Shown: one piece after another, positions 1 to 64,000 of the stretch | Layout of the letters: every line of letters starts with the position of its first letter | How positions within the stretch are numbered: position 1 is the stretch's first letter | NCBI GenBank assembly: GCA_944391495.1 | Contig: CALXTU010000004.1 | Coordinates: 5,041-69,040 of the forward strand | DNA: 64,000 nt | Direction of reading: 5' to 3' | DNA from: an uncultured Alphaproteobacteria bacterium | GTDB lineage: Bacteria; Pseudomonadota; Alphaproteobacteria; RF32; CAG-239 | Position numbers and translations under genes: made by a program | The notes under the pieces: generated by a model | Databases searched by the model: none | The model's input: the letters and a program-made list of their open reading frames with translations, nothing else | What the model was told of the DNA's origin: nothing

Positions 1-100
1 CAGAGAATTCGTTCCGGTCATAAATATCAAAGAACAGTTTATTATTGTTGAGATGATGCACTTTGCCGCAGACGAAGAGGGCGAAGGGAATGAGGGTTAA
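1..100 (+). CDS. 3' end of upstream gene, probably rimM (partial)
   Basis: Open frame from the window edge to TAA at 98-100. It overlaps the trmD start, as in rpsP-rimM-trmD-rplS operons. Confidence 0.3.
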
Positions 101-779
101 GGTCTTAACCATATTTCCCGAACTCTTTCCCGGATTTTTGGGAGCTTCGCTGACCGGCAGGGCTTTAGATGAAGGCAAGTGGTCTTTAGAGGCGGTCAAC
201 ATCCGCGATTATGCGTTTGACAAGCATGCCTCGGTAGACGATACCCCATCGGGCGGCGGCGCCGGCATGGTTATGCGGGCCGATGTTCTGGGGGCGGCGC
301 TCAAAGACAACTATCGCGGCGGAAGGCTTTTGAATATGTCGCCGCGCGGTGTGCCTTTAACTCAGGCCAAAGTTCGCGAACTGGCGGCCGAAGAAGAACT
401 GACAATCATCTGTTCCCGTTTTGAGGGGATAGACGAGAGGGTTCTGGAAGCCTATGGTGCCGAAGATGTCTCGGTCGGCGATTATATCCTGACCGGCGGC
501 GAGCAGGCGGCGATGATTATGCTTGATGCCGTTGTCCGGTTGCTTCCCGGAGTTTTGGGAAATGCGGAATCCGCCGTATCCGAAAGCTTTGAGGATAATT
601 TGCTGGAATATCCGCAGTATACGCGGCCTACCGAATGGCAGGGACGGCAGATACCGGAAATTTTGCTTTCGGGACATCATCAAAAAATAGCCGAGTGGCG
701 TCATCTCCAATCGGAACTTGTAACCGAACAACGCAGGCCGGACCTGTGGAAAAAATATCTTGCATCTAAAAAGATTTAG
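90..779 (+). CDS. trmD: tRNA (guanine37-N1)-methyltransferase TrmD
   Basis: The translation matches TrmD ([13 protein letters not shown]..., SPOUT knot region). ATG at 90 is preferred over the TTG that opens the ORF at 63. rplS follows. Confidence 0.9.
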
Positions 780-819
780 GTGTAAAAGCTAACCAACCGT
801 AATGAAAAAGGGTAAAACG

Positions 820-1215
820 ATGAACATTATTGAAAACATTGAAAAAGAGCAGATGGAAAAGTTGCTCGAAGGCAAAAATCTTCCCAACTTTAAACCCGGC
901 GATACTCTTAGAGTTCATACCAAAGTAAAAGAGGGTGACAGAGAACGTATCCAGGTTTATGAGGGTGTTTGCATTGCGCGTAAAAACGATGGTTTGAACT
1001 CTTCTTTCACCGTCCGCAAAATTTCTTTCGGCGAGGGTGTAGAAAGAGTATTCCCGCTGTATTCGCCGAATGTTGCGAAGATTGAGGTTTCGCGTATTGG
1101 TAAAGTACGTCGTGCCAAATTGTACTTCCTGCGTGCTTTGCGCGGTCGTTCGGCTCGTATTGCCGACGATTTGTCCGCAACGGCTAAGGCTAAAGACGAA
1201 GAAAAAAGCGAATAA
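820..1215 (+). CDS. rplS: 50S ribosomal protein L19
   Basis: The [11 protein letters not shown]...RVHTKVKEG... sequence is L19. An AAGGG ribosome-binding site precedes ATG 820. Confidence 0.9.
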
Positions 1216-1246
1216 TTTGCAAATAAGGCATTTGCCGAACTAAAAA

Positions 1247-1273
1247 AGCGGGTTCTGTGCACCCGCTTTTTTA
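1247..1273 (+). terminator. Rho-independent terminator after rplS
   Basis: agcgggt-tctgtgc-acccgct hairpin followed by a T-tract. Confidence 0.6.
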
Positions 1274-1348
1274 GTACAATTTGAATCAACCAAAGGTTTG
1301 ATTTTAAGATTAAGACAAAATAAAGTTGTTGATAAACCGGAGCCGGTC

Positions 1349-1378
1349 TTGACTTTAGTTCGATTTTCGTTCTATGAA
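1349..1378 (+). promoter_or_regulatory. Candidate sigma70-type promoter for toxin cassette A
   Basis: TTGACT, an 18-nt spacer, then TATGAA, about 55 bp upstream of ATG 1432. Confidence 0.3.
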
Positions 1379-1392
1379 TATAAGCGGGGAAT

Positions 1393-1717
1393 AATTTTGT
1401 CCTCTTTTTAGAACAGAAAGGAATATCAAGGATGATAGGGGAAAAAACAACATTCCGGCAACAGCTGGAAAAATTACAAAGAGCGGGCGAGGAAAAGAGG
1501 CTTAAAGCATTGCAGGCCAAATATCCGAACCCGAATAATATTGATTACGGCAATATGAGCCTGCGCGACGAGTTGCAAACACGTTTTGATTTAGACGAGA
1601 TGAACAATCTCTCAACCAAGCTCGGCGCACCGAGCGGTTTGGCGGTCGGCAATGATAACGGCGCGCCGGTTCAAGACTTGAGCCAACGCCTGTCCGGCAA
1701 CGATACAGAGGCACAAA
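1393..1717. repeat. Repeat Z copy 1, covering the 5' leader and conserved toxin N-terminal domain
   Basis: Near-identical to 2628-2950. The first 33 codons are identical and the next ~60 codons are similar. Confidence 0.8.
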
Positions 1718-2214
1718 ACAGCTTTTATAAGCCTTTATCCAGACCAAATAAAGATAATGCCAATTGTTATATGACATTTGATGGACAAAGTTTAAATCTT
1801 GTAGGCGGCAATCCAACACATCAATACACATTAAATGCGATGTCCGGAAATCCTGATTATCAGGCCAGACAATATCAGTCAAAAAAGTATTTGGGTCCGA
1901 TACCGGAAGGAACATATTATGCCGCGCAAAATCAAAGACAAATAATTGATCCGATAAATGCCGCAGCAGGCATTATAAATGAAGGAAATTGGCGTAAATC
2001 TATCCCCGCATGGGGATTAAGACGAGTTTGGCTGCAGCCAGACATAAACACAAATACTTATGGTCGAAGTGGCTTTTCAATTCACGGAGGTTGGAAAAAA
2101 GGATCGGCAGGTTGCATAGATATTCCATGGCAAACCGGAAAGCTTAGTCGGTATTTAGATGATTGTCAGGATAACGTTCCGGTTTATGTAAAATATACCA
2201 AGGAGAAATGGTGA
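1432..2214 (+). CDS. Polymorphic toxin A: conserved N-terminal domain plus Tlde1/DUF2778-like C-terminal domain
   Basis: Residues 1-95 are shared with the ORF at 2665. The C-terminus carries GPIPEGTYY and GFSIHGGWKKGSAGCID, a His-x10-Cys arrangement like the LD-transpeptidase-fold effector Tlde1. AAGGA ribosome-binding site. Confidence 0.6.
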   Translation: MIGEKTTFRQQLEKLQRAGEEKRLKALQAKYPNPNNIDYGNMSLRDELQTRFDLDEMNNLSTKLGAPSGLAVGNDNGAPVQDLSQRLSGNDTEAQNSFYKPLSRPNKDNANCYMTFDGQSLNLVGGNPTHQYTLNAMSGNPDYQARQYQSKKYLGPIPEGTYYAAQNQRQIIDPINAAAGIINEGNWRKSIPAWGLRRVWLQPDINTNTYGRSGFSIHGGWKKGSAGCIDIPWQTGKLSRYLDDCQDNVPVYVKYTKEKW

Positions 2215-2564
2215 TGAACAAAGCCAAAGTGTATGAAAGGTTGCAGAAAATAAAAACATTTATCAAGCTTTTCAAGTGGTATATCTGTTTTTATATTTTA
2301 TACTTTTTGATATTAGTAAAAGAATATTTTTATCCGCCGGCCAAAGACGATCAAATTTGGGGTGCCCAAGAAACGATGAGCGATTGGAATTACCAGAATC
2401 AAGAGTTGTATCTTGAGTCAATAAAAATAGATATTGGAATTTCAATTTTAATTTTTTTGTTGGCGCTTAGCAATATGCAAAACTATCCGCGAATAGCCAA
2501 ACTGATTTTGCTATATCCATGGTTTATGGCACTATGGAATATAATTGAGTATGAATATATGTAA
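2214..2564 (+). CDS. Putative immunity protein A (N-terminal TM helix), translationally coupled to toxin A
   Basis: ATG 2214 overlaps the toxin stop (TGATG), 8 nt after AGGAG. It is a predicted membrane protein whose last ~29 codons lie inside repeat X. Confidence 0.5.
   Translation: MNKAKVYERLQKIKTFIKLFKWYICFYILYFLILVKEYFYPPAKDDQIWGAQETMSDWNYQNQELYLESIKIDIGISILIFLLALSNMQNYPRIAKLILLYPWFMALWNIIEYEYM
2472..2558. repeat. Repeat X copy 1
   Basis: 87 bp, ~95% identical to 4308-4396. Confidence 0.8.
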
Positions 2565-2574
2565 ATTAATAATC

Positions 2575-2633
2575 ATCCAGGCGGTAACATAAAATAAAAA
2601 CATATTTTGCAAAACAACCATAGATTTAATTTT
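2575..2633. repeat. Repeat Y copy 1
   Basis: 59 bp, similar to 3908-3966 (atccRRgcggtaacataaaat...agatttaatttt). Confidence 0.75.
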
Positions 2634-2950
2634 CCGTTTTTTAGAACAGAAAGGAATATCAAGGATGATAGGGGAAAAAACAACATTCCGGCAACAGCTG
2701 GAAAAATTACAAAGAGCGGGCGAGGAAAAGAGGCTTAAAGCATTGCAGGCCAAATATCCGAACCCTGATAATATTGACTACGGCAATATGAGCCTGCGCA
2801 ATGAATTGCAGACGCGCTTTGATCTGAACGAGATGAACAACCTATCCGCCAAACTCGGCACATCAAACGGTTTTACTGTTGGTAATGATAACAGCGCACC
2901 GGTTCAAGACTTGAGCCAACGCCTGTCCGGCAATGACAAAGGAACACAAA
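2628..2950. repeat. Repeat Z copy 2
   Basis: See copy 1. Confidence 0.8.
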
Positions 2951-3324
2951 ACGGTTTTTATGCTGCTCTCGGCAAACCGACGCCAAATTACATTCCGAAA
3001 AGCCATATCCTGGAAATAGCTGGTGCCGGCCTGCAAGGTTTCGGTAAAGGAATTGAAAGTGGAATGTTAACGGCGGTTAATGGTGCGACAAACGACTACT
3101 ATAATAAATTAAGTTCAAAATATTTAGGGGATTATTATAACAAGAATCAACGTCAAATTCAGCGGCAAGCGGAGGCGGCAGGCTTAGGTCAAGCCAACCA
3201 GATAGCTAATGATGTCATAGAATACGGTGCAAGTGCCTGGGCAGATACCAAAACCGCCGGTCTTTTATCAAGTAATTTATTTAATCAACCATGGGCGACA
3301 AATTGGTTGAAGAAGTTAAAATAA
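2665..3324 (+). CDS. Polymorphic toxin B: same N-terminal domain, Gly/Asn/Tyr-rich glycine-zipper-like C-terminus
   Basis: The N-terminal ~95 aa are near-identical to toxin A. The C-terminus (AGAGLQGFGKGIESG...) is unrelated to toxin A. Confidence 0.55.
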   Translation: MIGEKTTFRQQLEKLQRAGEEKRLKALQAKYPNPDNIDYGNMSLRNELQTRFDLNEMNNLSAKLGTSNGFTVGNDNSAPVQDLSQRLSGNDKGTQNGFYAALGKPTPNYIPKSHILEIAGAGLQGFGKGIESGMLTAVNGATNDYYNKLSSKYLGDYYNKNQRQIQRQAEAAGLGQANQIANDVIEYGASAWADTKTAGLLSSNLFNQPWATNWLKKLK

Positions 3325-3391
3325 TTTAGTAAACAAATAAGAGGCAGATATTGATTAACGATGTCTGCCTCAACAAATAAAGGAAACACTA

Positions 3392-3925
3392 ATGCCCTAT
3401 CCAGATAAACAAGCAATATTCAGCCGCATAAAAGAACTTTTGTTGCACTATGTTTTTTCATTCAAGGGTTTTGCAAACGGCTTGCAATTTGGTATAGCCA
3501 CTTCAATAGCATTTATATCTAATGATATTTTAAGCAAGTTGGATGTTTCTTTAACAATACGCAATTTTATTTATGGCTATATAATGCTGGTCGCATTTCA
3601 AAAAAGATGTCGGGATATCAACATCAAAGGGACATTAATAATAATTTTTATAACACTTGCTTTCTTTTATGTGGCAATATTTGAAGCACTTAAGCTTGAT
3701 ATGTATGGTTATTTGGATACAATATCAAAATTTTTCCTTCACGCATATGCATTTCTTGTTCTGACCATGATGATTTTACCATCATCACAAATCAAAAATG
3801 CCGAATTGACCAGCCCGTTGTTAAAATACCCGTATTTATACGTGTTAGTGTGTATTGGCATATGCCTTTGGGGTATATCCGTGGTATCAGAACATCAAGA
3901 TGAAATTATCCGAGCGGTAACATAA
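3392..3925 (+). CDS. Putative immunity protein B (polytopic membrane protein)
   Basis: 177 aa with 4-5 hydrophobic helices and an AAAGGA ribosome-binding site. It lies directly downstream of toxin B, and its 3' end runs into repeat Y. Confidence 0.45.
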   Translation: MPYPDKQAIFSRIKELLLHYVFSFKGFANGLQFGIATSIAFISNDILSKLDVSLTIRNFIYGYIMLVAFQKRCRDINIKGTLIIIFITLAFFYVAIFEALKLDMYGYLDTISKFFLHAYAFLVLTMMILPSSQIKNAELTSPLLKYPYLYVLVCIGICLWGISVVSEHQDEIIRAVT

Positions 3926-3966
3926 AATGAAAACATATTTTACGAGGCAACCAAAGATTTAATTTT
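3908..3966. repeat. Repeat Y copy 2
   Basis: See copy 1. Confidence 0.75.
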
Positions 3967-4018
3967 AATAAGTCTAATTCTCGAGACGCTTGTAATTCAT
4001 ATAGAGTTAATGGAATAA

Positions 4019-4294
4019 ATGATAAGTATTAACCCCCAAAAAATAACACAATATCTGCGGAAGGCAATTAAAATGGCAAGCCTTGTTATCGGACTGACCA
4101 TAATAGCCATAATCTGCTATATTATAGGTTATTTGCTAACAGATAAGGAGGGATGGTGTTTAAGTGAAGGACATGGTGTTTGGGATGCCGACAGACAAGA
4201 ATGCAGGCAAGATTGTCTGACTTGGCGTAAAGATATCGGTTGTGTTCCGATAACTGAAGAGAATATCAGAAAAAAAGAAAAAGGATTATTATAA
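4019..4294 (+). CDS. Small TM plus 4-Cys protein (possible orphan immunity protein)
   Basis: 91 aa with one TM helix and a Cys-rich tail. It sits between repeat Y copy 2 and repeat X copy 2. Confidence 0.3.
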   Translation: MISINPQKITQYLRKAIKMASLVIGLTIIAIICYIIGYLLTDKEGWCLSEGHGVWDADRQECRQDCLTWRKDIGCVPITEENIRKKEKGLL

Positions 4295-4307
4295 AGCCCG
4301 ATAGTAT

Positions 4308-4396
4308 AATATGCAAAACTATCCGCGATTGGCCAAACTGATTTTGCTATATCCATGGTTTATGGCGCTATGGAATATAATTGAGTATGAATATTT
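4308..4396. repeat. Repeat X copy 2 (terminal copy next to hisS)
   Basis: See copy 1. Confidence 0.8.
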
Positions 4397-4432
4397 GCGA
4401 AAGCAGAATGTTAACGGCAGGAAAGGGGCAAA

Positions 4433-5743
4433 TCAGTTTAACAGAACCTCGGCCAGCGCGGCGGCATCAAGGCTTTTTTGCTCTCCGGATGCCATATCTT
4501 TGAGGCTGTAAAGCTTGGTCTTGGCTTCCTCTTCGCCGATGATAATCAGATACGGCACGCCGATTTTGTTGGCATATTCCATTTTCTTTTTGAACTTGCA
4601 TTGCCGATACATAACGTCAACCGGAATATTCTTTTGCCGCAGTTTGCCGGCCAGGCTGACGGCCTCATCGGTGAAAGCGGCGTCTTGCGTGATAATCAGC
4701 GCCTTGTCGGGCGTCAGAACCTTAATTGGCAGCAGATTATTGGCGCGCAACTGGTCAAACAACCGTGTCAGGCCGATAGATATGCCGACGCCGGGAAATT
4801 TCTTGTCCATAAACACCGAAGACAAATTATCATAGCGGCCGCCGGAACAAACCGAGCCGAACTGCGGATATTCGTCAAAAAAGGTCTCATAAACCGTGCC
4901 GGTATAATAGTCCAACCCGCGGGTGATACTCAGATCAATCTGCATATTAGTCGCCGGCAGTCCGAGGTTTTGCGCCTGCGAAACAACCGTCTTGAGCTCG
5001 TTCAGGCCTTCGGCAAACACACCGTCTTTAATGTCAAAACCTTCAAGTTTTGCTATAATTTGCTCGTTTGAACCGTTGATTTTGATAAAATCAAGCAATC
5101 TTTGCCGTTGCGCTTCTTCCAGTCCCAAATCATTGAGCTCGCCCAAAAAGGCCTCTTCGGGAATTTTTTTGATTTTATCAACCAGCCGCAAGACGTCGAC
5201 CGTTTTGTCGGCAATGCCGAGATATTCCAAAAAGCCGCTCAAAAGCTTACGGTTGTTGATATAGATTTTAAAAGCCGGCAGCTCCAGCTTGCTGAATACC
5301 GTATAAATCACCGCCAGAACTTCCGCGTCATAAATAATATTCAGCTCGTCGCGGTCGATAATGTCGATATCGCATTGATAAAATTCGCGGAACCGGCCTT
5401 TTTGCGGGCGTTCGCCGCGGTATACCTTGCCGATTTGATAACGTTTGAACGGAAAGGTCAGTTCATTGTTATAGAGCGCGACATATTTGGCCAGCGGCAC
5501 CGTCAGGTCAAAACGCATGGCAATATCGGTGTCACCTTTTTTAAACTCGTAAATTTGTTTTTCCGTCTCGCCGCCGGATTTTGAGAGCAAAACTTCCGCC
5601 AGCTCCAACACCGGCGTATCAAGCGGCGCAAATCCGAATAATTCGTAAGTATGGGCAATGACGGCTTTCATGTGATTAAAAACAAGTTGCTCCTGCGGCA
5701 AAAGTTCCATAAACCCCTGTAACGTACGTGCGGTCATTGTCAT
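4433..5743 (-). CDS. hisS: Histidine--tRNA ligase
   Basis: Class II aaRS motifs are present. The start is taken at the internal Met (MTMTARTLQGF) after GGAGA; the longer ORF upstream has no similarity. Confidence 0.9.
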   Translation of the reverse strand: MTMTARTLQGFMELLPQEQLVFNHMKAVIAHTYELFGFAPLDTPVLELAEVLLSKSGGETEKQIYEFKKGDTDIAMRFDLTVPLAKYVALYNNELTFPFKRYQIGKVYRGERPQKGRFREFYQCDIDIIDRDELNIIYDAEVLAVIYTVFSKLELPAFKIYINNRKLLSGFLEYLGIADKTVDVLRLVDKIKKIPEEAFLGELNDLGLEEAQRQRLLDFIKINGSNEQIIAKLEGFDIKDGVFAEGLNELKTVVSQAQNLGLPATNMQIDLSITRGLDYYTGTVYETFFDEYPQFGSVCSGGRYDNLSSVFMDKKFPGVGISIGLTRLFDQLRANNLLPIKVLTPDKALIITQDAAFTDEAVSLAGKLRQKNIPVDVMYRQCKFKKKMEYANKIGVPYLIIIGEEEAKTKLYSLKDMASGEQKSLDAAALAEVLLN

Positions 5744-5879
5744 ATCTCCGTTAAAATTAAATTCAGACAAACTTAAAATTACAGCCATTTTAACACTTCT
5801 GTCAAGCAGCTTATGCCGAAACTTTAAGTTTTTAAAACAAAAAACTCCCCGGCCTTTCACAAGACGGGGAGAAAAATTT

Positions 5880-7169
5880 TTATTTTTTTCCGTGATATTT
5901 CATTTGCGGCGCCAGATAGGCACAGGGACCGAACAGCAGAGCAGTGTATTGCTTCTGGTTCAGATTGTTTCTGCCGCCCCAGAGAAGTATGGCTTGTTTG
6001 TTTCCGCTGCGCATGAGCTTGATGATATGTGCATCATCATAAAAGCCCTCCGCGGCAAATATCTCGGCCCAGGCAGGGTTTTCCAGCGACATATCCTGAA
6101 CTTTGCCGCCGATTTTTTTGCCGTTGATTTTAATACATTTCAGCAACCCTGCGACATCATTTCTCGGTCCTTGTTCTGCCAGAGGTTTGAACCACTTAGC
6201 CTGAGCATTCTCTTCCATAATGTCAAAGAGTCGTTGTTGCAGTTCCGGTGCCGCCAAATCATACAAGGTTAAAGGCAGTTTGTCTTCTTTGGCCAGATTA
6301 AGCAGCGTTTCCGGCCGGCAAAGCTTGTCCGAGAGTCTGACGGAAATCTCCTTCGGCAAAGCGGTCAGAAGTTGATCTGCTGCTGCTCGATGCCGGTCGT
6401 TGATTAATCGTTCAATCAACCGTTCGACAAGGTCGTATTGCCGGAGCCTCAGCCAGTAATTGGCCATTTTATTGGCAACGGCCAAAGAGTCGGCATCGTC
6501 AGCCCAGACGTTAAAGTCAGGAAGCTGCACCAGCTGTTCTGCCGGTATGTTCGGCCGGTAAGTCTTGTTTTTGAAAAGCAGGGACATTGCCGCTGCAGCT
6601 GTTTTCTGCAGATCGCCGGTAGCAAATAAGGCGTCTTGCCTTAATATTTTGTCCAGACCTTGCAGGATATCAACGCTGTAACCGACAACCAGCCGGCCGA
6701 ACAGCATCGTTCTGGCTTCTCCGCTCAGTCTTGCGACGGTTTTGTCATAGAAGCTTCCCGATTGTTTCTTAAGCAGTACGGGAACCCACTTTTTGTCGCT
6801 GTTGCAGACATGGACAATCTCGTCGTTTGACAGCGTGTAGCCTTTACTGGCAACGGCTCTGTCTTGTGCCGTCTCATTGTTAAAAGCAGCATAAAATTCC
6901 TCGCTGTTGCGGATTTCGTCAACAAACAGCTCCCAGAGTTTCTCGTCTTTCAGGCATTTTAGCCTGGTTGCCGGCCGCCAGAGGTGTTCAGCCATCCGGC
7001 GGAAGCGGTAATTTGGTGTCTTGCTGAGGATTTTCATCTCTCTTTTGTGGGAGAGAAGAAAATACGAGGCATAAAAGTTGCCTTTTTTTGTGTGACGTAA
7101 GGCCCATGCCGGAAATAATTTAACAACCGGAGCGACGGCTGAAACAGCCATTGTTTTAATTGAATACAT
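5880..7169 (-). CDS. Hypothetical protein (429 aa)
   Basis: Long ORF with native-looking codon usage. No recognisable domain. Confidence 0.45.
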   Translation of the reverse strand: MYSIKTMAVSAVAPVVKLFPAWALRHTKKGNFYASYFLLSHKREMKILSKTPNYRFRRMAEHLWRPATRLKCLKDEKLWELFVDEIRNSEEFYAAFNNETAQDRAVASKGYTLSNDEIVHVCNSDKKWVPVLLKKQSGSFYDKTVARLSGEARTMLFGRLVVGYSVDILQGLDKILRQDALFATGDLQKTAAAAMSLLFKNKTYRPNIPAEQLVQLPDFNVWADDADSLAVANKMANYWLRLRQYDLVERLIERLINDRHRAAADQLLTALPKEISVRLSDKLCRPETLLNLAKEDKLPLTLYDLAAPELQQRLFDIMEENAQAKWFKPLAEQGPRNDVAGLLKCIKINGKKIGGKVQDMSLENPAWAEIFAAEGFYDDAHIIKLMRSGNKQAILLWGGRNNLNQKQYTALLFGPCAYLAPQMKYHGKK

Positions 7170-7467
7170 AAAATAAAAAATTTAAGTTTTTAACAATCTT
7201 GTACGCGTTTCGCACAAGAGCCTCAAAACAACCGTAACCCTCGCTCGGCAAATACCCGGACGCTTTCCGCAAAATGCAAAAAACAGCCAAATATCCGGTC
7301 AAACTAATAGTCACAATAATCTTGAAACGATAGCAATATACCATTTTTGTCTAAATATGTCAACATATAAGCAGCGGATTTTTTGCAAAAACATCTTGGT
7401 CTGATTAAAAAAAGTGTTATAACTGGTACGGGTAGGTTTTTAAGTAAATAAGTAAAGAAGATGCAAA

Positions 7468-8472
7468 ATGCTCAAATACGCGCTTATCGGTTATCAAAAT
7501 ACTTTGGCTCATAATATTCTCGATTTGCTGGCAGCAAGGGGAGTTGCCGCGGCGGACGTCGGCGTCTTTGCCGCGAAGTTTACCGGCCGGCCCAAAGTTT
7601 CGTTCGGTGATAATGAGCTTGAGGTGCAGTCTTTACATGACTTGAAACCCGAAGAATTTGCCGCGGTTATTTTTACTGCCGACGAAAATGCCGCCGCGCA
7701 ATATGCGCCGAAATTTGCCGCTGCCGGTGCCAAAGTCATTAATGCAACGATGGCTTTGGAAGGGGAGGCGGAAATCCCGATGATTGTCGGCGGGGTTAAC
7801 GACGCGTCGCTTGCCGCCGCCCGCAAAGGCATTATCAATGTGCCGCAGCCGCCGGTGGTGCAGCTTTTGGGTGCTTTGGCCGGTCTGACGACCAAATACC
7901 GGATTAAAAGCATCCGCCTGACGGCTTTTATGGCTGCCGATACGGAAGGTCAGGACGGTATGAGCGAGCTTTATAACGCCACCCGTCGTATTTTGATGAA
8001 TGATACGGCCTCGTCAACCGGCGGGCTGTTTCATAAAACACTGGCCTTTAACATTATTCCGCAGGCCGGTTCTTTTATCGGCGAAGAAACACTGGCCGAA
8101 TGGCTCTACAATTCGCACGGCAAACAAGTTTTGGGCGACGGTGTCAAAATTCACGCCAACTGCGCCGTTGTTCCGGTGTTTGTCGGCACGGGCCAATATG
8201 TTAACGTCGAAACGTTTGATGAAATCGACGCCGACCTGGCGCGTGAGGATATCAAAAAAGCCAAAGGCGTCTTGGTGGTAGACCGCCAGGAAGACGGCGG
8301 CTGTGCGTCGTTGACGGATGTTCAGGGCGAGAGCAGCATTTTTGTCAGCCGCATCCGTCAGGACATGACGGTCGAAAACGGCATCAGCCTGTGGGTTGCC
8401 GGCGATGCCGGCCGGATTGCCGCACAAAATATTCTGGCATTGTTAAAACAATTTCTGAAAAAGGATAAATAA
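7468..8472 (+). CDS. Aspartate-semialdehyde dehydrogenase-fold protein lacking the catalytic residues (pseudoenzyme)
   Basis: Aligns along its length with short-form Asd, but GATGAVG is GYQNTLA, NPNCST is NVPQPPV, STYQAVSGAG is TAFMAADTEG and the GHS histidine is GTG. The Asd C-terminal dimerisation motif (LWVAGD...) is retained. Confidence 0.6.
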   Translation: MLKYALIGYQNTLAHNILDLLAARGVAAADVGVFAAKFTGRPKVSFGDNELEVQSLHDLKPEEFAAVIFTADENAAAQYAPKFAAAGAKVINATMALEGEAEIPMIVGGVNDASLAAARKGIINVPQPPVVQLLGALAGLTTKYRIKSIRLTAFMAADTEGQDGMSELYNATRRILMNDTASSTGGLFHKTLAFNIIPQAGSFIGEETLAEWLYNSHGKQVLGDGVKIHANCAVVPVFVGTGQYVNVETFDEIDADLAREDIKKAKGVLVVDRQEDGGCASLTDVQGESSIFVSRIRQDMTVENGISLWVAGDAGRIAAQNILALLKQFLKKDK

Positions 8473-10901
8473 TGAAAAAATGGCTTGCGTTTTTGTTATG
8501 TTTTCTGCTGGCATCACCGTTATGTCTGGCGGCATCGTCCCGGCTTGATGACCTGGGCAACGATTTAAGTTACAGCAGGATATCGTCCCGCCTCGGGAAA
8601 ATAGAAAAGCTGACGCAGGCCGAAAAGCCGGATATTGACGCCATGGTCGACGAGTTGTCGTATCTGAACGAAACCGCCGCCGCACTTGATACCAGCCGCC
8701 GGAGCACCTCCGAAGCCATCGCCCGTACGGAAAAGCGGATTGAGGCTTTGGGCGAAGTCAACGATGATTTGCCCGAGGCAAGGGTTATTTCGCAAAAACG
8801 CCGGGAATATAACCAAGAGCTTGCTGATGAAAAAGCCCGCCTGTCCGAGATAGAAATATTGACGGCCAAAATAGATGAAATAAGTTTGAAAATTTTTGAT
8901 ATCCGCAACCAGGAGCTTTGGGGTAATCTGCTCAATTCCGAAGGCGCGTTGATTAATCCGGGTGTGTTCTGGCGGGCCGGCAGCGAGTTGGTCGCGTTCG
9001 GAATGGATATCGTCAAGTCGCCGTTTGTCCGTTATGCCGAACTGACGGCAGACCAGAAAGTATCTCTGCGCAACAATATTATCCTGATGGTTGTGGTCAT
9101 CACCTTTATCAGTCTGCTCGGTCTTTGGCTGCGGCGTTTTGTCATTCGCCGTTGGGGATATCGCGTTGATATCGAGGCGCCGCGTCTGGGGCGTAAAATC
9201 ATAGCCGCTTTTGCCGTCTGGTGTGCCTACGGCATCATTCCGACGGCCATCATCGGGTTCTGCCTTTACTGGATTTTAACCGCCGGTATTTTAAGCAGCG
9301 GCTTTTTCGGCGTGGTTTTGTCAAGCGCATTGTATTATCTGCTCTATATCATCATCGGCCGGGCCACCTGTCGGGTTGTCTTTACGCCGTATAATGAAAA
9401 ATGGCGTCTGATTAATATGCCGACTGACAAAGCCCGCAGGTTAACCAGAGTTATTTACCTGACCATCGCTCTGGTCGGTATCATGGCATTCCTGCAGCAT
9501 ATTGTCGCGGTCGGCAAATATTCGCTGGAGCTTTTGTCTTGCCTGCTGGCCATATCCTCCGTGATTAAGGCATTTTGCGTGGTATGGATTGCGCATATTT
9601 ACTTTGCGCCGCTTTCGACCGAGCTTGAGGAAGATGACGACAACGGCACTGAAGATACCGAGGAAGACGAGAAAGAAGGCAGGGCTTTCCGTATCGGAAT
9701 GTTAATCAGCCTTTTTGCACTGGGTATTATCGGGCTGTCGATGTTCGGCTATCCGCGTCTGGCATCGTTTATTATCAACAATTCGATTTTGTCGGCGATT
9801 GTTATAGCGGTGTTCAGCATTTTGCGCCGGTTGATATACGATGTCGTTCAGCATGTTTTGCTGATGGGGCTTTGGGTCAAAACTTTCCGGATGCGCCGGC
9901 GCTTTTTGCGCAAGCTTGATTTTTGGTTTGGTATTATCGCCGAACCCGTATTGATATTGCTGCTGCTCGGTGCTTTGTTGCTGTTGTGGGGTGTACCGTT
10001 TGACGTGCTTAAAGGGGCGGTTTATAAAGCCGTTTCTGGTTTTATGGTCGGCGGAATTGAAATCTCGCTGATATCCATTTTCTGGGGCGTTGTGATTTTT
10101 GTCCTCTGCTTATGGATTATCAGATTCGTACGCTACCGCATTGAGTTCCGGCTCCTGGAAAAAACCAATATCGACGCCGGCACCAAACATTCGCTGGCCT
10201 CAGGCTTTGCCTATATTGCCTATGTCCTGGCGGGTATCCTGTCCATCGCCGTTATGGGCGGCAACTTAACCAACATTGCCCTGATTGCCGGTGCGTTGTC
10301 GGTTGGTGTCGGCTTGGGCTTGCAGGATATCGTCAACAACTTCATGTCGGGTATCGTTATGCTGTTTGAGCGCCCGATTAAAGTCGGCGACTGGGTTGTC
10401 ATCAACGGCGAGGAAGGCAAGGTAAAGCAGATTAACATTCGCTCGACCGAGGTTGAAACCTTTAACCGCCACAGCGTCATTATTCCGAACTCGACGGTTC
10501 TGTCCAATTCGGTGACCAACCTGACGCACGAAAACAACTGGGTTCGCTATTCGGTCAAAGTCGGCGTTGCTTACGGTACCGATGTCGAAAAGGTTAAAAA
10601 CATTTTGTTGGAATGTGCCGCTTCACACCCCAAAGTATCCAAAAAGCAGGCTCCCTATGTTTTGTTCCAGGATTTCGGCGAGAGCAGTCTTGATTTTGAG
10701 CTGCGCTTTTACGTCACCGATATCTGGAACGGCTGGACGGCGCCGAGTGATGTCCGCTATACAATCAACCGCCGGTTTATTGAAGAAGGCATAGAAATAC
10801 CGTTCCGCCAGATGGTTATCCACCACGGTAGTTCGGTTGCCGTTGAAACCGACAGTCAGTTCTATGCCAGAAAAGGAGCTAAGAAAAAAAATGCTGATTA
10901 A
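8472..10901 (+). CDS. MscS-family mechanosensitive channel (MscK/KefA-like) with signal peptide
   Basis: The C-terminal MscS core is present (GLGLQDIVNNFMSGIVMLFERPIKVGDWV). It has a large N-terminal periplasmic/coiled-coil domain, and the start overlaps the previous stop. Confidence 0.8.
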   Translation: MKKWLAFLLCFLLASPLCLAASSRLDDLGNDLSYSRISSRLGKIEKLTQAEKPDIDAMVDELSYLNETAAALDTSRRSTSEAIARTEKRIEALGEVNDDLPEARVISQKRREYNQELADEKARLSEIEILTAKIDEISLKIFDIRNQELWGNLLNSEGALINPGVFWRAGSELVAFGMDIVKSPFVRYAELTADQKVSLRNNIILMVVVITFISLLGLWLRRFVIRRWGYRVDIEAPRLGRKIIAAFAVWCAYGIIPTAIIGFCLYWILTAGILSSGFFGVVLSSALYYLLYIIIGRATCRVVFTPYNEKWRLINMPTDKARRLTRVIYLTIALVGIMAFLQHIVAVGKYSLELLSCLLAISSVIKAFCVVWIAHIYFAPLSTELEEDDDNGTEDTEEDEKEGRAFRIGMLISLFALGIIGLSMFGYPRLASFIINNSILSAIVIAVFSILRRLIYDVVQHVLLMGLWVKTFRMRRRFLRKLDFWFGIIAEPVLILLLLGALLLLWGVPFDVLKGAVYKAVSGFMVGGIEISLISIFWGVVIFVLCLWIIRFVRYRIEFRLLEKTNIDAGTKHSLASGFAYIAYVLAGILSIAVMGGNLTNIALIAGALSVGVGLGLQDIVNNFMSGIVMLFERPIKVGDWVVINGEEGKVKQINIRSTEVETFNRHSVIIPNSTVLSNSVTNLTHENNWVRYSVKVGVAYGTDVEKVKNILLECAASHPKVSKKQAPYVLFQDFGESSLDFELRFYVTDIWNGWTAPSDVRYTINRRFIEEGIEIPFRQMVIHHGSSVAVETDSQFYARKGAKKKNAD

Positions 10902-12207
10902 AGATTTGGCCGATAAAAACATCATCATCTGGGGGCTCGGCACTGAGGGCCGTGCCGTTAAAGACTACCTCGAAAAACATCGGCTCGGCCGCAATATATG
11001 GATTTATAATGATGCCGACGGCGTTGAGCGTCTGAACGAACTGGCCTCCCGGGCCGATGTTCTGGTGCGTTCTCCCGGGGTGAGTATTTATAAGCCGGAG
11101 TTTCTGCGCTTAAAGGAGCAGGGGCTTGCCATAACCTCCAGCACCAACCTGTTTTTGGCCGAGATGAAAGCCAACCGTCCGCACACCAGAGTTATCGGTG
11201 TCACCGGTTCCAAGGGTAAATCAACCAGTGTCAGCATGATGTATCATATGATGCAAGGGCTGGGGTTGAAAGTAGCCCTCGGCGGCAACATCGGTAAAGC
11301 GCTGATAGAACTGGTCGACGAGGATAACGATTACGTTATCGGCGAATTTTCGAGTTATCAGGCGTCGGATTTGGAAAATTCGCCCGATGTGGTAATGTTT
11401 ACCAACCTGTTTTCAGTGCATACCGACTGGCACGGCGGGCATGAGGGCTATTGCCGCGACAAAGTGCATCTGGCCGCCAAGGCCGGTATGGCGGTGGTTA
11501 ACGCCGAAAACGCCGAGCTGATGCACTACACGTCGGATTTGCCGCACCGTATGTTTTACCAAAAAGAGGAGGGCTTTCACGCCGTCGGCAAAGAGCTCTA
11601 TTATCAGAACGAGCCGGTCTGCAATATAGATTCGCTGCGGATAAGCGGCAATCACAACATGGCCAATCTGGCCGGCGTTATGACGGTTTTGGACTATCTG
11701 GGACTGGACTGGCGGCGGGCGTTGAGCTTTTTGCCGTCGTTTGAGCCGCTGCCGCACCGCCTGCAAAAAATCGGCCGCGTTGGCAATATCCTGTTCATCA
11801 ACGACAGCATTTCCACCGCGCCGGAAGCGGCTATCGGCGGTATGCAGAGTTTTGACGACACTATGGCGATAATATCCGGCGGAATTGAAAACAAACAGGA
11901 CTATACCGACTACGCCAAATTTATCGAGGCCAACCCCAAGGTTAAGGTGGCGGTAACGCTGTTCCAATGCGGTCATCAGATTGCCGAAAGTATCAGAAAA
12001 TATGTCCGCCGGCCGGATTTTAAATTGATTGAGGCCGAGAGCTTGCAAGAAGCTGTCAACGCCGCCTATAAAGAATTGCAAAAAGTCGGCGGCACGCTGG
12101 TTTTGTTCTCGCCGACAGCGCCGAGTTTCGGCTATTACAAAAACTTTATGGAGCGCGGCGAAGACTTTATTAATTGTGTTAAAAAGCTTGCCGCCGGTGT
12201 CAAATAA
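10891..12207 (+). CDS. murD: Mur ligase family protein, MurD-like
   Basis: GLGTEG, the GVTGSKGKST P-loop, EFSSYQ and NDSISTAP motifs are present. The AGGAG ribosome-binding site and start overlap the 3' end of the channel gene by 11 nt. Confidence 0.65.
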   Translation: MLIKDLADKNIIIWGLGTEGRAVKDYLEKHRLGRNIWIYNDADGVERLNELASRADVLVRSPGVSIYKPEFLRLKEQGLAITSSTNLFLAEMKANRPHTRVIGVTGSKGKSTSVSMMYHMMQGLGLKVALGGNIGKALIELVDEDNDYVIGEFSSYQASDLENSPDVVMFTNLFSVHTDWHGGHEGYCRDKVHLAAKAGMAVVNAENAELMHYTSDLPHRMFYQKEEGFHAVGKELYYQNEPVCNIDSLRISGNHNMANLAGVMTVLDYLGLDWRRALSFLPSFEPLPHRLQKIGRVGNILFINDSISTAPEAAIGGMQSFDDTMAIISGGIENKQDYTDYAKFIEANPKVKVAVTLFQCGHQIAESIRKYVRRPDFKLIEAESLQEAVNAAYKELQKVGGTLVLFSPTAPSFGYYKNFMERGEDFINCVKKLAAGVK

Positions 12208-12209
12208 AA

Positions 12210-12233
12210 AAACACCCGTACGGGTGTTTTTTT
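12210..12233 (+). terminator. Rho-independent terminator
   Basis: acacccg-ta-cgggtgt hairpin followed by a T-tract. Confidence 0.7.
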
Positions 12234-12257
12234 ATAAAAATGGTGCGAGATACTATG

Positions 12258-12290
12258 CAATTATCGGACTAATTTTTATAATGATTTTAA
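12258..12290. repeat. Direct repeat flanking fic (left)
   Basis: gcaattatcggactaatttttat recurs, 23 nt perfect, at 13026-13059. Confidence 0.7.
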
Positions 12291-12392
12291 ACAGCTTTAC
12301 CATAAAATTGAACTTATTAATTGTTAGATTTCTAATAATCATCATTAAAACTTAATTGCTTTTTAGTTTTTTATGTTTAAAATTAAATAAAC

Positions 12393-13019
12393 GTGAAAAA
12401 GAGGGAAATAATGGTTTTAGAAAATAAGTTAAATATCACCAATCAATTAGAGTTGAATAAAATAGAAGAAAAGCTTAGTAAAGAAAAAGCTAAAAAACTT
12501 TTTGACAGTGGTAAAATAAATACTCTTAGAGTCGGTACTTTTGCCGGATTGAAGCAGATTCACAAATTTTTATTTGAAGATATTTATGATTTTGCCGGAA
12601 AAATACGGACTGTTAATCTTTCTAAAGGAAATTTTAGATTTGCGCCGGTTATGTACTTAGAGCAAGCCTTAAAACATATAGATAAAATGCCCCAATCAAC
12701 CTTTGATGAAATTGTTGAAAAATATGTTGAAATGAATATAGCTCATCCTTTTAGAGAAGGAAATGGTCGCGCTACCCGAATTTGGCTGGATTTAATCTTC
12801 AAAAAAGAACTAAAAATGGTGGTTGATTGGAATAAAATTGATAAATCCGACTATCTGTCCGCTATGGAAAGAAGCCCAATTAAAGATATTGAAATAAAAC
12901 ATCTCTTAAAAAATGCCCTTACTGATAGAATTAATGAAAGAGAAGTATTCATGAAAGGAATTGATGTTAGTTATTATTACGAAGGCTATGATGAATACGA
13001 CATCCATAAGCTGATGTAA
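12393..13019 (+). CDS. fic: Fic/Doc family protein (AMPylator-type)
   Basis: Canonical HPFREGNGR Fic motif. Size and layout resemble E. coli Fic. An alternative start exists at 12411. Confidence 0.85.
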
Positions 13020-13025
13020 GATTAA

Positions 13026-13059
13026 GCAATTATCGGACTAATTTTTATGATAATTTTAA
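13026..13059. repeat. Direct repeat flanking fic (right)
   Basis: See left copy. Confidence 0.7.
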
Positions 13060-13412
13060 GCTTTTGAGTAAGAAAATTGAAAATTGTATGCGATGATTGG
13101 CTTACCTTGAGGATATATATTTCTTTTTATCTCTTTTGAATTTTTATAAATTATTTCTTGTAACAAAGTTCCATCAGGCCTGTAACCTCGACTAATGCCA
13201 TCCATTTTGCCGTTTTTATACTGAGCCTCCAAAAGAACTTTTCCATTCGGATAATAGACATACACAATACCATTTATAGGTTCTTTATTAACATTATAGC
13301 GTATTCCATCTATTAGTTTTGTATTTTCCATAGTATACCTATCTTGAGCTAAACAATTACAGCTCAAGATAGATATAAAAAAAATGATTTTCAAAATATT
13401 ATTCATCTTCAA
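13056..13412 (-). CDS. YwqK-family (MORN-variant repeat) secreted protein, immunity-like
   Basis: Signal peptide followed by repeated YxNGK...G..Y units (YYPNGKVLLEAQYKNGKMDG...). Confidence 0.55.
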   Translation of the reverse strand: MKMNNILKIIFFISILSCNCLAQDRYTMENTKLIDGIRYNVNKEPINGIVYVYYPNGKVLLEAQYKNGKMDGISRGYRPDGTLLQEIIYKNSKEIKRNIYPQGKPIIAYNFQFSYSKA

Positions 13413-14337
13413 CTAAATGTTTACATTTTTTCCATTCTTTATGAATATTATCATAAAAATACCAGTTTTCTTTAACATTTTCTGCATATCCTAAAATGTC
13501 AGTACTGGCAGCATTGATACTAGGATAGCTTTTGCCGTTTTTGGGGCAAATGATTTTATCTCCTTCTTTTTTTAATTCGTAGATATTTCCTTTTTGATTA
13601 CCCCTTTTCATACTTCTTTTAATAATGGTCCCTTCGGGAATTTTTTTAGTATCAATTTGACCTTTATATGTTCTGAATATCGGAGAAACAAACTCGGAAA
13701 TAACATCTTTATTATCAGTTTTAAGCTCAGGAGTATTTTCAAATTTTTTAGCATCAAAATTGAAATCTATAGGTGTTTGTAACAAATTCTCATATTTTTC
13801 GGAGAATGTGACACCATCTTGAATATAGTGTATTAAATCAATTAAATTATTAAGATCTGTTCTATATGGAAGTATTAAAGAGTCTTCATATCCATTTGAT
13901 TCTCGAGTTTCTAATTCTGTAGATATAAAATCCCTACATACATTTAATATATTATAAACTTTTTGAATCTCTTTGATTGTTCTTGCAAGTTTTGGATTTG
14001 TTGTTGTTGCTAATAATTCATATTCTCCATTTTCTAAAGCAGAATAAATTTCATAAGTATCTTGTTTTTTTACAATAATATTAGATTGAGGAATGTTATT
14101 ATATGTTTGTATTAAATCAAGCATCAATTGGCAAGCTAATGCTTGTTTTCCTAATTTTGATATATCGGTTCTTCCTGATAGCCAATTATTTGCGGTAGAT
14201 TCGGAAACATCTAATAAATTAGAAATTTCTTCAGCATCACTATGTTTGTTTAAGTCAAAATTATCAACATCAATAGCTTTATTTTTTGCTATTTCTTTTA
14301 AAAATTTTTCAGCTTCATAATATGTAAAGTTTTTCAT
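13399..14337 (-). CDS. HTH (XRE-like) domain protein with unknown C-terminal domain
   Basis: A helix-turn-helix at about residues 30-65. The 3' end overlaps the ywqK-like gene. Confidence 0.45.
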   Translation of the reverse strand: MKNFTYYEAEKFLKEIAKNKAIDVDNFDLNKHSDAEEISNLLDVSESTANNWLSGRTDISKLGKQALACQLMLDLIQTYNNIPQSNIIVKKQDTYEIYSALENGEYELLATTTNPKLARTIKEIQKVYNILNVCRDFISTELETRESNGYEDSLILPYRTDLNNLIDLIHYIQDGVTFSEKYENLLQTPIDFNFDAKKFENTPELKTDNKDVISEFVSPIFRTYKGQIDTKKIPEGTIIKRSMKRGNQKGNIYELKKEGDKIICPKNGKSYPSINAASTDILGYAENVKENWYFYDNIHKEWKKCKHLVEDE

Positions 14338-14649
14338 GTTTTTCTCCTAAAAAATATTAAATATGCAAAACATATGCATTATTTTTTATAAAATGTCAAT
14401 AGCAATTTTATTACTTTTTAATAAATGCTACAATTCATTAATGAAAAAATAAAACTATTAGCGCTGTTTTATTTATTTTTTCATTATACTTATAAAAAAT
14501 ATCACATTTTATATGATTGGAATTTGAAATGGTAAATTATAAAAGCTTTATTTTCTTAGTTTTCGCTTAAAAAGTCCGATAAGTTTATAAAAATCGTCAA
14601 ATTAAAAACATCTAAAATCGGACTGATTGAAATCCTTGGAATACATACA

Positions 14650-14676
14650 AAAAAAGCACCTCAAAGGGTGCATTAT
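14650..14676 (-). terminator. Terminator downstream of tRNA-Thr
   Basis: gcaccctttgaggtgc hairpin followed by a T-tract on the minus strand. Confidence 0.5.
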
Positions 14677-14682
14677 CAAAAA

Positions 14683-14758
14683 TGGTGCCGCAGAGTGGAC
14701 TCGAACCACCGACCTATTGATTACGAATCAATTGCTCTACCAGCTGAGCTACTACGGC
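14683..14758 (-). tRNA. tRNA-Thr (anticodon CGU)
   Basis: A cloverleaf can be drawn by hand: a 7-bp acceptor stem, anticodon loop TTCGTAA, a GGTTCGAGTCC T-arm and an encoded CCA. Confidence 0.9.
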
Positions 14759-14903
14759 ATCAGGCAAATTCGGAAACCCTTTTATTATACTTTTTTTCTT
14801 TTTGCAAGTCTTTTTATGCGGTTTGTGATTTTTGCAGTAATTTAATTCTCTTGAAAAATTGTTTTTACGAACTTTCGCCGATAGGTTACGGAACTTTGTT
14901 GTA

Positions 14904-14934
14904 GAAAAGACCCCCTGAGTTTTTGCTCAGGGTT
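14904..14934 (-). terminator. Terminator after dut
   Basis: ccctgagcaaaaactcaggg hairpin followed by a T-rich tail on the minus strand. Confidence 0.5.
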
Positions 14935-14940
14935 TCTTTT

Positions 14941-15390
14941 TCATCTGATGCCGCTGGAGCCGAAACCTTTGCCGCCGCGCTCGGTTTCGCTCAAAATTTC
15001 CGCCGCGCAAACCTCCGGCTTAAAAACCGGACACACCACAATCTGCGCGATTCTGTCCAGCGGTTTTATTTCAAAATCAAAATCGTTAAAGTTCATGATA
15101 TTGACCTTTATTTCGCCGCGATAAGCGGCGTCAACCGTACCGAACTGGGCGATAACGCCGTTTTTGGTCAGTCCGGAACGCGGCCGGATCTGAATTTCGG
15201 CCGACCAGCCGTCCGCGGCCGGATACCCCGTCAGCTCCAGACATATTCCGGCCGGAATGGTGGCGATTCCCTTGGCCGGAATAATCCACGATTCGTCAAT
15301 TGCGGCACGAATGTCATAACCGCTGTCGCCGTCTTTGGATGCAAGCGGCGGCAGGCTTGAGTTTAAGTATTTCACTTTTAGTTGCATCAA
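14941..15390 (-). CDS. dut: dUTP diphosphatase
   Basis: dUTPase motifs are present (AGxDLR-like, GLT/VxG, RSGxG, the C-terminal motif V). Confidence 0.9.
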   Translation of the reverse strand: MMQLKVKYLNSSLPPLASKDGDSGYDIRAAIDESWIIPAKGIATIPAGICLELTGYPAADGWSAEIQIRPRSGLTKNGVIAQFGTVDAAYRGEIKVNIMNFNDFDFEIKPLDRIAQIVVCPVFKPEVCAAEILSETERGGKGFGSSGIR

Positions 15391-15558
15391 TTCGTCTCCT
15401 GATTGAAATTAACTTTATATTAACCGGATATTACTAATCTGACAATGCCAAACATAAACATACCAAAATATACTTTATTAGTATTTTGAAATATTTTGTG
15501 ACTTGGCAACGACTAAAAATTGCAATAGTCTGTTTTGCGTAGTCAGAAAAAGGCTACG

Positions 15559-15574
15559 TTGTTAAATTTAACAA
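15559..15574. promoter_or_regulatory. Perfect 16-bp palindrome TTGTTAAATTTAACAA just upstream of the OMP gene's ribosome-binding site
   Basis: Perfect inverted repeat 16 nt upstream of ATG 15590. Confidence 0.4.
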
Positions 15575-15589
15575 ACAAGGAGACTTTTT

Positions 15590-16387
15590 ATGAAATTTAG
15601 AACTATGTTGCTTGCTTCTGCAGCAGTTATGTTTACTTCTTCCGCTTTTGCGGCGGATATTACCAATCCGTTCTTCCTGCCGACACAGGGCAAATTCCTG
15701 TCCGACACATCTGTAGAGTTCTCTCGTGTTAAATGGGAAGGCGAAGACGGCGGTGCTTCTAAAGATTTGTATGCCAATGAGAGATTGTCTTTTGGTTTGA
15801 CCGATAATTTGGCTGTATTTGCTAGCATTGGTAATACTTTTGATTATGATAAGAGTGAAACTTTGAACAACGACCACAACTTCGATTATGAGTTGGGTGT
15901 TGCTTATAACCACAACTTTGGCAAAGTTTTGACTCAGGTTGGTGCTTCTTATTGGACATATGATCCGCAGAGCTGGTATGGACAGAATTACAGCGATGAT
16001 GAGATGGGCGACCGTTGGGAAAAAGAAATCAACGCTCACGTAATGTTGGGTTATGCGATGGATTGCGGTTTCACGCCGTACACCTCTTTCTCGGTTAATG
16101 CCGATATTGACAGAGACAACAACGAGCAGAGATATGCTTGGTTTGTCGGCGCTCACAAAGCCTGGAGCAAAGCTTCGGTTGACGGCGGTTTCCGTTATGA
16201 ATTCGGTGACGAAGAGGAAGATAGAGGCGACGGCCACAACGAGGATCTGTACCTCCAGTTGGCGGCTAACTACTTCGTAACCGACAACTTCACCGTTGGT
16301 GTATATGGCGACTACAATTTGATGCCTGAAGACAAAGATACAAAATATGACTACACCATTGGTTTGAATGCCAAAGTATTGTTCTAA
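15590..16387 (+). CDS. Outer-membrane beta-barrel protein (porin/surface antigen-like)
   Basis: Signal peptide, alternating amphipathic strands rich in Y/G/D/N, and a C-terminal Phe. Confidence 0.65.
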   Translation: MKFRTMLLASAAVMFTSSAFAADITNPFFLPTQGKFLSDTSVEFSRVKWEGEDGGASKDLYANERLSFGLTDNLAVFASIGNTFDYDKSETLNNDHNFDYELGVAYNHNFGKVLTQVGASYWTYDPQSWYGQNYSDDEMGDRWEKEINAHVMLGYAMDCGFTPYTSFSVNADIDRDNNEQRYAWFVGAHKAWSKASVDGGFRYEFGDEEEDRGDGHNEDLYLQLAANYFVTDNFTVGVYGDYNLMPEDKDTKYDYTIGLNAKVLF

Positions 16388-16420
16388 ATTTCATACTGAT
16401 TCAGAATAATATTTTGAATA

Positions 16421-16460
16421 AAAGGCACTCTTTTTTATCTGAAAAGGGTGCCTTTTTTCT
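16421..16460 (+). terminator. Rho-independent terminator
   Basis: aggcac...gtgcct hairpin followed by a T-tract. Confidence 0.55.
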
Positions 16461-26590: not shown

Positions 26591-28160
26591 ATCGGGATTT
26601 TTCTTTCTTCTGAAACATTTTAGCAAAACCTTTCTTGGCTTTAGATGTCTTTTCGGAGGAAACATTAGAAGCTTTTTCTTGTTTGTTTTCCTTCTGCACA
26701 ACTTGTTGTGCCGAGGGATCGGCAACTTCTACCCAAGTTTTAGTATCTTTATTTGTTGTAGTATCTTTATTTATAGATTCTTCTATCTCCTGAATTTTTT
26801 TATCTTTAATCGTCTGACGACGTTTTTTCAAATCCTGCTGTGCCTGTTCCAAGGTTATATTTTGATAATCATTTCTGATTTTCTGCACTTTCTTGTCACT
26901 CATATCCAAATCCAAATTCGACAAGTCAAGTCCGTTGACAAAAGTCTGGAAGGTTTGAAAATCTTTTTTCGTTACGGATGTTTTGCCGTCAATGGAATTC
27001 CATAACTCATTTAAATAAGTCTGATAGTTTTGTTGAGCCTTGGTATATGAATATCCCTGAACCTTGTTCTTGGTATTAGGTATTCCGCCCAAAACATGTT
27101 TGTCGCCATCGCCGGCCCATGACGAGTAGGACGTATGAACCTTTTGACCGTCCGACGATAAAACGGCCGAACCGTCAGCATTGTAAAGAACACCGATTTC
27201 TACGGGGCTCTTAGCCAAAATATCAGGAGATACAACCGGTTCATCACCGGCAGTTTTGTGCAAAACAGAAGTTTTATATTTTCCGTCTTCACTGGCATAT
27301 TGCCAAATACAATAACTGGTGCTGTCAATAGAAACATTTTGCCAGTCGTTGCCGGAGCGTTCAAAAATTTCATAAGTGGTTTCGGGAATGATTTCTTCCA
27401 CCGATTTTGCCAAAACAATGGAGCCCCAGTTTGTATTATAGTTGCGTGTATAACCGTCCAAATGTTTTCCCTTAAAATATTCTGTAGTTTCTTTGGCCGA
27501 TTTTTTATCTCCTTCCTTAAAACAAATTAATTCGGCGAGTATTTCGGCACGTGCTCGGTCCGAAACTTTCATAAATAACGTGCCGTCATACAATTTATCG
27601 CGAACATCAGCCATAAGCGCATGTGTCTTTTCATGGTCGGCAACGGATGCGGAATAATTGTTTTTATTAATGTTATCTATCAGCTGCTGTTCTGCATCGG
27701 TCGGGTTATTTATCCGATATTGGTTATAAACAATGCCGACTCCGTCAATATATTTTCCGGCCGGACGGTGAGAATTATATATGGCATCCAGAGAAGGAAA
27801 TTCTTCTATATGAAGATAATGTTTTATTTGTTTAGATGTCGAAGTCGTATCTTCTTTTATTTGGGATTCGGAATGATCATCTGCCGACGATTCCAGGCCA
27901 TCTACATAATAGGTTGAGTCATCTTTCTCTGCTTGAGAAGATGGCGTATTGACGACAAAAGTTGTTTTTCCTTTTAATTCATTATCTTGAGGTGTCTGGT
28001 CCGTGATGTTTGCTCCCGAGGCAAAAGGTGCCAATCCCAAAAAGAAACCCGCCACAGATGATGCAAACTTATTTATGGAAACATTAGAATTTTGCATTTC
28101 GTCATTTTTTTGCTTCTTTGCTTTAATATTTTTAATACGTTCTAGATAATCAGCATCCAT
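26589..28160 (-). CDS. AT-rich gene for a 523-aa predicted secreted protein with an HExxH motif and a Lys-rich coiled-coil tail
   Basis: A hydrophobic signal-like segment near the N-terminus, an HEKTH motif mid-protein and a K/Q/E-rich C-terminus. Composition is visibly AT-richer than the neighbours. Confidence 0.55.
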   Translation of the reverse strand: MDADYLERIKNIKAKKQKNDEMQNSNVSINKFASSVAGFFLGLAPFASGANITDQTPQDNELKGKTTFVVNTPSSQAEKDDSTYYVDGLESSADDHSESQIKEDTTSTSKQIKHYLHIEEFPSLDAIYNSHRPAGKYIDGVGIVYNQYRINNPTDAEQQLIDNINKNNYSASVADHEKTHALMADVRDKLYDGTLFMKVSDRARAEILAELICFKEGDKKSAKETTEYFKGKHLDGYTRNYNTNWGSIVLAKSVEEIIPETTYEIFERSGNDWQNVSIDSTSYCIWQYASEDGKYKTSVLHKTAGDEPVVSPDILAKSPVEIGVLYNADGSAVLSSDGQKVHTSYSSWAGDGDKHVLGGIPNTKNKVQGYSYTKAQQNYQTYLNELWNSIDGKTSVTKKDFQTFQTFVNGLDLSNLDLDMSDKKVQKIRNDYQNITLEQAQQDLKKRRQTIKDKKIQEIEESINKDTTTNKDTKTWVEVADPSAQQVVQKENKQEKASNVSSEKTSKAKKGFAKMFQKKEKSR

Positions 28161-28538
28161 TTTGACATCTCCCTATCAACTTATAACCCAATATATCACG
28201 TTTTGGAAATTTTGTCTATAAAATATTAGAAAATAAAAGTTAATTTGGCGTTAAAAATATGCCGGATAGGCCATATAAAACATGACGGATTCGTCCGATT
28301 CCGACAGCGATATGAGGATTCGTATTTTAGAAAGAATATTATAAAATCCGCGGATATCCGCCGTTTTAAGCAAAAAGAGGCCGGTTTCTGGGGATAAAAA
28401 GGCCTATTTTGCTAAAAATGTTGATAATTAAGCGGTTTTTGTTTGACAGGGCCTTTTTTTAATGTTCAAATTTTGTTGTGAGCAAGGGAAATCCCTTGGT
28501 TCATTTGTTTATAACTTATATTAGAGGGAGTCCTCACC

Positions 28539-28811
28539 GTGAATAAAAATGAATTGATTTCTAGCATTGCTAGCTCAACCGGCCTTACCAAAACTGATTC
28601 GGCTAAGGCTTTGGATGCGTTTGTTTCTTCAATCACCAACGCTCTGAAAAAAGGTGATGAAGTTCGTCTGGTTGGTTTCGGTACTTTTGCCGTTTCCAAG
28701 AGAGCTGCGACAACCGGCCGCAATCCGCGCACCGGTGCCACCATCAAAATTCCGGCTCGCAAACAGGCTAAATTCAAAGCTGGTAAGGCTTTGCAAGACT
28801 CTGTAAACTAA
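28539..28811 (+). CDS. hup: DNA-binding protein HU
   Basis: 90 aa with the HU signature (GFGTF...R.GRNP.TG). Confidence 0.9.
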   Translation: MNKNELISSIASSTGLTKTDSAKALDAFVSSITNALKKGDEVRLVGFGTFAVSKRAATTGRNPRTGATIKIPARKQAKFKAGKALQDSVN

Positions 28812-28818
28812 TATACTC

Positions 28819-28846
28819 AGAACCGGCTCTTTAGCCGGTTCTTTGC
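28819..28846 (+). terminator. Terminator after hup
   Basis: gaaccggctctttagccggttc hairpin followed by TTTG. Confidence 0.6.
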
Positions 28847-28909
28847 AAAAAGTTTATAAGCGGAACGGGGCGTCCATATTAAAGCGCTCCGTTTTTTTAC
28901 GGGTATGAT

Positions 28910-29506
28910 ATGCAATATCTTGAAAAAATAGTCCGGCTGGTAGAAAAAGGCAGAATAAAAACCAAGTATTCGCATCATAATTTGATTTACCGTCGGCAAA
29001 ACCATTTTATTTTCAGTGTTGATTGTTCAGGGCTGATTGAATTTTGGCTTTCCAAGCGCGCACCCTTGGCTCTGGCGGAAATTTATGATTTCGTCTACCG
29101 CGTTCGTCCCGTCGGCAAAGAACAAATTAAACGTTTATATTCTTTTGATTTTTACGATTATTTTGGTTCAATAGCGGAAAAAGGCGGGCAGCATTGGCAA
29201 GTTGTTGATACAATGCAGGTCTTGCGGCAGGGAGATATCATTGCCTTTATTAACCAGAACCATCGCGGAAGGTTTGGGCATATTGCTGTTGTTGATAAAG
29301 AAATCGAACGTAATTCGGAGCGGATAGTTGTCAGGATAATTGATTCCAGTACGGTTGAACACATTGATGACTGCCGGCCGTCTGTCAAAAAAGGCATCGG
29401 CAAGGGGAGTATAGAGCTTCATTTAACGAACGGAAAAATAACCTCGGTTTGTTATACGCCCAGTTGTTACAAATCCAGACAAGTTATGATAGGCAGATTA
29501 AAATGA
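28910..29506 (+). CDS. NlpC/P60-family cysteine peptidase-like protein (no signal peptide)
   Basis: A DCSGL Cys motif and a GHIAVV His motif spaced as in NlpC/P60. Confidence 0.55.
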   Translation: MQYLEKIVRLVEKGRIKTKYSHHNLIYRRQNHFIFSVDCSGLIEFWLSKRAPLALAEIYDFVYRVRPVGKEQIKRLYSFDFYDYFGSIAEKGGQHWQVVDTMQVLRQGDIIAFINQNHRGRFGHIAVVDKEIERNSERIVVRIIDSSTVEHIDDCRPSVKKGIGKGSIELHLTNGKITSVCYTPSCYKSRQVMIGRLK

Positions 29507-29574
29507 AAAAATTATAAAAAAGTACTTGATTATTTTTTTTGAGGAGTGTATAAGACATCACAGATAAACGATGA

Positions 29575-29650
29575 GGGCGCTTAGCTCAGCTGGAAGAGCA
29601 TCTCGTTTACACCGAGAGGGTCGGGAGTTCGAACCTCTCAGCGCCCACCA
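29575..29650 (+). tRNA. tRNA-Val (anticodon UAC)
   Basis: A cloverleaf can be drawn by hand: GGGCGCT acceptor stem, anticodon loop TTTACAC, T-arm GGGAGTTCGAACCTCTC and an encoded CCA. Confidence 0.9.
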
Positions 29651-29662
29651 ATTGCTAAGCAA

Positions 29663-29690
29663 AAACGACCGTTGCTCCGGTCGTTTTTGT
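29663..29690 (+). terminator. Terminator after tRNA-Val
   Basis: aacgaccg...cggtcgtt hairpin followed by a T-tract. Confidence 0.6.
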
Positions 29691-29765
29691 CTGTAAAATC
29701 TTTGGAACATCTTATTGAGCGAGGAAGCGTAAGCCTGCCGCAGCGAAATTAGATGCCTAAGCTAA

Positions 29766-29791
29766 AGCCACCCGGAAGGGTGGTTTTTTTA
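29766..29791 (+). terminator. Second hairpin/T-tract terminator
   Basis: ccaccc-ggaa-gggtgg followed by T7. Confidence 0.6.
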
Positions 29792-29835
29792 TTGGTATGG
29801 GTGGTTAAGGTTTGAACTCCCGAGAGGGCGCAAAG

Positions 29836-29866
29836 TGCAAAAAAGATCCAGTGAATCTTTTTTGCC
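29836..29866. repeat. Perfect 11-bp-stem hairpin
   Basis: GCAAAAAAGAT-ccagtga-ATCTTTTTTGC, immediately 5' of the tandem repeats. Confidence 0.6.
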
Positions 29867-30141
29867 TTTGCGGTGCAGAGTTGTTAACGAGCGATGAGCG
29901 TAAGCGAGAGGAGCGAGTGTTACAACTCAAACTGGCTGCCGCAGCAAGGGAAAGGCCTTTGCGGTGCAGAGTTGTTAACGAGCGATGAGCGTAAGCGAGA
30001 GGAGCGAGTGTTACAACTCAAACTGGCTGCCGCAGCAAGGGAAAGGCCTTTGCGGTGCAGAGTTGTTAACGAGCGATGAGCGTAAGCGGTTACAACTCAA
30101 ACTGGCTGCCGCAGCAAGGGAAAGACCTTTGCGGTGCTTGG
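29865..30141. repeat. Tandem direct repeat, 91-bp unit, about 3.2 copies
   Basis: Unit starts at 29865, 29956 and 30047 (third copy 79 bp, internal 12-bp deletion), plus a truncated start at 30126. Each unit holds an imperfect inverted repeat (gagttgttaac / gttacaactc). Confidence 0.85.
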
Positions 30142-30201
30142 CCGTCTGCCTGTCGGCCTAAATATTTCTTGCGGCTTTTGTATCTGCCATTATATCAAGC
30201 G

Positions 30202-31158
30202 CTAGTTGCAGCGCAGTTTGATCGTAAACCCGAACAGGGTAATATATCTGTGTTTGCGGTCGGTTGACGTCTCAATCCAAAACAGACGTTTCCACAACGG
30301 CAGTCTGGCGCGTCCTTTGCCGGCTTCTTTGACGCCGATTTCCTTTTGCAGGGCATCAAACGCCGGAACCAGTTTGGCATATTCTTTAAACTCGTCGGTA
30401 AAGGTGTTGCGGCACGCCGGATGATTCGGTTTTTTGCCGGTGAAGTGAACAATAACCGGATTAGCTTCGGCTTTGGCAAATTCGGCGGCATATTTTTCGT
30501 CATATTCCGGTTCGTTTTTGCGCCACCAAACCTGCATATAATCATATTTGGGCGACAGACGGCATTTCAGACCGTCGCAGGTTTTGTTCAGGGCGTCTTG
30601 GTCGTTGCTGATTTTGCAGTCGGTCATGACAATGTTTTTCAGTTTGCCGAAGAAGTCCGCCTTGCGCCAGGCCTTAAGATTAATTAACACGACACCGGAA
30701 TTAAAATAAAAATTATCTTCAAGCGCGATATCTTTTGCTTTTTGCTTTGAGGCGGAAACATCTTCAATGACGCCGACCAGATTATCGCCGAGATCCGTTT
30801 TGAACAATTCATGCAGCGAACCGCGCACAATCGTATCGCAGTCAAGATAGAGAACCATATCTTCTGCCGGCAGCAAATCCGCCAGCAGACAACGGAACCA
30901 GGCCTCAACGGTAACCCAGTTCGGGCAGGGAAAGCCGTCAAAAATCTTTTCGTCGATTTTAATTTTTTTCAGCTCATAATTTTTGATGGACTGCAGATTG
31001 TCAAACGTCTGCAGATACTTGTCTTCCAGCTGCGAATACATGATAATAAACTCGATTTCGTCGCCTTTACGGGCGTTTTTGAGCACCGATGCCATAGACA
31101 CCAATGTCAGCGGCACAAAGTTGGTATCGGGAGCATAAGCAATCGTAATTTTGGTCAT
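30202..31158 (-). CDS. GT8-family glycosyltransferase (RfaJ/LgtC-like)
   Basis: GT8 DxD context (LYLDCDTIV) and NSGVVLINL. Confidence 0.75.
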   Translation of the reverse strand: MTKITIAYAPDTNFVPLTLVSMASVLKNARKGDEIEFIIMYSQLEDKYLQTFDNLQSIKNYELKKIKIDEKIFDGFPCPNWVTVEAWFRCLLADLLPAEDMVLYLDCDTIVRGSLHELFKTDLGDNLVGVIEDVSASKQKAKDIALEDNFYFNSGVVLINLKAWRKADFFGKLKNIVMTDCKISNDQDALNKTCDGLKCRLSPKYDYMQVWWRKNEPEYDEKYAAEFAKAEANPVIVHFTGKKPNHPACRNTFTDEFKEYAKLVPAFDALQKEIGVKEAGKGRARLPLWKRLFWIETSTDRKHRYITLFGFTIKLRCN

Positions 31159-31159
31159 A

Positions 31160-32104
31160 TCAGTCTTCTTTCAGTTTTTCAAGTAGTTGCGGATAATGAG
31201 CAATTACCGCGGCCATTTGTTTGTTGTTGCCGTCCTGCGCGATATTCAGCTGGGTGAGTGTCAGCTGTTCGGTATTGCGCAGTTCGCGTTCGGGGTTGAC
31301 CAGCAGAACTTTGCGCATCCGTCCCCGAAAACTGCGGACTTTAACATTATTTAATACCGTCATCGCCCAAAACCATATATCATCGGCATAGGGAGCAATT
31401 TTTCTGAACAATTCGGCATCGCCGACATCTTTGTACAAACTGTGCTGCGGATAAAGCACGCCGCCGCAGCCGGTCAGAAAATTGCGGAAAGAAGGCTTGG
31501 GCTGAGTGGTGTTTTTTTGCCATTGTTTATAGGGAAGGGGATGCCCGTCGGCGCCCAGACGTATCCGGTGGCTGCGATGTCCGATAACACAACCGGGCGT
31601 CTTCAAATATTGGCGATACATTTTATCCAGCCAGTCGGCAGGGTAATAAACATCATCGTCAACAATGACGATAATATCGTCGGGATATTCCTTCAGCGAC
31701 GGAATAAGCTTTTTATAAGAGCGCAGATCCTCACACCATTTGATGGTCAGGCCGTTTTTCTGCAGCTGCAAAACCGCCGGCGGAATATCCGCTTCACCGT
31801 TCGGGAACTGCTCTTTTGCCAGCCACAAAACAACCTCGTCGGGTTTGAGTGTCTGGGTTAAAAGCGAATACAGCGTATAATGTATCTCATACATCCGCTC
31901 CGGAAACGATGTCAGCGAGACGATAAGTTTGGGCGAACGTTTGTCGGCATTGATACCGATGCCGTCAAAATTGGCAATCAGCGGCAGAATTTTTTGTTTG
32001 TCGATATGCGGCGGCAGCTTGGGCTTTTTGGTATAACAAAATTTAAGTCCGAACAGCGTTATTTCCCGCAGATTTCCGGATTTTGTACGTTTAAAAAATT
32101 CCAT
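31160..32104 (-). CDS. Putative glycosyltransferase
   Basis: A DDD motif and W-rich C-terminus. One nt separates it from the GT8 gene. Confidence 0.5.
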   Translation of the reverse strand: MEFFKRTKSGNLREITLFGLKFCYTKKPKLPPHIDKQKILPLIANFDGIGINADKRSPKLIVSLTSFPERMYEIHYTLYSLLTQTLKPDEVVLWLAKEQFPNGEADIPPAVLQLQKNGLTIKWCEDLRSYKKLIPSLKEYPDDIIVIVDDDVYYPADWLDKMYRQYLKTPGCVIGHRSHRIRLGADGHPLPYKQWQKNTTQPKPSFRNFLTGCGGVLYPQHSLYKDVGDAELFRKIAPYADDIWFWAMTVLNNVKVRSFRGRMRKVLLVNPERELRNTEQLTLTQLNIAQDGNNKQMAAVIAHYPQLLEKLKED

Positions 32105-32221
32105 CGCAAGACCTCAAAAATTTGTTCTCTGCGTTAAGTATGCGCGGAGATTTTGCTTAAATCAATATTTATCTGCAAATTGTAAAGGATTATTTAACAA
32201 GCAGTTGATAAAATAACGCCG

Positions 32222-32629
32222 TTGCCAAAAAGAGGAGGCCTTAAGATGATAGCAGAGAAAAAAACATCTGTGTTGAGCCGGCTTAAAAATATCGTAGCCA
32301 AAACAAAACGCCGTCTTTCGTGGCGCGGCCGGGTAAAAGATGAAAATGTTTCGGCGCTTGATGCCGCCGATATCCAGCGTCAGGCATACAAACACAATCA
32401 GAATGTCCGCCACACGACCTACACGCCGCCGTATCTGGAACTGGCCGCCCAGCTGCTGGTTGACGAGGATCAAATCTTTCGTGCCGCCGCCAGCCATTTG
32501 ACGCTGATAGCCAAGTCGCGCCGCAAATACGCACCGGAAATCAAAGCCGTCTTTGCCGAGGTAATTGCCGGCCGCAAGCTTTCGCCGGAAAAAATCGCCT
32601 ATTTGAGTAAAAAGCTGGAAGAAATTTAA
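32222..32629 (+). CDS. Hypothetical basic protein
   Basis: 135-aa ORF preceded by AAGAGGAGG. Confidence 0.4.
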   Translation: MPKRGGLKMIAEKKTSVLSRLKNIVAKTKRRLSWRGRVKDENVSALDAADIQRQAYKHNQNVRHTTYTPPYLELAAQLLVDEDQIFRAAASHLTLIAKSRRKYAPEIKAVFAEVIAGRKLSPEKIAYLSKKLEEI

Positions 32630-32701
32630 TCAAGAGCAAATGATGTCAAAAGTTTTTCAGTTTTTTTAGCAATCAGCGGCGGCGGATTTATAGTCAGTTT
32701 T

Positions 32702-33073
32702 TTGCCGGGATTATTACATCCGGCATTGGGTTTATTGTTAAGCGCCGTAATAACGGTCATTTGCCTTATATATGTGCTCATAAAACATTCTTCGGTTACA
32801 TCAATTCTGAAGTCCTGGCGGAAACGGGCGCCGGGGCTCGTTTTAATCTGTCAGACATTTGGCAGCTATTGGCTGTTTTTTCTGCTGTTTATATTGATTT
32901 TGATGATGTTGGCAGCCTGTGGTATAAATATTGATAAGTTTGATAAGTCCATATCATCGGTTATTAGTACAACATTCGGCTGTTTATTAATGGTTAGAAA
33001 TCGTTTTAATCTTGTGGCAGAAGAAAATCAGAGCCTTATGGTCGCGATCTCGCCGACCTTGATAGCTAAATAG
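32702..33073 (+). CDS. Small predicted membrane protein
   Basis: 123 aa with 3 hydrophobic helices. Confidence 0.35.
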   Translation: MPGLLHPALGLLLSAVITVICLIYVLIKHSSVTSILKSWRKRAPGLVLICQTFGSYWLFFLLFILILMMLAACGINIDKFDKSISSVISTTFGCLLMVRNRFNLVAEENQSLMVAISPTLIAK

Positions 33074-33159
33074 CGCCGCACTTGACAGCAGTCAAGGTGA
33101 TGACTATGCTAACCGAATAGGACGTCTTTTAGATTCCAAATATCCTCAAGGAGATTGCG

Positions 33160-33372
33160 ATGTTCTCATTCAAAAATACATTAAGAAAAAGTGGTAAATA
33201 TCTGATGTATGCGATATTGTATTTTCTATCCTTGAGTGTTATCGGCATGGCCGCCGGCATATCATTTTTTCTGGCTGCTGAACATAGCTACAAGATTGAA
33301 ACAACCGACATAATTAAGGATTGCATAGCGCAAGGGGTGAGCGAACAAATCTGCAAAGACAGGGTATATTAA
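33160..33372 (+). CDS. Small predicted membrane protein
   Basis: 70 aa with 1 TM and a Cys pair. Preceded by AAGGAG. Confidence 0.35.
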   Translation: MFSFKNTLRKSGKYLMYAILYFLSLSVIGMAAGISFFLAAEHSYKIETTDIIKDCIAQGVSEQICKDRVY

Positions 33373-33387
33373 AACAAAAGAGTCGTT

Positions 33388-33813
33388 ATGATAAAGTTTT
33401 TGGATAATTTGTTGCTGTTTTGCGGACTTTACGGATTGATATTTGGCTGTTTGCTTTATATCAATGAATTGCTGACAATGATTTTTATTGTCCTTTGCGT
33501 TTTGGTTGCTCCTGTGCTGCTGACTATCCGCCGCCGTCAAACAAGTGTTTGGGGACAAAATTTTAGTTCTGGTCATCCGAACACGGCGCCTTTGTTAAAG
33601 ATTATCGGCGCCTATTGTATTTATGTTTTAGTGTCTTTGGTCATAAAAATAACACGCAATCTCAACAACTGGGCCGTTGAACCGGAAACTTCGGCAGAAC
33701 AAACAATAAGCCTGATGCTGGTAGCGGCGGCTTTGTCAATAACAGCACTGTGGCGAATATATAAGACCATATGCGTCGGGCGTATTTGCCAAACAATCAG
33801 TAAAAAACGGTAA
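33388..33813 (+). CDS. Small predicted membrane protein
   Basis: 141 aa with 4 TM helices. Confidence 0.35.
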   Translation: MIKFLDNLLLFCGLYGLIFGCLLYINELLTMIFIVLCVLVAPVLLTIRRRQTSVWGQNFSSGHPNTAPLLKIIGAYCIYVLVSLVIKITRNLNNWAVEPETSAEQTISLMLVAAALSITALWRIYKTICVGRICQTISKKR

Positions 33814-33914
33814 AATACCCTCGTAAATAATTAGAAAAGAGCAGGTTTTGGGGCTTGCTCTTTTTTATCATCTCGGTTAAAATGCAAAGCGCATAATCAC
33901 AAGGAATATCATGT

Positions 33915-34307
33915 ATGTCGGAATCCAAACTTTCTCCTCACATTAAAAATTGTTTATCCAAAGGTTTTAATATCGTCAAAATCATCGGCAATATCTGTGC
34001 TTTTGTGCTGTTATGTTTTTTGAGTGTTCTTTTGGTGTACACAATTTTAGAGGGAATCATCAATTATGATGAGGATTTTGATATCGGCAAAGCAACAATC
34101 GTATCAAAATGGGTTATATTGCCGCTGTACGGTCTCCTTGCACTGATAACTTGCGGCATGCTGGTTAAGACGGCATCGCGACTGTTAAAGCCCTGGAAAC
34201 TGGTTTGGCATATTCTTTATTGGTTGTTGCCTTTTGCTGTTTTGTTACTGATGATATGGTTTATGGGCATATCCCTTAAGCTGTCGACGGCGTTGTCTCT
34301 TTCATAA
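33915..34307 (+). CDS. Small predicted membrane protein
   Basis: 130 aa with 4 TM helices. Confidence 0.35.
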   Translation: MSESKLSPHIKNCLSKGFNIVKIIGNICAFVLLCFLSVLLVYTILEGIINYDEDFDIGKATIVSKWVILPLYGLLALITCGMLVKTASRLLKPWKLVWHILYWLLPFAVLLLMIWFMGISLKLSTALSLS

Positions 34308-34364
34308 AACAACCTCTTCAAAATAGTTTATCTTGCTTTCAAAAGCTTGTTTTGACAGGCCGTC

Positions 34365-36446
34365 TTAAGCCTTATAAGTTCTGACACCGTCGTCTTGCTC
34401 AAACAGATATAAAAGAATTCTCAGCGCCTGTCCGCGCGGGCTCTGCAGATTGGGATCTTTATTAAGGATAAGCTTGGCGTCCTGATTGGCAATAAACAAA
34501 AGATTTTTATGATATTCCATATCCGCCAGCCTGAACTGACAAAAGCCGCTTTGTCTGGTGCCCAGGATTTCACCGCCGCCGCGCAGTTCCAAATCTTTTT
34601 CGGCAATCAAAAAACCGTCTTCGGTCTGTTTCATGATGTTAAGACGCTCATGAGCGGTTTCGCTCAGGGGCTGCCCGTAAAGCAGCAGACAAGTCGCCGC
34701 CTCAAACCCGCGTTTGACTCGTCCGCGCAGCTGGTGCAGCTGCGCCAGTCCGAAACGCTCGGCATGTTCAATCACCATAATGGTGGCTTCCGGCACATTT
34801 ACGCCGACTTCAATCACCGTCGTCGCCACCAGCAGTTTAATCTCACCTCGTTTAAACCGCTCCATAACCGCGTCTTTGTCTTTTTCTTTCATCTTGCCGT
34901 GCACCAGTCCGACATCATTGCCGAATATCTTGCGCAGGTCTTCAAACCGTGCTTCGGCTGCTGCCAGGTCGCTTTTTTCGGATTCTTCCACCAGCGGACA
35001 AACCCAGTAGGCTCTGGTGCCGCTTTCGATTTTGCGCTTTAAGGCCGCCACCGTTTCCGTCAGTTTGCTGAGCGGCAAAACTCGGGTGTCCACCGGCTTG
35101 CGCCCTTCGGGAACCTGGTCGATTTTGGAGTATTCCATATCGCCGTAAGATGTCAAAACCAGCGTCCGCGGAATAGGGGTGGCCGTCATCACCAAAACAT
35201 CGGCCTTATTGCCTTTTTCCGACAATTTAAGCCGCTGGTGCACGCCAAACCGGTGTTGCTCGTCCACGACCACAAAGCCGAGTTCGTGGTAACTGACGTC
35301 TTCTTGAAACAACGCGTGCGTACCGATAAGAATATTAATGCTTCCCTCCGCCAGCCGCGACAATATTTCGGCCCGGGCTTTGCCTTTGGTCTTGCCGGTC
35401 AGAAGCGCCGCCGTAATGCCGATATCCTCGCACATCGGTGCAATCGTTTCAAAATGCTGTTTGGCCAAAATCTCGGTCGGCGCCATAATGGCGGCCTGCA
35501 GTCCGCTTTCAACCGCATTCAGCATTGCCAAAAATGCCACAATCGTTTTGCCGGAGCCGACATCGCCCTGCAACAGCCGCAGCATGCGGAGCGGCTCGGC
35601 CTGGTCGGCATAAATTTCGGCCAACACGTTTTTTTGCGCGCTTGTCAGGGCAAAGGGCAGTTTTTCCAAAATCTTTTTGCGTAAAAGCCCGTTGCCGCGG
35701 ATAATCCGCCCGTTTTGTTTTTTGACGCGTTCGCGGGCAATGGCCAACGTCAGCTGATTAGCCAGAAGTTCGTCATAAGCCAGTCGTGCCCGCTCTTTGG
35801 CATAAGGCTCAAGATCCTGCTGATAATGCGGATGATGAGCTTTGAGCAGCGCCGTGCGGAAATCGTCCCAGCCGTGTTGTTTGACAAAGGCCGCGTCAAG
35901 CCATTCGGGCAGGGCGGGTACCCGTGCCAATGCCTGTTCGGCATATTTGTTAAGCATTTTGTTGCTGATGCCGGCCGTCAGCGGATAAACCGGTTCAAAT
36001 GCCGGAATTTTGTCGCTTTCGGCTTCCGGCACGATGTAGTCCGGGTGTGCCATCTGCAGCATGCCGTTAAAACTTTCAAGTTTGCCGCTGACAATCCGCA
36101 CCGCGCCGACGGGCAGATTCTTGGCAATCGAATCAGCATAAACCTTAAAGAAAACCAGAGTCAGATCTTCGCTGCCGTCGCTGACGACCACCCGGTAGGG
36201 CTGCTGCCGTGTTTTCGGCGCAATATGTTCAACAACCTTAACCCGCACGGTGCAAATCCGGCCCGGCACGGCGTCTTTAAGCCGCGGCCGGTAAGAGCGA
36301 TCGACAATTCCCGCCGGCAGATGAAACGCCAGATCAACAATTTTACTGCCGCCCAAAAGATTTTGCAGCAGTTTAACGGTCTTGCTGCCGATACCTTTCA
36401 GCACCGAAATATCGGCAAACAGGGGAAACAGAATCTCCGGACGCAT
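34365..36446 (-). CDS. recG: ATP-dependent DNA helicase RecG
   Basis: Wedge domain, helicase motifs I-VI (GDVGSGKT, DEQHRFG). Started at the internal MRPEILFPLF. Confidence 0.9.
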   Translation of the reverse strand: MRPEILFPLFADISVLKGIGSKTVKLLQNLLGGSKIVDLAFHLPAGIVDRSYRPRLKDAVPGRICTVRVKVVEHIAPKTRQQPYRVVVSDGSEDLTLVFFKVYADSIAKNLPVGAVRIVSGKLESFNGMLQMAHPDYIVPEAESDKIPAFEPVYPLTAGISNKMLNKYAEQALARVPALPEWLDAAFVKQHGWDDFRTALLKAHHPHYQQDLEPYAKERARLAYDELLANQLTLAIARERVKKQNGRIIRGNGLLRKKILEKLPFALTSAQKNVLAEIYADQAEPLRMLRLLQGDVGSGKTIVAFLAMLNAVESGLQAAIMAPTEILAKQHFETIAPMCEDIGITAALLTGKTKGKARAEILSRLAEGSINILIGTHALFQEDVSYHELGFVVVDEQHRFGVHQRLKLSEKGNKADVLVMTATPIPRTLVLTSYGDMEYSKIDQVPEGRKPVDTRVLPLSKLTETVAALKRKIESGTRAYWVCPLVEESEKSDLAAAEARFEDLRKIFGNDVGLVHGKMKEKDKDAVMERFKRGEIKLLVATTVIEVGVNVPEATIMVIEHAERFGLAQLHQLRGRVKRGFEAATCLLLYGQPLSETAHERLNIMKQTEDGFLIAEKDLELRGGGEILGTRQSGFCQFRLADMEYHKNLLFIANQDAKLILNKDPNLQSPRGQALRILLYLFEQDDGVRTYKA

Positions 36447-36536
36447 AAAACCGTGGCCTTTCGTGAAATAAAACTTGCATAACCAAAGGCTATTGTATAT
36501 ATTTTTTCGCGTTAAGTAAACAACAAGAAACAAATA

Positions 36537-39500
36537 ATGCAGTACAATATCGCGCATTTTAAGGGAGCCGTTTTTTCTTCCGTCGCCAGGGGCTATGACG
36601 CTCTTCTGGCGGGCAATTTTGCGCTCAACTCGCCGGAAGGCGTGGTCTACATTGCCGCCGACGGTGTTGAGCTGGCCAATATGGCCGCTCTTTTGGAATA
36701 TATGTATCCGTCGTTGCAGGTGTTGCGGTTTCCGGCCTGGGATACCGTGCCGTATGACCGTGTTTCGCCCAATCCGTCAATCATTGCGCAGCGGATTGAC
36801 TGCCTGTCGGCTCTGGCGCAAAATCCGTCGCCCGAGCACCCGCGCATTGTGGTAACCTCGGTCGGTGCGGTGCTGCAAAAACTGCCGCCGAAGAAAATTT
36901 TTCTTAATTCAATACGTGAAGTTTCTGTCGGCAGTAAATTGAATTTTGATGATTTTTTGCATTACGCAGCAGTCAACGGCTATAACCGCGTCGCTCAGGT
37001 TTATGAGGCCGGGGAATATGCCGTCCGCGGTGATATCATAGATATTTTTCCGGTCGGCACCGACGAGCCGCTGCGCATAGATTTGTTTGATGACGAGGTT
37101 GAGCGTATCCGCAAATTTGACGTCATGAGCCAGCGAACCACCGGCGAGCTGCGGTCATACCGATTCAAGGTCATGAGCGAGGTCATTCTGGACGCCAACA
37201 CCATAAAGACTTTCCGCTCCAAATACCGCGAAGCCTTCGGCGCCGACTTCAGCGGCGATGAAATTTATGAGGCCGTTTCCGCCGGCCGCAAATATATCGG
37301 TCTGGAAAACTGGCTGCCGTTTTTTTATGAAGATCCGCTGCCGACTTTGTTTGATTATCTGCCGTCCGCCGGAATTCTGGTTTCGGACAAAGTTGCCGAT
37401 GCGGCCGCCGCCAAAGCCGACAGCATTGCCGATTATTATCATGCCCGCCTTGAGGCGCTCAAGATAAAATCGGCCGCCGGCGAAGAGGCCTATCGCCCGG
37501 TAAAACCGGAACTTCTCTATTTGACGGACAAAGAATTTGAAAATATATTAAAGCAAAAACAAAGTATTACAATAACATTTTTAAGCATTCCATCATCGGA
37601 AAATGTTATTGATTGCCGGATTCTGCCGTCCCGCGATTTTGCCTCGGCCAAGAACATTACCGCCGGCGAGGTTTATGTTGAGCTCAAAAATTATCTGAAC
37701 GAGAACAAAAAGCTGAAACGCATCATTGCCTGCTATTCCGAGGGCAGCCGCGAACGTTTGTTTTCGCTGATGAATGAATACGAAATCCCGGACCTGACCT
37801 TTGCCGCAGGCTGGGACGAAGCCCTGGATAAAGCCAAAGACAAAGTGGTTATGGTTATTATGCCGCTGGAACACGGCTTTAAGGGCGATGGCTTGTGTCT
37901 GGTTGCCGAGCAGGACATTCTGGGCGAAAAGCAAAACCGCCGCAAGCAAAAGAAATATTCCTCCAAGGATTTTATCGCCGATGTCGGCTCATTGCAGGTC
38001 GGCGAATTGGTGGTGCATATTGACCACGGCATCGGCCGTTTTATGGGGCTTGAAAACATCACGGCCGGCGGTGCGCCGCATGATTGTCTGAAGATTGTTT
38101 ATGCCAATGATGCCAAGCTGTTTGTACCGGTTGAAAACATTGATGTCTTGTCGCGCTACGGTCTTGACGACGAAAATATTGAGCTTGATACGCTGGGCGG
38201 CGCGGCCTGGTCGGCCAAAAAGGCCAAAGTCAAGGCCAAAATCCGCGATATTGCCGAAAAACTGATTAAAATTGCCGCCGAGCGCCATCTCAAAAAGGCT
38301 GACTGTTATGCGCCGCCGCAGGGAATGTTTGATGATTTCTGCGCCCGTTTTCCTTACAACGAAACCGACGACCAGCTTAATGCCATTGCCGACGTCATGG
38401 CGGATTTGAACGCCGCAATCCCGATGGACCGTCTGGTATGCGGTGATGTCGGTTTCGGCAAGACCGAGGTCGCTCTGCGCGCCGCGTTTGCTGTGGCTGC
38501 TTCCGGCGCTCAGGTGGCGGTTGTGGTGCCGACCACCTTGCTGGCGCGCCAGCATTATCAAAATTTCAAAGCCCGGCTAGAAGGTTTTCCGATAAGGGTT
38601 AAAATGCTCTCGCGTCTGGTAACGCCCAAAGAAGCGCGCGAAACCAAACAGGGGCTGAAAGAAGGTTCGGTTGAAATTGTCATCGGCACCCACGCGCTGT
38701 TGTCGGAGAAAATTGAGTTTTGCAACCTCGGTCTGCTGATAATTGATGAGGAACAGCATTTCGGCGTGGCCCACAAAGAAAAGCTGAAACAAATCAAATC
38801 AGACGTTCACGTCCTGACTTTGACCGCCACGCCGATACCGCGCACGCTGCAGTTATCGCTGACAGGGGTCAAGAGCCTGAGCGTCATTGCCACACCGCCG
38901 GTTGACCGCCTGGCCGCGCGTTCTTTTGTCATGCCGTTTGATAAGGTGATGATTAAAGAGGCCGTCTACCGCGAAAAATACCGCGGCGGCCAAACGTTTT
39001 TTGTCTGTCCGCGGGTTTCGGATATCCGCGAGGTTGAAAAAGAACTGCGCGCATTGCTGCCGGATATCAAAATTCTGGTGGCCCACGGCCAAATGCCGGC
39101 CAAACAGCTTGAAGAGGTTATGAACGATTTTGCCGACGGTCAGGCCGATATGCTGTTGTCGACCACGATTATCGAATCCGGCATTGATATGCCGCGGGTT
39201 AACACGATGATTGTCTACCGTGCCGATATGTTCGGTTTAGCACAGTTGTATCAGCTCAAGGGCAGAATAGGGCGCGGCAAAGTCAGGGGCTATGCCTATT
39301 TCACCATTCCGCCGCGGCGCAAGCTTAATCCGGTGGCCGAGCGGCGTTTAAGCATTTTGCAGGCGCTGGATACGCTGGGCGCCGGCTTTTCACTGGCCAG
39401 TCACGATATGGATATCCGCGGCGCCGGCAATGTTCTGGGTGAGGAGCAGTCCGGCCATATTAAAGATGTCGGTATTTCACTTTACCAGCATATGCTGGAA

Positions 39501-40010
39501 GAAGAAATCCTGCGGCTGCGTTCCGGTGTGATGGCCGACGAGCAGCGCAAACAGATTGAAGACTGGGCCCCGCAGATTTCAACCGGTATCCCGATTATGA
39601 TACCCGAAACCTATGTCCGTGATCTGGGTATTCGTCTGGGGCTTTATAAACGCATCGGCGATATTAAAGATGCCGGAGCTTTGGCCGATATGCGCGAAGA
39701 GCTGATAGACCGTTTCGGCCCGCTGCCGCCGGAGGTTGAAAACCTGTTGACCACGGTTGAGATAAAAATTGCCTGCCGCCGGGCCGGGATTGACCGGATT
39801 GACGCCGGCGCCAAAGGAGTGTTGATCGGGTTTAGGGGCAATATTTTTGCTCATCCCGAAAAACTAATTGATTTGGTGGCCTCGTCATTCGGCGCCATCA
39901 AAGTTCGTCCGGATCAGCGCCTGTTTATTGAAAAAGACCTGTCTTCTTATGACGTCCGCATTAAAACAATCCGGCAGTATATTCACAAAATAGCCGCTTT
40001 GGCGGCATAA
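36537..40010 (+). CDS. mfd: Transcription-repair coupling factor Mfd
   Basis: 1157 aa with a UvrB-homology N-terminus, a RecG-like translocase core (GDVGFGKTE, DEEQHFG) and a TRCF C-terminus. Confidence 0.9.
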   Translation: MQYNIAHFKGAVFSSVARGYDALLAGNFALNSPEGVVYIAADGVELANMAALLEYMYPSLQVLRFPAWDTVPYDRVSPNPSIIAQRIDCLSALAQNPSPEHPRIVVTSVGAVLQKLPPKKIFLNSIREVSVGSKLNFDDFLHYAAVNGYNRVAQVYEAGEYAVRGDIIDIFPVGTDEPLRIDLFDDEVERIRKFDVMSQRTTGELRSYRFKVMSEVILDANTIKTFRSKYREAFGADFSGDEIYEAVSAGRKYIGLENWLPFFYEDPLPTLFDYLPSAGILVSDKVADAAAAKADSIADYYHARLEALKIKSAAGEEAYRPVKPELLYLTDKEFENILKQKQSITITFLSIPSSENVIDCRILPSRDFASAKNITAGEVYVELKNYLNENKKLKRIIACYSEGSRERLFSLMNEYEIPDLTFAAGWDEALDKAKDKVVMVIMPLEHGFKGDGLCLVAEQDILGEKQNRRKQKKYSSKDFIADVGSLQVGELVVHIDHGIGRFMGLENITAGGAPHDCLKIVYANDAKLFVPVENIDVLSRYGLDDENIELDTLGGAAWSAKKAKVKAKIRDIAEKLIKIAAERHLKKADCYAPPQGMFDDFCARFPYNETDDQLNAIADVMADLNAAIPMDRLVCGDVGFGKTEVALRAAFAVAASGAQVAVVVPTTLLARQHYQNFKARLEGFPIRVKMLSRLVTPKEARETKQGLKEGSVEIVIGTHALLSEKIEFCNLGLLIIDEEQHFGVAHKEKLKQIKSDVHVLTLTATPIPRTLQLSLTGVKSLSVIATPPVDRLAARSFVMPFDKVMIKEAVYREKYRGGQTFFVCPRVSDIREVEKELRALLPDIKILVAHGQMPAKQLEEVMNDFADGQADMLLSTTIIESGIDMPRVNTMIVYRADMFGLAQLYQLKGRIGRGKVRGYAYFTIPPRRKLNPVAERRLSILQALDTLGAGFSLASHDMDIRGAGNVLGEEQSGHIKDVGISLYQHMLEEEILRLRSGVMADEQRKQIEDWAPQISTGIPIMIPETYVRDLGIRLGLYKRIGDIKDAGALADMREELIDRFGPLPPEVENLLTTVEIKIACRRAGIDRIDAGAKGVLIGFRGNIFAHPEKLIDLVASSFGAIKVRPDQRLFIEKDLSSYDVRIKTIRQYIHKIAALAA

Positions 40011-40084
40011 CGCCCGTCCAAAAGAAAAAATTTACTTTTGCGCCAAAATGGGATAGAATAAATTTGTTTTGAGGGGACAAACCG

Positions 40085-40750
40085 ATGTATCCGACGGACA
40101 AATTTTATAATATGCGCGTTAATCTGATAAAAAACGGCAAAACATACAGCGAAAAAGCCGCCGTCAGAAATATATGGCAAAAAGAGCGCAGTATTTTGGT
40201 TGATATTTATATCTACCGGCTGCAAAAGGCCTTTGTCTTCGACTCTGTTTTTATTCACGACATCTGGGATTTGAGCCGCGATATTTGTTATAAAGATATG
40301 CGCAAATTTGCCGCAGATTTCGCCGCGGCCGCCGATATTCAAAAAATACCGCCGGCAAAAAATCAGACCGCGGCGGGAGATATCCTGACACCGGTCAAAG
40401 ATGATGTCATACTGTTGTTGTTTATGTCAAAAGTCTGGGATGACAAAAACAACATCAAGCAGAAGATTATTTTTGATTATATCCGCCAAACAATTGCCGC
40501 CGCCGGCAGCTTGAGCGAGCGTTATTTAAGCACCTTTTTGGCGGATTTACAACCCGGCGACGATGATTTTTATGCCGTCTTAAGCCGTCTGAAAGCCAAA
40601 AATCCCGGCCAGGCGCTCCGCCTGTTGGAAGAGGCGGTCAAAGTCTGCCTGGTAGACGGCTATCTGCATTATAACGAGCGTATGTATCTGGCCGACTTTA
40701 TTCAGGCCTTGCGGCAGGAAGGAGTCAGTATACCGCCGGATTTGATATAA
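40085..40750 (+). CDS. Hypothetical protein
   Basis: 221-aa ORF ending at a strong terminator. Confidence 0.45.
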   Translation: MYPTDKFYNMRVNLIKNGKTYSEKAAVRNIWQKERSILVDIYIYRLQKAFVFDSVFIHDIWDLSRDICYKDMRKFAADFAAAADIQKIPPAKNQTAAGDILTPVKDDVILLLFMSKVWDDKNNIKQKIIFDYIRQTIAAAGSLSERYLSTFLADLQPGDDDFYAVLSRLKAKNPGQALRLLEEAVKVCLVDGYLHYNERMYLADFIQALRQEGVSIPPDLI

Positions 40751-40751
40751 A

Positions 40752-40789
40752 AAAGGCTTCTTTTATTTTCATAAAAGAAGCCTTTTTTA
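40752..40789. terminator. Bidirectional Rho-independent terminator
   Basis: A 14-bp stem (aaggcttcttttat/ataaaagaagcctt) flanked by A- and T-tracts. Confidence 0.7.
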
Positions 40790-41314
40790 TCACTTTGACA
40801 TTTCGCGTTGCATCTCCTGAGTGATCAATGAATTTTCCAGATGCCTGAACAAAATCCGTTTGTCCTGCTCCGCCAGATCGGGATGTTCAAAAATGTGCAG
40901 CGCAATGACATCTCGCAGCAAAATTTTTTCACGCTTCAACTGAAACAACATCCGCTTTAAGGCAACCTGTTTTCTGAAAATAGGACCGAGACGCAGGCAG
41001 TCGCGACAATAACGAATCCCCTCCAAAACAAATTTAATCTTATCCCGGACAGGCCTGATACTGTCGTCGGCATGAGCGGCGGCATCTTTCCATAAACGCT
41101 GAACCGCGAGAATGGTATTCTCTTTGTCGATAACGGAGAGAACAGATTCAAACATCAAACAGTCATTATCCTCCAACGCATCTGTAACCGTCTCAACAAT
41201 CGTCTTACGGCGTCGTACATAGTCGGACAAGGCCGTAATCTTTACCTGAATATCTTGTATTTTAGCCATATTGAGAAGATTTAAGAGGTTAATAATATAA
41301 TCATTGTATATCAA
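40790..41314 (-). CDS. Hypothetical protein
   Basis: 174-aa ORF. Confidence 0.4.
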   Translation of the reverse strand: MIYNDYIINLLNLLNMAKIQDIQVKITALSDYVRRRKTIVETVTDALEDNDCLMFESVLSVIDKENTILAVQRLWKDAAAHADDSIRPVRDKIKFVLEGIRYCRDCLRLGPIFRKQVALKRMLFQLKREKILLRDVIALHIFEHPDLAEQDKRILFRHLENSLITQEMQREMSK

Positions 41315-41434
41315 GTGATTACAGCATATAAGTTTTTTTAAAAGCGGTCAATGAAAAAATGATGCGCTGCCCGCGCTCAAAAACACAAAAAAAGCCCGCG
41401 GGGAACTTTAATGTTCCCGGCGGACCGAATTTTC

Positions 41435-41779
41435 TTAATCAATGTACCTCTCCGGCCTGGAGTTGAATTCCAGAAAGGCCAGATAATGTTGCTTGGCCTC
41501 ATAATAACAGATGTTCTGGAACAGAACTGTTAAGGCCTCCGAGAGGTCGAGTTGCTCTTTATCCTCGTAGTCCACTTGATTGGACTTGTTATTGAGCATC
41601 TGCGCCCAAGCTCTGCACCCATCCTCTTGAGAGTAACCTCCCTGACGGGCCTTCACAACAATCTCTCTCAAGTAATCTACCTGTTCACAAGAAAGAAAAT
41701 TCTTTCCGGTTGCCAATTGAGGAGCGAATTCAGGTCTGATGCTTTTAACTTCGTTTGACTGAAAAATTTCTTTTGCCAT
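41435..41779 (-). CDS. Hypothetical protein
   Basis: 114-aa ORF. Confidence 0.4.
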   Translation of the reverse strand: MAKEIFQSNEVKSIRPEFAPQLATGKNFLSCEQVDYLREIVVKARQGGYSQEDGCRAWAQMLNNKSNQVDYEDKEQLDLSEALTVLFQNICYYEAKQHYLAFLEFNSRPERYID

Positions 41780-41883
41780 AATTGTAATTATTTTTAGTTA
41801 ATAATATTTGCTAATGGCAACAACATATCATATTTTGCCGGGGTGGTCAACCATAAAAATGACAAAAATATATTTTTTTGTCA

Positions 41884-41914
41884 AAAAAAGAGGCCTCGCT
41901 TTGCGAAACCTCTT
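41884..41914 (-). terminator. Terminator after the ompA-like gene
   Basis: aagagg...cctctt hairpin followed by a T-tract on the minus strand. Confidence 0.55.
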
Positions 41915-41935
41915 AAAATCAAAGCAAATCAAAGA

Positions 41936-42574
41936 TTATTGCTGATTAATCAGCACAATCTCCACCCGGCGGTTTTGTTCACGCCCGGCCGCCGTCGCAT
42001 TAGAGGCAATCGGGTTGGCCGAGCCGTATCCGGTCGCCATAATCCGGCCGGCCGCCACGCCCTGAAGCTTCAGAAAATCAGCCACGGCGTTGGCGCGGCG
42101 CTGCGATAACGGATTATTGATGGCCGCAGATCCCGTATTATCGGTGTAGCCGTTAACCTGAACCAGCGTTTTGTCATATTCTTTCAAAACCTTGGCAATC
42201 GAAACCACAACCGGCTGGAAAGAAGACTTGATGTAAGCCTCGTTGGTGTCAAAAGTAATATTTCCGGGCATAATCAGATAAATCTGACCGTTAAGTTCCT
42301 TAACCTGTACACCGGTTCCGACCAGTTCCTGCCGCAGCTTGGCTGCCTGATAATCCATATAGCCGCCGGCCGCTGCACCGCTGGCAGCACCGATACCGGC
42401 ACCGATTAACGCGCCTTTTTCACCGCCGGCCAAAGCACCGATACCGGCGCCCAAAGCCGTGCCGATACCTGCACCCCAGGCCGTTTTGGCAACCTTGCTT
42501 TCACCGGTATAAGGGTCGGTGGCACAAGCCGAAATCATGGTAACCATAACCAAAGCGGATAATATTTTTTTCAT
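41936..42574 (-). CDS. OmpA-family lipoprotein with a glycine-zipper segment
   Basis: A lipobox (MISAC), a Gly-rich region and a C-terminal OmpA-like domain (NGYTDNTGSAAINNPLSQRRA). Confidence 0.75.
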   Translation of the reverse strand: MKKILSALVMVTMISACATDPYTGESKVAKTAWGAGIGTALGAGIGALAGGEKGALIGAGIGAASGAAAGGYMDYQAAKLRQELVGTGVQVKELNGQIYLIMPGNITFDTNEAYIKSSFQPVVVSIAKVLKEYDKTLVQVNGYTDNTGSAAINNPLSQRRANAVADFLKLQGVAAGRIMATGYGSANPIASNATAAGREQNRRVEIVLINQQ

Positions 42575-43749
42575 GCACTTTTCTCCTCAGAAATTTTGCC
42601 GTGCAGCAGTCTGGCCGAATCAAGCCCCGATGCAACGGCTTCCACAATTGTTGAACCGCCGGTTTTGCAATCCCCGGCATAAATAATGTTGCTGTGTTCA
42701 ATCGGCTTTTCCGCGCGGCTGCCGATGGCTTTGATAATCAGGTCAAAACCTTCGCGCCGGATAACGGAATCCGGAATATCCTCATAACCGCGTTCTCCCG
42801 GGCGGGTAGAGCAGGTGTAGGCATCAAGCTTGCCATCGTGTTTTACCACCTTGCAGACTCTTGTGGTGGTAACCAGATCAATCTGCCGGTCAATCAGCTC
42901 TTCCATCTCTTTGCGGGTAACCTTCATGTCAAAGATTTTGCGCCTTACAAAGACCGAAACGCTGTCCGCGCCCTGATTCCTGGCCGTAACCGCGCAATCT
43001 GCCGCCACGTTGCCGCCGCCGATGATGCCGACTCTTTTGGCGCCGACAAAGTCCTGCGGCCGCTGCAGATATTCGGTATAAGGAACAACGTTTTCCTCGC
43101 CCTCAACTCCGAGATCTATGCCGTTTTGTTCACCGATTGCCATAATAACGCCGTCAAAACCGCGCTCCAGAAGCTCAACCGGATTATCAACCCGTGTGTT
43201 AAATTCAATTTCGGCATTGCCGATTCGTTTAATATAGTTCCAATCGTCTTCAATCACTTCATAGGGCAGGCGGTAGTCGGGAATCAAGTTCAATGCGCCG
43301 CCGACTTTGTCGCTTTTTTCAAACAATTTAACGCCGTATCCCAGTTTGACCAAAACCCAGGCCGCGGCCATACCGGCCGGTCCCGCGCCGACGATGGCAA
43401 TTTTTTTGCCGTTGTCCGGCTGTTTGTCCGTATCGGTCATGTCCTGGCGGTATTTGCTGATAAGCGTTGCCTGAACCAGCGGAATATTTATCGGAAAATC
43501 AATTTTGCCGCGCAAACAGGCCTTCATGCAAAACTGGTCGGGGCAAATCAACCCGCAGGTGTGTCCCATCGGGTTGTTTTTGCAGATAGAGGCAACGGCC
43601 TCTTTAAATTCGCCTTTTTTGGCATGCTGAATAAATTCCTGCGGCGAACAATTAACCGGACAAGCGCTCATACAGGGCTTGGCGGTACAGTTTAAACATC
43701 TGAACAATTCGGCTTCAAACTGCGGTTTGTTAAGATAGAGCCTGCTCAT
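42571..43749 (-). CDS. GltD/PreT-family NAD(P)H-dependent FAD/[4Fe-4S] oxidoreductase
   Basis: N-terminal Cys clusters, GAGPAG dinucleotide motifs, and a second nucleotide-binding site. Confidence 0.65.
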   Translation of the reverse strand: MSRLYLNKPQFEAELFRCLNCTAKPCMSACPVNCSPQEFIQHAKKGEFKEAVASICKNNPMGHTCGLICPDQFCMKACLRGKIDFPINIPLVQATLISKYRQDMTDTDKQPDNGKKIAIVGAGPAGMAAAWVLVKLGYGVKLFEKSDKVGGALNLIPDYRLPYEVIEDDWNYIKRIGNAEIEFNTRVDNPVELLERGFDGVIMAIGEQNGIDLGVEGEENVVPYTEYLQRPQDFVGAKRVGIIGGGNVAADCAVTARNQGADSVSVFVRRKIFDMKVTRKEMEELIDRQIDLVTTTRVCKVVKHDGKLDAYTCSTRPGERGYEDIPDSVIRREGFDLIIKAIGSRAEKPIEHSNIIYAGDCKTGGSTIVEAVASGLDSARLLHGKISEEKSA

Positions 43750-43761
43750 GGCAAAAGTCCT

Positions 43762-44505
43762 TTAGATCATGGCCATGCCGCCGTTGACGTGAATTGTTTG
43801 CCCGGTGATATAGCCGGCTTCGTCGCTGGCCAGAAAAACCGCGGCATTAGCCACATCGTCCGGCGTGCCCATTTTAGCCATCGGAATATTTTCCAAAACT
43901 TTTTCTTTGGCTTTGTCGGACAAGACATCAGTCATCGGCGTTTTGATAAAACCGGGAGCCAGGCAGTTAATGGTAATCCCGCGCGAGGCAACCTCCAGCG
44001 CCATGGATTTTGACATTCCGATAAGTCCGGCTTTGCTGGCGGCATAATTGCTTTGTCCGACATTGCCGACCACGCCAACCACCGAGGTCATATTGATAAT
44101 CCGGCCGAAGCGGTGCTTCAACATTCCGGGCAAAACCGCCTTTGACAACAAAAAGCTTGATGTCAGATTGGTATCCAGAACCTTATGCCAGGCCTCGCTG
44201 GAAATTTTTAATGACAGGTTGTCTTTGGTAATGCCGGCATTGTTAATCAAAACATCAATTTTACCGCAGTCTTCCTCAACCTGCGCCACCAGTTTGGCGA
44301 TATTGCTTTCTTCGCTCAGGTCGGCGGCATAGGTCCTGACCACACCGTCGGGCAGTTCACTCTGCCGAAAGGCTTCCAGCTTGGCTTTATCGCGGCCGAC
44401 AATCGCCAGTTCGGCGCCTTGCTGTTGGAATAATTTGCATATCCCTCTGCCGATGCCGCCGGTCGCGCCGGTAATCAGAACAATTTTGCCGTGAAAGTCA
44501 AGCAT
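43762..44505 (-). CDS. fabG: 3-oxoacyl-ACP reductase
   Basis: Short-chain dehydrogenase (TGATGGIG, YAASKAG). Confidence 0.9.
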   Translation of the reverse strand: MLDFHGKIVLITGATGGIGRGICKLFQQQGAELAIVGRDKAKLEAFRQSELPDGVVRTYAADLSEESNIAKLVAQVEEDCGKIDVLINNAGITKDNLSLKISSEAWHKVLDTNLTSSFLLSKAVLPGMLKHRFGRIINMTSVVGVVGNVGQSNYAASKAGLIGMSKSMALEVASRGITINCLAPGFIKTPMTDVLSDKAKEKVLENIPMAKMGTPDDVANAAVFLASDEAGYITGQTIHVNGGMAMI

Positions 44506-44526
44506 GGAGCACCTCCGTAACAGTTT

Positions 44527-45456
44527 TTAAATTGCTTCGGCGTAAGATTTCAGCAAATCTTCGGCCAAAACGGTTTCCGCCTCCGGCAGAATCTTTTTGA
44601 CCAGGCCGGTCAAAACATTGCCGAAGCCGGTTTCGATGAATTTGCCGGCGCCGTTTTCCGCCATATAAACAACGCTTTCCTGCCATTTGACGGTGTTGGT
44701 AATCTGTTTGACCAGCAGGTCTTTGATTTCCGTCGTATCGGCATAGGGCAGAGCCGAAAGGTTGCTGATAACCTTAACCGTCGGCTGCGCAAAACGCGTT
44801 TGCGCGATGATTTCGGCCATCTTGTCCGCCGCGCTTTGCATCAGCGGTGAATGAAATGCGCCGGAAACCTGCAGCATAATGGCACGTTTAGCGCCCTGAG
44901 CCTTGGCCAGTTCGCAGCCTTTTTCAACCGTCTGCACGCTGCCGCTCAAAACAATTTGTGCCGGCGAATTGGAGTTGCCGACAAAACATCCGGCCTCATC
45001 GGCGATTGTTTTGACCTGATCATAATTCAGCCCGATAATCGCCGCCATGGCGCCCGGATTATCCAGACAGGCCTGCATCATATAAGCGCCGCGCGCTTTG
45101 AGAAGGGAGGCCGTATCTTCCAGCGAAAGACAACCGGCAGCGCATAAAGCCGAATATTCGCCCAGCGAATGCCCGGCCATAAATTTAACTTCGTCAAGAT
45201 TAATCAGACCCAGACTCTTCAAAACCTCAAAATAAGCCATTGAAACGGTCATGATTGCCGGCTGCGCATTAGAGGTTTTATTAAGCTCTTCCGCATCACC
45301 CGCAAACATCAAAGTGCTCAGCTTGCAGCTCAACGCCTCGTCAACCCGGTCAAAAACATCTTTGGCGGCAGCAAAGTTGTCATACAAATCTTTGCCCATG
45401 CCGATTTTTTGTGAGCCTTGTCCCGGAAAAATCAAAACATTGGATGTAACTTCCAT
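44527..45456 (-). CDS. fabD: Malonyl-CoA:ACP transacylase
   Basis: GQGSQ and GHSLGE motifs. Confidence 0.9.
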   Translation of the reverse strand: MEVTSNVLIFPGQGSQKIGMGKDLYDNFAAAKDVFDRVDEALSCKLSTLMFAGDAEELNKTSNAQPAIMTVSMAYFEVLKSLGLINLDEVKFMAGHSLGEYSALCAAGCLSLEDTASLLKARGAYMMQACLDNPGAMAAIIGLNYDQVKTIADEAGCFVGNSNSPAQIVLSGSVQTVEKGCELAKAQGAKRAIMLQVSGAFHSPLMQSAADKMAEIIAQTRFAQPTVKVISNLSALPYADTTEIKDLLVKQITNTVKWQESVVYMAENGAGKFIETGFGNVLTGLVKKILPEAETVLAEDLLKSYAEAI

Positions 45457-45465
45457 TTCCGCTCC

Positions 45466-46722
45466 TTAAATCTTCTTAAAAATCAGCGAAGCATTGGTTC
45501 CGCCGAAACCAAACGAGTTTGACATCGCAACTTTAACATCACATTTGCGCGCCTGGTGCGGTACCAGATCCATGCCGGCAACCTCGTCGATAGGATCTTC
45601 AAGATTGAGCGTCGGCGGCAGCATACCGGTTTCAATCGCTTTAATGCAGAATACCGCTTCAACCGCGCCGGCCGCACCCAGCAAATGGCCGATGGCCGAT
45701 TTGGTTGACGACATCTTCAAATCCGGACAATCGGTAAACAGCTCTTTAACCGCTTTGGCTTCCATCGCGTCGCCGATCAGGGTGGATGTGCCATGGGCAT
45801 TGATGTAGGTAACTTCCTGCGGTTTGATGTTGGCTTTGCGCAGGGCCTCGCTCATTGCCTTTTTGGCGCCGCTGCCGTCCGGAGCGGGTGAGGTGATGTG
45901 ATAAGCGTCACCCGAAGTACCGTAACCGATAAGCTCGGCATAAATCTTGGCGCCGCGGGCTTTGGCGTGTTCATATTCTTCCAGTACGATAACGCCGGCG
46001 CCTTCGCCCATAACAAAGCCGTCGTGCCCTTTGTCCCATGGACGCGAAGCTTTTTCCGGCGTGTCGTTATAGCTGTGCGACAAGGCCTTGGCCTGCATAA
46101 ATCCGGCAATACCCAGTGCGCAGACGGCCGATTCGGCACCGCCGACAACCATGACGTCGGCATCATCAAGCACAATACTCTGATAAGCGTGAGCAATGGC
46201 GTGCGAACCGGTCGCACAGGCCGTAACGCAGGCCAGATTCGGCCCGGTAAAGCCATGCGCCATTGAAACATGACCGGAAATCATATTGATGATTGTTGCC
46301 GGAATAAAAAACGGACTGATACGCCGCGGTCCGGAATCTGCCAGAATTTTGGCATTGTCGTCGATGGTCTTCAAACCGCCGATACCCGAACCGATCATAA
46401 CGCCGGTACGTCCTTTTTCGCGCGGGTCTTCCGGTGTCCAGCCGGCGTCTTTAATCGCTTCTTCCGCCGCCGCAATACCGAACAAAATAAAATCGTCAAC
46501 CCGTCTTTGCTCTTTCGGGTCCATAAATTCGTCGGCGTTGAATTGTCCCGGCTCACTGCCTTTTATGATTTCGCCGGCCACTTTGACGCTGAAGTTTTCG
46601 GTATTGAATTTGGTAATGTTCCGAATGGCGGATTTGCCGGCAGTAATTGAATCCCAGGCCAAATCAACACCCATTCCGAAAGGAGTTAAAGCTCCAAGTC
46701 CTGTAACAACAACTCTTTTCAT
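45466..46722 (-). CDS. fabF: 3-oxoacyl-ACP synthase II
   Basis: KAS II active-site context (ACATG...HGTST...GH). Confidence 0.9.
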   Translation of the reverse strand: MKRVVVTGLGALTPFGMGVDLAWDSITAGKSAIRNITKFNTENFSVKVAGEIIKGSEPGQFNADEFMDPKEQRRVDDFILFGIAAAEEAIKDAGWTPEDPREKGRTGVMIGSGIGGLKTIDDNAKILADSGPRRISPFFIPATIINMISGHVSMAHGFTGPNLACVTACATGSHAIAHAYQSIVLDDADVMVVGGAESAVCALGIAGFMQAKALSHSYNDTPEKASRPWDKGHDGFVMGEGAGVIVLEEYEHAKARGAKIYAELIGYGTSGDAYHITSPAPDGSGAKKAMSEALRKANIKPQEVTYINAHGTSTLIGDAMEAKAVKELFTDCPDLKMSSTKSAIGHLLGAAGAVEAVFCIKAIETGMLPPTLNLEDPIDEVAGMDLVPHQARKCDVKVAMSNSFGFGGTNASLIFKKI

Positions 46723-46734
46723 TGTCCGTCCTTT

Positions 46735-47760
46735 CTAGTTTTGAAAAATGTTCTCTTGTTTAAAAATACCCTCGCGCAGGCAGATAACACCGCCGCCCCA
46801 GCACATTCCCGCGCCGAAACCGCAAATAATGGCCTTTGACGGAGTTTTAATTTTGCCGTCTTTAATTCCTTCGCCCAAAGCGATGAGAATTGATGAGGCA
46901 GAGGTATTTCCCAGATGTTCGATGTTGGAAATCACCTTATCGTCGCCGTAATTCAGGCGCTCCTGCACGGCTTTGATAATTCTTTGGTTGGCCTGATGCA
47001 GCACCAGATAATCAACACTGTCGGTATCAATACCGTGCTGCGCCAGAATGTCGTCGGTAATGTAAGAAGGAATGACGTTGGCCACGAATTTGTAAACATC
47101 TTGTCCCTTCATGGAGCAAATTTGCTGCGTCGGTGTCTGGTCGACAAAAGGACAATTCCCCTTGGCCGCCGGCATGGTGATATAATCGCCGACATGCCCG
47201 TCCGCCCGGATATCAATGACAGGAATGTCATTTTCGCTGCCGGCGGAAATAACCGCCGCGCCGATACCGTCGCCGAACAAAATCGACGTCCGCCGGTCGG
47301 TCCAGTCAACATAGCGGGAACAGTTGTCAATTGTGACCAGCAAAATATTTTTGCATATGCCCGATTTAATATAGGCCGCCGCAATATCCAGTCCGTAAAC
47401 AAAACCGGAGCAGGCGACCGAGATATCAAAAGCCGGAACATTGCGTTGGATTCCGAGCAGCTTTTGCACCATGCAGGAAGAAGAGGGCATAAACTGCACC
47501 GGCATTGAAGTCGCCGCCACAATCAGATCAATCTCTTCTTTATCAATGCCGGCGTTTTTAACCGCCTGTTCCGCGGCCCGGCGCAGCAGTTCAAAAGCTT
47601 CGTCGTCGCTGGCAAAAACGCGGCGTTCTTTAATACCGGTGCGGGTATAAATCCATTCGTCCGAAGTCTCGTACAAATGAGTAAGGTCATTATTGGTAAC
47701 GACTTTGCCCGGAACGGCATAACCGATACCGGTAATCATCGGCAGATTATTCGTTGTCAT
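46735..47760 (-). CDS. fabH: 3-oxoacyl-ACP synthase III
   Basis: KAS III Cys-His-Asn context. Started at MTTNN after GGAGAAAAG. Overlaps the 3' end of accC. Confidence 0.85.
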   Translation of the reverse strand: MTTNNLPMITGIGYAVPGKVVTNNDLTHLYETSDEWIYTRTGIKERRVFASDDEAFELLRRAAEQAVKNAGIDKEEIDLIVAATSMPVQFMPSSSCMVQKLLGIQRNVPAFDISVACSGFVYGLDIAAAYIKSGICKNILLVTIDNCSRYVDWTDRRTSILFGDGIGAAVISAGSENDIPVIDIRADGHVGDYITMPAAKGNCPFVDQTPTQQICSMKGQDVYKFVANVIPSYITDDILAQHGIDTDSVDYLVLHQANQRIIKAVQERLNYGDDKVISNIEHLGNTSASSILIALGEGIKDGKIKTPSKAIICGFGAGMCWGGGVICLREGIFKQENIFQN

Positions 47761-49102
47761 TGTTTTTTCTTTTCTCCAAAAATTTTTCCAGCCAGTGAAT
47801 GTTGTAAATACCGTCGACAAATTCGGGCGAAGACACAATCTCTTCATGTAGCGGCAGCGTCGTCGTTACGCCGCCGATGACAAATTCGCGCAATGCCCGC
47901 TTAAGACGCAGCAAAGCACCACTGCGCGTTGTCCCGCGTACGATGAGTTTGGCAATCATGCTGTCATAAAAAGGCGGAATTTTATAGCCGGAATAAGCCT
48001 CCGAATCAACTCTGACGCCCAGTCCGCCGGGGACATGCCATTCGGCAATTTTTCCCGGGCAGGGGACAAAGGTAAACGGATCTTCGGCATTAATGCGGCA
48101 CTCGATGGCTGCGCCGTGAAAATGGACGTCGTCCTGCGTATAACCAAGCTTGGCACCGTTGGCAATGCGGATTTGCTCGCGCACGATGTCTATATCGGTA
48201 ACCGCCTCGGTAATCGGATGTTCAACCTGCAGACGGGTATTCATTTCCAGGAAATAAAATTCGCCGTCCTCAAACAGAAATTCCAGCGTTCCGGCACCGT
48301 AATAACCGATTTTTTTAATCGCCGAACAGACAATACCGCAGATTTCATTGCGCTTTTCCTGATTCAGAGCCGGCGAGGGCGTTTCCTCAATCAGCTTTTG
48401 ATGTTTGCGCTGAATGGAGCAGTCGCGTTCGCCCAGATGCACCACGTTGCCGTGCATATCTGCCAGAATCTGGATTTCAATATGCCGCGGCTTTTGCAGG
48501 TATTTTTCCATAAATACGACATCGCTGGTAAACGACGATTTGGCCTCGGCTTTGGCCATGGTGAAAGCGGTTTCGATTTCGTCTTCGTTAAACGCAACCT
48601 TCATACCCTTGCCGCCGCCGCCGTCTTTGGCTTTGATGATAACCGGATAACCGATTTCCTTGGCCCATTTTTTAGCGTCATCAACCGTTTCCAATGCCGG
48701 CGAACCCTTGGTTACCGGCAGTCCGGCTTCAATGGCAACCTTTTTGGAGGCAATTTTATCGCCCATCAGCCGCATTTGCTCCGGAGTAGGTCCGATAAAC
48801 GTCAGGCCGTGTTTTATAACCATTTCGGCAAAATCGGCATTTTCCGACAAAAATCCGTATCCCGGATGAATGGCATTGGCGCCGGTAACAATCGCCGCCG
48901 AAATAATCGCCGTTTTATTGAGATACGAATCTTTGGACTGCGGTCCGCCGATGCAGACGGCCTCATCGGCCAGCCGCACATGCATGGCATCTTTATCCGC
49001 CGTTGAATGTACCGCCACGGTTTTAATGCCCATCTCATGACAGGCGCGGTTAATTCTCAAAGCGACTTCGCCGCGGTTGGCAATCAGTACTTTTTCAAAC
49101 AT
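47747..49102 (-). CDS. accC: Biotin carboxylase
   Basis: ATP-grasp biotin carboxylase. Confidence 0.9.
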   Translation of the reverse strand: MFEKVLIANRGEVALRINRACHEMGIKTVAVHSTADKDAMHVRLADEAVCIGGPQSKDSYLNKTAIISAAIVTGANAIHPGYGFLSENADFAEMVIKHGLTFIGPTPEQMRLMGDKIASKKVAIEAGLPVTKGSPALETVDDAKKWAKEIGYPVIIKAKDGGGGKGMKVAFNEDEIETAFTMAKAEAKSSFTSDVVFMEKYLQKPRHIEIQILADMHGNVVHLGERDCSIQRKHQKLIEETPSPALNQEKRNEICGIVCSAIKKIGYYGAGTLEFLFEDGEFYFLEMNTRLQVEHPITEAVTDIDIVREQIRIANGAKLGYTQDDVHFHGAAIECRINAEDPFTFVPCPGKIAEWHVPGGLGVRVDSEAYSGYKIPPFYDSMIAKLIVRGTTRSGALLRLKRALREFVIGGVTTTLPLHEEIVSSPEFVDGIYNIHWLEKFLEKRKNNDNE

Positions 49103-49120
49103 AATTTTTCGTTTTCTCTT

Positions 49121-49588
49121 TTATTCAATTACAAACAAAGGCTCGTCAAATTCAACTGCCGCACCGGAAGCCGCCAGAATTTCTCTGATAATGCCGCCGC
49201 GGGGCGCCTTAATCTGGTTAAACGTCTTCATCGCCTCAATCAGGCAGAGAACGTCGCCTTCTTTAACCGTATCGCCGACCTTGACATAATCCGGATCATT
49301 CGGGCTGGCCGCCAGATACAAAACACCGACCATCGGCGATTTAATGACATCACCTTTGGGAGCGGCTGCCGGAGCAGGCGCTTCGGGCTGAATGGCCGCT
49401 GCAGGTGCCGCCGGAACGGGCATTGTCGGCAGCGGAGCCGGTACAACCGGCTGTGCGATGATTTCCTTACTCCGGTTGGTAACGATGATATGCAGGCCGT
49501 CTTTGTTATAGTCAACCGATTCCAAATCCAAATCGCTGACAATTTTGGCAATGCTTTCAATACAGGCAATATCTTCTTCTTGTGCCAT
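49121..49588 (-). CDS. accB: Biotin carboxyl carrier protein
   Basis: An Ala/Pro linker and EAMK biotinylation motif. Confidence 0.9.
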   Translation of the reverse strand: MAQEEDIACIESIAKIVSDLDLESVDYNKDGLHIIVTNRSKEIIAQPVVPAPLPTMPVPAAPAAAIQPEAPAPAAAPKGDVIKSPMVGVLYLAASPNDPDYVKVGDTVKEGDVLCLIEAMKTFNQIKAPRGGIIREILAASGAAVEFDEPLFVIE

Positions 49589-49593
49589 CGGTT

Positions 49594-50427
49594 TTATTCC
49601 TTCATCTTGGCAAATTCACCCAGCAGCTCGGAAACTTCCTGCGCCCGGTTGATGTTAACCATACCCTGTTTGTTATAACCGCCGTCAACATGCAATACTT
49701 CGCCGGTAACGCCGCTGGCCAAATCGCTCAGCAGATAAACGGCCGAGTTGCCGATATCGTCAATGCTCATATTGCGGCCCAGAAGCGAGTTGGCTTTGTT
49801 CCAGCCCAGAATATTGCGAAAATCACCGATTCCCGATGCCGCCAGAGTTCTGATCGGCCCGGCCGAGATGGCATTAACGCGGATACCCTGATCTCCCAAA
49901 TCGCGTGCCAGATACATGACCGAGGTTTCCAAAGCAGACTTGGCAACGCCCATGACGTTGTAATTCGGGATAACTCTTTCGGCACCAAGGTAAGACAAGG
50001 TAACAAAGCTTGCGCCTTCATTGGCAATTTTAGCCGCGCGGGCGCAGATATCCGTAAACGAATAGCAGGAAATATGCATGGTATTCAGAAAGTTGGCCAG
50101 TGTGGTATCGCAATATCTGCCTTTAAGCTCATTTTTATCGGAAAAAGCAATCGCATGAACGATAAAATCAATTTTGCCCCATTTCTTTTCGATTTCGGCA
50201 AACAAATTATCAAGCGACGCCGCATCGGTTACGTTACAGGGCAGAATAATGTCGGCACCGAGGCTTTCGGCCAGCGTGCGCACGCGTTTTTCCAGAGCTT
50301 CTCCCTGATAGGTAAAGGCCATTTCGGCGCCTTGTTCATGCAGAGCCTTGGCAATGCCCCAGGCAATCGAATGATCGTTGGCCAGGCCGAGAATAATACC
50401 TCTTTTGTTTTTCATAGCTTCTTTCAC
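49594..50427 (-). CDS. fabI: Enoyl-ACP reductase FabI
   Basis: FabI short-chain dehydrogenase with a Y-x6-K motif. Confidence 0.9.
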   Translation of the reverse strand: MKEAMKNKRGIILGLANDHSIAWGIAKALHEQGAEMAFTYQGEALEKRVRTLAESLGADIILPCNVTDAASLDNLFAEIEKKWGKIDFIVHAIAFSDKNELKGRYCDTTLANFLNTMHISCYSFTDICARAAKIANEGASFVTLSYLGAERVIPNYNVMGVAKSALETSVMYLARDLGDQGIRVNAISAGPIRTLAASGIGDFRNILGWNKANSLLGRNMSIDDIGNSAVYLLSDLASGVTGEVLHVDGGYNKQGMVNINRAQEVSELLGEFAKMKE

Positions 50428-50455
50428 GAAATTTCTCCTTAAGTGTTAGTCCGTT

Positions 50456-51847
50456 TTAACGTCCGCTTTTAATGGCCTCAATCAGCTCTTTGATAGACGG
50501 CCAGTTTCCGCGGTTAAACAACGGATCGGTTTTGAATTTGAACGCATTTTTTCCCGAAAATAAAATATTGTCGAGAATATTGCCTTTGTGTCCGACTTCA
50601 ATTAATGATTTGCGAATGCAGAAAGAACGCAGATCAGGCACTTTGCCGGTTGTTCCGGTATGACTTGACCACGAAGAAAACTTGCAGGCCGACAAACAGC
50701 CGCAGCAGTCTCTGATATCTTCCATATCCTGCATTTTTTCGTCTTTGGTCAAAAAGATCAAAGTATTGTCCGGCGTAACCGACAGACAGGTTTTGCCCTT
50801 TTTGGCCTGTTCGTCCACAATATGCAAATCCTCTTTGCGGACATAATAAGTTGTGTTTTTGGAATAGGTGACAGGTTCCGAAAATTCCGCGTTTTGTTCT
50901 TTACTGAATGGAATTTCACTGTTTTTACGGTCAAACAACTTCATGATAAACGAGTTTTTAATGGCCGAAGACAAAAATCCGGTCGGGCTGAAGTCCTGAA
51001 TAACCACATCTTCCAGATTCAAATGCAGCATCAGTTTCTTCCAGGCCTGACTGATCGGACTTTCTTTGGTAAGCATCGGCCGGGTGCCGAACTGAAACCC
51101 GACATTGCCGATTTCCGGATTATTGATGTAATCCTGCCAGTCGTTAAGCGACCAGACACCGCCGGCAATAATAATCGGCACGTTGTCCAGCCCGTTGGCA
51201 TTCAGCACTTTGCGCAGCTCAACCACTTTGGCATAAGGGCTCTGCGGCTTGCCGACCTCATCGGTGTTGGAAAATCCGCAATGTCCGCCGGCAAACCACG
51301 GATCTTCATAAATAACGCCGCCCATATATTCCTTGTATTTGTCATAGCCGCGTTTAATTAAAATCTGCAAGGCTCTTCCCGACGAAACAATCGGATAATA
51401 GAACACCTTAAACTGCGATGTCAGTTCGGCCAGTTTAATCGGCAGACCGGCACCGGAAACAACGCCGTTAATTAAACCTTTGGCACGTTCCAGAACGTTT
51501 TTAATCAGATATTGGCTGTCGGCCAGTTCCCACAAAACATTCATATTAATCAGACCGTTGCCGCCGGAAATTTCATGCGCGATCTGCGCCTGACTGACAC
51601 AGCCCTCAACCGCCTGATCCATCAGCTGCTGATGCCGTTCCATTCTTGTTTTTGCGGTAATGTTTTCCAGGCAAAGATTACCGTCTTTATCCCGAATATC
51701 CGGAAAAACGGCCGAAAAGGTCCCGACGCAGTTCTCTTTGGCCCATGCGCCGGCGGTTTGTCCGTTGCTGACATTAACGCCGCGACCGCCTTCAAACAGC
51801 GGAAACACCGTTTTGCCGCATAAGTCCAAAAGTTTCAGCTCTTTCAT
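50456..51847 (-). CDS. Nitronate-monooxygenase/FabK/PfaD-family flavoprotein with a Cys-rich C-terminal extension
   Basis: N-terminal PLFEGGRG...AGAWAKENC and IIAGGV TIM-barrel motifs, plus a ~150-aa tail with CCGC. ATG sits 7 nt after AAAGGAG, immediately after the accD stop. Confidence 0.55.
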   Translation of the reverse strand: MKELKLLDLCGKTVFPLFEGGRGVNVSNGQTAGAWAKENCVGTFSAVFPDIRDKDGNLCLENITAKTRMERHQQLMDQAVEGCVSQAQIAHEISGGNGLINMNVLWELADSQYLIKNVLERAKGLINGVVSGAGLPIKLAELTSQFKVFYYPIVSSGRALQILIKRGYDKYKEYMGGVIYEDPWFAGGHCGFSNTDEVGKPQSPYAKVVELRKVLNANGLDNVPIIIAGGVWSLNDWQDYINNPEIGNVGFQFGTRPMLTKESPISQAWKKLMLHLNLEDVVIQDFSPTGFLSSAIKNSFIMKLFDRKNSEIPFSKEQNAEFSEPVTYSKNTTYYVRKEDLHIVDEQAKKGKTCLSVTPDNTLIFLTKDEKMQDMEDIRDCCGCLSACKFSSWSSHTGTTGKVPDLRSFCIRKSLIEVGHKGNILDNILFSGKNAFKFKTDPLFNRGNWPSIKELIEAIKSGR

Positions 51848-51848
51848 A

Positions 51849-52712
51849 TTATTCTCCTTTAACAAAGGTGTTGCCGAGCAAATTAAGCAGACAGATCAGC
51901 TTTTCGCGTAGTTCTTTGCGGTTAACAATCATATCTACCATACCATGTTTTTTCAAATATTCTGCCTTTTGGAAACCGGCCGGCAGATCAGCCTTAATTG
52001 TCTCTTTGATAACCCGCGCACCGGCAAAAGCAATCAACGCGTCCGGTTCGGCAATCGTCACGTCGCCGAGCATGGCAAACGAGGCCGAAACCCCGCCCGT
52101 CGTCGGGTTGGTCAGCACGGCAATATAGGGCAGGTGCTGATCTTTCAAAAGTTTGATAGCCAGAGAAGTGCGCGCCATCTGCATCAAAGAGAGAATTCCT
52201 TCCTGCATTCTGGCACCGCCGGACGCGGTTACCAGAATCAGCGGCATATGATGTTCAATGGCAAAATGCGCCGCCTGAACGATGCCTTCGCCGACGGCAA
52301 TTCCCATTGAACCACCGATAAAGTTAAAGTTCATCACGCCGACAACTACGCCGTGACCGCCCATTTTACCATAGGCAGCGACAAAGGCATCATCAAATTT
52401 TGTTTTTTCGCGAGCCGCTTTCAGTCTGGTGCGGTAATCTTTGGTATCTTTGAAATTAAGCGGATCTTCTTTAACCGCCGGCGTTTCCAGATAAGTATAT
52501 TCGCTGTTGTCAAACAGCATATTAAGCCGTTTACGCGGCCGCAAATACAGATGATAACCGCAATGCGGGCAAACATACAGGTTTTTAGCCAGTTCCTGCC
52601 CGTAAACCATGGCGTCGCACTGCGGGCACTTGTCCCACAGATTATCGGGAACATCTTTTTCCGTTTTCGCAACCGAAAGTTTCGGGCGTACATAATCAAG
52701 CAGCCAGTTCAT
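51849..52712 (-). CDS. accD: Acetyl-CoA carboxylase carboxyltransferase beta
   Basis: A CxxC...CxxC zinc ribbon plus a carboxyltransferase domain. Confidence 0.9.
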   Translation of the reverse strand: MNWLLDYVRPKLSVAKTEKDVPDNLWDKCPQCDAMVYGQELAKNLYVCPHCGYHLYLRPRKRLNMLFDNSEYTYLETPAVKEDPLNFKDTKDYRTRLKAAREKTKFDDAFVAAYGKMGGHGVVVGVMNFNFIGGSMGIAVGEGIVQAAHFAIEHHMPLILVTASGGARMQEGILSLMQMARTSLAIKLLKDQHLPYIAVLTNPTTGGVSASFAMLGDVTIAEPDALIAFAGARVIKETIKADLPAGFQKAEYLKKHGMVDMIVNRKELREKLICLLNLLGNTFVKGE

Positions 52713-52728
52713 ATCGTTTTCACCTCGT

Positions 52729-53691
52729 TTAATTCAGACGCGACATAGCCAAAAACTTGTTTTCGCGGTCTTTGGCCAATTCTTCCGGCGTCATTTTTTT
52801 CAATTCGGCCAGATGTTTCCAGATAACATCTCCGGCACGGTTGATGGTTTCTTCCCTGAAACGGTGTGCACCGCCCAGCGGCTCGGCAATAATTTCGTCA
52901 ACCACGCCGAATTTATATAAATCTTGCGCCGTCAGCCGCAAAGCCGTTGCTGCCTTTTTTACGGCCGCACCGTCGCGCCACAAAATGGAGGCGCAGCCTT
53001 CGGGCGAAATAACCGAATAAATTGAATGTTCAAGCATCAGGATACGGTTGGCCGTCGCAATGGCAATCGCTCCGCCGGAGCCGCCTTCGCCGATGATAAC
53101 CGAAATATAGGGAACCTCCAGCTTAAATCCTTCCATAATACAGGCGGCGATAGCCTCGGCCTGGCCGCGTTCTTCGCCCTCGATTCCGGGAAAAGCACCG
53201 GCCGTGTCCACCAGCGATATAATCGGCAGCCCGAAATGGTTGGCAAGCTCCATTAAACGTTTAGCCTTGCGGTAGCCTTCCGGTTTTGCCATACCGAACC
53301 CGTGGCGGATGCGGCTTTCCAGATCATGGCCTTTTTCATGGCCGATAATCATCACCGATTGCCCCTTAAAAAATCCCAAACCGCCGATAATCGCTTCATC
53401 ATCGCCGAACAGCTTGTCGCCGGCCATCGGCATAAAATTGTCGATCAGCGCGTTAATATAGTCAATGCTGTGCGGCCGGTTTGCATGTCTGGCAACGCAG
53501 ACTTTCTGCCAGGGCGTCAGCTTGGCATAGGTTTCTTCCAAAAGACGCTTGGTCTTTTTTTCCAGATTGGCGATTTCTTTGTTAAAATCCTTGGCCAGTT
53601 TATCGTCACAGCAGGATTTCAACTCCTGAATTTTGGTATCCAGTTTATAAATAGGCTCTTCAAAGTCCAGATAAATTGTTTTATCGGCCAT
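52729..53691 (-). CDS. accA: Acetyl-CoA carboxylase carboxyltransferase alpha
   Basis: AccA family. Confidence 0.9.
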   Translation of the reverse strand: MADKTIYLDFEEPIYKLDTKIQELKSCCDDKLAKDFNKEIANLEKKTKRLLEETYAKLTPWQKVCVARHANRPHSIDYINALIDNFMPMAGDKLFGDDEAIIGGLGFFKGQSVMIIGHEKGHDLESRIRHGFGMAKPEGYRKAKRLMELANHFGLPIISLVDTAGAFPGIEGEERGQAEAIAACIMEGFKLEVPYISVIIGEGGSGGAIAIATANRILMLEHSIYSVISPEGCASILWRDGAAVKKAATALRLTAQDLYKFGVVDEIIAEPLGGAHRFREETINRAGDVIWKHLAELKKMTPEELAKDRENKFLAMSRLN

Positions 53692-53710
53692 TGTAATTTC
53701 CTCAACAGAA

Positions 53711-54169
53711 TTATCTGCCCATCATAGCCGTCAGCAAAGCTTCGGCATGCAAAACACCGTTGCAGGTTGCCCGGCATCTGAACCGGTATACGCCGCGGCA
53801 TTCTTTTTCTTTGACAACGTGCATTTCCATAACATCTCCCGGCAGGAAAGGTTTGCGGAATTTTGCCTCGTCAATTCCCATAAATAAAACAACACCCGAA
53901 TTATCCGTCTCGGCAAAAGAAGACTTAACCACGATACCGCAGGTTTGAGCCATGGCTTCCATAATCAAAACGCCGGGCATAATCGGATTTTCGGGAAAAT
54001 GTCCGGTAAACTGAGGCTCGTTCATCGTAATGTTTTTAAACCCGATACCCTCGCTTCCTTCCTGAATAATCTGTACTTTGTCAACCAGCAAAAAGGGGTA
54101 ACGGTGCGGCAGCATTTTAAGAATATCGCCGATTTTAAGTTCTTTAATCACTTGTTGTTCCATTTTCAA
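53711..54169 (-). CDS. fabZ: 3-hydroxyacyl-ACP dehydratase FabZ
   Basis: Hot-dog fold (LPHRYPFLLVD, His/Glu dyad). Confidence 0.9.
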   Translation of the reverse strand: MKMEQQVIKELKIGDILKMLPHRYPFLLVDKVQIIQEGSEGIGFKNITMNEPQFTGHFPENPIMPGVLIMEAMAQTCGIVVKSSFAETDNSGVVLFMGIDEAKFRKPFLPGDVMEMHVVKEKECRGVYRFRCRATCNGVLHAEALLTAMMGR

Positions 54170-54216
54170 ATCCTTTATCTGTGTAACTGTCAGTAAACAG
54201 TATTTTGTTTCGTCTG

Positions 54217-54232
54217 TAAAGTACGTACTTTA
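54217..54232. promoter_or_regulatory. Perfect 16-bp palindrome TAAAGTACGTACTTTA upstream of the fatty-acid synthesis operon
   Basis: Lies 48-63 bp upstream of the fabZ start on the minus strand. A second small inverted repeat (actgtcagtaaacagt) is adjacent. Confidence 0.45.
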
Positions 54233-54515
54233 ACGCGGTATAGTTTCTCTGAAGATACCACTGTAAAAAATAACTGCTTTTGGGATAATACACGTAAAAA
54301 ACAAAAAGTCAATCAGTCGATTGAATTGCCCGTCAGGACAAGTTATAGAGAACATAAATTATAATAAAAAACAATATGTTAAAATGTTTTCAACAGGTGA
54401 TTGCTCCTGTGAATAGCAGAGATTGTTTTCGCTAATTTTGTCTATAAAATATTTGCAATAAATTAATTTTATGCTATTATAATTTATATAAAAGAAATAG
54501 ACAGGGTTAAAACGG

Positions 54516-56138
54516 ATGGATCATAAACAATTTCTTCTGGATGAATACAAAAGAGAACGTCAAGAACCGGCATATTTCTCTTTGCCGGACGGGGAGAGTG
54601 TGCTTATGCCCTGCGTCTACCACGGCGATAAAGACGCATTTGTTGATGACTGGCTGTCTTTTCAGAATGAAGAACTGCAGAAATATGATACTCACAATGC
54701 CGCCAACCCGGACAATCCCATAGAAATTCCCGAGCCGTTGAAATATGACGACCTTTATATTTTCCCGCCGTTAAAAGGAGTCCTTAAAAACTGGTCGGAG
54801 CAAAAGATTATCAACAAAGCACTGCGCACGGCCATGCGTAAATACAAAGCGGCAATAAAACAGACGGCGCAAGTTGCCAAAATATATCCGAAAGATGATT
54901 TTATTACCAGTCTGAACAAGGATGCCGTTTCCAGATTAAAAAAACTGCATAACGACTATAAAAAAGAAAAATTAAAACAAAACCTGGCCAGGACTTTCAA
55001 ATTCACGGCTAAACAAACGGCCAATATTCTGGCCGGTGCAACCGGAGCTCTGCCGGCCGCCGCATATTATCTGTTGGATAAAAAAGTGCGCTTTGCCAAA
55101 AGCAAAACCAAGAGTTTTATTGATAATACAGCTTTGCCGTATATTCGCAGAGGTGTTGCAAAGTTCCTGGTCTTGGTATGTCTTACGGGAGCAGTCAACT
55201 TAACGTCTGTCATCAAAGAAAAGCATCAGGACAAAATTGAGCAGCAAATGCTTCAAGCCCGTGAGCAAGCTGAAAAAGAAGCCTTTTTTGCCAAATATCA
55301 AACCACTAACGAGGCCTTTTATAAAAATTATAAACAGGCCAAAAACTTAGAGCAGGAATTTATCTGTCTGTTGTCCTGTTATGAAGATTATCATGAACAG
55401 GCTTATAAATGCCAGGCCGGCAAATGGACCGTCGGCTACGGATCACGGCAGTTGGCTGATGGTACGCCTGTTGTTAAAGGAACCACCGTCACCCGGAAAG
55501 ACGCCGCGGCGGCCGTTACCAAGCATATGGAAAAATACGTCTATCCTCAGCTTTGTCATATTAATAAAGAACTTTCGCCGGAACAGCTGATGGCTGTCAA
55601 TATGTTTATCTACAACACGGACGAAAACGCTTTCCGAAATTCAAAAGTCTGCCGTGCCATTAACGACAATGCCGATGAAACCAAAATGCGGGAGGCCTTT
55701 TCTTACTATCGCAGCGTTAACGGCAAGCGCAGTTACGGTCTGATCAACCGTCGCGGTTTTGAAGGCTATTTATGGAGCTGCGGCAATCTGGCCGATGTTT
55801 TGCTGATGAGCCCCAATCTGGCCGGCAGTCAGGATATCCGCTATTTCGAATATCCAGATACCGATAGTCGCAATCCGCATGAAAATCCGGACGAAACTTT
55901 TGTCGTGCGGCAAAAAGATGAAGTAAAACGGGATTTGAAAAAATTTAAAGTTTCCAATCTTTCGCAGAGCATCTTAGGCAATACCACACCGGAAATTTGT
56001 GATAATTTGTGTGATAAATACGGAATTTATGAAGAAAACAATCAAATCAAACAACTGCAGGTTATCACGGTCGATAATTCTCAAACCGGCAAGGCCATTA
56101 CTTTTGCTCAGGCTCAAAGGTTAAAGGAAAGTCGTTAA
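54516..56138 (+). CDS. Multidomain protein with an internal T4-lysozyme-like (GH24) domain
   Basis: E-x8-C-x5-T spacing (YEDYHEQAYKCQAGKWTVGYGS) and a downstream GH24-like helix (SPEQLMAVNMFIYN). No signal peptide. The N-terminal ~290 aa have no recognisable similarity. Confidence 0.5.
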   Translation: MDHKQFLLDEYKRERQEPAYFSLPDGESVLMPCVYHGDKDAFVDDWLSFQNEELQKYDTHNAANPDNPIEIPEPLKYDDLYIFPPLKGVLKNWSEQKIINKALRTAMRKYKAAIKQTAQVAKIYPKDDFITSLNKDAVSRLKKLHNDYKKEKLKQNLARTFKFTAKQTANILAGATGALPAAAYYLLDKKVRFAKSKTKSFIDNTALPYIRRGVAKFLVLVCLTGAVNLTSVIKEKHQDKIEQQMLQAREQAEKEAFFAKYQTTNEAFYKNYKQAKNLEQEFICLLSCYEDYHEQAYKCQAGKWTVGYGSRQLADGTPVVKGTTVTRKDAAAAVTKHMEKYVYPQLCHINKELSPEQLMAVNMFIYNTDENAFRNSKVCRAINDNADETKMREAFSYYRSVNGKRSYGLINRRGFEGYLWSCGNLADVLLMSPNLAGSQDIRYFEYPDTDSRNPHENPDETFVVRQKDEVKRDLKKFKVSNLSQSILGNTTPEICDNLCDKYGIYEENNQIKQLQVITVDNSQTGKAITFAQAQRLKESR

Positions 56139-56812
56139 CTCCTGTTATCGGCAGGTTGCTTTTTCCGCCGCCAGTGATTGTACAGATAAATCAGCAGCAA
56201 AACAACATACAAACCGCCCATTCCCCACCAGGTCCAGTATTTAATCTGCTTGTCGCTCCATTCTCTGGAAATGCTGTTAACGTTAAGCGCGCTGCCCTGA
56301 ACTTTAAACTCGGCATTGGGATTCTCGTGCAGAATTGAGGCACCGATTTGGTAATCGGAGTTTAAAAAATCAAATTCAATGACCAGACCGTCGTCAACAG
56401 GCTTCAGGTTAGAGGTGATATCGGGCGTTGTTATCGTCTTATCCAAGGTAAAATGCACCATTTTGGCGTCTTTCGGCACCACGATACGTATCGGATTGTG
56501 GCCGATTTTTGACACGTCTTGTCCCGATAATGCCGAAGCGCCTTTATTCTGCAGCGTCACGCGTGTCAGATATAAGTCTTTGTACTCTTTGCCTTTGACA
56601 TTAACTTTGTAATCATTGTCGTTTTGCGATGAGATAAAAGAAATCGTTTCCGTTTCATATTTCAAAATCGGACGGTTAATGTAAAACTGGTACCAGCCGA
56701 TGACAATGGCCGAAACGGCCAGCAGAAAGGCACCGGTCTTGCTGGTCCAAAAATTCCAGATTGCCGTTATGATCTTTTTTATATCGGTATTATTGCGTTT
56801 AAACAGCTTCAT
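56135..56812 (-). CDS. Bitopic membrane protein convergent with the lysozyme-domain gene
   Basis: N- and C-terminal TM helices. The 3' ends overlap by 4 nt. Confidence 0.4.
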   Translation of the reverse strand: MKLFKRNNTDIKKIITAIWNFWTSKTGAFLLAVSAIVIGWYQFYINRPILKYETETISFISSQNDNDYKVNVKGKEYKDLYLTRVTLQNKGASALSGQDVSKIGHNPIRIVVPKDAKMVHFTLDKTITTPDITSNLKPVDDGLVIEFDFLNSDYQIGASILHENPNAEFKVQGSALNVNSISREWSDKQIKYWTWWGMGGLYVVLLLIYLYNHWRRKKQPADNRS

Positions 56813-56881
56813 TGTTTATCCTCTTTTGTTGAGCTTCTCAGATATAATCCCGAGCGGCAGAATATAAAGAGGAGAATTTTT

Positions 56882-58402
56882 TTACTGCAAATATTCTTCC
56901 AAAACACCGGGTGTAAGTATTTGTGGTAAAATAAGATAATCATCTGATTTCCCGTCATAATAAACATATAACGGCACGCCGGCGCGTCCATACGCCGCCA
57001 GCCCGGCGGCCGCTTCCCGGTTAGGTGTTGTTATATCCGCGCGCAAAAGCAGAAGATTTTTTGCTTTGACCAGTTCCGCCATCAGTTCCGATTGCAACGC
57101 GGCCTTTTTGTTAACCAGACAGGTGATGCACCACTTGGCGGTAAAATCAATAAACACCGGTTGTTTCTTTGCCAAAGCCTGTTCGACCTTGGCCGCCGAA
57201 TATTCTTTCCAGTCCAGATTGCGGCCGCTGTCAAGCCAGCCGATTTGCGAGGCCAGAAGCCAAGCCAGCCAGAAACAGGTCAGGATGACGGGAATGCTCA
57301 AAATTCTTTTTAAACGCACCATCCAGATACCCGGTTTGGGCAGAATTTTACGCAACACTTCGGGATAAAGAGCCAGCAGGGCAAAGGGCAGGGCATAACC
57401 GATTCCCAAAGCCCAAAAGACCGGAAAACCGGCATAAGACGGTATCATCAGAGCATAGCCGACGGCAGCACCCATCAGCGGAGCCGTGCAGGGACTGGCA
57501 ATCAATACCGCCAGCAGCCCGGTCATAAAAGCATTGCTGCGCGGCCCGTTGAATTTTAGACCGGCCAGTTTTCCCAAGAAACCGCCGTTTATCGTAATAA
57601 CCTCCAACATCATCAAGCTCAGAATAATAAAGAGGATAAGCATGGCGCCGACAAACCACGGCGACTGCAGCTGAAATCCCCAGCCGGCCGAAGGATTAAA
57701 TCGCCGGACAAACGCCAGAATAGCGGCAATTACCGTCATGGAAACGACAATGCCCGCGGTATAATAAAAAGCCTCCTGCCGGCGGGTATGTTCCTGCATC
57801 TGTGCCAGAGCAATGATTTTAAAACTCAAAATCGGAAAAACGCACGGCATCAGGTTAAGAATCAATCCGCCGCCGAACGCCGTCAGCAGAATCAATATCC
57901 AGTTCGGCCGCGGCAAATAATCCTTGCCGGCAAAGTGAGGCGCGGCATTTTGCAAAACTTTCTGAAAAGCCGGCGTGTCGGCAACCGGAATATTGAGCGT
58001 TATACTGCCCGGAATACATTCGTCACGACAGGCCTGCCAGCTGATATCGGCCGAAAAGTTTTTATACCCCTGCGTATTTTGCAGGGTCGTTTTGTAAAAA
58101 GCCCGGCTTTCATAGCCGTCAAAGGATATACCTTCCTGGTTGAAAGGCCTGGTGTGGCTGAAACTTTCTTCAATCGCCGCTACGCCTTCCGGCAGCCGCC
58201 ACTCCACACGCAGCGGCGCCCCGAACATTTGTTCGTACGGCGCGAAGATATGCCACCCCGGTTGAATGTCAAACGCCAGCAGAACCTCAAAAAGCCCGTT
58301 GCTGCCGGTTTGACCGTAGGCCTTGACGTCAACAACGTTCTGCGCCAGCACCGGCCGGCAGCATAACCAAAGACACCAGCATATGACCCCGAGGAGCTTC
58401 AT
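56882..58402 (-). CDS. dsbD: Thiol:disulfide interchange protein DsbD
   Basis: An N-terminal domain with CxxxC, a CcdA-like TM core (two Cys) and a C-terminal thioredoxin WCITC. Confidence 0.85.
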   Translation of the reverse strand: MKLLGVICWCLWLCCRPVLAQNVVDVKAYGQTGSNGLFEVLLAFDIQPGWHIFAPYEQMFGAPLRVEWRLPEGVAAIEESFSHTRPFNQEGISFDGYESRAFYKTTLQNTQGYKNFSADISWQACRDECIPGSITLNIPVADTPAFQKVLQNAAPHFAGKDYLPRPNWILILLTAFGGGLILNLMPCVFPILSFKIIALAQMQEHTRRQEAFYYTAGIVVSMTVIAAILAFVRRFNPSAGWGFQLQSPWFVGAMLILFIILSLMMLEVITINGGFLGKLAGLKFNGPRSNAFMTGLLAVLIASPCTAPLMGAAVGYALMIPSYAGFPVFWALGIGYALPFALLALYPEVLRKILPKPGIWMVRLKRILSIPVILTCFWLAWLLASQIGWLDSGRNLDWKEYSAAKVEQALAKKQPVFIDFTAKWCITCLVNKKAALQSELMAELVKAKNLLLLRADITTPNREAAAGLAAYGRAGVPLYVYYDGKSDDYLILPQILTPGVLEEYLQ

Positions 58403-59091
58403 TATTTGCCGTTCTTCTGCTGAATAACCAATTTGTAATAGGCGGAAGAAACGATAACCAACGCTTTAAGCAGACACCAGCAGCCCAAAGCAATGGCAAT
58501 CGGCAGAAAGGCGAAGGGCATAATGCACAACAGCACAAAAGCGGCCAGCGTTTCAAATCCCTGAGCCGCCCCGCCCAGATAAAACGGCGATTCCGACAAA
58601 GAAGCAGGTTTGCCGTTCGGGTTATAAGAAACAAGGCCATAGGCCAGCAGAGCCGAGGCCGACGCCGTGAAACCAAACAACAGAAAACACGCCGCAACGG
58701 CATTTTCATCAGGATTGGCCAGAGCAAACCCGAAAATAACCCCGGCATAAAAAATAAAGTCCAGACAGGCGTCAAGAAATACGCCGAATTTGGTCACACC
58801 CTCGGCGCGGGCAACGGCGCCGTCAAGCACGTCGCAAAAACGATTGACGAGAATACACATCAAAGCTTCAAAATACATATTCATCGCCAAAAAATTAATG
58901 GCCATCATACCGATGACAAAGCCGAAAATACTGACCATATTGGCATTAATGCCGTTTTTGGACAATTCTTTACCCCAGCCGTTGACTTTTTTCTGCCATT
59001 TCTGGCGGGCACACTGAGAGTTTTTGCAAAAATCGGATTGACGATATTCTTCCATCAGACTTTTGATTTTGCTTATAATATTTTCAAGCAT
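58402..59091 (-). CDS. CDP-alcohol phosphatidyltransferase family protein
   Basis: D-G-x2-A-R...G-x3-D-x3-D signature (DVLDGAVARAEG...FLDACLD). Confidence 0.7.
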   Translation of the reverse strand: MLENIISKIKSLMEEYRQSDFCKNSQCARQKWQKKVNGWGKELSKNGINANMVSIFGFVIGMMAINFLAMNMYFEALMCILVNRFCDVLDGAVARAEGVTKFGVFLDACLDFIFYAGVIFGFALANPDENAVAACFLLFGFTASASALLAYGLVSYNPNGKPASLSESPFYLGGAAQGFETLAAFVLLCIMPFAFLPIAIALGCWCLLKALVIVSSAYYKLVIQQKNGK

Positions 59092-59204
59092 AATATTTAA
59101 TCCTTTTAAGGTGCAAAATGAAGAAGGTTGACTTTAACCAGGGTTGACTATAAAACATTTTTCAGGATTTGTAAAAAACAACTTCATAATTATACAGGTA
59201 TAAT

Positions 59205-60200
59205 ATGCGCCTTCTTACCGTTGTTTCAATATTGTTATGCCTTGTTGCCGCCGGCTGGTATATTCTGAGCGGCAGCTCATCGCATCAGGTAATCGAAGGC
59301 CAAATCTTCGGCACCTATTATAAAGTTAAAATCAATGCGCCGCGGGTTGAACCGGCGTTGGCCGGCAAAATTGCGGCAAGACTTGAGGAAGTAGACCGGA
59401 TTATGTCCGTGTTCAGGGAGGACAGCGAGCTTTCGGCCATCAATCGCGCACCTGCCGACACCGAAATCAGCCTCTCTCCGGATATGCAGGCAGTTATGCG
59501 GGCAGCCGATGAAATATATCGCCGGAGCCATGGTGCTTTTGATCCGACTTTGGGACGTCTGATTGATATGTGGGGATTCGGCCGTGGCCGAGAATCAAAT
59601 CCGTCAACTGCCGAAATCAATGCTGCTTTGGCGTCGGTTGGGTTTGACAAACTGCGGTTTTCGGACAATTTCTCCAAATTACGCAAAACGACTGCCGCCG
59701 AGATAAATTTATCGGCCATAGCCAAAGGTTTCGGTGTTGATGCCGTTGCCGAAATCCTGAATAATGCCGGATATAAGGATTATATCGTTGAAATCGGCGG
59801 TGAATTAAAAGCTCGGGGAACGCGGGATGGCACGTCGCCGTGGAATATAGGTATTAACAGACCGGCGGCCGGCGCAACCGACAACATACTGATTTTGTCT
59901 TTGAGCAATATGGCCGCGGCCACCTCCGGCAACTACCGTAATTTTTACCGGCAGGACGGTCGGATTTTTGGCCACACGATTTCATCGCAAACCGGCCGCC
60001 CGGCACAAACCGATGTTTTGTCAGCCAGCGTTTTTGATGCTTCCTGTATGTATGCCGACGCTTATGCAACCGCCATTGTCGCTATGGGACTTGAAGCCGG
60101 AAAAAACTTTGCCGAAGAAAATAATTTGCCGGTGATTATTTTTGATAATAATTTTCAGCCGCATTTTTCAACCGCCGCCGTCAAAGCTTTTAAGGAATAA
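59205..60200 (+). CDS. apbE: FAD:protein FMN transferase ApbE
   Basis: ApbE family with a lipoprotein-like N-terminus. Confidence 0.85.
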   Translation: MRLLTVVSILLCLVAAGWYILSGSSSHQVIEGQIFGTYYKVKINAPRVEPALAGKIAARLEEVDRIMSVFREDSELSAINRAPADTEISLSPDMQAVMRAADEIYRRSHGAFDPTLGRLIDMWGFGRGRESNPSTAEINAALASVGFDKLRFSDNFSKLRKTTAAEINLSAIAKGFGVDAVAEILNNAGYKDYIVEIGGELKARGTRDGTSPWNIGINRPAAGATDNILILSLSNMAAATSGNYRNFYRQDGRIFGHTISSQTGRPAQTDVLSASVFDASCMYADAYATAIVAMGLEAGKNFAEENNLPVIIFDNNFQPHFSTAAVKAFKE

Positions 60201-60204
60201 TGCC

Positions 60205-60648
60205 ATGGAAGAAATAACCCGTCCGGCCGTCATTACCGCCATCAACGGCGATGAGGTCAAACTACGTGTCAAATGTCGTTCGGCCTGCAGCAGTTGTGCC
60301 GCCAAAAGCTTTTGCGGCATGAGCGAGGCACAGGATAAAGAGATAACGGCTCTTCTGCCGCCGGCGGAAAAATTTGCGGTCGGTGAGGAAGCCGAAGTCG
60401 TCATACCGTCGGGGCAGGGCTTGCAAGCCGTTTTTTACGCTTATGTCCTGCCGCTGGTGTTGCTTGTTGCCGTTATTGTTTTGCTCAAAGCTTTAGGCTT
60501 TGGTGATTTTAGCAGCGGCATATCTGGCATAATTGTCTTGATTCCATATTATTTTGGGCTATTCTTAGTGCAGAGAAAATTAAAAAACAACTTTCGTTTA
60601 ACGATTGTGAAAATAAGCAGCGAAAGGAAAGATACGGCAGATGAATGA
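60205..60648 (+). CDS. RseC/MucC-family protein (SoxR-reducing system-like), found beside rnf genes
   Basis: A CxxC...C cluster and two C-terminal TM helices. AAGGA precedes ATG 60205. Confidence 0.65.
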   Translation: MEEITRPAVITAINGDEVKLRVKCRSACSSCAAKSFCGMSEAQDKEITALLPPAEKFAVGEEAEVVIPSGQGLQAVFYAYVLPLVLLVAVIVLLKALGFGDFSSGISGIIVLIPYYFGLFLVQRKLKNNFRLTIVKISSERKDTADE

Positions 60649-61471
60649 TCTGATAATCATCAATATGCTCGTTCTCGGCGGAACGGCATTGGCGGCGGCA
60701 ATGATTTTGTATTTTGTCTCCAAAAAATTTGCGGTCCGCACGGATGAAATGGTTATCAGAATAGCCGAATCTCTTCCTCAGGCCAACTGCGGCGCCTGCG
60801 GTAAAGCTGGCTGTGCCGATTTTGCCACGGCCTGTGCCCGGGCGGACGAACCGACATTTGCCAATTTATATTGTCCGGTCGGCGGTCAGGCGGTCATGCA
60901 GAAGATAGCCTCTCTCAAAGGTTTTGCCGCAACGGATAAGCCGGCAACGGTTGCCGTACTGCGCTGCCAGGGAACCTGCCGCAATGCGCCGGCAAAAATT
61001 GTTTATGACGCCGTCAGTTCCTGTCGTATTGCCAACCGGATTTCCAGCGGCGAAAGCGGCTGCCCGGACGGATGTCTCCATTTGGGCGACTGCGTCAAAG
61101 CTTGTAAATTCGGTGCTCTGTCTTTAGATCAAACAACGGGAATGCCTGTTGTGAACGCTGCCAAATGCGTATCCTGCGGCGCCTGTGTCAAAATCTGTCC
61201 GCGGGGTTTGTTTGAAATCCGGCCGCAAAGCCCTGCCGGCGGCATGGTTTACGTAGCCTGCCGCAACCGGCAGAAAGGTGCCGTCGCCCGCAAAAACTGC
61301 TCAGCCGCCTGCATTGCCTGCCAGAAATGCACCAAAATAAACGATTTGATTAAGGTTGAAGACAATTTATCCTATATTCCGCCGACGGTTGATGCCCGCG
61401 AGTTCGGGGCAGAATTGCGGGATTCCTGCCCGACCGGGGCCATTATTTACAAGGAGAGAGTCCGTGGTTAA
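60641..61471 (+). CDS. rnfB: Rnf complex subunit B
   Basis: N-terminal TM, a Cys-rich RnfB domain and two 4Fe-4S ferredoxin motifs. Confidence 0.85.
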   Translation: MNDLIIINMLVLGGTALAAAMILYFVSKKFAVRTDEMVIRIAESLPQANCGACGKAGCADFATACARADEPTFANLYCPVGGQAVMQKIASLKGFAATDKPATVAVLRCQGTCRNAPAKIVYDAVSSCRIANRISSGESGCPDGCLHLGDCVKACKFGALSLDQTTGMPVVNAAKCVSCGACVKICPRGLFEIRPQSPAGGMVYVACRNRQKGAVARKNCSAACIACQKCTKINDLIKVEDNLSYIPPTVDAREFGAELRDSCPTGAIIYKERVRG

Positions 61472-62786
61472 AAAATATACGTTTCCGATGGGCGGCATTC
61501 ATCCTGACAAACACAAGATAACCTCGGCTTGTCCGATTACGGCCGCTGCTTTGCCGGAGGTTGTAACAATTCCGGTCAAACAGCATATCGGAGCACCAGC
61601 TAAAATCATGGTGGCCAAAGGCGATAAAGTTAAGGTCGGAACCTTGATTGCCGATGCCGACGGCATTGTTTCGGCCGATGTTCATTCCTCTGTTTCCGGT
61701 GAGGTCGTTAAGGTTGAAGATATCCCCGGAGCTTCGGGATACGGCGAAAAAATGATTAGCATCAAAACAGAGGGTGACGAATGGGAACCCTCTATTGACC
61801 GTAGTCCGGAAATTATAAGAGATATTAATCTGACCCCTGAAGAAATCGTCACCAAAATAAGGGAAGGCGGCATCGTCGGAATGGGCGGCGCCGGGTATCC
61901 GACTCCGATAAAAACCGCTTTACCTGCCGACAAAAAAGTTGATGTTTTGATTGTTAATGGCATTGAGTGCGAACCCTTTTTAACGGCTGATGAACGTCTG
62001 ATGATTGAAAAAGCCGAACAAATCATCATGGGTGCCAGAGTGATTAATCGGGCTTTAGGGATTCAAAACGCCGTCATCGCTGTTGATGAAAACAAACCCG
62101 AAGCCGTCGAAAAGCTGACGGCCTTAAGCAAATTGTATGTCGGTGTCAACGTAAAAGTCTGCAAAACCAAATATCCTCAGGGCGGTGAACGTCAGTTGAT
62201 AAATGCCATTACCGGCCGGGAGCTGCCGTCGGGAAAACTTCCGGTTGATATCGGCTGCATCGTGCAGAATGTGGGAACGGTTTTTGCCGTTTATGAGGCG
62301 GTTTTAAAGAATAAACCGTTGTTTGAAAGAGTGGTAACCGTTTCGGGTAATTGCTGCCGGCATCCGGGAAACTATCTGGCGCGTATCGGTACGCCGATTT
62401 CCTCTCTGATAGAACAAAGCGGCGGCCTGAGCGACGATGTTGAAAAAATTGTCATCGGCGGTCCGATGATGGGCAACACCATTGTCAACACGGCGGCGCC
62501 GGTTACCAAATTAACCTCGGGTATTTTGCTCTTGGGCGGCGATGAATTTCGCAAACATGAAGCATCATCGTGTATCCGCTGCGGTAAATGCGCGGTAGTC
62601 TGTCCGGCAGGGCTGCGTCCTTTTGCCATCAGACAGGCGGTGTGTTTCAATGATCCGGCAGAAACGCTGCGCCGCTTGCACGCCGGAGACTGTATCGAAT
62701 GCGGTTGCTGCGCCTATACATGTCCGGCAAATATTCCGCTGCTGGATTACTGCAAAATAGCCAAACAGGAGATCAGAAAGAAATAG
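61465..62786 (+). CDS. rnfC: Rnf complex subunit C
   Basis: RnfC/NqrA-like with a GxGGAG NADH site and two C-terminal ferredoxin motifs. GTG start after GGAGAG. Confidence 0.85.
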
Positions 62787-62788
62787 CC

Positions 62789-63772
62789 ATGCTGAAAATA
62801 TCTGCCAATCCGCATATGCAAACTGCCCGCAACACCGGATCCATTATGCTGGACGTCGTCATAGCCTTAATGCCGGCAGCGGTTGCGGCCGTCCTTTTTT
62901 TCGGCATCGACGCGCTGCGGGTTATTCTGACATCGGTTGCCGGCTGCGTATTGTTTGAATATCTTGCCTGCCGCTACTGGTTGAAGACGGCTAACACGAC
63001 CCGCGATTTTTCCGCAGTCATCACCGGTCTTTTGCTGGCCTATAATCTGCCGTCTTCAATGCCGTGCTGGATGATTTTGATTGGAGCTTTTATGGCGATT
63101 ATTGTTGCTAAAATCTGCTTCGGCGGTCTGGGAAAAAACATCTTCAATCCGGCGCTGGTCGGCCGGGTTTTTCTGTTCATTTCTTTTCCGGTTCAGATGA
63201 CCGTCTGGCCGAAACCGTATTTTTTGCAATGGACAAGTCCCGACGGTCAGACCGGTGCCACGACCTTGAATATTATAAAAAATATTGATGTTTCCTCGGA
63301 ATATCCGATGTATTCGCCGGCCGATATTCCCAATCTTTTGGATATGTTCTTGGGCAACATCGGCGGCTGTATCGGCGAGATTTCAACTTTAGCGCTGTTG
63401 ATAGGCTTGGTATATCTGCTGTGGCGCCGGGTTATCAGTTGGCACATACCGTTTTATTATGTGGCAACGGTTTTTGCTCTGACATCAATTTTATATATGA
63501 CAACCGGCGATTTTAAGTTTCAGCCTTTGTTTCATTTGCTGTCCGGCGGACTGATGCTCGGTGCGTTTTTTATGGCAACGGACTACACCACTTCGCCGAT
63601 GACGGTAAAAGGACAAATCATTTTTGCCATCGGCTGCGGTCTTTTAACCGTTATTATCCGCGCTTTCAGCGCCTATCCGGAGGGCGTGTCTTTTGCCATT
63701 CTGATTATGAACGCGCTTGTACCGTTAATTGATAAGTTTGCGGTTCAGCGCTATTACGGGGAGAGAAAATAA
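62789..63772 (+). CDS. rnfD: Rnf complex subunit D
   Basis: Polytopic RnfD/NqrB-like protein. Confidence 0.85.
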   Translation: MLKISANPHMQTARNTGSIMLDVVIALMPAAVAAVLFFGIDALRVILTSVAGCVLFEYLACRYWLKTANTTRDFSAVITGLLLAYNLPSSMPCWMILIGAFMAIIVAKICFGGLGKNIFNPALVGRVFLFISFPVQMTVWPKPYFLQWTSPDGQTGATTLNIIKNIDVSSEYPMYSPADIPNLLDMFLGNIGGCIGEISTLALLIGLVYLLWRRVISWHIPFYYVATVFALTSILYMTTGDFKFQPLFHLLSGGLMLGAFFMATDYTTSPMTVKGQIIFAIGCGLLTVIIRAFSAYPEGVSFAILIMNALVPLIDKFAVQRYYGERK

Positions 63773-64000
63773 TGGCCCGGAAAAAGCAGGGAATTTTACA
63801 GCCGCTTATAGTGCTTGTCGGGATTGCCGTCATTTCGGCCTTTACGCTCGGTTATGTGCGCCAGATAACCGAAGAACCGATAAAAAGAGCCAAAGACAAT
63901 CAGGAACTGGCCGCAATTGCCGAGGTCGTCAACGAGTTTGACAACAATCCTTTTGCCGAAAAAATGACGATTACGACAGCCAATAAAAAACACAAGCTGA
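63772..64000 (+). CDS. rnfG: Rnf complex subunit G (5' part, runs off the window)
   Basis: ATG overlaps the rnfD stop. An N-terminal TM plus an RnfG/NqrC-like start. Confidence 0.55.
   Translation, partial: MARKKQGILQPLIVLVGIAVISAFTLGYVRQITEEPIKRAKDNQELAAIAEVVNEFDNNPFAEKMTITTANKKHKL

Follow-up and report, generated by a model that had tools for sequence, protein, structure and literature searches.

A probable polymorphic toxin/immunity array with a shared N-terminal domain between rplS and hisS

Background

Between the housekeeping genes rplS and hisS lies a block of small genes (positions 1397-4397) with a G+C content of 30-45%, against about 50% in its flanks. What is this block for, and how would its products act? 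Positions refer to the window, that is the whole 64-kb stretch of DNA analysed here, and the elements described are all on its + strand. A preliminary description had read the block as a polymorphic toxin/immunity array, and each element that it listed is in place. Our analysis supports this reading, with a constant N-terminus joined to swapped C-termini, immunity genes that track the C-terminus, and orphans and truncations that vary between strains. We consider that the block is in all likelihood a chromosomal polymorphic toxin/immunity island, most probably serving antagonism among closely related strains of an uncultured alphaproteobacterium.

Results

The upstream edge of the island is the rplS terminator hairpin (1239-1275), whose 15-nt arms pair perfectly around a 7-nt loop and precede a T-run. 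Five genes are intact in the window: toxA (1432-2214, 260 aa), immA (2214-2564, 116 aa), toxB (2665-3324, 219 aa), immB (3392-3925, 177 aa) and immD (4019-4294, 91 aa). In a crude hydropathy scan, ImmA, ImmB and the 91-aa ORF showed transmembrane segments, whereas ToxA and ToxB did not; each toxin lacks a signal peptide. As previously described, a membrane-protein gene follows each toxin gene within about 70 bp. The toxA stop codon (TGA, 2212-2214) overlaps the immA start codon (ATG, 2214-2216) as TGATG, with AGGAGA located 7 nt upstream of this ATG, and immB starts 67 nt past the toxB stop. The immA start at 2214 agrees with the public contig calls; the start given by the ORF lister (2208) yields 118 aa.

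The two toxin genes begin within a 300-nt direct repeat (1397-1696 and 2630-2929, 90% identity), which opens with a leader carrying the ribosome-binding site (1397-1431 and 2630-2664). Over the 27 nt before the ATG and the first 101 nt of coding sequence (33 codons), toxA and toxB do not differ at all. Beyond this stretch the identity decays and is gone near codon 100, in agreement with the shared leader and ~95 shared codons, the first 33 identical, noted before. By BLASTP, no real similarity between ToxA and ToxB extends past about residue 105, so that their C-termini are indeed unrelated.

The shared part encodes a 65-residue two-helix N-terminal domain, N1, with the core motif NMSLRDELQTRFDLDE (residues 1-66 of ToxA, nt 1432-1629). 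Family searches (Pfam, NCBIfam, PHROG) gave no match to known trafficking domains, and N1 is a new, previously undescribed domain. An exhaustive profile search of 1.84 billion representative proteins returned only 41 N1 clusters. Apart from a single deletion fusion, all full-length proteins carry N1 at their N-terminus. The preliminary description had proposed searching other genomes for further fusions of this region; across all databases N1 is joined to about ten different C-termini, four types of which (Tlde1, B, C and SAA) occur in this species. These C-termini include Tlde1, SAA, SAA-like domains, a weak lysozyme-like match and several glycine-rich types, and no nuclease was recognised among those matching a family. 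Where assignable, the C-terminal killing domains are predicted to act in the cell envelope. N1 is followed by a disordered linker with many Gly, Asn, Ser and Gln residues, which is nearly missing in some members (P0005). Each toxin consists of three modules: N1, which we infer to be a delivery module, the linker and an exchangeable, presumably killing, C-terminal domain.

In ToxA the linker extends to about residue 110 and a Tlde1/DUF2778 domain occupies about residues 111-260. Its Pfam score (PF10908, 34.4 bits) exceeds the gathering cut-off of 30.1, the positive outcome of an HMM search that had been suggested earlier. The AlphaFold2 model (pLDDT about 90 in the C-terminal domain) has its best Foldseek matches in Salmonella Tlde1a (7uo8/7uma, E-value = 4e-8, TM-score 0.6). 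H218, C228 and the surrounding motif SIHGGWKKGSAGCID are at least 90% conserved among 98 homologues. The His-x9-Cys motif is intact, and the Salmonella residues with the same 10-residue spacing, H121 and C131, are experimentally essential (bioRxiv 10.1101/2020.02.18.954545). As judged from sequence and predicted fold, the ToxA C-terminus is a Tlde1-type L,D-transpeptidase-fold peptidoglycan toxin. If it works as Salmonella Tlde1 does, stem peptides of the target's periplasmic peptidoglycan would be trimmed or mis-exchanged. ImmA is predicted to span the membrane three times and fell into no family of Pfam, NCBIfam or PHROG. Its homologues (37-48% identity, E-value = 1e-21 to 1e-33) follow Tlde1 toxins with four other N-termini, which pairs ImmA with the Tlde1 domain as its probable immunity protein.

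ToxB carries N1 and linker up to about residue 105, followed by a helical, glycine-rich C-terminus (AGAGLQGFGKGIESG...). This C-terminus is rare: only 4 homologous clusters were found among 5.8 billion proteins, with P0130, P0126 and P0151 as more distant relatives. Its AlphaFold2 model contains helices only (pLDDT 45), and such a domain might conceivably perturb the membrane. ImmB is a multi-pass membrane protein in the hydropathy scan. The gene is retained behind truncated toxB in other strains, and an ImmB homologue (32% identity, E-value = 3e-15) follows a B2-type toxin with a different N-terminus. ImmB is thus probably the immunity protein that belongs with the B-type C-terminus.

The third membrane/Cys-rich ORF, previously listed as an orphan, is an orphan indeed, and can now be described as an immunity gene whose SAA-like toxin is absent. 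ImmD exhibits one transmembrane segment and four cysteines (Cys47, Cys62, Cys66, Cys75). Its gene stands directly behind an intact SAA toxin at a sister-strain locus, L005, where the encoded protein is 92% identical to ImmD of the window. At L035, a prophage locus, a homologue likewise comes directly after an intact SAA toxin, with 46% identity across the 52 C-terminal residues (E-value = 1.5e-13). Both relatives retain all four cysteines. The intact toxD of L005 matches the Pfam SAA family (PF00277, E-value = 6.5e-20). When the last 153 residues of this 215-aa protein were used as a tblastn query, its residues 135-153 were found at 3973-4029 of the window with 94.7% identity. ImmD is an orphan because the window retains no more of the toxin gene than these last 19 codons. 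Sister-strain toxD encodes a true SAA-domain toxin of the prok-SAA Lipocone kind (Burroughs & Aravind, eLife 2025; PMC12419801). That paper describes a four-Cys immunity class for these toxins, and ImmD, membrane-anchored and with four conserved cysteines, fits it. Homology identifies ImmD as the immunity protein for an SAA-like (prok-SAA Lipocone) toxin, and its four-Cys domain is probably periplasmic or otherwise extracytoplasmic. None of the trafficking domains PAAR, LXG/WXG, VirD4-binding, T9SS, MuF and cystatin-like, all named in that paper, resembles N1.

The block had also been described as delimited by three reiterated junction sequences. The repeats are real: the 5' leader, a 63-nt unit (2571-2633 and 3904-3966, 86% identity, with its core CAACCAWAGRTTTRATTTT recurring at 1287-1307) and a 90-nt unit (2472-2561 and 4308-4397, 96% identity). 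However, they are not dedicated junction elements. The leader is the toxin 5' end, and the 63-nt and 90-nt units match the 3' ends of immB and immA, respectively. Accordingly 2571-2633 is a scar made of an immB-like 3' end (ending in AVT and a stop codon) and the downstream intergenic junction motif, its counterpart at 3904-3966 being the real immB 3' end, and 4308-4397 is the remnant (last 30 codons) of a second immA. A full-length orphan immA occupies the position of this remnant at three other loci (L038, L043, L047). The first of three copies of the junction motif CAACCAAAGGTTTGATTTTAA lies upstream of toxA (1287-1307), parted from the toxA leader by an 85-nt insert with a candidate promoter (TTGACT-18 nt-TATGAA).

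At the same rplS-hisS site, sister strains carry toxC-immC, toxD-immD, truncated toxB, and full-length orphan immA or immC. In some strains toxC-immC stands in place of toxA-immA and toxB is truncated; the orphan immA or immC genes occur in strains without the matching toxin. An in-frame deletion of 219 nt has inactivated toxA in one strain. In prophages as well as on chromosomes, homologues of ImmA, ImmB and ImmD follow the same C-terminal domains on unrelated N-termini. By these homologies, the immunity genes track the C-terminal domain and not the N-terminus. Several unrelated N-terminal types draw on one pool of C-termini, even inside a single genome.

Discussion

The Salmonella Typhimurium T6SS pair Tlde1/Tldi1 (Tae5/Tai5) resembles ToxA/ImmA in its PF10908 domain, altered L,D-transpeptidase fold and His-x9-Cys spacing, as well as in the implied periplasmic action and the adjacent immunity gene. 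However, Salmonella Tlde1 is a single-domain protein (roughly 173 aa) encoded inside a T6SS cluster, whereas ToxA adds 110 residues of N1 and linker and its gene, between rplS and hisS, has no T6SS gene in its observed surroundings. The immunity gene is upstream in Salmonella and downstream here; Tldi1 is a periplasmic DUF2195 protein, whereas ImmA has no DUF2195 match and is predicted to cross the membrane three times.

In classical polymorphic loci, such as CDI (cdiA-CT/cdiI), Rhs-CT and Neisseria MafB/MafI, a conserved N-terminal region precedes variable toxin tips, with the immunity gene immediately downstream; displaced C-terminal/immunity orphans gather downstream, and recombination proceeds via the conserved region. 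The array shares the layout of constant N-terminus, variable tips, downstream immunity and orphans, and probably also the route of recombination. In contrast, its toxins are tiny (about 200-290 aa), without signal peptide, filamentous haemagglutinin repeats, Rhs repeats, PAAR, LXG or DUF1020; their conserved part is only the 65-residue helical hairpin, and both window toxins are full-length with their own N1 copy. The T6SS marker domains MIX, FIX and RIX are likewise short N-terminal domains on highly variable C-terminal toxins with downstream immunity, often encoded away from the secretion cluster. N1 is like them in layout but matches no described marker, and its family differs in that no T6SS link was seen and assignable C-termini are restricted to envelope targets. 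In colicin M, pesticin and pectocin, an N-terminal delivery module is combined with an interchangeable killing domain acting on periplasmic peptidoglycan or lipid II, and immunity is membrane-anchored. The array is similar in its small soluble toxins, N-terminal module, interchangeable C-terminal domains and membrane-anchored immunity, but has no TonB box, known receptor-binding fold (e.g. ferredoxin) or release gene, and no sequence relationship of its toxins to these bacteriocins was detected.

How the toxins would reach their targets is a matter of tentative choice. Loading onto a contact-dependent apparatus encoded elsewhere, for which T6SS is the precedent in the case of Tlde1, is possible though somewhat doubtful; a diffusible colicin-M-like or pesticin-like bacteriocin taken up into the target periplasm by means of N1 is rather unlikely, and the rest of the probability falls to some other route. 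That the toxins are specifically contact-dependent T6SS cargo, with N1 as a loading domain for VgrG, PAAR, Hcp or an adaptor, we hold to be improbable. It is true that experiments have established Tlde1/DUF2778 as a T6SS effector family, which ToxA matches in sequence and fold, that genes for small signal-peptide-less effectors, each with an immunity gene behind it, are frequently found at a distance from the T6SS cluster, and that T6SS has its own N-terminal markers. Yet a search for the T6SS link, raised in the preliminary description, came out negative: no secretion-system gene is present in the 64-kb window or among the family-assigned genes flanking the related loci examined, be it Hcp, VgrG, PAAR, Tss, DUF4123, DUF1795 or DUF2169, and no known Pfam marker gave a match to N1. 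In related genomes, the same Tlde1 and SAA domains occur in prophage-like clusters beside terminase and lysis-type genes. No assignable C-terminus acts in the cytoplasm, and all-envelope C-termini would be unusual for a T6SS marker family. A published survey also locates DUF2778 genes near T1SS, T2SS, T4SS and T5SS genes. These envelope-acting C-termini (Tlde1, SAA, SAA-like, the weak lysozyme-like match) would rather suit modular bacteriocins released by lysis or in vesicles, N1 with or without the linker binding an outer-membrane receptor. The glycine-rich helical types may act at the periplasm or membrane as well, the immunity proteins are all small inner-membrane proteins, and the common pool of C-termini recalls the shuffling of receptor and killing domains in colicins and pyocins. 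The disordered linker is also in keeping with such a design, and N4-type sister toxins adjoin phage lysis-type genes, which could release them. We nevertheless regard a bacteriocin as doubtful: the array is without a lysis or release gene, no TonB or TolB box is recognisable, N1, a short and fairly conserved hairpin of helices, does not look like a typical receptor-binding domain, and the linker is dispensed with almost entirely in some members.

It is very improbable that the genes serve intracellular conflict (toxin-antitoxin, abortive infection or EAD-linked effector), with N1 as an EAD-like adaptor to an NTPase sensor. Several diverged members do weakly match Pfam EAD7 on the second N1 helix, but with 13-17 bits, about half of the 32-bit gathering cut-off, and while the locus of a second species lies among defence-type genes (HipA, GmrSD, KAP NTPase), no adjacent partner NTPase carries the same domain. 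Moreover, the assignable C-termini have periplasmic substrates, the partners are membrane proteins, one with a four-Cys domain that is probably extracytoplasmic, and an orphan immunity gene kept without its toxin fits defence against neighbours, not self-regulation. Equally improbable is that the block is debris of decaying mobile elements or prophages without present function. Its low G+C content, its scars and truncated genes and the inactivated toxA of one strain would fit, but the five genes are intact and identical across many independent assemblies, the toxA catalytic motif is kept, the array has neither phage nor transposase genes in its flanks, and the scars follow the order expected from cassette displacement.

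As a polymorphic toxin/immunity island, the array would change by homologous recombination. Incoming cassettes would pair via the identical leader and N1 coding region and displace resident C-termini, leaving behind truncated toxin tails, immunity scars and intact orphan immunity genes. ImmA and ImmB would neutralise an incoming toxin at the periplasmic face of the inner membrane, and ImmD would neutralise an SAA-like lipid-head-group toxin that the strain no longer makes. Leftover immunity genes would provide protection against toxins of rival strains. Exact ImmB is encoded on 67 contigs and exact ImmD on 60, as compared with 17 for ToxA and 16 for ToxB.

Organization of the array

Five intact ORFs, all on the plus strand, lie between rplS (802-1215) and hisS, which occupies 4433-5860 on the minus strand. 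These are toxA (1432-2214, 260 aa), immA (2214-2564, 116 aa, or 118 aa from the ATG at 2208), toxB (2665-3324, 219 aa), immB (3392-3925, 177 aa) and a 91-aa ORF that we designate immD (4019-4294). The block has a G+C content of 30-45%, against about 50% outside. The putative toxins ToxA and ToxB share a 65-residue two-helix N-terminal domain (hereafter N1), continue with a disordered linker and end differently. The common part corresponds to a 300-nt direct repeat of 90% identity beginning 35 nt 5' of the ATG. The two copies are identical over 27 upstream nucleotides and the first 101 coding nucleotides; the identity declines further in and is gone by about codon 100. A preliminary description of this DNA had reported two toxin genes with a common 5' leader and about 95 common codons (the first 33 of them identical), followed by C-termini without relation to each other, and a direct comparison of toxA with toxB agrees. 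It had further placed a membrane-protein gene within about 70 bp downstream of each toxin gene. The toxA stop codon overlaps the immA start in a TGATG at 2212-2216, with an AGGAGA upstream, and immB starts 67 nt past the toxB stop. A crude hydropathy scan gives transmembrane segments in ImmA, ImmB and the 91-aa protein, and none in the toxins. The preliminary description is correct in these respects, since the ORFs, the repeat, the overlap, the unrelated C-termini and the membrane partners are all confirmed.

The block had also been described as delimited by reiterated junction sequences. The repeats are indeed present, but their comparison identifies them as coding remnants of displaced immB and immA genes. 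The segment 2571-2633 is a copy of the 3' end of immB (...AVT*) together with its downstream motif, and at 4308-4397 a second immA survives as its last 30 codons. A further copy of the motif CAACCAWAGRTTTRATTTT is found 5' of toxA. These junctions are scars left by displaced cassettes. An integron or another site-specific cassette array was considered and rejected, as the cassette borders lack inverted repeats, no integrase lies nearby and the reiterated sequences are coding remnants.

The third small gene had been noted as an orphan membrane/Cys-rich ORF. It does encode a transmembrane helix and four cysteines (C47, C62, C66 and C75), and its status can be refined to that of the partner of a toxin, ToxD, reduced to its tail. 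In L005, a locus of a related MAG, its counterpart (92% amino acid identity) lies directly 3' of an intact 215-aa ToxD, in which the first 60 N1 residues are followed by a serum-amyloid-A (SAA) C-terminus (PF00277, E-value = 6.5e-20, 71.9 bits against a cut-off of 30.8). The last 19 codons of toxD are found in the window (3973-4029, plus strand), just 5' of and overlapping immD. A homologue in another related locus, L035 (46% identity across the C-terminal 52 residues, E-value = 1.5e-13), retains all four cysteines and lies 3' of a different SAA toxin within a prophage-like cluster. By Burroughs & Aravind (eLife 2025; PMC12419801), prok-SAA Lipocone domains are described as polymorphic-toxin tips, paired with a membrane-associated immunity domain having four invariant cysteines. 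The window ImmD resembles the immunity class described there in its predicted membrane anchor and its four conserved cysteines. SAA-like toxins beside a four-cysteine immunity protein would provide a natural example of the pairing predicted computationally in 2025.

The same site in related strains

The content of the rplS-hisS site varies among related strains. The window and four other loci (L039, L040, L044 and L046) carry toxA-immA, toxB-immB, the toxD tail with immD, and the immA tail. Three loci (L038, L043 and L047) exhibit a further cassette, toxC-immC, with a truncated toxB C-terminus and immB, the toxD tail with immD, and a full-length orphan immA; L045 has the same array except that immA is reduced to its tail. 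In L041 and L042, toxA-immA and toxB-immB are accompanied by an orphan immC. L004 has toxC-immC and nothing else between rplS and hisS, and L005 has immA, the intact toxD-immD, a toxB remnant with a diverged immB, and an immC fragment. L001 has a window-type array in which 219 nt of the catalytic core of toxA are deleted in frame. An 86-aa fragment of the toxB C-terminus is also present at this site in other strains. Contigs with the exact sequence number 67 for ImmB, 60 for ImmD, 17 for ToxA and 16 for ToxB.

Orphan and displaced modules, together with strain-to-strain cassette variation at one locus, are features by which polymorphic toxins are recognized, and both are found here. At the level of sequence, the locus is established as a putative polymorphic toxin/immunity array whose cassettes diversify as they recombine across the conserved leader and N1 segment. 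It is likewise established that the array retains orphan genes of predicted immunity function against toxins of sister strains. The locus is well suited to the study of cassette gain, displacement and orphan-immunity memory because many metagenomic haplotypes are available.

Some details of L001 may be added. Its segment 10238-10483, compared with window positions 1842-2060, exhibits a toxA without 219 nt (73 codons), most of the Tlde1 core described below being gone; the 5' end of this toxA is also disrupted, and immA is intact. A second toxin array lies at 174-3286 of L001, about 7-9 kb 5' of rplS and outside the window. It carries on the minus strand a 209-aa toxin with another N-terminus (N2) and a C-terminus (B2) distantly related to that of ToxB, with a 172-aa ImmB-like gene. 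On the plus strand, a 295-aa N1 toxin whose C-terminus is of the long glycine-rich type is accompanied by a 108-aa membrane gene.

C-terminal domains of the toxins

The preliminary description had pointed to DUF2778 as a family to be checked, and ToxA residues 134-231 do match this Pfam family (Tlde1_dom/DUF2778, PF10908) with 34.4 bits, the gathering score being 30.1. An AlphaFold2 model built from an alignment of 98 homologues exhibits long helices at residues 2-30 and 44-63, a disordered segment at about 64-110 (pLDDT below 50) and a confidently modelled C-terminal domain (pLDDT about 90). The top Foldseek matches are the crystal structures of Salmonella Tlde1a (7uo8, 7uma and 7uo3; E-value = 4e-8 to 2e-7, probability 1.0), and true L,D-transpeptidases rank below them. 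The predicted fold of the ToxA C-terminal domain is the altered L,D-transpeptidase fold of Tlde1a. His218 and Cys228 sit in the motif SIHGGWKKGSAGCID, and each is at least 90% conserved among the 98 homologues. Their spacing of 10 residues, short as is usual in DUF2778, equals that of H121 and C131 in Salmonella Tlde1, which are needed for its toxicity (bioRxiv 10.1101/2020.02.18.954545). The immunity protein of the Tlde1 family is the periplasmic, DUF2195-type Tldi1, whereas for ImmA a location within the membrane is predicted. No Pfam family, DUF2195 included, matches ImmA at E-value ≤ 1.

The C-terminus of ToxB is helical and glycine-rich. Its AlphaFold2 model, obtained from 8 sequences, is unusable because of its pLDDT of 45. 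Only four homologous clusters were found among 5.8 billion proteins, one of them being the 86-aa fragment, which occurs on 30 contigs. The C-termini of ToxB and ToxC (types B and C) and the long glycine-rich one are without family assignment.

The N1 domain and the pairing of immunity genes

That the shared N-terminal region might be fused to other C-termini, as had been suggested beforehand, is borne out. The N1 profile retrieves only 41 clusters from 1.84 billion representative proteins. N1 is joined to four C-terminal types in the window's species and to about ten across the 41 clusters, including Tlde1, the glycine-rich B and B2, the C-type, SAA and SAA-like domains, the long glycine-rich type and one with a weak lysozyme-like match. 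Those matching a known family are envelope-directed in every case, and no nuclease or other cytoplasm-acting domain was recognized among them. N1 is N-terminal in all full-length proteins except one deletion fusion, P0156. In this protein (387 aa; L022-L031, about 9611-10774), from a second species, a deletion has fused the serine-hydrolase-like gene lying upstream with an N1 toxin whose first ~23 codons are gone; the chimera is present in many assemblies, of which some carry the label human gut metagenome.

In related genomes, the Tlde1 C-terminus also occurs behind unrelated N-termini, of which there are at least four (N2-N5). ImmA homologues (37-48% identity, E-value = 1e-21 to 1e-33) lie 3' of Tlde1 toxins with diverged-N1, N2, N4 and N5 N-termini. 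An ImmD homologue lies 3' of an N4-SAA toxin, and an ImmB homologue 3' of an N2-B2 toxin. The occurrence of ImmA, ImmB and ImmD homologues behind the same domains on unrelated N-termini indicates that the putative immunity genes go with the C-terminal domain.

Two modules with the common N-terminus N4 (MTSLSEQIRGYLLGG...) are found in prophage-like clusters (L035 5871-6744 and 10001-11184; also L036 and L006). One consists of a 204-aa SAA toxin and a 90-aa four-cysteine protein, a few small ORFs 3' of a cell-wall hydrolase gene; the other consists of a 249-aa Tlde1 toxin and a 114-aa ImmA-like protein, directly 3' of the large terminase. The 363-aa Tlde1 toxin with N-terminus N5 is found in L007, where a TraG/VirD4-type coupling protein (4355-6577) lies about 3.5 kb 5' of it, and phage capsid-like and lysozyme genes lie downstream.

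ORF inspection and the hydropathy scan revealed no hydrophobic N-terminus or signal peptide in the toxins, and the known secretion or trafficking modules of polymorphic toxins (signal peptide, PAAR, Rhs, LXG, FHA, MuF and the like) gave no hit above threshold in them. N1 has no match above threshold to known trafficking modules in Pfam, NCBIfam, PHROGs or a PDB profile search. An assignment to EAD7 (PF19960) was rejected, the scores being 13-17 bits against a cut-off of 32, with 26-40 of the 62 profile positions covered. Between N1 and N2 ('GFSTRDELEYQ'), hhalign aligns 15 columns with 12% probability, and only a short SxRDEL motif is common to both. No relatives of N1 or N4 appeared in IMG/VR scans. 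We regard N1 as a candidate new trafficking module.

Delivery route

The lack of a signal peptide in the toxins, combined with the periplasmic substrates of the identified C-termini, implies that immunity is needed against incoming toxin. We infer that the immunity proteins act on incoming toxin and not on the producer's own cytoplasmic pool. Three options lead as to how the toxins are delivered: they may use a T6SS whose genes lie elsewhere, they may be diffusible bacteriocins of the colicin M kind, or they may take a route not yet described. With regard to a T6SS, neither the 64-kb window nor the flanks of the related loci link ToxA to a T6SS cluster, to a vgrG, hcp or PAAR neighbour, or to an Rhs fusion. 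Secretion-system genes of any kind were not found in the window, the rest of which contains housekeeping and envelope genes, including asd, MscS, Mur ligase, Fic, LpxK, KdtA, Lon, glycosyltransferases, fab genes, mfd, recG, DsbD, ApbE and Rnf. In the second N1 species, some contigs of which are labelled human gut metagenome, no T6SS, T4SS or T1SS genes flank the N1 toxins; the neighbours are autotransporter, DUF2130 and Fic genes and the defence-type genes HipA, GmrSD and KAP NTPase. A literature search on secretion systems in RF32-type gut alphaproteobacteria found nothing.

With regard to a diffusible bacteriocin, the N1 alignment exhibits no recognizable TonB/Tol box of the colicin M/pesticin kind, and N1 is a two-helix hairpin in the AlphaFold2 model, with no PDB relative. 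No ORF for lysis or release was found at 1200-4450. By contrast, the sister toxins with N4 (Tlde1 and SAA) lie in prophage-like clusters, next to terminase and cell-wall hydrolase genes; in L035 they adjoin a cell-wall hydrolase and small ORFs. As to the undescribed route, we suggest only tentatively that N1, perhaps with N2-N5, marks a non-T6SS delivery of signal-peptide-less toxins that reaches only the target periplasm. Such a route could involve a new export/loading signal or a new outer-membrane uptake module. Reaching only the periplasm would explain why all assignable C-termini are envelope-directed and why the immunity proteins are membrane-embedded. The delivery route would be the real novelty of this system, if it is true that a T6SS is not used.

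Systems of this kind and the toxin domains Tlde1 and prok-SAA are already known. New are the N1 module, the membrane-type Tlde1 partner ImmA, the toxin tips B and C together with the partners of each, and the well-sampled haplotype series. ImmA represents a new candidate family of membrane-embedded proteins conferring immunity to Tlde1-type enzymes. With its 65 residues, N1 offers a compact handle for finding new envelope-targeting toxins, and the interbacterial warfare genes of uncultured alphaproteobacteria constitute an uncharted arsenal.

Other genes of the window

Beside hisS lies a 429-aa ORF (5880-7169, minus strand) with no Pfam or NCBIfam match. It varies strongly among strains, with called lengths of 423 to 514 aa and a split into 244 and 239 aa in one of them; relative to L001, nucleotide similarity breaks at 6254-6452 and is 85% beyond. 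A stand-alone 208-aa Fic/DOC-domain protein (12393-13019, plus strand, E-value = 2.5e-13) has two ORFs nearby (13399-14337 and 15590-16387) with no family match. A 540-aa protein (54516-56138, plus strand), surrounded by housekeeping genes, has as its sole recognized domain a phage lysozyme (GH24) at residues 289-414; it may be either a cell-wall enzyme or one more toxin directed at the envelope.

Follow-up and report, generated by a model that had tools for sequence, protein, structure and literature searches.

A predicted Tlde1-type toxin and its putative membrane immunity protein make up a cassette within a polymorphic-toxin island in an uncultured gut alphaproteobacterium

Tlde1a (STM14_0336, formerly Tae5) belongs to the SPI-6 T6SS of Salmonella Typhimurium, and its structure is available in three PDB entries (7UMA, 7UO3 and 7UO8). 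It is a single-domain protein of 173 aa without a signal peptide and is accompanied by an adjacent immunity gene, whose product Tldi1a is a periplasmic DUF2195 protein. The roles of its catalytic residues were defined in the structural paper (PMC9638812), according to which H129, located in the (S/T)HGC motif, matters for LD-carboxypeptidase and cross-linking activity. A capping subdomain over the active site is an insert specific to Tlde1a. For the Tlde1c/Tae7 branch of the same family, a TM immunity protein has been reported; the members of this branch are sometimes fused to delivery modules (Rhs), often lie away from T6SS genes and have been reported from Enterobacteriaceae, Burkholderiaceae and Pseudomonadaceae. 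That DUF2778 domains also turn up in polymorphic-toxin cassettes outside the T6SS context was pointed out in the founding preprint.

Systems of three other kinds are of relevance here. Firstly, prophage-encoded polymorphic toxins are known, namely MuF (PMC5576092) and Bxa of Bacteroides (PMC11699363); in these, a conserved N-terminus is combined with interchangeable toxin domains and a downstream immunity gene, in gut bacteria. Secondly, the YkuD LD-transpeptidases (PF03734), such as LdtMt5 (PDB 4ZFQ), are distantly related in fold to the toxin described below, and its presumed Cys/His catalytic logic is like theirs. Thirdly, colicin M and pesticin are small proteins without a signal peptide, in which an N-terminal uptake part precedes a C-terminus whose site of action is the periplasm and whose target is the wall or one of its precursors; their immunity proteins are anchored in the membrane and face the periplasm.

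Here we describe a toxin gene (toxin A) and the gene directly following it (immunity A) from an uncultured gut alphaproteobacterium. The analysis covers 64 kb of its genome (the whole stretch of 64,000 nucleotides, called the window below) and 10-kb flanks of related loci, which carry numbers beginning with L. Coordinates of the features are collected in Table 1. We consider it probable that toxin A and immunity A constitute a polymorphic cassette, the toxin of which would be an LD-peptidase of Tlde1 type acting in the periplasm. The host is a diderm, as can be seen from other genes of the window, which encode LpxK, the Kdo transferase, an OmpA-family protein and DsbD.

Table 1. Features of the toxin island between rplS and hisS (positions in the window)
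Feature	Position	Strand	Basis
Repeat copy 1 (35 nt leader and first ~265 nt of toxin A)	1397..1696	+	repeat search
Toxin A CDS	1432..2214	+	ORF call; KD-17 maximum 0.42
N-terminal module, residues 1-64	1432..1623	+	AF2, alignment, family search
G/N/S/Q-rich low-complexity linker, residues 65-108	1624..1755	+	AF2, family comparison
Tlde1/DUF2778 domain, residues 109-260	1756..2211	+	Pfam PF10908, Foldseek, AF2
GPIPEGTYY motif, residues 155-163	1894..1920	+	ORF translation
Catalytic motif GRSGFSIHGGWKKGSAGCID, residues 211-230	2062..2121	+	profile alignment to Tlde1a
Immunity A, 116 aa, 2-3 TM	2214..2564	+	homologue HMM, synteny, hydropathy
Toxin B, 219 aa	2665..3324	+	ORF call, Pfam, BLASTP
177-aa multi-TM ORF, probable toxin B immunity	3392..3925	+	position, hydropathy
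Orphan immunity gene, 91 aa, 1 TM, Cys-rich C-terminus	4019..4294	+	L003/L004 homologues
Remnant of immunity A 3' end, 96% identical	4308..4397	+	repeat search

Toxin A is encoded by an intact ORF of 260 aa with an ATG start. A preliminary description, made from the letters of the DNA, had recognized a Tlde1/DUF2778 domain in its C-terminal half and pointed to two motifs, GPIPEGTYY and HGG...SAGCID; both are present in the ORF. The spacing given there has to be corrected, as four residues (WKKG) and not five stand between HGG and SAGCID. Similarly, what had been written as His-x10-Cys is an offset of ten with nine intervening residues: Cys228 is His218+10, and the same offset leads from H121 to C131 in Tlde1a. 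The family assignment itself holds. Residues 134-231 match the Pfam family of Tlde1a, PF10908 (Tlde1_dom), with 34.4 bits (E 3.3e-8), above the gathering score of 30.1 bits, and the motif and family match is well beyond chance. PF10908 is also matched by 11 of 41 related proteins (best E 3.1e-11). Of the 642 homologues obtained in a database search, most have precomputed PF10908 matches; a few carry the name 'DUF2778 domain-containing protein [Alphaproteobacteria bacterium]'. A family profile is needed to reach Tlde1a, as phmmer of the single toxin A sequence against the PDB gave no match to it; the match to uS9 found in that search (E 0.01) is spurious. NCBIfam returned nothing useful for toxin A, and PHROGs gave weak matches alone, to families of unknown function.

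The AlphaFold2 model of toxin A, calculated from an alignment of 93 sequences, has a mean pLDDT of 77.5, with values of about 90 across most of the C-terminal domain. When the model was compared with the PDB by Foldseek, a check of the fold that had been proposed together with the assignment, the top three matches were the Tlde1a entries 7uo8, 7uma and 7uo3 (E 1.2e-8 to 1.3e-7, prob 1.0, target TM 0.62-0.64; 22-26% identity over the structural alignment). LdtMt5 of M. tuberculosis came next (E 0.019), and beyond these proteins nothing else in the PDB was significant. On the strength of the model, we regard the C-terminal domain as an altered LD-transpeptidase fold of the Tlde1 type. Since the protein does match DUF2778 and its predicted fold is related to that of LD-transpeptidases, the earlier interpretation stands.

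The alignment of the family profile places R212, H218, S225, G227 and C228 of toxin A, all located within GRSGFSIHGGWKKGSAGCID, on R115, H121, S128, G130 and C131 of Tlde1a. In the 93 alignment rows, H218 and C228 are kept in 90 each, S225 in 91 and G227 in 92; R212, which precedes the histidine by six residues as in Tlde1a, is kept in 90. All 90 homologues that possess the domain retain the active-site residues. In the GPIPEGTYY motif, conservation across 90 homologues is 90% or higher at each of the positions G155, P156, P158, E159, G160 and Y162. The remaining position of the motif is different: Ala226 stands where Tlde1a has H129, which gives SAGC instead of the canonical (S/T)HGC. Across the 93 rows, position 226 is occupied by A (80), R (9), S (2), G (1) or K (1) and in no case by His. 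Because of this replacement, the handling of the substrate or the spectrum of reactions may differ from Tlde1a. The stretch equivalent to the Tlde1a cap (about residues 172-196) is poorly modelled (pLDDT 45-61); W187 and W194 are conserved, and their alignment to W90 of Tlde1a is gapped. Judged by its sequence, the domain is a divergent SAGC branch of the known PF10908/LD-transpeptidase-fold effectors, for which Cys/His LD-peptidase activity would be expected by analogy.

Tlde1a has a single domain, whereas toxin A contains an additional ~108 residues formed by the N-terminal module and the linker. The module is predicted by AlphaFold2 as two long helices (residues 3-30 and 44-64, pLDDT 75-90). 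The linker is poorly predicted (pLDDT below 50 at residues 72-79 and 89-106) and differs across the family in length and composition. Inspection of hydropathy (KD-17) revealed neither a signal peptide nor a lipobox in toxin A; having no hydrophobic segment, the protein has no Sec signal, and in this respect it is like Tlde1a. Two further cysteines, C112 and C245, are near-invariant in the alignment of the toxin A family, which would fit an oxidising compartment.

Like Tlde1a, toxin A has an adjacent gene that is a candidate for immunity. The preliminary description had postulated a TM-anchored downstream partner, and immunity A is indeed a membrane protein by predicted topology, in conserved synteny with the toxin gene. 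Its start codon is likely ATG 2214 and not ATG 2208 (from which it would have 118 aa); ATG 2214 overlaps the stop codon of toxin A in the form TGATG and has AAGGAG 8 nt upstream. In the hydropathy profile (KD-17), two segments stand out, residues 21-37 with a maximum of 2.06 and residues 71-87 with one of 2.20. Six Lys/Arg residues are found in the N-terminus, while the loop 38-72 contains seven Asp/Glu as against two Lys/Arg. From this distribution of charge and the positive-inside rule we infer that the loop faces the periplasm.

An HMM of the immunity protein was compared with seven independent contexts, and in six of them (the window with L001, L004-6, L010, L011, L012-14 and L015-16) it recognised a copy immediately after the Tlde1 gene. 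Three tandem paralogues of immunity A are present in L010. The exception is the phage variant L007-9, in which the Tlde1 toxin is intact and the same HMM detected no immunity gene beside it. Members of this family of about 115 aa share invariant FKW, W60, Y68, SN and AK positions in the alignment. Whereas Tldi1a is a periplasmic DUF2195 protein, immunity A is a TM protein without any match in Pfam, and in its TM segments it agrees with what is reported for the Tlde1c/Tae7 branch. The exact sequence of immunity A occurs in 56 public contigs, compared to 17 for that of toxin A, which fits an immunity gene that is kept without the toxin. These observations support the assignment of immunity A as the putative inner-membrane immunity protein of toxin A.

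The cassette is a part of a 3.2-kb island between hisS and a terminator-like hairpin that follows rplS. The repeat at the 5' end of toxin A is 90% identical to positions 2630-2929, which form the 5' end of toxin B, and the two toxins are near-identical over residues 1-100 (BLASTP). Toxin B has the N-terminal module and the linker of toxin A, joined to an unrelated Gly/Ala-rich C-terminus that matches nothing in Pfam. Directly after it lies the 177-aa ORF with 3-4 hydrophobic segments, probably the immunity protein for toxin B; its homologue is present in L003 at 1366-1977. The exact sequence of the next, 91-aa ORF was found in 60 public contigs. In L003, an SAA-domain toxin is directly followed by a close homologue of this ORF, and the same order recurs with a more distant homologue in the phage L004; because of the arrangement in L003, we regard the 91-aa ORF of the window as an orphan immunity gene. 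The immunity A remnant is supported by the immunity HMM, which matches ORF 4311-4511.

In related MAGs, variants of the island occupy the same site between rplS and hisS. In L001, toxin A has an in-frame internal deletion and its immunity gene is intact; L002 carries a third C-terminal type, and L003 one that resembles serum amyloid A (PF00277). A scan of a genome collection yielded only two related MAG loci. The hallmarks of polymorphic toxin systems in the sense of Zhang et al. (2012, Biol Direct 7:18) are found here, namely a shared N-terminus, interchangeable C-termini, a downstream immunity gene and orphan modules. Toxin A and immunity A are one cassette of a polymorphic-toxin island in which cassettes are exchanged by recombination.

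The N-terminal module of toxin A, referred to here as type 1, has the core PDYxNMSLRDELQTRFDLDE, and a few members contain this core twice; the invariant core in the alignment is Y39-x-NMSLRDELQTRFDL-x-E. Among 1.84 billion cluster representatives, the type-1 profile found 43 proteins of 57-387 aa. In these, the module is fused to Tlde1, SAA-like, lysozyme-like and Gly-rich C-termini and to several unrecognised ones. No family of Pfam, NCBIfam or PHROG matches it above threshold. EAD7 (PF19960) is matched by 8 of 41 members, with a best E of 0.0056 that is far under the 32-bit cut-off. As all 43 representatives are of toxin size (up to 387 aa), there is no large partner with the same domain, and a homotypic adaptor of the EAD type was rejected. 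The 24 metagenome loci with the type-1 N-terminus look chromosomal, and a scan of IMG/VR with it gave no confirmed match. Apparently, the type-1 family does not extend beyond gut-associated alphaproteobacterial MAGs. In this it differs from the Tlde1c/Tae7 branch with its reported hosts; compared by description, the fusions also differ, being to Rhs in that branch and to a small helical module in toxin A.

Besides type 1, at least three further N-terminal types precede the Tlde1 domain in this subfamily. With one of them, type 2 (GVDHSGFSTRDELEYQ), type 1 has a 20-column motif in common (56% probability in hhalign), which is suggestive of homology, although not a proof. The closest Tlde1 and immunity modules with another N-terminus are located inside phages. 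In L004-6, such a module directly follows the large terminase, and the major head protein of this phage matches phrog_9953 (E 4e-105); in L010, a contig of IMG/VR, the module lies among structural genes. The relatives L004-L010 are encoded by prophages or phages, and their N-terminus is different from that of toxin A. Immediately behind the lysis genes, the same phages have another toxin slot, where the same phage-type N-terminus is combined with an SAA-like or another toxin domain. According to hhalign, this phage-borne N-terminus (type 3) is not related to type 1; the link to phages therefore covers the cargo module alone. The island resembles MuF and Bxa in its modular build, with a conserved N-terminus, exchangeable toxin domains and immunity genes downstream; its cargo, Tlde1 with immunity and SAA with immunity, is also found in phages, at two moron slots. 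MuF and Bxa are prophage-encoded, whereas the island is chromosomal, without phage genes, and its phage cousins have an unrelated N-terminus.

We propose the following mode of action. The target of toxin A would be the periplasm of a cell without the immunity protein. There, the active site formed by Cys228 and His218 might attack the stem peptides of peptidoglycan; by analogy with Tlde1a, D-Ala4 would be removed from tetrapeptides, swapped for another D-amino acid, or both. Cross-linking would then be starved and the wall weakened. As the toxin has no signal peptide, the producer's own periplasm should be exposed to incoming toxin alone. Immunity A, translationally coupled to the toxin gene and placed in the inner membrane, should bind toxin A by its conserved acidic loop facing the periplasm, and block it. 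The N-terminal module would be the part responsible for trafficking.

How toxin A could reach the periplasm of another cell can be discussed in view of its genomic neighbourhood. The preliminary description had spoken of the T6SS effector Tlde1, of which the family name is justified; the T6SS part comes from precedent and finds no support at the locus. We consider a dedicated non-T6SS route, either release and uptake or an unrecognised contact-dependent mechanism, more likely than transport as T6SS cargo. Inspected by eye against the published consensus, the N-terminus does not fit a double-glycine (PCAT) leader. Autotransporter genes near a type-1 toxin in L022 were considered as a carrier and rejected, because they encode self-contained T5SS proteins.

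A dedicated route might be that of a bacteriocin similar to colicin M or pesticin, which is released by some of the cells and uses the N-terminal module and linker for receptor binding and translocation. The layout of toxin A does resemble these proteins in its size class (about 200-290 aa), the missing signal peptide, the N-terminal module followed by a disordered Gly/Asn/Ser/Gln-rich stretch, and the pairing of a periplasm-acting killing domain with membrane-anchored immunity, as known from colicin M/Cmi and pesticin/Pim. The phage-borne cousins, moreover, adjoin lysis cassettes, by which they could possibly be released. The resemblance does not extend to sequence or fold, where no relation is detectable, nor to the enzymology. 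Further, no clear TonB or Tol box was seen by eye at the N-terminus, the island contains no lysis or release gene, and the N-terminal module is predicted to be helical and well ordered, so that the extreme N-terminus is not disordered. We therefore find a bacteriocin possible, yet doubtful.

Slightly less likely still, in our view, is a classical T6SS cargo, which would be recognised through its N-terminal module for loading by Hcp, VgrG or an adaptor, with the T6SS elsewhere in the genome. Orphan effector families that share an N-terminal marker and are encoded far from the T6SS cluster do exist, namely MIX, FIX and RIX, and they may be taken as a precedent. Tlde1a itself, as a member of the same family, is a T6SS effector, and the immunity proteins Tai7/Tldi1c likewise have TM segments. 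According to the preprint, 43-77% of genomes bearing DUF2778 have one such gene near T6SS structural genes, but DUF2778 genes adjoin T1SS, T2SS, T4SS and T5SS genes too. The gene of Tlde1a lies in the SPI-6 T6SS, whereas that of toxin A is neither in nor near a T6SS cluster: no T6SS, T1SS or T4SS family was found among annotated neighbours within 10 kb of the related toxins (including L022), and none in those ORFs of the window that were scanned with Pfam. Toxin A and its N-terminal module match none of PAAR, Rhs, MIX or other T6SS-related Pfam domains. The occurrence of the same toxin and immunity module in phages also speaks against T6SS cargo. The probability left over from the bacteriocin and the T6SS cargo we assign to some unrecognised route.

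It is very improbable that toxin A is a phage-derived peptidoglycan enzyme, associated with the virion or with lysis, that was left in the chromosome and is not an interbacterial toxin. Such an origin might be suspected from the position of the closest relatives with another N-terminus, near terminase or among structural genes of phages, and from the presence of Tlde1-fold proteins in phage proteomes, including domains of large tail proteins. Scans of the rplS-hisS island (ORFs, Pfam, PHROG) found no phage genes, however, and the type-1 N-terminus is absent from the IMG/VR scan. Dedicated, tandem and orphan immunity genes would be expected with a toxin but not with an enzyme of lysis, and the N-terminus is common to toxin domains that do not act on peptidoglycan, such as SAA. 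The least credible of all is a housekeeping role, in which toxin A would remodel the wall of its own cell as an LD-transpeptidase or LD-carboxypeptidase, since the distant fold relation to YkuD enzymes and the match of one homologue to PF03734 (E 3.4e-5) are outweighed by the lack of any PF03734 match in toxin A itself (Pfam scan), of a signal peptide, lipobox or other export signal and of a PG-binding domain, by its variable presence with a deletion allele in one strain, and by the polymorphic cassette architecture with immunity genes.

We return to the polymorphic cassette with a Tlde1-type toxin and to its meaning. To the known effector family it adds the divergent SAGC branch, which occurs in gut alphaproteobacteria and their phages. 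The LD-peptidase warhead and the membrane immunity protein move as one module among at least three to four unrelated N-terminal modules, including phage-borne ones. The type-1 N-terminal module is a tiny family, very narrowly distributed and without a known secretion partner. This small module and its delivery route may be the part that is new. Tentatively, and at somewhat less than even chance, we suggest that it may define an undescribed delivery family of polymorphic toxins, which is not linked to T6SS, has no recognised secretion signal and exchanges its cargo with phage toxins. Should the route be found, we would learn by what means uncultured gut Alphaproteobacteria compete, and the catalogue of polymorphic toxins would gain a new trafficking domain.

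A sister strain at the same rplS-hisS site (locus L001) carries a toxin A allele with an in-frame internal deletion (P0003). The missing part spans roughly residues 137-210, a central stretch of the Tlde1 domain that precedes the GRSGFSIHGG motif, and the immunity gene beside it is intact. Identical immunity A sequence is present on 56 contigs, compared with 17 for toxin A. Because two extra toxins sharing toxin A's N-terminal module are encoded about 8 kb upstream of the L001 island, before ffh-rpsP-rimM-trmD-rplS, at least four genes with the type-1 module (the roughly 60-aa N-terminus of toxins A and B) occur in one genome. The corresponding region lies just beyond the edge of the window.

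Toxin B has its N-terminal module in common with toxin A. Its Gly/Ala-rich C-terminus has no family match and may target membranes; the multi-TM ORF that comes after it is its presumed immunity protein. A serum-amyloid-A (SAA) domain (PF00277, best E 1.7e-20 among relatives) forms the C-terminal "toxin" part of chromosomal and phage-borne polymorphic toxins alike. Such a toxin is always followed by a Cys-rich ORF of about 90 aa with a single TM. The window retains this ORF alone, as an orphan lacking the SAA toxin, and its identical sequence occurs on 60 public contigs.

In the phage contig L010, the Tlde1 toxin is followed by three diverged immunity paralogues and then by a lysozyme-like protein, whose N-terminus (VPEYAAYGGVP...) represents a fourth N-terminal type, found also on some Tlde1 proteins, e.g. 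P0054 and P0026. In the phage variant L007, the Tlde1 toxin is intact and no gene of the immunity A family was found across the entire 20-kb locus; downstream of the toxin, a look-alike of a terminator hairpin can be discerned by eye, and the lysis-adjacent slot is occupied by a toxin of a further type together with a 69-aa TM ORF.

Coordinates of the features discussed
Locus	Position	Strand	Feature
Window	2665-3324		toxin B
Window	3392-3925		177-aa multi-TM ORF
Window	4019-4294		~90-aa ORF, orphan
Window	5880-7169	-	429-aa ORF, adjoins hisS
Window	12393-13019		Fic/DOC-domain gene, low-GC island
Window	13399-14337	-	312-aa ORF, low-GC island
Window	54516-56138		540-aa protein; phage-lysozyme domain PF00959, residues 289-414
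L001	1147-1779	-	extra toxin
L001	2050-2937	+	extra toxin
L001	10001-10486		P0003
L003	282-1191		SAA toxin/~90-aa ORF
L004	5871-6744		SAA toxin/~90-aa ORF
L017	10414-11014		SAA toxin/~90-aa ORF
L007	10001-10720		Tlde1 toxin
L010	7645-8785 and 8941-9888		tandem immunity paralogues; then 315-aa lysozyme-like protein
L033	9611-10774		387-aa fusion

Elsewhere in the window, positions 12000-15000 form a low-GC island (28-33% vs about 49% elsewhere) that was probably acquired horizontally; its 312-aa ORF has no family match. The 540-aa protein shows, by eye, a hydrophobic stretch at about residues 170-240, and its gene is solitary, flanked by fabZ-like and membrane genes. The 429-aa ORF has no match in Pfam or NCBIfam; its position is occupied by longer ORFs of visibly similar sequence (481-524 aa) in the related loci L002 and L003, and by a 480-aa ORF in L001.

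Ten metagenome contigs (L033-L042), of which at least two carry a human gut label, encode a 387-aa in-frame fusion of a lipoprotein-like N-terminus (LTGC lipobox), a type-1 module truncated to begin at KTPDY, and a toxin. Since a serine recombinase adjoins it in L033 and L035, the fusion may be a rearrangement product. Further, the PDYxKMSLREELExRF motif is tandemly doubled in some family members (P0172-P0175, P0165), which suggests that a short repeatable helix motif is the functional unit.

Follow-up and report, generated by a model that had tools for sequence, protein, structure and literature searches.

A conserved N-terminal helical hairpin in polymorphic toxins of uncultured gut Alphaproteobacteria and its possible part in toxin export

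Described toxin modules and the present locus

Polymorphic toxins are sorted by their N-terminal module, and historically each new module has pointed to a delivery route or to an adaptor. The T6SS cargo markers MIX, FIX and RIX are one such group, and the genes of the effectors that carry them often lie at a distance from the secretion cluster. In colicins and S-type pyocins, the receptor domains are helical hairpins and the translocation regions are disordered, and known receptor-plus-translocation regions are far longer than ~100 aa. A third group, the T7SS tags (WXG100, PE and LXG), belongs to a secretion system that, to our knowledge, is not found in Gram-negative alphaproteobacteria. On the side of the cargo, it is established that Tlde1, the lysozymes and the Lipocone toxins act in the envelope. 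The Tlde1 cargo is so far known from the T6SS (PMC9638812). The prokaryotic SAA domains, recently assigned to the Lipocone superfamily, have been described as the tips of toxins; their predicted substrates are lipid-linked precursors of the envelope, which they would cut outside the cytoplasm, and they are paired with a TM plus four-cysteine immunity protein; the passages of that account devoted to them give T4SS, T6SS, T7SS, T9SS, MuF, Sec/lipobox, cystatin-like and other N-terminal contexts (PMC12419801). Finally, EADs tag effectors at the N-terminus; they are small, all-alpha domains, each defined by a second copy, usually adjacent, on the core protein of an NTPase system (PMC7159879).

In this study, we have analyzed a 64-kb window (the whole stretch of DNA considered here) from an uncultured alphaproteobacterium, in which two putative toxin genes open with the same N-terminal module, a two-helix hairpin followed by a linker. 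Like the T6SS cargo markers, this module is a conserved, signal-less N-terminal domain placed before interchangeable antibacterial toxins with an immunity gene next to them, and RIX is similarly short and lineage-restricted; unlike them, its sequence matches none of the T6SS families, MIX, FIX and PAAR included, and no T6SS gene lies near its loci. Its resemblance to the T7SS tags is at the level of architecture only: both are N-terminal two-helix hairpins with a short motif adjacent to the turn, carried by signal-less polymorphic toxins, whereas the hairpin described here has no WXG (its loop reads P-D-Y-x-N-M-S, without W-x-G), no YxxxD/E in register (Y39+4 is Ser) and no Pfam match. With the prokaryotic SAA/Lipocone toxins it has cargo and immunity in common, as SAA tips are present in 13 of 42 family members, TM plus four-cysteine immunity proteins accompany them, and the window itself holds a toxin remnant and an orphan immunity gene of this type (3973-4294); in contrast, a two-helix hairpin is not among the N-terminal contexts given in the corresponding passages (PMC12419801). 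The hairpin module appears to be undescribed and unnamed.

The toxin island between rplS and hisS

The toxin island is an AT-rich segment of 3.2 kb (37.9% GC vs 46.8% for the window), flanked by rplS (802-1215) on one side and by hisS, in convergent orientation, on the other (4433-5860), and every ORF in it, like every other island feature located below, is on the + strand. An intrinsic terminator hairpin 3' of rplS (1239..1275, + strand; RNA fold -21.4 kcal/mol, z = -5.9, with a U-run 3' of it) sets the ribosomal-protein operon apart from the island. Toxin 1 (ORF1, 1432-2214, 260 aa) follows a leader that it shares with toxin 2 (1397..1431; repeat family D1, from a position-by-position comparison) and is made of three parts: an N-terminal helical hairpin (aa 1-65, 1432..1626), delimited by AF2, invariant columns and HMM search; a low-complexity, predicted disordered linker ending in a QNSFY junction (aa 66-100, 1627..1731); and a Tlde1-type domain of L,D-transpeptidase fold, which by its Pfam family acts on peptidoglycan (aa 101-260, 1732..2214). 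Putative immunity gene 1 (2208..2564; 118 aa, two TM segments predicted from hydropathy) overlaps the toxin 1 stop codon (ORF1 ends at 2214), and its family recurs at other loci. A second copy of the leader (2630..2664) precedes toxin 2 (ORF2, 2665-3324, 219 aa), which consists of a second copy of hairpin and linker (aa 1-100, 2665..2964) and of a lineage-specific C-terminal module in which a GFGKGIESG motif can be read directly (aa 101-219, 2965..3324). Putative immunity gene 2 (3392..3925; 177 aa, multi-TM by hydropathy) lies downstream. It is the shared N-module, the glycine-zipper-like motif and this multi-TM ORF that make ORF2 a putative toxin.

The first-pass annotation of this DNA had proposed that both ORFs start with the same domain and that its coding sequence was duplicated together with a 40-bp leader. 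The first proposal agrees with BLASTP, which aligns ORF1 and ORF2 at 60% identity over 180 aa (E 7e-62), near-identical over aa 1-100 and unrelated beyond, and with a DNA repeat of 300 nt at 90% identity (1397-1696 vs 2630-2929), the homology of the two copies stopping at about codon 100. The second is right about the joint duplication and too generous about its length: the two copies agree at every position between -27 and +101, counted from the ATG (the 27 nt at 1405-1431 being identical to 2638-2664) and weaker similarity extends out to -35, so the duplicated leader comes to 27 nt perfect, or 35 nt partial. The ribosome-binding site, GAAAGGAA (1416-1423), lies inside it. Between the two copies, the hairpin core shows 10 synonymous vs 4 non-synonymous differences, and the linker 5 synonymous vs 10 non-synonymous codon differences. 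The N-domain DNA is genome-like in composition (48.7% GC, the window being at 46.8%), whereas the cassettes and immunity genes are AT-rich (31-42%).

Neither ORF1 nor ORF2 has a signal peptide, a lipobox, an RR motif or a hydrophobic stretch, as had been noticed at first reading for Sec/Tat signals and lipobox; the maximum 19-residue Kyte-Doolittle mean is 0.21 in ORF1 and 0.53 in ORF2. We considered a mis-called start that would conceal a signal peptide and excluded it, as the sequence holds no alternative in-frame start upstream of the annotated ATG.

Across the family, the same hairpin and linker stand before at least 10 unrelated types of C-terminal module, in keeping with the view that the shared domain is a common N-terminal module of toxins. 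Pfam recognizes Tlde1/YkuD-like modules in ORF1, L006, L010 and P0047 (best Tlde1 E 1.7e-10; the YkuD matches are weak), SAA (PF00277) in the 13 members mentioned above (best E 5.9e-20), DUF6973 and, as a weak match in P0040, Phage_lysozyme. The Tlde1 match of ORF1 (PF10908, E 3.3e-8) scores 34.4 bits vs a cut-off of 30.1, and its His-x9-Cys pair is intact (SIHGG...GSAGC), with a His-to-Cys spacing of 10 residues that equals the spacing between C131 of Tlde1a and H121, which we take to be the corresponding His. C131 is the residue of Tlde1a named in PMC9638812. No Pfam match was obtained for the C-terminal module of ORF2, which we presume from its glycine-zipper-like GFGKGIESG motif to be a membrane-active toxin; searches with this module and with the STWDNT-type module matched only members of their own toxin family, and no fusions to known trafficking domains. 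By these assignments, every identifiable cargo would act on the envelope, be it peptidoglycan, probably lipid-linked precursors, or the membrane.

Each toxin type is trailed across loci by its own module-specific family of small TM ORFs, for which we infer an immunity function. The immunity 1 family follows a Tlde1-type toxin in L001, L006 and L010 and stands elsewhere in the island in L004; the immunity 2 family is present in 9 toxin islands, directly behind the same toxin type in L004 and L005; and the immunity 3 type follows SAA-type toxins in L003, L013 and L023.

The distal part of the island carries the traces of a third toxin. The last 19 codons and the stop of an SAA/Lipocone-type toxin (SNSRDACNSYRVNGINDKY up to the stop codon; 3973..4032), recognized by comparison with the intact L003 and L013 toxins, share 14 nt with the start of immunity gene 3, an overlap identical to that in the intact locus L003. 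Upstream, a copy (86%; repeat family D3) of the 63-nt spacer 2571-2633, the original of which precedes the toxin 2 leader, is found at 3904..3966 and marks the former start of the third toxin gene. Because the 3' remnant and the copy of the pre-leader spacer both stand upstream of immunity gene 3, we conclude that the third toxin was deleted and its immunity gene orphaned. This gene (4019..4294, from locus comparison) encodes 91 aa with one TM helix and a four-cysteine domain, and it fits the four-cysteine immunity class as presented in the passages on SAA toxins (PMC12419801). At the hisS-proximal edge of the island lies a remnant of the 3' end of immunity gene 1 (4308..4397; 96% copy, repeat family D2). 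When the locus is compared with the hallmarks of polymorphic toxin systems (PMC3482391), it has a conserved N-region with variable C-terminal toxin domains, a type-specific gene of putative immunity function directly downstream, and orphan cassettes with recombination scars (3973-4032, 4019-4294, 4308-4397 and the spacer copy), while its N-domain could be assigned to no known secretion route. Taken together, the variable modules, the paired immunity genes, the remnants and the contrast in GC lead us to regard it as a lineage-specific polymorphic toxin system.

The hairpin module and its relatives

The shared segment had been described at first as one helical, charged domain of 95 aa. The segment itself is shared as claimed, but it is not one helical domain. 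AF2, given 39 aligned sequences for full-length ORF1 and 31 for the isolated N-domain, predicts a hairpin (helix 3-30, loop 31-43, helix 44-64; pLDDT 88-96) and then disorder from aa 66-67 to ~106 (pLDDT <50), and from this confidence profile the segment is better described as a folded hairpin of 65 aa, a tether and a junction motif. The linker is ~35 aa long, Gly/Asn/Ser-rich and predicted to be disordered. The junction reads QNSFY in ORF1 and QNGFY in ORF2 (family form QNSF(Y/W)), and QNSFY is present before several types of C-terminal module.

Within the hairpin, a core of 14 aa (N41-L54, NMSLRDELQTRFDL) is invariant or nearly so across the family, with further invariant or near-invariant positions at L27, K30, Y31, Y39 and L60. 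The codons of the core vary synonymously at almost every position (29 distinct DNA versions) while its amino acids do not, and selection is therefore on the protein; conservation at the level of DNA or RNA is ruled out by the same variation. Seven invariant polar residues are spread over all faces of helix 2, which suggests a bound partner rather than mere packing of the hairpin. In the most distant members (P0047, P0054 and P0057-P0059), helix 1 is a second copy of the motif (PDYSKMSLREELEARF ... PDYSKMSLREELEARF), and hhalign of the two hairpin halves gives a probability of 96.6%, or 76% without the tandem-motif members. Judged from these sequences, the hairpin probably consists of a duplicated unit of ~30 aa, DYxxMSLRxELxxRF ... 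LxxLxxKY. The invariant core and the tandem motif of the distant members point to a partner-binding tag.

Comparison of the N-domain with Pfam, NCBIfam, PHROGs and PADLOC gave no match above threshold, a sequence profile search of the PDB returned chance matches only (E >= 0.13), and Foldseek with the AF2 hairpin against PDB and BFVD returned nothing at E <= 0.001, only generic hairpins. NCBIfam likewise had nothing for the window toxins. The impression, gained by eye in the first-pass annotation, that the domain is not WXG-, LXG-, MIX-, PAAR- or RHS-like is consistent with the Pfam searches, as none of these families is among the matches listed at E <= 1 for the two window toxins, nor in a summary of 25 of the 36 Pfam families matched by 42 members; known T6SS markers (PAAR, MIX, FIX, VgrG/Hcp extension, Rhs) are equally absent from the Pfam matches listed. 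We also looked for a match to a known cytoplasmic family and found none. The only recurrent signal was a sub-threshold one to EAD7 (PF19960), in 15 of 42 members (best E 0.004; 13-18 bits vs a cut-off of 32), the window toxins scoring 13.3 and 15.5 bits over helix 2 and part of the disordered linker.

Among 5.8 billion proteins, word-indexed searching retrieved 20 relatives. The domain is rare, with 45 carriers when 1.84 billion cluster representatives were searched exhaustively by HMM. It is N-terminal in 44 of these 45 representatives, the exception being a deletion fusion encountered repeatedly within one human-gut lineage. Genome and metagenome scans located the domain in MAGs labeled uncultured Alphaproteobacteria or Azospirillaceae and in human-gut assemblies. 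We found it in no group other than uncultured Alphaproteobacteria of the gut, where a genome often has several copies and one MAG has six loci. A scan of viral contigs found the domain on none of them, which gives no hint that the toxins are carried by phages or packaged in a MuF-like manner.

The loci are of two types. The first is that of the window, with trmD-rplS, toxins and hisS in this order; it is kept in at least 9 MAGs, among which the cassette content differs, and the distant tandem-motif member P0059 also lies directly 3' of rplS. In the second, a 239-aa XRE-HTH protein, which is absent from the window and looks like a dedicated regulator, is encoded ~60 nt upstream of the toxin, and 1-4 immunity genes follow; this unit is found in at least 4 unrelated chromosomal neighborhoods, and also in a distant member. 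A search of the literature on the gut lineage RF32 in connection with secretion or flagella yielded nothing. As a separate observation, the sole flagellar-type gene found was a lone FliN-like ORF.

Export, uptake and other readings of the module

With no Sec signal, envelope-acting cargo and predicted membrane immunity proteins, the toxins would have to exit the cytoplasm independently of Sec. Since the hairpin and linker are the only element common to them all and the polar surface of the hairpin is invariant, a conserved binding partner is to be expected. We therefore lean, with modest confidence, toward the hairpin being the tag by which an unlinked export machine, or its adaptor, recognizes the toxins. 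In such a mechanism, the polar surface of helix 2 (S43, R45, D46, E47, Q49, T50, R51 and D53) would be the docking tag, bound by a conserved partner encoded elsewhere in the genome; this partner, be it a component of a secretion machine or an adaptor or chaperone of one, would bring about the exit of the signal-less toxin from the producer's cytoplasm. The disordered linker would act as a flexible tether and the QNSF(Y/W) junction as a recombination joint for the exchange of toxin cassettes, and the cargo would then act on the envelope or periplasm of a neighbor cell, while the small inner-membrane immunity proteins would protect kin. As to the machine, and as a rough division within this export-tag reading, we tentatively put first a route of T6SS type, by way of cargo or adaptor, for which precedents are most common, Tlde1 having so far been a T6SS effector; a T4SS route, a T1SS-like route and a route not yet described would each be doubtful, and a flagellar T3SS route very doubtful.

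Several results weigh against an export tag. Secretion-system genes are absent within ±10 kb of ~57 related loci, in at least 5 chromosomal contexts, and this applies to T6SS, T4SS and T1SS-PCAT genes, to flagellar and phage-tail clusters, and to vgrG, hcp, paar and the adaptors (DUF4123, DUF1795 and DUF2169). None are present either in the annotated parts of the window (roughly up to 28 kb, 30-32 kb and from 34 kb on), in agreement with the earlier remark that the secretion route is not visible there. The absence of T6SS genes nearby is compatible with a T6SS route, since many genuine T6SS effectors are orphans. The 1.84 billion representatives include no non-toxin protein with the domain, no interaction partner for the hairpin was identified, and the predicted fold, a generic hairpin with no informative structural neighbor, would also count against this reading.

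If the export-tag reading is right, what it means depends on the partner: should this be a known machine, the hairpin would be a useful new marker domain, and should it not be, the hairpin would point to a novel way in which bacteria of the gut antagonize one another. In either case, it is a new N-domain in a well-known kind of system, confined to uncultured Alphaproteobacteria of the human and animal gut. The unusually clean 14-residue invariant motif would lend itself well to pull-downs, reporter fusions and genome mining, and the family, which unites Tlde1, prokaryotic SAA/Lipocone and several uncharacterized families of toxins and immunity proteins, amounts to a catalog of new envelope-targeting toxins.

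The toxins could also be released nonspecifically, by lysis, leakage or vesicles, with the hairpin and linker serving to bind a receptor and to translocate at the target cell, as in bacteriocins. We consider this unlikely. In its favor, the toxins are small and signal-less, their N-part is constant, their killing domains vary and immunity genes lie next to them; as in colicins and S-pyocins, a helical hairpin and a low-complexity disordered segment (here Gly/Asn/Ser/Gln-rich) precede a modular killing domain; the identifiable cargo (Tlde1, lysozyme-like and SAA/Lipocone) needs to pass the outer membrane only; no secretion genes lie near the loci; and the module of the second locus type travels with its own XRE-type regulator, like many bacteriocin loci. 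Against it, the N-part, at ~100 aa, is much shorter than known receptor-plus-translocation regions, its order is reversed with respect to colicins in that the disordered part lies between hairpin and cargo, and no lysis gene was seen at the loci. No TonB- or Tol-box-like peptide is obvious by eye at the N-terminus, which is predicted helical from residue 3 to 30, although such boxes are short and variable and their absence by eye is weak evidence. Furthermore, the motif is invariant in members that are 25-50% identical elsewhere, which fits a self-encoded partner better than a receptor engaged in an arms race.

It could also be possible that the hairpin is a coiled-coil module for oligomerization, for auto-inhibition or stability, or for anchoring to the envelope, and that the export signal lies elsewhere, for instance in the basic C-terminal tails. 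Basic C-termini resemble the signals of VirB/D4-type T4SS, and those of the unrelated modules are unusually basic (mean charge of the last 10 aa +1.9 vs +0.8, p = 0.005, from non-independent sequences of AT-rich, Lys-rich genomes), which gives a weak lead toward a T4SS-type signal. An antiparallel coiled-coil hairpin made of two related halves is also a generic structure. However, seven invariant polar residues over all faces of helix 2 exceed what a self-pairing coiled coil needs, and the hairpin is strictly N-terminal and followed by a disordered tether, so we judge this explanation to be distinctly unlikely.

It is improbable, in our estimation, that DYxxMSLRxELxxRF is the signal of an undescribed contact-dependent route distinct from T6SS, T4SS and T1SS, or else a Gram-negative hairpin signal of T7-like type; either version, if true, would be dedicated to placing envelope-active toxins in the periplasm of neighbors.

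Two known kinds of N-terminal segment can be set aside more firmly. The hairpin could serve as a long leader like those of double-glycine, Nif11 or NHLP peptides, cleaved off during export by a peptidase-containing ABC transporter in a T1SS-like manner, as it is a conserved helical segment of ~65 aa before hypervariable "core" regions, with many paralogues per genome, no Sec signal and a nearly conserved K-(Y/F/L)-G at its end. We rejected this very improbable reading for want of a conserved GG, GA or GS site: the single Gly is absent in several members and is followed by V, A, T, K or Q. The inspected neighborhoods contain no C39-peptidase ABC transporter, only MsbA-like ABC exporters ~8 kb away, and the cargoes are folded enzymes of 100-200 aa, not peptides. 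A divergent EAD7-like adaptor, recruiting effectors by homotypic binding to an NTPase-centered anti-phage conflict system, is the least probable of all, and we rejected EAD7 membership, since the weak profile similarity (~40 positions, in mutually non-independent matches) stays below the gathering score, no paired copy on a VMAP, vWA-MoxR or GTPase core protein exists among the 45 representatives or in the inspected neighborhoods, PADLOC gives no match, and dedicated membrane immunity with envelope-directed activity is unlike suicide effectors, even though both are small all-alpha N-terminal effector tags (PMC7159879).

A last observation again weighs against an export tag. In the human-gut lineage with the deletion fusion, helix 1 is deleted and a truncated lipoprotein fragment stands in its place; either helix 1 is dispensable, or this copy is dead.

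A toxin hot spot beside rplS and its scars

Downstream of the two intact toxin genes of the window, the stretch 3973-4294 holds the final 19 codons of a toxin of the SAA/Lipocone type, one of the C-terminal modules of the family, followed by an intact immunity gene that encodes a 91-aa protein with a transmembrane segment and four cysteines. A third toxin has thus been lost by deletion, and its immunity gene is retained as an orphan. Two pieces of the island's own sequence are repeated on either side of this remnant: the 3' end of the first immunity gene (4308-4397, a 96% copy) and the spacer found 5' of the leader of toxin 2 (3904-3966, an 86% copy). These copies are recombination scars at the island edges. 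On the hisS side, a 429-aa protein (5880-7169, minus strand) that had no match in Pfam or NCBIfam adjoins hisS and is conserved in all loci of the window's trmD-rplS/toxins/hisS type.

A distant member of the family, in which the hairpin motif is present in tandem, is also located immediately 3' of rplS (L055, 192-1608), and therefore the site beside rplS is an old and conserved toxin hot spot. The Tlde1 toxin that a closely related strain has at the corresponding position is degenerate (L001, 10001-10486): the called gene, of 161 aa, starts inside helix 1 of the hairpin, and its Tlde1 part is about 100 residues short.

Group 2 toxins, their XRE-HTH protein and a lipoprotein fusion

The toxins that we refer to as group 2 (MDFETYKRK...) always have a 239-aa XRE-HTH protein about 60 nt upstream (L021, 9211-9930; L057, 9221-9940; L059, 9220-9938; L033, 9194-9913; L041, 9-206), and the two travel together in at least four unrelated chromosomal contexts. 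No such XRE-HTH protein is present at the rplS-hisS type of locus to which the window belongs. L021 also carries a second, unrelated protein without a signal peptide (424 aa; region 5281-7705, minus strand), with a GH108 lysozyme domain at aa 217-306, a paralogue of the XRE-HTH protein upstream and a 167-aa protein with a signal peptide downstream; this region may be another toxin-immunity module with a regulator of the same kind.

In a single human-gut lineage, on at least 11 contigs (L043-L053; e.g., L043, 9611-10774), the N-terminal part of an alpha/beta-hydrolase lipoprotein has been joined to the toxin by a deletion that takes out the HTH gene and helix 1, the junction in the toxin being at ...KTPDYANMSLRDEL.

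Basic C-terminal tails

Across unrelated toxin modules, the C-terminal tails of family members are basic and often aromatic (KEKW, KKLK, NKIK, QWRK and others), in the window toxins (2185-2214 and 3295-3324) as in their relatives. Over the final 10 aa, the mean net charge is +1.9 in the family versus +0.8 in the other window proteins (p = 0.005, calculated on sequences that are non-independent). The tails are a possible second signal, such as one of the T4SS type.

Other genes in the window

Elsewhere, three genes are grouped at 12393-14337. The first encodes a Fic-domain protein (12393-13019). The other two, both on the minus strand, encode a MORN_2 protein of the YwqK-like immunity type, which has a signal peptide (13056-13412), and a 312-aa protein that matched no family and may contain an HTH (13399-14337). 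A lone FliN/SpoA-domain gene (FliMN_C, 82 aa; ~23723-23971, minus strand) adjoins the DUF374-waaA-lpxK operon; the annotated parts of the window showed no other gene of flagellar or T3SS type. Finally, a 540-aa protein with central hydrophobic segments (54516-56138) has a Phage_lysozyme domain at aa 289-414 (E 1.9e-19), and its convergent neighbour encodes a 225-aa membrane protein (56135-56812).

Follow-up and report, generated by a model that had tools for sequence, protein, structure and literature searches.

What are the three sequences, X, Y, and Z, that recur between rplS and hisS on this alphaproteobacterial contig, and how did the genes around them come to be arranged as they are? The window (the whole stretch of 64,000 nucleotides that was analyzed) carries all three within a single island of low GC content (38%, vs. 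49% in its flanks) that lies between the rplS terminator and hisS. An earlier note on this DNA took the repeats to be conserved junctions, flanking every cassette, at which homologous recombination shuffles toxin and immunity modules. We consider it probable, at about 0.85, that positions 1276-4397 are a chromosomal polymorphic toxin-immunity island of an uncultured gut alphaproteobacterium, and that its cassettes are swapped between lineages.

The island and its setting

The left border of the island is the intrinsic terminator of rplS (1239-1275, plus strand), an inverted repeat whose DNA fold is at -18.9 kcal/mol (z = -5.3) and which is followed by a T run; the right border is hisS (4433-5737, minus strand), with its tRNA-synt_His and HGTP_anticodon domains. 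The neighbors of the island are trmD, rplS, hisS, and asd. Elsewhere in the 64 kb, there were no further copies of X, Y, or Z, of the N-terminal domain described below, or of any cassette protein. The host is a diderm, as lpxK, kdtA, and OmpA-like genes are present in the window. No secretion system was found in the 64-kb window or adjoining any related locus, and no T6SS genes were recognized within the 64 kb. A viral-contig scan for a phage origin returned no relative, and an Rfam scan of the island for structured RNA at E <= 1 gave only sub-threshold noise. For comparison, twelve related metagenome or MAG loci at the same rplS-hisS site were used, and are referred to by L numbers.

The cassettes

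Each cassette consists of two genes. In the small toxin that the first one encodes, a linker connects a constant N-terminal domain of ~65 aa to a toxin domain that varies at the C-terminus; the second, downstream of it, is a gene for a small membrane protein and is regarded as the putative cognate immunity gene. The anatomy of the island and the homologies of its parts were observed directly; toxicity and immunity are predictions. No toxin has a transmembrane segment, and all four partner proteins do.

In cassette A, the 260 amino acid toxA product (1432-2214, plus strand) comprises an N-terminal helical-hairpin domain, a linker, and a Tlde1 (L,D-transpeptidase-like) toxin domain. Residues 134-231 match Pfam PF10908 (E = 3.3e-8, 34.4 bits against a cut-off of 30.1), and His218 and Gly227-Cys228 are kept, the counterpart of the latter in Tlde1a being G130-C131 (PMC9638812); with a score above the cut-off and the catalytic Gly-Cys, toxA is assigned to the Tlde1 family. 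Hydropathy showed no transmembrane segment in it. A search of the whole ToxA sequence against the PDB gave chance hits only, to ribosomal protein S9 within the C-terminal domain. The putative toxA immunity gene, immA (2214-2564, plus strand), encodes 116 amino acids with two predicted transmembrane segments; its start is most likely the ATG at 2214, which overlaps the toxA stop by one base, and not 2208, and immA is also called as 116 amino acids in L003 and L004. It reads through X and ends in ...MQNYPRIAKLILLYPWFMALWNIIEYEYM, just as the earlier note had it. Homologues of immA were found in only four clusters in 5.8 billion proteins, and none of the curated families matched it.

Cassette B begins with toxB (2665-3324, plus strand; 219 aa), which combines the shared N-terminal domain (HMM E = 1.5e-35) with a Gly-rich helical C-terminal domain. 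The latter matches no Pfam or NCBIfam family and is poorly modeled by AlphaFold (pLDDT 45), P0022, P0027, and P0039 are homologues of toxB, and a homologue search returned family members only; nor does the C-terminus of toxC, found at related loci, belong to a recognizable family. The gene immB (3392-3925, plus strand) encodes a 177 amino acid protein that is multi-pass by hydropathy and is the presumed toxB immunity protein. Its stop at 3925 lies within copy 3 of Y, in agreement with the earlier observation that this gene ends inside Y.

Of cassette D, the window keeps the last 56 nt of toxD (3977-4032, plus strand; ~17 codons, ..SRDACNSYRVNGINDKY*), a bacterial SAA/lipocone toxin gene; they are 98% identical to the 3' end of toxD in L002, and full-length toxD matches Pfam SAA at E = 6.5e-20. 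The adjacent immD (4019-4294, plus strand) encodes 91 amino acids with one transmembrane helix and a four-cysteine domain; C47, C62, C66, and C75 are kept in every one of six SAA-linked partners, down to 33% identity. The protein is 100% identical to that of L041, where immD lies behind an intact toxD. The toxD-immD couple thus has both members of a prok-SAA/four-cysteine immunity pair, the toxin itself being deleted in the window, and on its sequence, the ORF at 4019-4294 is the intact predicted immunity gene of a deleted toxD and not a decayed relic. The earlier suggestion that this ORF and the terminal X are relics of lost or exchanged cassettes is right, with the qualification that the ORF itself is intact.

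Arrangements at related loci

An invariant locus, which would have spoken against the cassette exchange proposed earlier, is clearly not what the relatives show. Four cassettes (A, Tlde1; B; C; and D, bacterial SAA/lipocone) were seen in differing orders and at least six arrangements, including truncated toxin remnants, in the twelve loci. The window shares with L003 and L004 the order A, B, toxD remnant plus immD, and X, to which L039 and L040 add a 213-nt immC remnant. L041 holds D and a full immA allele 2; L006 holds D, a toxB remnant with immB, and C; L002 holds A.., D, a toxB remnant with immB', and immC; and L001 holds only C. The stretch of toxB ahead of the retained immB measures 171 nt in L006 and 79 nt in L002. 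Wherever a toxin gene is complete, it is paired with the same partner (toxA-immA, toxB-immB, toxC-immC, or toxD-immD), the partner's immunity function being predicted. Cassettes are 94-100% identical between lineages in which trmD, rplS, hisS, asd, and mscK are 75-90% identical. Some of the genes that appear decayed may be assembly errors, since small indels are present in several of the comparison loci, which are metagenome scaffolds.

The repeats

The earlier note placed Z, at about 325 bp, at 1393 and 2628; the repeat is real, with its edges shifted by a few bases. Copy 1 (1392-1728, plus strand) comprises the ribosome-binding site and codons 1-99 of toxA, i.e., the N-terminal domain and linker, and copy 2 (2627-2961, plus strand) the ribosome-binding site and codons 1-99 of toxB. 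The copies (337 and 335 nt) are 88% identical, and their first 128 nt are identical. Z is thus the shared ribosome-binding site and N-terminal-domain coding region, not a dedicated element; it is the 5' part of each toxin gene and not a flank. To say that the repeats flank every cassette was loose wording. Of the three repeats, Z alone has the length and identity of a good RecA substrate: its longest perfect run is 128 nt, as compared with 35 nt in X and 15 nt in Y. Copy 1 is 97% identical to the Z of L001, L002, and L006, where the flanking genes are only 85-90% identical.

Judged from the allele sequences, recombination inside Z is directly visible. In L004, the 5' Z allele of L041, which is there on toxD, is joined to the toxA end; in L041, the same 5' allele is followed by a middle segment of the window's Z2 type and then by the toxD end. 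The toxD gene is found joined to two different Z alleles. These mosaic alleles, like the variation across genomes, are matters of observation. The points at which the toxin genes diverge are nested, at aa 63, about 98, and about 107. The comparisons support Z as the homologous anchor of cassette recombination; a purely functional explanation of its strong conservation is also possible, and the two are compatible.

An 84-nt segment termed P (1308-1391, plus strand; conserved TTGACT...TATGAATATAAG) is promoter-like in the alignments, its conserved element being TTGACT...TATGAA, and it may drive operon transcription of the cassettes. It follows rplS in all loci and also follows the internal Y of L006. 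It is absent from the internal Y-Z junction of the window, where AATTTT(g)(t)CC microhomology lies on both sides of the deletion. A strict sigma-70 scan did not call the element. The scan gave 18 hits, which exceeds the number expected from shuffles (11.8 ± 3.4) by no more than about two standard deviations, and the promoter assignment is accordingly a putative one.

Repeat Y, reported previously as 59 bp at 2575 and 3908, likewise exists within a few bases of those positions, as 63 nt at 2571-2633 and 3904-3966 (both plus strand). The two copies, numbered 2 and 3, are identical at 54 of 63 positions (86%), with a longest perfect run of 15 nt. In copy 2, the 3' end of an immB-type gene (..IIQAVT*) is followed by an 18-nt spacer and then by a 23-nt start of the toxin upstream region; this copy is 98-100% identical in L002, L004, L006, L039, and L042, and copy 3 is the diverged one. 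A third, partial copy that the earlier note missed (1284-1307, plus strand) lies just past the rplS terminator, where the final 21-23 nt of Y, with which the conserved region upstream of the toxins begins, recur at 1284/1287-1307; the Y-end sequence has three matches, against 0.02 expected, and the same 23 nt follow rplS in L001 and L006. Y is therefore a composite scar, in which an immB-type gene tail is combined with the 23 nt that open the toxin upstream region.

Repeat X, first described as 87 bp at 2472 and 4308, was confirmed as 90 nt at 2472-2561 and 4308-4397 (both plus strand), with 86 of 90 positions identical and a longest perfect run of 35 nt; a 44-nt X core has exactly two exact occurrences in the window, where 0.00 are expected. 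Copy 1 is the last 30 codons of immA. Copy 2 is what is left, at the 3' end, of a second immA allele and is fused to the flank downstream of hisS: it has all three internal differences between the copies in common with the full-length second immA allele that L041 carries between immD and hisS. This comparison of alleles ruled out the terminal X as a simple intragenomic duplicate of copy 1. L041 carries the 15-nt AATATGCAAAACTAT twice, once behind immD and once where X begins, and a deletion between these direct repeats would give exactly the X junction of the window. The 66 amino acid ORF at 4311-4511 (plus strand), formerly read as a stand-alone ORF for the immA-end peptide, does start with that peptide, but only its first 29 codons come from X, and the remainder is antisense to the hisS 3' end, which it overlaps from 4433. 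In L039, the same ORF start runs into an out-of-frame immC remnant instead, and the ORF is probably not a gene.

The earlier idea of shuffling by recombination is thus supported, with Z as the good substrate; X and Y, whose perfect runs are short, are better described as scars that travel with the cassettes than as dedicated junction elements. Most junctions other than Z are illegitimate or microhomology joins. We propose that cassettes pass between lineages and would be swapped by homologous recombination anchored in Z, with the housekeeping flanks probably as a second anchor; older toxins would then be lost by illegitimate or microhomology deletions and their immunity genes retained. The outcome would be an orphan immD with 56 nt of toxD ahead of it and a 90-nt immA remnant beside hisS. 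The intermediate forms are themselves observed, and the order of events is our reconstruction.

The N-terminal domain

The constant domain spans ~65 aa, with the core motif PDYxNMSLRDELQTRFDLDE and 18 columns that are invariant in the family; HMM E values range from 1e-13 to 1e-36, and at one and the same locus, four C-termini that are unrelated to one another follow it. The family is represented by 45 clusters in 1.84 billion representatives, and the proteins are 100-290 aa long, with the domain beginning no later than about residue 15 in all clusters but one, the lipoprotein fusion P0042. C-termini in the family include SAA (8/35), Tlde1/YkuD, and weak lysozyme-like matches. AlphaFold predicts a helix-loop-helix (pLDDT 88), a generic helical hairpin for which Foldseek found nothing below E = 3 in the PDB. 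The domain has no above-threshold Pfam, NCBIfam, PADLOC, or PHROG family and no hydrophobic segment, and none of the known hallmarks of secretion or packaging (PAAR, Rhs, LXG/WXG, TPS/FHA, MuF, or a signal peptide) was found in it. The large ORFs of the window and the surroundings of eight further family members held no adjoining T6SS, T4SS, T1SS, or T7SS genes; next to these further members lie housekeeping genes, an autotransporter, and HTH regulators, with flagellar rod genes in a single case. As the domain matches no curated family and no secretion system is nearby, it is the C-terminal domains and the logic of the gene pairs that speak for an interbacterial role.

The cargoes have no signal peptide and are never encoded beside a secretion apparatus. 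In one widespread variant, a lipoprotein signal takes the place of helix 1 and the motif helix is kept, a hint of a possible role for the motif once the protein has been exported, in binding a receptor or in import, in the manner of colicin-type bacteriocins. Tentatively, and with considerable doubt, it is possible that the N-terminal domain marks an undescribed small family of polymorphic toxins of uncultured gut Alphaproteobacteria and specifies a route of export or target entry unlike those known.

Alternative explanations

The repeats could be kept for function only, Z for the N-terminal domain and translation start and Y for regulation, with the arrangements arising by vertical duplication and loss within each genome, and with neither exchange among lineages nor recombination at the repeats. 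Z does code for the most conserved protein segment of the family, that with the invariant columns, and the identity of the first 128 nt of Z1 and Z2 within one genome could be due to constraint as well as to gene conversion. This explanation is nevertheless unlikely, given that cassettes at 94-100% identity across lineages sit between housekeeping flanks at 75-90%, that X2 is no copy of X1 and carries another allele that is full-length elsewhere, and that one 5' Z allele occurs on different toxin ends and one toxin end on different Z alleles. An integron-like, site-specific mechanism is scarcely credible, even if Y, at ~59-63 bp, is near the size of the classical '59-base element' and lies between cassettes, as an attC-type site might. 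As single-stranded DNA, Y showed no secondary structure above that of shuffles in either copy on either strand (z = +0.26, -0.03, +1.07, and +0.67), and there is no integrase or recombinase between trmD and asd in the window or the syntenic loci; an attC role for Y was rejected on these two grounds. Moreover, junction positions vary by locus and fall inside genes at short microhomologies, and Y is, in its 5' part, no more than the end of an immB-type gene.

Almost no weight is given to the tandem layout and terminal remnants being assembly artefacts, whether repeat chimeras or a collapsed strain mixture. L002 ends exactly at an X/Y/Z junction, as happens when repeats break assemblies, and several scaffolds have odd indels inside Z; however, the window order is repeated over the whole island in L003, L004, L039, and L040, four assemblies that come from different samples, with cassettes 99-100% identical, and L005, a short contig of 1.7 kb, matches it from X1 into immD. 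It is also very improbable that the genes encode effectors of intracellular immunity or programmed death, in which the N-terminal domain would be an EAD7-like adaptor onto a core NTPase and the membrane partners would have some role other than immunity. An EAD is a small, all-helical domain that forms the N-terminus of the effector to which it is fused (PMC7159879), and EAD7 (PF19960) matched the conserved helix below threshold in 5 of 35 members at E <= 0.05 (best E = 0.0056; 13-16 bits, the best score being 15.5 bits, against a cut-off of 32). By definition, however, a second copy of an EAD is fused to a core component (VMAP, vWA-MoxR, or GAP1 GTPase) in an adjacent gene (PMC7159879), and such a partner gene was found at none of the loci; PADLOC found nothing. 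The identifiable C-termini (Tlde1, SAA/lipocone, and weak lysozyme-like) act on the envelope from the periplasmic side (PMC9638812, PMC12419801), and the partners are membrane proteins, one of them a described immunity family.

Comparison with known systems

In principle, turnover of this kind is well established from Rhs, CDI, T6SS, and T7SS loci, and the island extends that known biology without overturning it. It adds a small, rare toxin family with a constant domain absent from the curated libraries searched; the hosts are human-gut Alphaproteobacteria that are uncultured, and next to nothing has been studied of how they compete. The island is also a compact and unusually legible example of toxin-immunity turnover, in which full, half-deleted, and intermediate cassettes can be aligned base by base across natural gut populations. 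With a constant N-terminal region joined to C-terminal toxins that vary among close relatives, and a co-varying, predicted immunity gene directly downstream, it has these features of polymorphic toxin-immunity systems in the sense of Zhang et al. (2012), as summarized in PMC12419801 (section 29).

Like the T7SS LXG/EsaD-type toxins of Firmicutes with their tandem immunity paralogues (PMC9484751), the island toxins are small to medium in size and have a helical N-terminus and a variable toxin C-terminus, and their immunity arrays are shaped by recombination; unlike them, they belong to a diderm host, have no WXG/LXG match, and carry a 65-aa hairpin far shorter than LXG. With Salmonella Tlde1/Tldi1, an SPI-6 T6SS effector and its periplasmic immunity protein (PMC9638812), toxA shares an above-cut-off match to the Tlde1 family, the catalytic Gly-Cys dyad, and the lack of a signal peptide; it differs in its additional N-terminal domain and linker, in the two transmembrane segments of its partner immA, and in having no T6SS context. 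The prok-SAA lipocone toxins with four-cysteine immunity proteins (Burroughs, Nicastro and Aravind 2025, PMC12419801) parallel the SAA family membership of toxD and the helix and four cysteines of immD; in that source, the four-cysteine immunity family is coupled to prok-SAA and Min-Wnt toxins. Unlike such pairs, the window keeps only the end of toxD, and immD is an orphan. The N-terminal domain is not among the trafficking domains named in the sections consulted (signal peptide/lipobox, PAAR, WXG/LXG, VirD4-binding, T9SS, MuF, cystatin-like, and TPM). SAA-like toxins have been predicted in the literature, that paper reporting experimental characterization for the TelC family only, and the island offers a natural test case for bacterial serum-amyloid-A-like toxins and four-cysteine immunity proteins.

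Rhs and CdiA orphan modules (Koskiniemi et al. 2014, PMC3967940; PMC9086364) share with the island a constant 5' region, a variable 3' toxin, a downstream immunity gene, and strings of displaced 3' fragments with immunity genes; there, too, recombination between repeated constant segments can reactivate or delete modules. The island toxins differ in having no Rhs/YD or filamentous hemagglutinin repeats and no VENN or PxxxxDPxGL demarcation motif, in a constant part of ~65-100 codons, and in being proteins of 205-260 aa without such Pfam domains. The orphan immunity arrays of the Vibrio cholerae T6SS (Kirchberger et al. 2017, PMC5361080) differ from the island in being sited at the 3' end of T6SS clusters, whereas no T6SS structural, VgrG, or adaptor genes adjoin the island. 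In addition, the constant anchor in the island is supplied by the 5' end of the toxin gene itself, Z, in place of an upstream structural gene, and several complete toxins of 200-260 aa with a family-specific N-terminal domain stand in tandem. Alike in both are horizontal effector-immunity modules at one locus, more similar to one another than are their flanks; old effectors that are displaced or truncated while an immunity gene is kept behind an effector 3' remnant; and ordinary homologous recombination with rare illegitimate joins and no specific integration site. In these respects, the island matches the sequential-displacement model for orphan immunity arrays (PMC5361080).

Organization of the island

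The region at 1276-4397, with 38% G+C against 49% in its flanks, is taken to be a polymorphic toxin-immunity locus. On its left lies the rplS terminator hairpin (1239-1275; strong, z = -5.3), and on its right it stops at the end of hisS (4433-5737, minus strand). Reading left to right, and lettering each putative toxin (tox) and inferred immunity gene (imm) by cassette, the island holds toxA (1432-2214), immA (2214-2564), toxB (2665-3324), immB (3392-3925), a toxin remnant comprising the last 56 nt of toxD (3977-4032), and, between this remnant and the second copy of repeat X, ORF 4019-4294 (immD). The toxA product scores above the Pfam cut-off for Tlde1 (E = 3.3e-8), retaining His218 and a Gly227-Cys228 dyad that corresponds to G130-C131 of Tlde1a (PMC9638812). 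Transmembrane segments were predicted in immA, immB, ORF 4019-4294, and immC of related loci, whereas no hydrophobic segment was found in the toxins in the same comparison.

An 84-nt promoter-like segment, P (1308-1391), carries the conserved TTGACT...TATGAATATAAG. In each locus it lies directly behind the 23-nt start of the toxin upstream region of the first cassette, and in L006, a related locus, it does so in the internal cassette as well. At the internal Y-Z junction of the window it was deleted between AATTTT(g)(t)CC microhomologies, and because of this loss transcription of toxB probably depends on read-through from upstream.

Other genes of the window were noticed in passing. Beside hisS, a 429-aa ORF (5880-7169, minus strand) without a Pfam family is hypervariable, being 71-73% identical over part of its length to its counterparts in L003 and L004, where neighboring genes are 98-100% identical; its product ranges from 429 to 524 aa across loci, and the ORF may be another gene that diversifies, next to the toxin island. 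In a 540-aa protein (54516-56138, plus strand), residues 289-414 match a phage-lysozyme domain (E = 1.9e-19) after a long unknown N-terminal region; this protein, a 198-aa protein with a weak CHAP match (28910-29506, plus strand), and a 523-aa protein without a family (26589-28160, minus strand) may be further cell-wall-active effectors. The ORF at 12393-13019 (plus strand) has a candidate Fic motif, read off its translation.

Repeats and recombination junctions

The three repeats described in the earlier note are real. The two copies of X (2472-2561 and 4308-4397; 90 nt) agree at 86/90 positions, those of Y (2571-2633 and 3904-3966; 63 nt) at 54/63, and those of Z (1392-1728 and 2627-2961; 337 and 335 nt) are 88% identical, with no mismatch in the first 128 nt. 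Across the 64 kb, exactly two copies of a 44-nt core of X (0.00 expected) and three of the last 21 nt of Y (0.02 expected) were counted, the extra Y copy being at 1287-1307; no further copies of the repeats, of the toxins' N-terminal domain or of the cassette proteins were found elsewhere in the window. Z comprises the ribosome-binding site and codons 1-99 of each tox gene, and X the final 30 immA codons. Y has three parts: 22 nt coding ..IIQAVT*, an immB-type gene tail that occurs even behind the unrelated immA, then an 18-nt spacer, and then the 23 nt opening the toxin upstream region, which are also found after rplS. The ORFs as first described hold overall, but the most likely start of immA is ATG 2214 (116 aa; a 1-base overlap with the toxA stop), and the 66-aa ORF at 4311 consists of 29 X codons followed by antisense hisS.

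The Z sequences of related loci are mosaics. L004 joins a divergent 5' allele (the promoter-proximal region and ~32 codons) to a toxA-type remainder; L041 joins the same 5' allele to a middle segment of the type of the window's second Z and a toxD end; and in L002 the other 5' allele precedes toxD. Divergence of the variable ends from Z is nested, beginning after residue 63 for toxD, after about residue 98 for toxA, and after about residue 107 for toxB and toxC. Z is, on the evidence of these alleles, the demonstrated homologous anchor of exchange. Within the window, the longest perfect run of Z is 128 nt, that of X 35 nt, and that of Y 15 nt, and only the first is comfortably long enough for RecA-type exchange. 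Junctions other than Z are illegitimate or microhomology joins: the Y copy at 3904-3966 extends ~12 nt into P and then meets the last 56 nt of toxD; L039 joins X to immC at TAT(A/T)ATTG; L002 joins Y to the start of immC at AAATGAAA.C.TATATT; and the terminal X of the window meets the hisS flank where immC ends in other loci. Cassette shuffling, as first proposed, is supported, with Z as its homologous anchor.

The two orphans, originally viewed as relics of lost or exchanged cassettes, differ in kind. The protein of ORF 4019-4294 is 100% identical to immD behind an intact toxD in L041, so that a toxin has indeed been lost, but the gene itself is intact and not debris. The four extracytoplasmic cysteines of immD do not vary among SAA-linked partners, even at 33% identity; PMC12419801 reports for prok-SAA toxins an immunity family made up of a helix and four strands, in which four cysteines are conserved without exception, a description that immD fits. 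Toxin D itself (L002 282-929; L006 3990-4667; L041 153-800) has a Pfam SAA match (E = 6.5e-20) and is a clear bacterial homolog of animal serum amyloid A, always paired with a four-cysteine membrane protein; toxD and immD offer a natural toxin and immunity gene with which the enzymatic role predicted for SAA-like domains could be tested.

The terminal X is a relic, as had been supposed. In the three places where it differs internally from the first X, it agrees with a full-length second immA allele in L041, and its origin as a duplicate of the first copy was rejected on those differences. L041 has two copies of the 15-mer AATATGCAAAACTAT, one lying 13 nt past the stop of immD and one where X begins, and a deletion between the two would give the immD-X junction of the window exactly. 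Because of these two observations, the terminal X is taken as the remnant of a second immA allele travelling with cassette D.

Cassette arrangements at related loci

Genome, metagenome, and exact-protein look-ups gave 12 further loci at the same rplS-hisS site, which were mapped with a single module library; MAGs carrying the locus include CASFJS01, CALYBB01, and the bin with ERZ16268083 scaffold_19. The locus is far from invariant, and the comparison across relatives proposed in the earlier note shows widely varying arrangements. The window, L003, and L004 (L005 in part) have A, B, the toxD remnant with immD, and X; L039 and L040 are the same, except that X ends at nt 76 and is followed by a 213-nt immC remnant. 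L041 has D, immD, an 88-nt spacer, and the full-length second immA allele adjoining hisS, and L042 has immD, immA allele 2, Y, and Z onward. L006 has D, a 171-nt toxB remnant with immB, Y-P-Z-toxC, and immC; L002 has ...immA, Y, D, a 79-nt toxB remnant with a diverged immB, a partial Y, and immC; L001 has C only. In L003 (5897-7550; ERZ16268083 scaffold_19), the start codons of both toxin genes are missing, through deletions of 14 nt and 48 nt that stop at the same base, and toxA also lacks 219 bp within the Tlde1 domain, with immA, immB, and immD intact at 99.8-100%. Either the strain is "disarmed but immune" or the scaffold or assembly is in error.

The lineage of the window and that of L001, L002, and L006 differ by 10-25% in trmD, rplS, hisS, asd, and mscK, yet have in common Z (97%), immA (100% over 181 nt), Y (98-100%), immB (95%), and immD (94-95%). 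Cassette identities so far above those of the flanking genes show that cassettes have moved horizontally between the lineages.

The N-terminal domain family

The toxins have a constant N-terminal helical hairpin (N-domain), for which a word-indexed search of 5.8 billion proteins gave 20 relatives and a full HMM search gave 45 clusters among 1.84 billion cluster representatives. In all clusters but one, it begins no later than about residue 15 of a protein of 100-290 aa, the sole exception being P0042, a 387-aa lipoprotein fusion. Behind it come a Q/P/S/T-rich linker and unrelated C-termini: SAA in 8/35 members, Tlde1/YkuD in three to four, one weak, sub-threshold lysozyme-like match (E = 0.024), and several further types of unknown family. 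AlphaFold predicts a helix-loop-helix (H8-30, H44-64; pLDDT 88), a PDB structure search with this model gave no significant match, and no N-domain model was found in the curated libraries searched. None of the viral contigs scanned encodes the domain. Some family members (P0047, P0052, P0057-P0059) have two tandem N-terminal copies of the core motif PDYxxMSLR[DE]EL..RF, which suggests that the motif helix is the functional unit of the domain.

Eleven human-gut contigs (L023-L033; e.g., L023 5611-6774) encode a 387-aa product in which a lipobox protein (MPFLTGC...) is fused in frame to a toxin of the family, joined at N-domain residue 32, such that helix 1 is gone and the conserved MSLRDELQTRF helix is retained; compared with L013 (4536-6846), the HTH gene present there is deleted. 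An Xre-type HTH regulator gene adjoins the toxin-immunity pair in more distant lineages (L007 8209-8928; L013 5194-5913; L036 5797-6333) and is absent from the island of the window.

Diversification and relation to known systems

Arriving cassettes would recombine via Z and/or the housekeeping flanks, and deletions would remove resident toxins; immunity genes would be kept, presumably because they still protect against neighbors retaining the old toxin. A plausible order for the window has cassette C, by hisS, as the oldest and now lost except in L039, followed by arrival of a block of D and immA allele 2, then by arrival of B and deletion of toxD, with A finally added at the promoter-proximal end.

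Conservation of the repeats for function only is disfavored by the mosaic Z alleles, and integron-like site-specific recombination of the cassettes by junctions that differ from locus to locus. An assembly artefact is disfavored for the island, whose arrangement recurs in related loci. That the toxins are EAD-type intracellular effectors is likewise disfavored: EAD7 matches to the N-domain are sub-threshold (at most 15.5 bits vs. a cut-off of 32), and the recognizable cargoes, Tlde1 and SAA/lipocone, act from the periplasmic side. These cargoes have no signal peptides, and no secretion system was found beside any locus inspected; the toxins may leave the cell as T6SS cargo, be released and imported in the manner of colicins, or take a route not yet described.

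The original observation is confirmed, and its interpretation is supported after refinement. Systems of this kind are well known, and it is the constant domain and its possible delivery mode that are new; the island diversifies in the published pattern of T6SS effector-immunity arrays (PMC5361080) and of Rhs and CDI orphan modules (PMC3967940).

Follow-up and report, generated by a model that had tools for sequence, protein, structure and literature searches.

How does a small toxin with an exchangeable C-terminus act on its target, and what part is played by the membrane protein encoded directly behind it? The question is raised by a cassette in a 64-kb window (the whole stretch of DNA analyzed here, 64,000 nucleotides) from a host labeled Alphaproteobacteria, which is Gram-negative, as LpxK, a KdtA-type transferase and OmpA are encoded within the window. 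An initial annotation had described the cassette as a candidate membrane-targeting glycine-zipper toxin, toxin B, with a polytopic immunity protein, and the two ORFs do lie where it placed them, at 2665–3324 (219 aa) and 3392–3925 (177 aa), both on the + strand. They are the second of the cassettes in a polymorphic-toxin island located in the rplS–hisS interval, which carries no phage genes; in a related genome, the same site is occupied by another toxin with its partner. The features of the island used below are these:

1432–2214, + strand: toxin A, with a Tlde1 domain and sharing its N-terminal domain with toxin B (neighboring cassette, 1432–2564)
2208–2564, + strand: membrane partner of toxin A (same neighboring cassette)
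2630–2929, + strand: 300-nt direct repeat, copy 2, covering leader, RBS and 5′ portion of the toxin gene (copy 1 at 1397–1696, 90% identical)
2665–3324, + strand: toxin B, 219 aa, of which an exact copy is present in gut metagenomes (cluster P0001)
2665–2853, + strand: N-terminal helical hairpin of toxin B, residues 1–63 (predicted helices 3–30 and 44–63; AlphaFold2 pLDDT 94–97)
2854–2979, + strand: Gly/Asn/Ser/Gln low-complexity, disordered linker, residues 64–105, ending in the recombination boundary ...FYAALGKPTP (pLDDT <60)
2980–3321, + strand: C-terminal toxin module, residues 106–219, five predicted helices
3007–3087, + strand: predicted glycine-zipper helix, residues 115–141, with the conserved G125xxxG129xxxG133
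3262–3321, + strand: Trp-rich cationic tail, last 20 residues (family mean net charge +3.6)
3341–3371, + strand: 13-bp stem-loop between the toxin B stop and the immB start (−20.9 kcal/mol, z = −6.1)
3392–3925, + strand: immunity B (immB), 177 aa, predicted five-helix inner-membrane protein, DUF805-like, with motifs FSFKG, QKRCRD and SPLLKYP
3904–3966, + strand: second copy of a 63-nt cassette-junction repeat (first copy 2571–2633, 86%), with no toxin gene after it
4019–4294, + strand: orphan immunity-like ORF, 91 aa, with one predicted TM helix plus a Cys-rich domain
4308–4427, + strand: recombination debris, two displaced cassette fragments

A polymorphic-toxin cassette and its N-terminal domain

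Toxins A and B are near-identical from residue 1 to about residues 100–105 and then diverge (60% identity overall), in agreement with the variable C-terminus noticed by the initial annotation, the common part ending at residue ~105. The identical DNA of the two genes starts 28 nt upstream of the ATG, and the 300-nt direct repeat (1397–1696 and 2630–2929) is the substrate for swapping toxin C-termini. Orphan immunity genes and cassette debris (4019–4294 and 4308–4427, together with the junction repeat 3904–3966) mark the island edge, where 4308–4397 copies the 3′ end of the gene encoding the toxin-A partner (96%) and 4399–4427 copies the toxin B stretch coding for the zipper (3055–3083; 79%). 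The toxin/immunity junctions of four other loci also display stem-loops, of sequences unrelated to that at 3341–3371.

Among metagenomes and MAGs, the toxin B N-terminus carries at least eight types of C-terminus, among them Tlde1, an SAA-like type and at least five others. Toxin B is thus a member of a polymorphic toxin–immunity family in which one N-terminus is combined with exchangeable C-terminal toxins; as far as found, this family is restricted to uncultured gut Alphaproteobacteria, poorly known hosts with MAGs labeled “Azospirillum sp.” The hairpin formed by residues 1–63 is presumed to be a trafficking domain. By sequence, the N-terminal domain gave chance-level matches or none in the PDB, while the Pfam family EAD7 matched it at 13–17 bits (E 0.004–0.08), under the 32-bit cut-off and over the first 23–40 profile positions only, and all of these matches stem from one shared motif and are hence not independent. 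A death-like EAD adaptor was considered for this N-terminus and rejected, given the sub-threshold scores, the single motif and the lack of an NTPase partner.

We then examined the secretion genes that could accompany toxin B. Within the 64-kb window, there is no vgrG, hcp, PAAR, adaptor or T6SS core gene, and no ABC or MFP gene adjoins toxin B. Neither T6SS nor T1SS genes recur among the 84 ORFs flanking nine related loci, as judged from the 25 most frequent families, and Pfam finds no T6SS marker domain of the PAAR, MIX, FIX or Rhs type in toxin B or in 76 proteins containing its C-terminal module. The link to T6SS warheads comes from the Tlde1 domain (PF10908, E 3.3e-8) on a toxin B-type N-terminus, a combination that hints at delivery as a T6SS effector and is suggestive only.

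Could toxin B instead act inside the cell that makes it? It might be an intracellular conflict or abortive-infection effector recruited via an EAD-like adaptor, or a domesticated phage lysis or superinfection-exclusion module, as the repeated weak EAD7 matches of its N-terminal helix, the presence of its module in phage virion-type proteins (see below) and the lack of a linked secretion system in the window and the flanks examined would allow. We consider this very unlikely, as the EAD7 scores lie far under the cut-off and trace to a single motif, PADLOC finds nothing, no NTPase or sensor partner is encoded near toxin B, and the rplS–hisS locus is devoid of phage genes. Moreover, Tlde1, found on the same N-terminus, has periplasmic peptidoglycan as its target (PMC9638812), and arrays of cassettes that include orphan immunity genes are the signature of interbacterial polymorphic toxins.

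The glycine-zipper module and its membrane partner

The C-terminus of toxin B had been described as Gly/Ala-rich with GxxxG-type spacing, and its last 115 residues indeed contain 12 Gly and 14 Ala; the peptide AGAGLQGFGKGIESGMLTAVNGA corresponds to residues 119–141 (nt 3019–3087). Within the toxin B sequence alone, this spacing does not go beyond chance: shuffled versions of toxin B retain a strict GxxxGxxxG in 17% of cases, 50% contain the loose form of the zipper pattern, and the pattern is also matched by the low-complexity linker, at residues 65 and 89. The zipper is meaningful because it is conserved family-wide, not because of the toxin B sequence by itself. Across 72 non-redundant module homologues, the columns of G125, G129 and G133 have glycine in 60, 67 and 59 sequences, respectively, and rank among the most conserved, with small residues frequent but less conserved at positions 121, 137 and 141. 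The zipper is therefore the conserved core of the module.

This core is predicted to form an amphipathic helix. The amphipathic stretches that the initial annotation had reported are recovered in the zipper helix (muH 0.47, mean H 0.38), which bears K128 and E131, and they amount to a weak feature. No transmembrane segment is predicted in toxin B, of which the best 19-residue window reaches a KD value of 0.53; among 67 relatives of the module, the maximum over 19 residues is 1.28 and none attains 1.6, such that the zipper segment falls short of the hydrophobicity needed to span a bilayer in toxin B and in these relatives alike. The tail is strongly cationic, with a mean net charge, over 59 unique tails, of +3.6 in the last 20 residues versus −1.6 in the rest of the module. 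The AlphaFold2 model of the module is of low confidence, and the five-helix picture is weak because its pLDDT is just 42–67.

By sequence, the module appears to match no described family, as Pfam, NCBIfam, PHROGs and PADLOC returned none and a PDB search with its profile gave chance-level hits at most, and Foldseek searches of the PDB with the models of both toxin B and immB gave nothing below E = 1, the toxin-module model being a low-confidence query. The same resources were searched for an enzymatic toxin family that would contradict the proposal of a membrane-active toxin of no recognized family, and none matched. These searches bear on another possibility, in which the module would work in the periplasm as a small enzyme, or would inhibit envelope synthesis stoichiometrically (acting for example on lipid II or peptidoglycan), and the partner would be a membrane-anchored inhibitor. 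Cell-wall enzymes do occur in sister cassettes (Tlde1 on the shared N-terminus, Tlde1 in locus L036 and Glyco_hydro_108 beside locus L033), and the module has conserved polar columns, N139, Y146, Y158, R161-Q162, N182 and D186. However, its near-invariant columns are glycines only, its alignment contains no conserved His, Cys, Ser or Lys column, and E135, R136 and R161, conserved across the family, are replaced in the toxin-B clade. An enzymatic toxin is disfavored because no catalytic-type column is conserved, and a 90-residue, all-helical module whose model looks disordered would be unusual in an enzyme; together with the failed family and structure searches, this makes the enzyme or inhibitor reading improbable.

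The partner was said to have four to five TM helices, and five are present in its AlphaFold2 model (pLDDT 84, pTM 0.78), at residues 30–49, 54–76, 81–98, 106–128 and 147–167, three of them strongly and two moderately hydrophobic. On this model, immB is confidently predicted to be an integral membrane protein with five helices. Its sequence scores 11.5 bits against Pfam DUF805 (PF05656), for which the gathering threshold is 25.7 bits, and DUF805 is the best or only recurring Pfam match for all 10 immB family members searched (best E 1.1e-4), so that the family appears to be a distant relative of DUF805, below the threshold for membership. The order of the immB motifs is, as we assume, that of DUF805 proteins, with FSFxG close to the N-terminus, followed past the second helix by a basic xKRxxD loop; unlike DUF805, immB carries one more helix at its C-terminus and conserves an SPLLKYP loop. 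A full-text literature search found no paper linking DUF805 to toxin immunity. The most conserved parts of immB are loops, and these are uninformative on toxin binding because the positive-inside rule puts them in the cytoplasm.

Pairing of a zipper toxin with an integral-membrane immunity protein had also been proposed for this cassette, and this part of the proposal was strengthened by the comparison of loci. In eight of eight module toxins examined, which have several different N-termini, a protein of the partner family with the (Q/E)KRCRD...PLLK(Y/H/R)P signature is encoded directly downstream, and the two proteins co-diverge, the pairwise identities of toxin modules correlating with those of partners (Mantel r 0.81, exact p 0.002). 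Most immB family members are 25–38% identical to one another, and additional immB copies are found in loci L003, L006, L024 and L036. That toxin B and ORF 3392–3925 are a cognate toxin–immunity pair is well supported by these sequence comparisons, as is a membrane site of action for toxin B, and immB most likely protects the producer. As for pore formation or depolarization by toxin B itself, this is what we infer.

The module in phage virion-type proteins

An exhaustive profile search covering 1.84 billion representative proteins returned 89 matches, making the module rare. About 70 of the 89 are short proteins in which the module occupies the extreme C-terminus, behind several unrelated N-termini; the module is thus a mobile unit. 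In the long proteins (500–950 aa), of phage virion type, it lies near the N-terminus and is followed by a Gly/Ala/Ser-rich, moderately hydrophobic stretch. Ten long proteins were scanned, two of which contain ART-PolyVal and two weak PBECR2 matches, and one long protein is encoded within a phage tail and baseplate gene block. Altogether, the module was found upstream of ART-PolyVal, PBECR1, SAA and an unknown domain of ~140 aa, in phage virion-type proteins and a few toxin-like ones; in P0136 (406 aa), a PBECR1 nuclease lies downstream of it. The effector domains in some of the phage virion-type proteins are of a type that phages inject. This occurrence upstream of other effector domains had escaped the initial annotation.

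Such proteins resemble the “polyvalent proteins” of phages and plasmids (PMC5512222) in having ART-PolyVal and weak PBECR2 matches in chains of 500–950 aa, with the module near the N-terminus, whereas toxin B has no enzymatic domain, is chromosomal and is not surrounded by phage genes. In the passages of PMC5512222 retrieved by a full-text term search, we found no description of an N-terminal glycine-zipper or membrane module. Searches for related phage loci were mostly negative: neither the module profile nor the phage-type protein P0077 led to a confirmed locus in viral_contigs, and tblastn of toxin B and P0077 against GenBank phages gave no match. With P0106, tblastn matched phages mainly via its first ~70 residues, which correspond to the N-termini of large podovirus proteins, and residues 300–464 matched one human fecal phage record, while the module part gave no match.

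Given its additional occurrence ahead of further effector domains, the module may be a membrane-permeabilizing or entry device that is toxic when alone, rather than a dedicated pore toxin. In the single locus of a module-effector protein for which downstream sequence is available, no immB-like gene follows, and this, together with the position of the module upstream of effectors, would be consistent with the module serving as a carrier instead of a killer.

A different version of entry must be weighed here, in which the module would be a membrane-docking or entry domain that binds one specific protein in the target's inner membrane, perhaps a housekeeping one of the DUF805 type, and poisons or hijacks it, much as CDI entry domains do with AcrB, SecY and others, immB being a resistant look-alike that sequesters the toxin. 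Such a role would account for the four kinds of domain found downstream of the module, for the divergence of the immB family from within a widespread superfamily of membrane proteins (10/10 members matching DUF805) and for a toxin B too polar for a classical transmembrane helix, and it has a precedent in entry domains with membrane proteins as receptors (PMC11630599). Against it, about 70 of the 89 proteins end directly after the module, which must therefore be the toxic part in those; the zipper and the cationic tail are lipid-interaction features and not a protein-binding surface; and no candidate receptor is at hand. We regard it as unlikely.

Known zipper toxins and a model for toxin B

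Tse4 and Tse5 are grouped with the glycine-zipper membrane-depolarizing toxins. The module was compared with them, as with EsxX, TelE, TspA and the CDI ionophores, by description. Channel-forming effectors are nearly always neutralized by polytopic membrane proteins, a published rule that the polytopic immB fits (PMC12744356). EsxX, TelE and TspA, which are glycine-zipper depolarizing toxins, are countered by polytopic immunity proteins and have islands of orphan immunity genes (PMC12744356). Toxin B shares with these T7SS LXG toxins a helical N-terminal targeting domain joined to a C-terminal glycine-zipper toxin, and its cassette shares with theirs (ExiCD or TsaI) a polytopic membrane immunity protein and orphan immunity genes in arrays (PMC12744356). 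Yet EsxX, TelE and TspA come from Gram-positive T7SSb, whereas toxin B has a Gram-negative host, contains neither an LXG domain nor any other Pfam match, and is far smaller (219 aa); their immunity proteins are DUF5079/DUF5080 and immB is DUF805-like, and the toxin B cassette lacks the soluble cytoplasmic second immunity protein.

A second parallel is Tde1, a T6SS DNase of Agrobacterium whose translocation requires an N-terminal zipper that permeabilizes the membrane (PMC10240207). Tde1 is likewise alphaproteobacterial and places a GxxxG stripe that permeabilizes the target cytoplasmic membrane upstream of a nuclease acting in the cytoplasm, an order paralleled by the module-PBECR1 protein P0136 and by the module-ART proteins. 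In contrast to the Tde1 zipper, which is N-terminal and binds the adaptor Tap1, the module is C-terminal, and most members have it free-standing and accompanied by a dedicated membrane immunity protein; no T6SS genes or adaptor are linked to toxin B. No homology to Tde1 was detected, the comparison being one of descriptions rather than a direct one of sequences.

A zipper is also present in the CDI ionophores, five-helix bundles neutralized by polymorphic membrane CdiI proteins (PMC11630599). These ionophoric CdiA-CTs resemble toxin B as small five-helix toxins with a putative zipper in one helix and a polymorphic membrane immunity protein, and the ~30% identity among CdiI members resembles the range given above for immB. 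They are, however, the tips of huge CdiA proteins exported by type V secretion and have bilayer-spanning hydrophobicity, unlike toxin B, which is free-standing and has no predicted TM segment. CdzC and CdzD of Caulobacter share an alphaproteobacterial host, small glycine-zipper proteins and a small membrane immunity protein, CdzI (PMC5380434), but Cdz proteins are ~85 aa long, almost wholly hydrophobic, made with a leader peptide and encoded adjacent to type I secretion genes, none of which applies to toxin B.

Taken as a whole, we consider that the best explanation is an exported, cognate zipper toxin that depolarizes membranes and is blocked by immB, a reading that we hold with about even confidence. 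According to this model, the hairpin would direct the export of toxin B, which would reach the periplasm of a neighboring Gram-negative cell, as suggested by the periplasm-acting warheads (here Tlde1) carried by the same N-terminal domain. The cationic Trp-rich tail would dock on the anionic surface of the inner membrane, and the amphipathic zipper helices would oligomerize and insert, leading to ion leak and collapse of the membrane potential. In the inner membrane, immB may bind the zipper helices in or at the bilayer via its variable helices and periplasmic loops, thus blocking assembly. In the phage virion-type proteins and in P0136, the same perturbation would carry cargo across the membrane, and the module on its own would be the toxin.

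More tentatively, we propose as a possibility that the module is an undescribed glycine-zipper “membrane-breaching” unit, which phages would place toward the N-terminus of polyvalent proteins packaged in the virion, so that ART or nuclease cargo passes the inner membrane of the host, and which, with an added cationic tail, would act as a free-standing interbacterial toxin of gut Alphaproteobacteria, exported via a new 63-residue hairpin domain without a linked T6SS, T1SS or T5SS and neutralized by a diverged DUF805 protein. If this were true, it would give the DUF805 superfamily its first functional context.

The logic of a zipper toxin with polytopic immunity is already established, and no current idea is overturned by these results. 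If the module is membrane-active, a new, sequence-unrelated family would join the small set of glycine-zipper depolarizing toxins, and a new N-terminal delivery domain with many warheads, including Tlde1 and SAA-like ones, would be defined. A branch of the uncharacterized DUF805 superfamily would gain a testable role in toxin immunity. Interbacterial toxins would moreover be tied to how phage-injected proteins cross the host membrane, with a compact domain of ~100 residues in which such crossing can be tested.

The rplS-hisS island and its cassettes

Toxin B and its putative immunity partner lie between rplS and hisS in a low-GC island (32-45% GC vs ~50% in the flanks), at the coordinates that the initial annotation had correctly assigned to them; the peptide quoted there is indeed residues 119-141 of toxin B.

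Features of the island and its flanks (positions in the window)
63-779, trmD, at the start of the window
802-1215, rplS, left flank of the island
1397-1696 and 2630-2929, direct repeat, copies 90% identical
1432-2214, toxin A, 260 aa
2208-2564, membrane protein, 118 aa, toxin-A partner
2571-2633 and 3904-3966, 63-nt junction repeat
2665-3324, toxin B, 219 aa
3392-3925, toxin-B partner, 177 aa
4019-4294, ORF of 91 aa, one TM helix and a Cys-rich domain
right (hisS) edge of the island, short debris
4308-4397, debris, copy (96%) of the toxin-A partner gene, 3′ end
4399-4427, debris, 29-nt remnant, 79% copy of the zipper-coding stretch of toxin B
4433-5860, minus strand, hisS, right flank of the island

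A Tlde1 domain (PF10908, E 3.3e-8) is present in toxin A. The two toxins are nearly the same up to residue ~100 and unrelated beyond, and their DNA identity begins 28 nt upstream of the ATG. Cassette shuffling is documented by the direct repeats within the island; the junction repeat copy at 3904-3966 has no toxin gene after it. In a related genome, the rplS-hisS site (L004 7998-9051) holds a different toxin, with a KIAQPIGNCSMRGF... C terminus, and as its partner a different 170-aa polytopic protein, showing that the site is a hotspot for cassette exchange. The toxin-A partner overlaps the toxin A gene and has two hydrophobic segments; it is a candidate for Tlde1 immunity that would be embedded in the membrane instead of soluble in the periplasm. 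The 91-aa ORF belongs to a family with one or several TM helices, in which the Cys-rich tail is conserved as C.DSG.VWDY.EHRCR.DC..W....GC (window 4019-4294; L003 5738-6178 and 6121-6603; L011 6567-7079). This family recurs inside these toxin islands, apparently as orphan genes, and probably confers immunity to a toxin type missing from the window.

Between the toxin B stop and the immunity start, we found a stable stem-loop (3341-3371; 13 bp, −20.9 kcal/mol, z = −6.1). Junction stem-loops of unrelated sequence occur at L003 5083-5160, L006 8610-8664, L024 5942-6003, and L033 4631-4699 (z = −2.2, −6.6, −1.8, and −3.6), and none of the five, in the window or the four other loci, is followed by a T-run. 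These structures may have a role in the toxin:immunity expression ratio or in transcript stability.

The zipper module and its membrane partner

For the C-terminal module (residues ~106-219), we aligned the toxin-B C terminus with diverged versions from three related loci (L003, L006, L011) and searched again with the resulting profile. Run exhaustively on 1.84 billion representative proteins, hmmsearch gave 89 matches at E <= 1e-3; ~70 of these proteins are 100-250 aa long and end in the module, which follows several unrelated N termini. Across 72 non-redundant sequences, the conserved columns are G125, G127, G129, and G133, forming a GxGxGxxxG that contains GxxxGxxxG, followed by N139, T142, G144, and Y146; Y158, R161-Q162, L165-Q166, and A169; and G173-L-G175, A181-N182, and I185-D186. 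Near-invariance is confined to glycines. Small residues at 121, 137, and 141 are common but less conserved, E135, R136, G144, and R161 are replaced in the toxin-B clade itself, and two subfamilies have the acidic residue (GIE(S/N)G...) earlier by one turn of the helix. The weight of the zipper comes from its conservation across the family and not from the single sequence, in which it is not significant (the strict pattern arises in 17% of shuffles). The last 20 residues are cationic (mean net charge +3.6 in 59 unique tails, vs −1.6 for the rest of the module), and no module member reaches KD19 = 1.6, the toxin B maximum being 0.53. AlphaFold2 places helices at 115-141, 145-153, 157-171, 175-200, and 209-218, with low confidence (pLDDT 42-67).

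The 177-aa partner, which had been described from sequence as having 4-5 TM helices, was confidently modeled (pLDDT 84, pTM 0.78) as an amphipathic N-terminal helix plus five hydrophobic helices, in agreement with that description. It has 12 relatives, with invariant QKRCRD and L-x-x-P-L-L motifs and a near-invariant FSFxG. DUF805 recurs as a weak Pfam match in 10/10 aligned members (best E 1.1e-4), the window partner itself scoring 11.5 bits, below the 25.7-bit cut-off. Conservation is highest in two loops, 69-80 and 129-146, which are rich in Lys/Arg and probably cytoplasmic by the positive-inside rule; helix 1, the short loops, and the C terminus vary most.

We then examined eight module loci with several different toxin N termini (the window, L003, L006, two L024 cassettes, L033, L035, and L036). 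In 8/8, the gene after the module toxin encodes a (Q/E)KRCRD...PLLK(Y/H/R)P protein, and several loci have extra orphan copies of it. Pairwise identities of modules and partners correlate (Mantel r 0.81, exact p 0.002, 7 pairs), with much of the signal coming from the window-L003 pair and a further contribution from L006-L033 and L024a-L036. These results strongly support, from genomic context, a cognate toxin-immunity pairing.

Putative delivery domains, phage-type relatives, and hosts

Residues 1-63 of toxin B form a helical hairpin (AlphaFold2, pLDDT 94-97) with the signature NMSLR(D/N)ELQTRFDL(D/N)E(M/L)N, matched in Pfam only by EAD7, below threshold (13-17 bits vs a 32-bit cut-off). At least eight unrelated C termini occur behind this domain, including Tlde1, the toxin-B module, two serum-amyloid-A-like (SAA-like) types, a KIAQSVGNCSMRGF... 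type, two long Gly-rich ones, and others, a pattern expected of the trafficking domain of a polymorphic-toxin family. Some assemblies call the toxin-B orthologue as 178 or 193 aa (L001 10001-10537; P0165, P0166, P0169, P0175), starting at an internal Met and lacking the first hairpin helix. Other toxins of this N-terminal family (L012 417-1286, L016-L018, and L020, ~290 aa; L013/L014, ~260 aa) have C termini containing motifs such as AALDGLSLGWADELEGAASAVGYG... and GLSGNNFDELAGIAG..., then Y..R(D/N)..R; these resemble the zipper-module layout and may be its distant relatives. In these gut Alphaproteobacteria, toxins with at least three different N-terminal trafficking sequences carry an SAA-like domain (PF00277) as the C-terminal warhead (L005 282-929; L015 7983-8711; L023/L024 ~4417-5061; L033 1911-2603; P0019, P0021, P0131), each gene being followed by a ~70-aa ORF; that of L024, the sole one translated, has one TM helix and several Cys. 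To our knowledge, no toxin activity has been described for SAA-like domains of bacteria.

Among the 25 most frequent families of the 84 ORFs flanking nine related loci, no gene of a T6SS, T1SS, or other secretion system recurs, and the 64-kb window contains no secretion-system genes. That toxin B is a non-secreted conflict effector or a domesticated phage function nevertheless seems very improbable to us. The window is otherwise an ordinary Gram-negative chromosome (LpxK, a Kdo-transferase-type gene, OmpA, Rnf, fatty-acid synthesis genes). It also encodes a 540-aa Phage_lysozyme-domain protein (54516-56138), flanked by genes of fatty-acid synthesis and by dsbD and with no phage genes near; a stand-alone 202-aa Fic-domain protein (~12411-13019; L030 5903-6511) 3′ of a Mur-ligase-family gene; and, adjoining recG, four small genes (127, 70, 141, and 130 aa; ~32246-34307; L031 5710-7771) with no Pfam match, which may be another small accessory island. 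In a search of 5.8 billion protein clusters, toxin B had only 21 relatives (E <= 1e-3), all metagenomic and none named; a one-genome-per-species scan gave 20 loci, all in uncultured gut Alphaproteobacteria or "Azospirillaceae" MAGs, and named cluster members are labeled "hypothetical protein [Azospirillum sp.]".

In about 15 matches, all long proteins (320-954 aa), the module occupies residues ~40-170, and a Gly/Ala/Ser-rich, moderately hydrophobic stretch (KD19 0.9-1.4) takes the place of the cationic tail. P0067 and P0108 contain ART-PolyVal (E 8e-22 and 4.5e-16), P0136 (406 aa) PBECR1 (E 1e-14), and P0096 and P0133 weak PBECR2 matches; proteins with such domains belong to the "polyvalent" class, thought to be packaged in the virion and injected into the host (PMC5512222). 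Downstream of P0077, itself part of a phage structural block, come genes with collar/YadA-stalk, BppU_N, and Gp53-like domains, then a lysozyme gene, and P0106 matches, over its first 70 residues, the N termini of large Vibrio and Shewanella podovirus proteins. Among toxin-like proteins, P0091, P0118, and P0137 have an extra ~140-residue domain behind the module, and P0131 has just the zipper helix ahead of an SAA domain. No immB-like gene was found in the single module-plus-other-domain locus with downstream sequence. The module might instead be a receptor-hijacking or entry domain, a reading that we regard as unlikely.

Proposed mechanism and relation to known toxins

Taken together, the evidence fits a membrane-active module, favored by the conserved small-residue stripe on an amphipathic helix, the cationic, Trp-bearing tail, the obligatory co-diverging polytopic partner, and the placement of the module where phage and toxin proteins must pass cargo across a membrane. 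It is favored also by the lack of a catalytic signature, and we consider a small periplasmic enzyme or inhibitor improbable. Given this evidence and published precedents, we favor, at roughly even odds, a model in which toxin B would attack the inner membrane from the periplasm, depolarizing or permeabilizing it, and would be blocked in the bilayer by its partner. Architecture, conservation, pairing, and distribution are observed; membrane activity, side of action, and export route are inferences.

The same logic is seen in EsxX, TelE, and TspA, membrane-depolarizing zipper toxins whose immunity proteins are polytopic and for which orphan immunity islands exist (PMC12744356); in Tde1, whose zipper permeabilizes the membrane and is needed for DNase translocation (PMC10240207); in CDI ionophores, where a small helical toxin has polymorphic CdiI proteins of the membrane as partners (PMC11630599); and in the Caulobacter glycine-zipper bacteriocins CdzC and CdzD (PMC5380434). 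A zipper toxin with a polytopic immunity protein in a polymorphic-toxin island is of a kind already known. The module has no match in Pfam, NCBIfam, PHROGs, PADLOC, or PDB and appears to be a new sequence family. Also new are the DUF805-like immunity family, our literature search having found no link between DUF805 and toxin immunity, and the N-terminal hairpin domain, to which no secretion system is linked. Finally, the occurrence of the module in both toxins and phage virion-type proteins is new.
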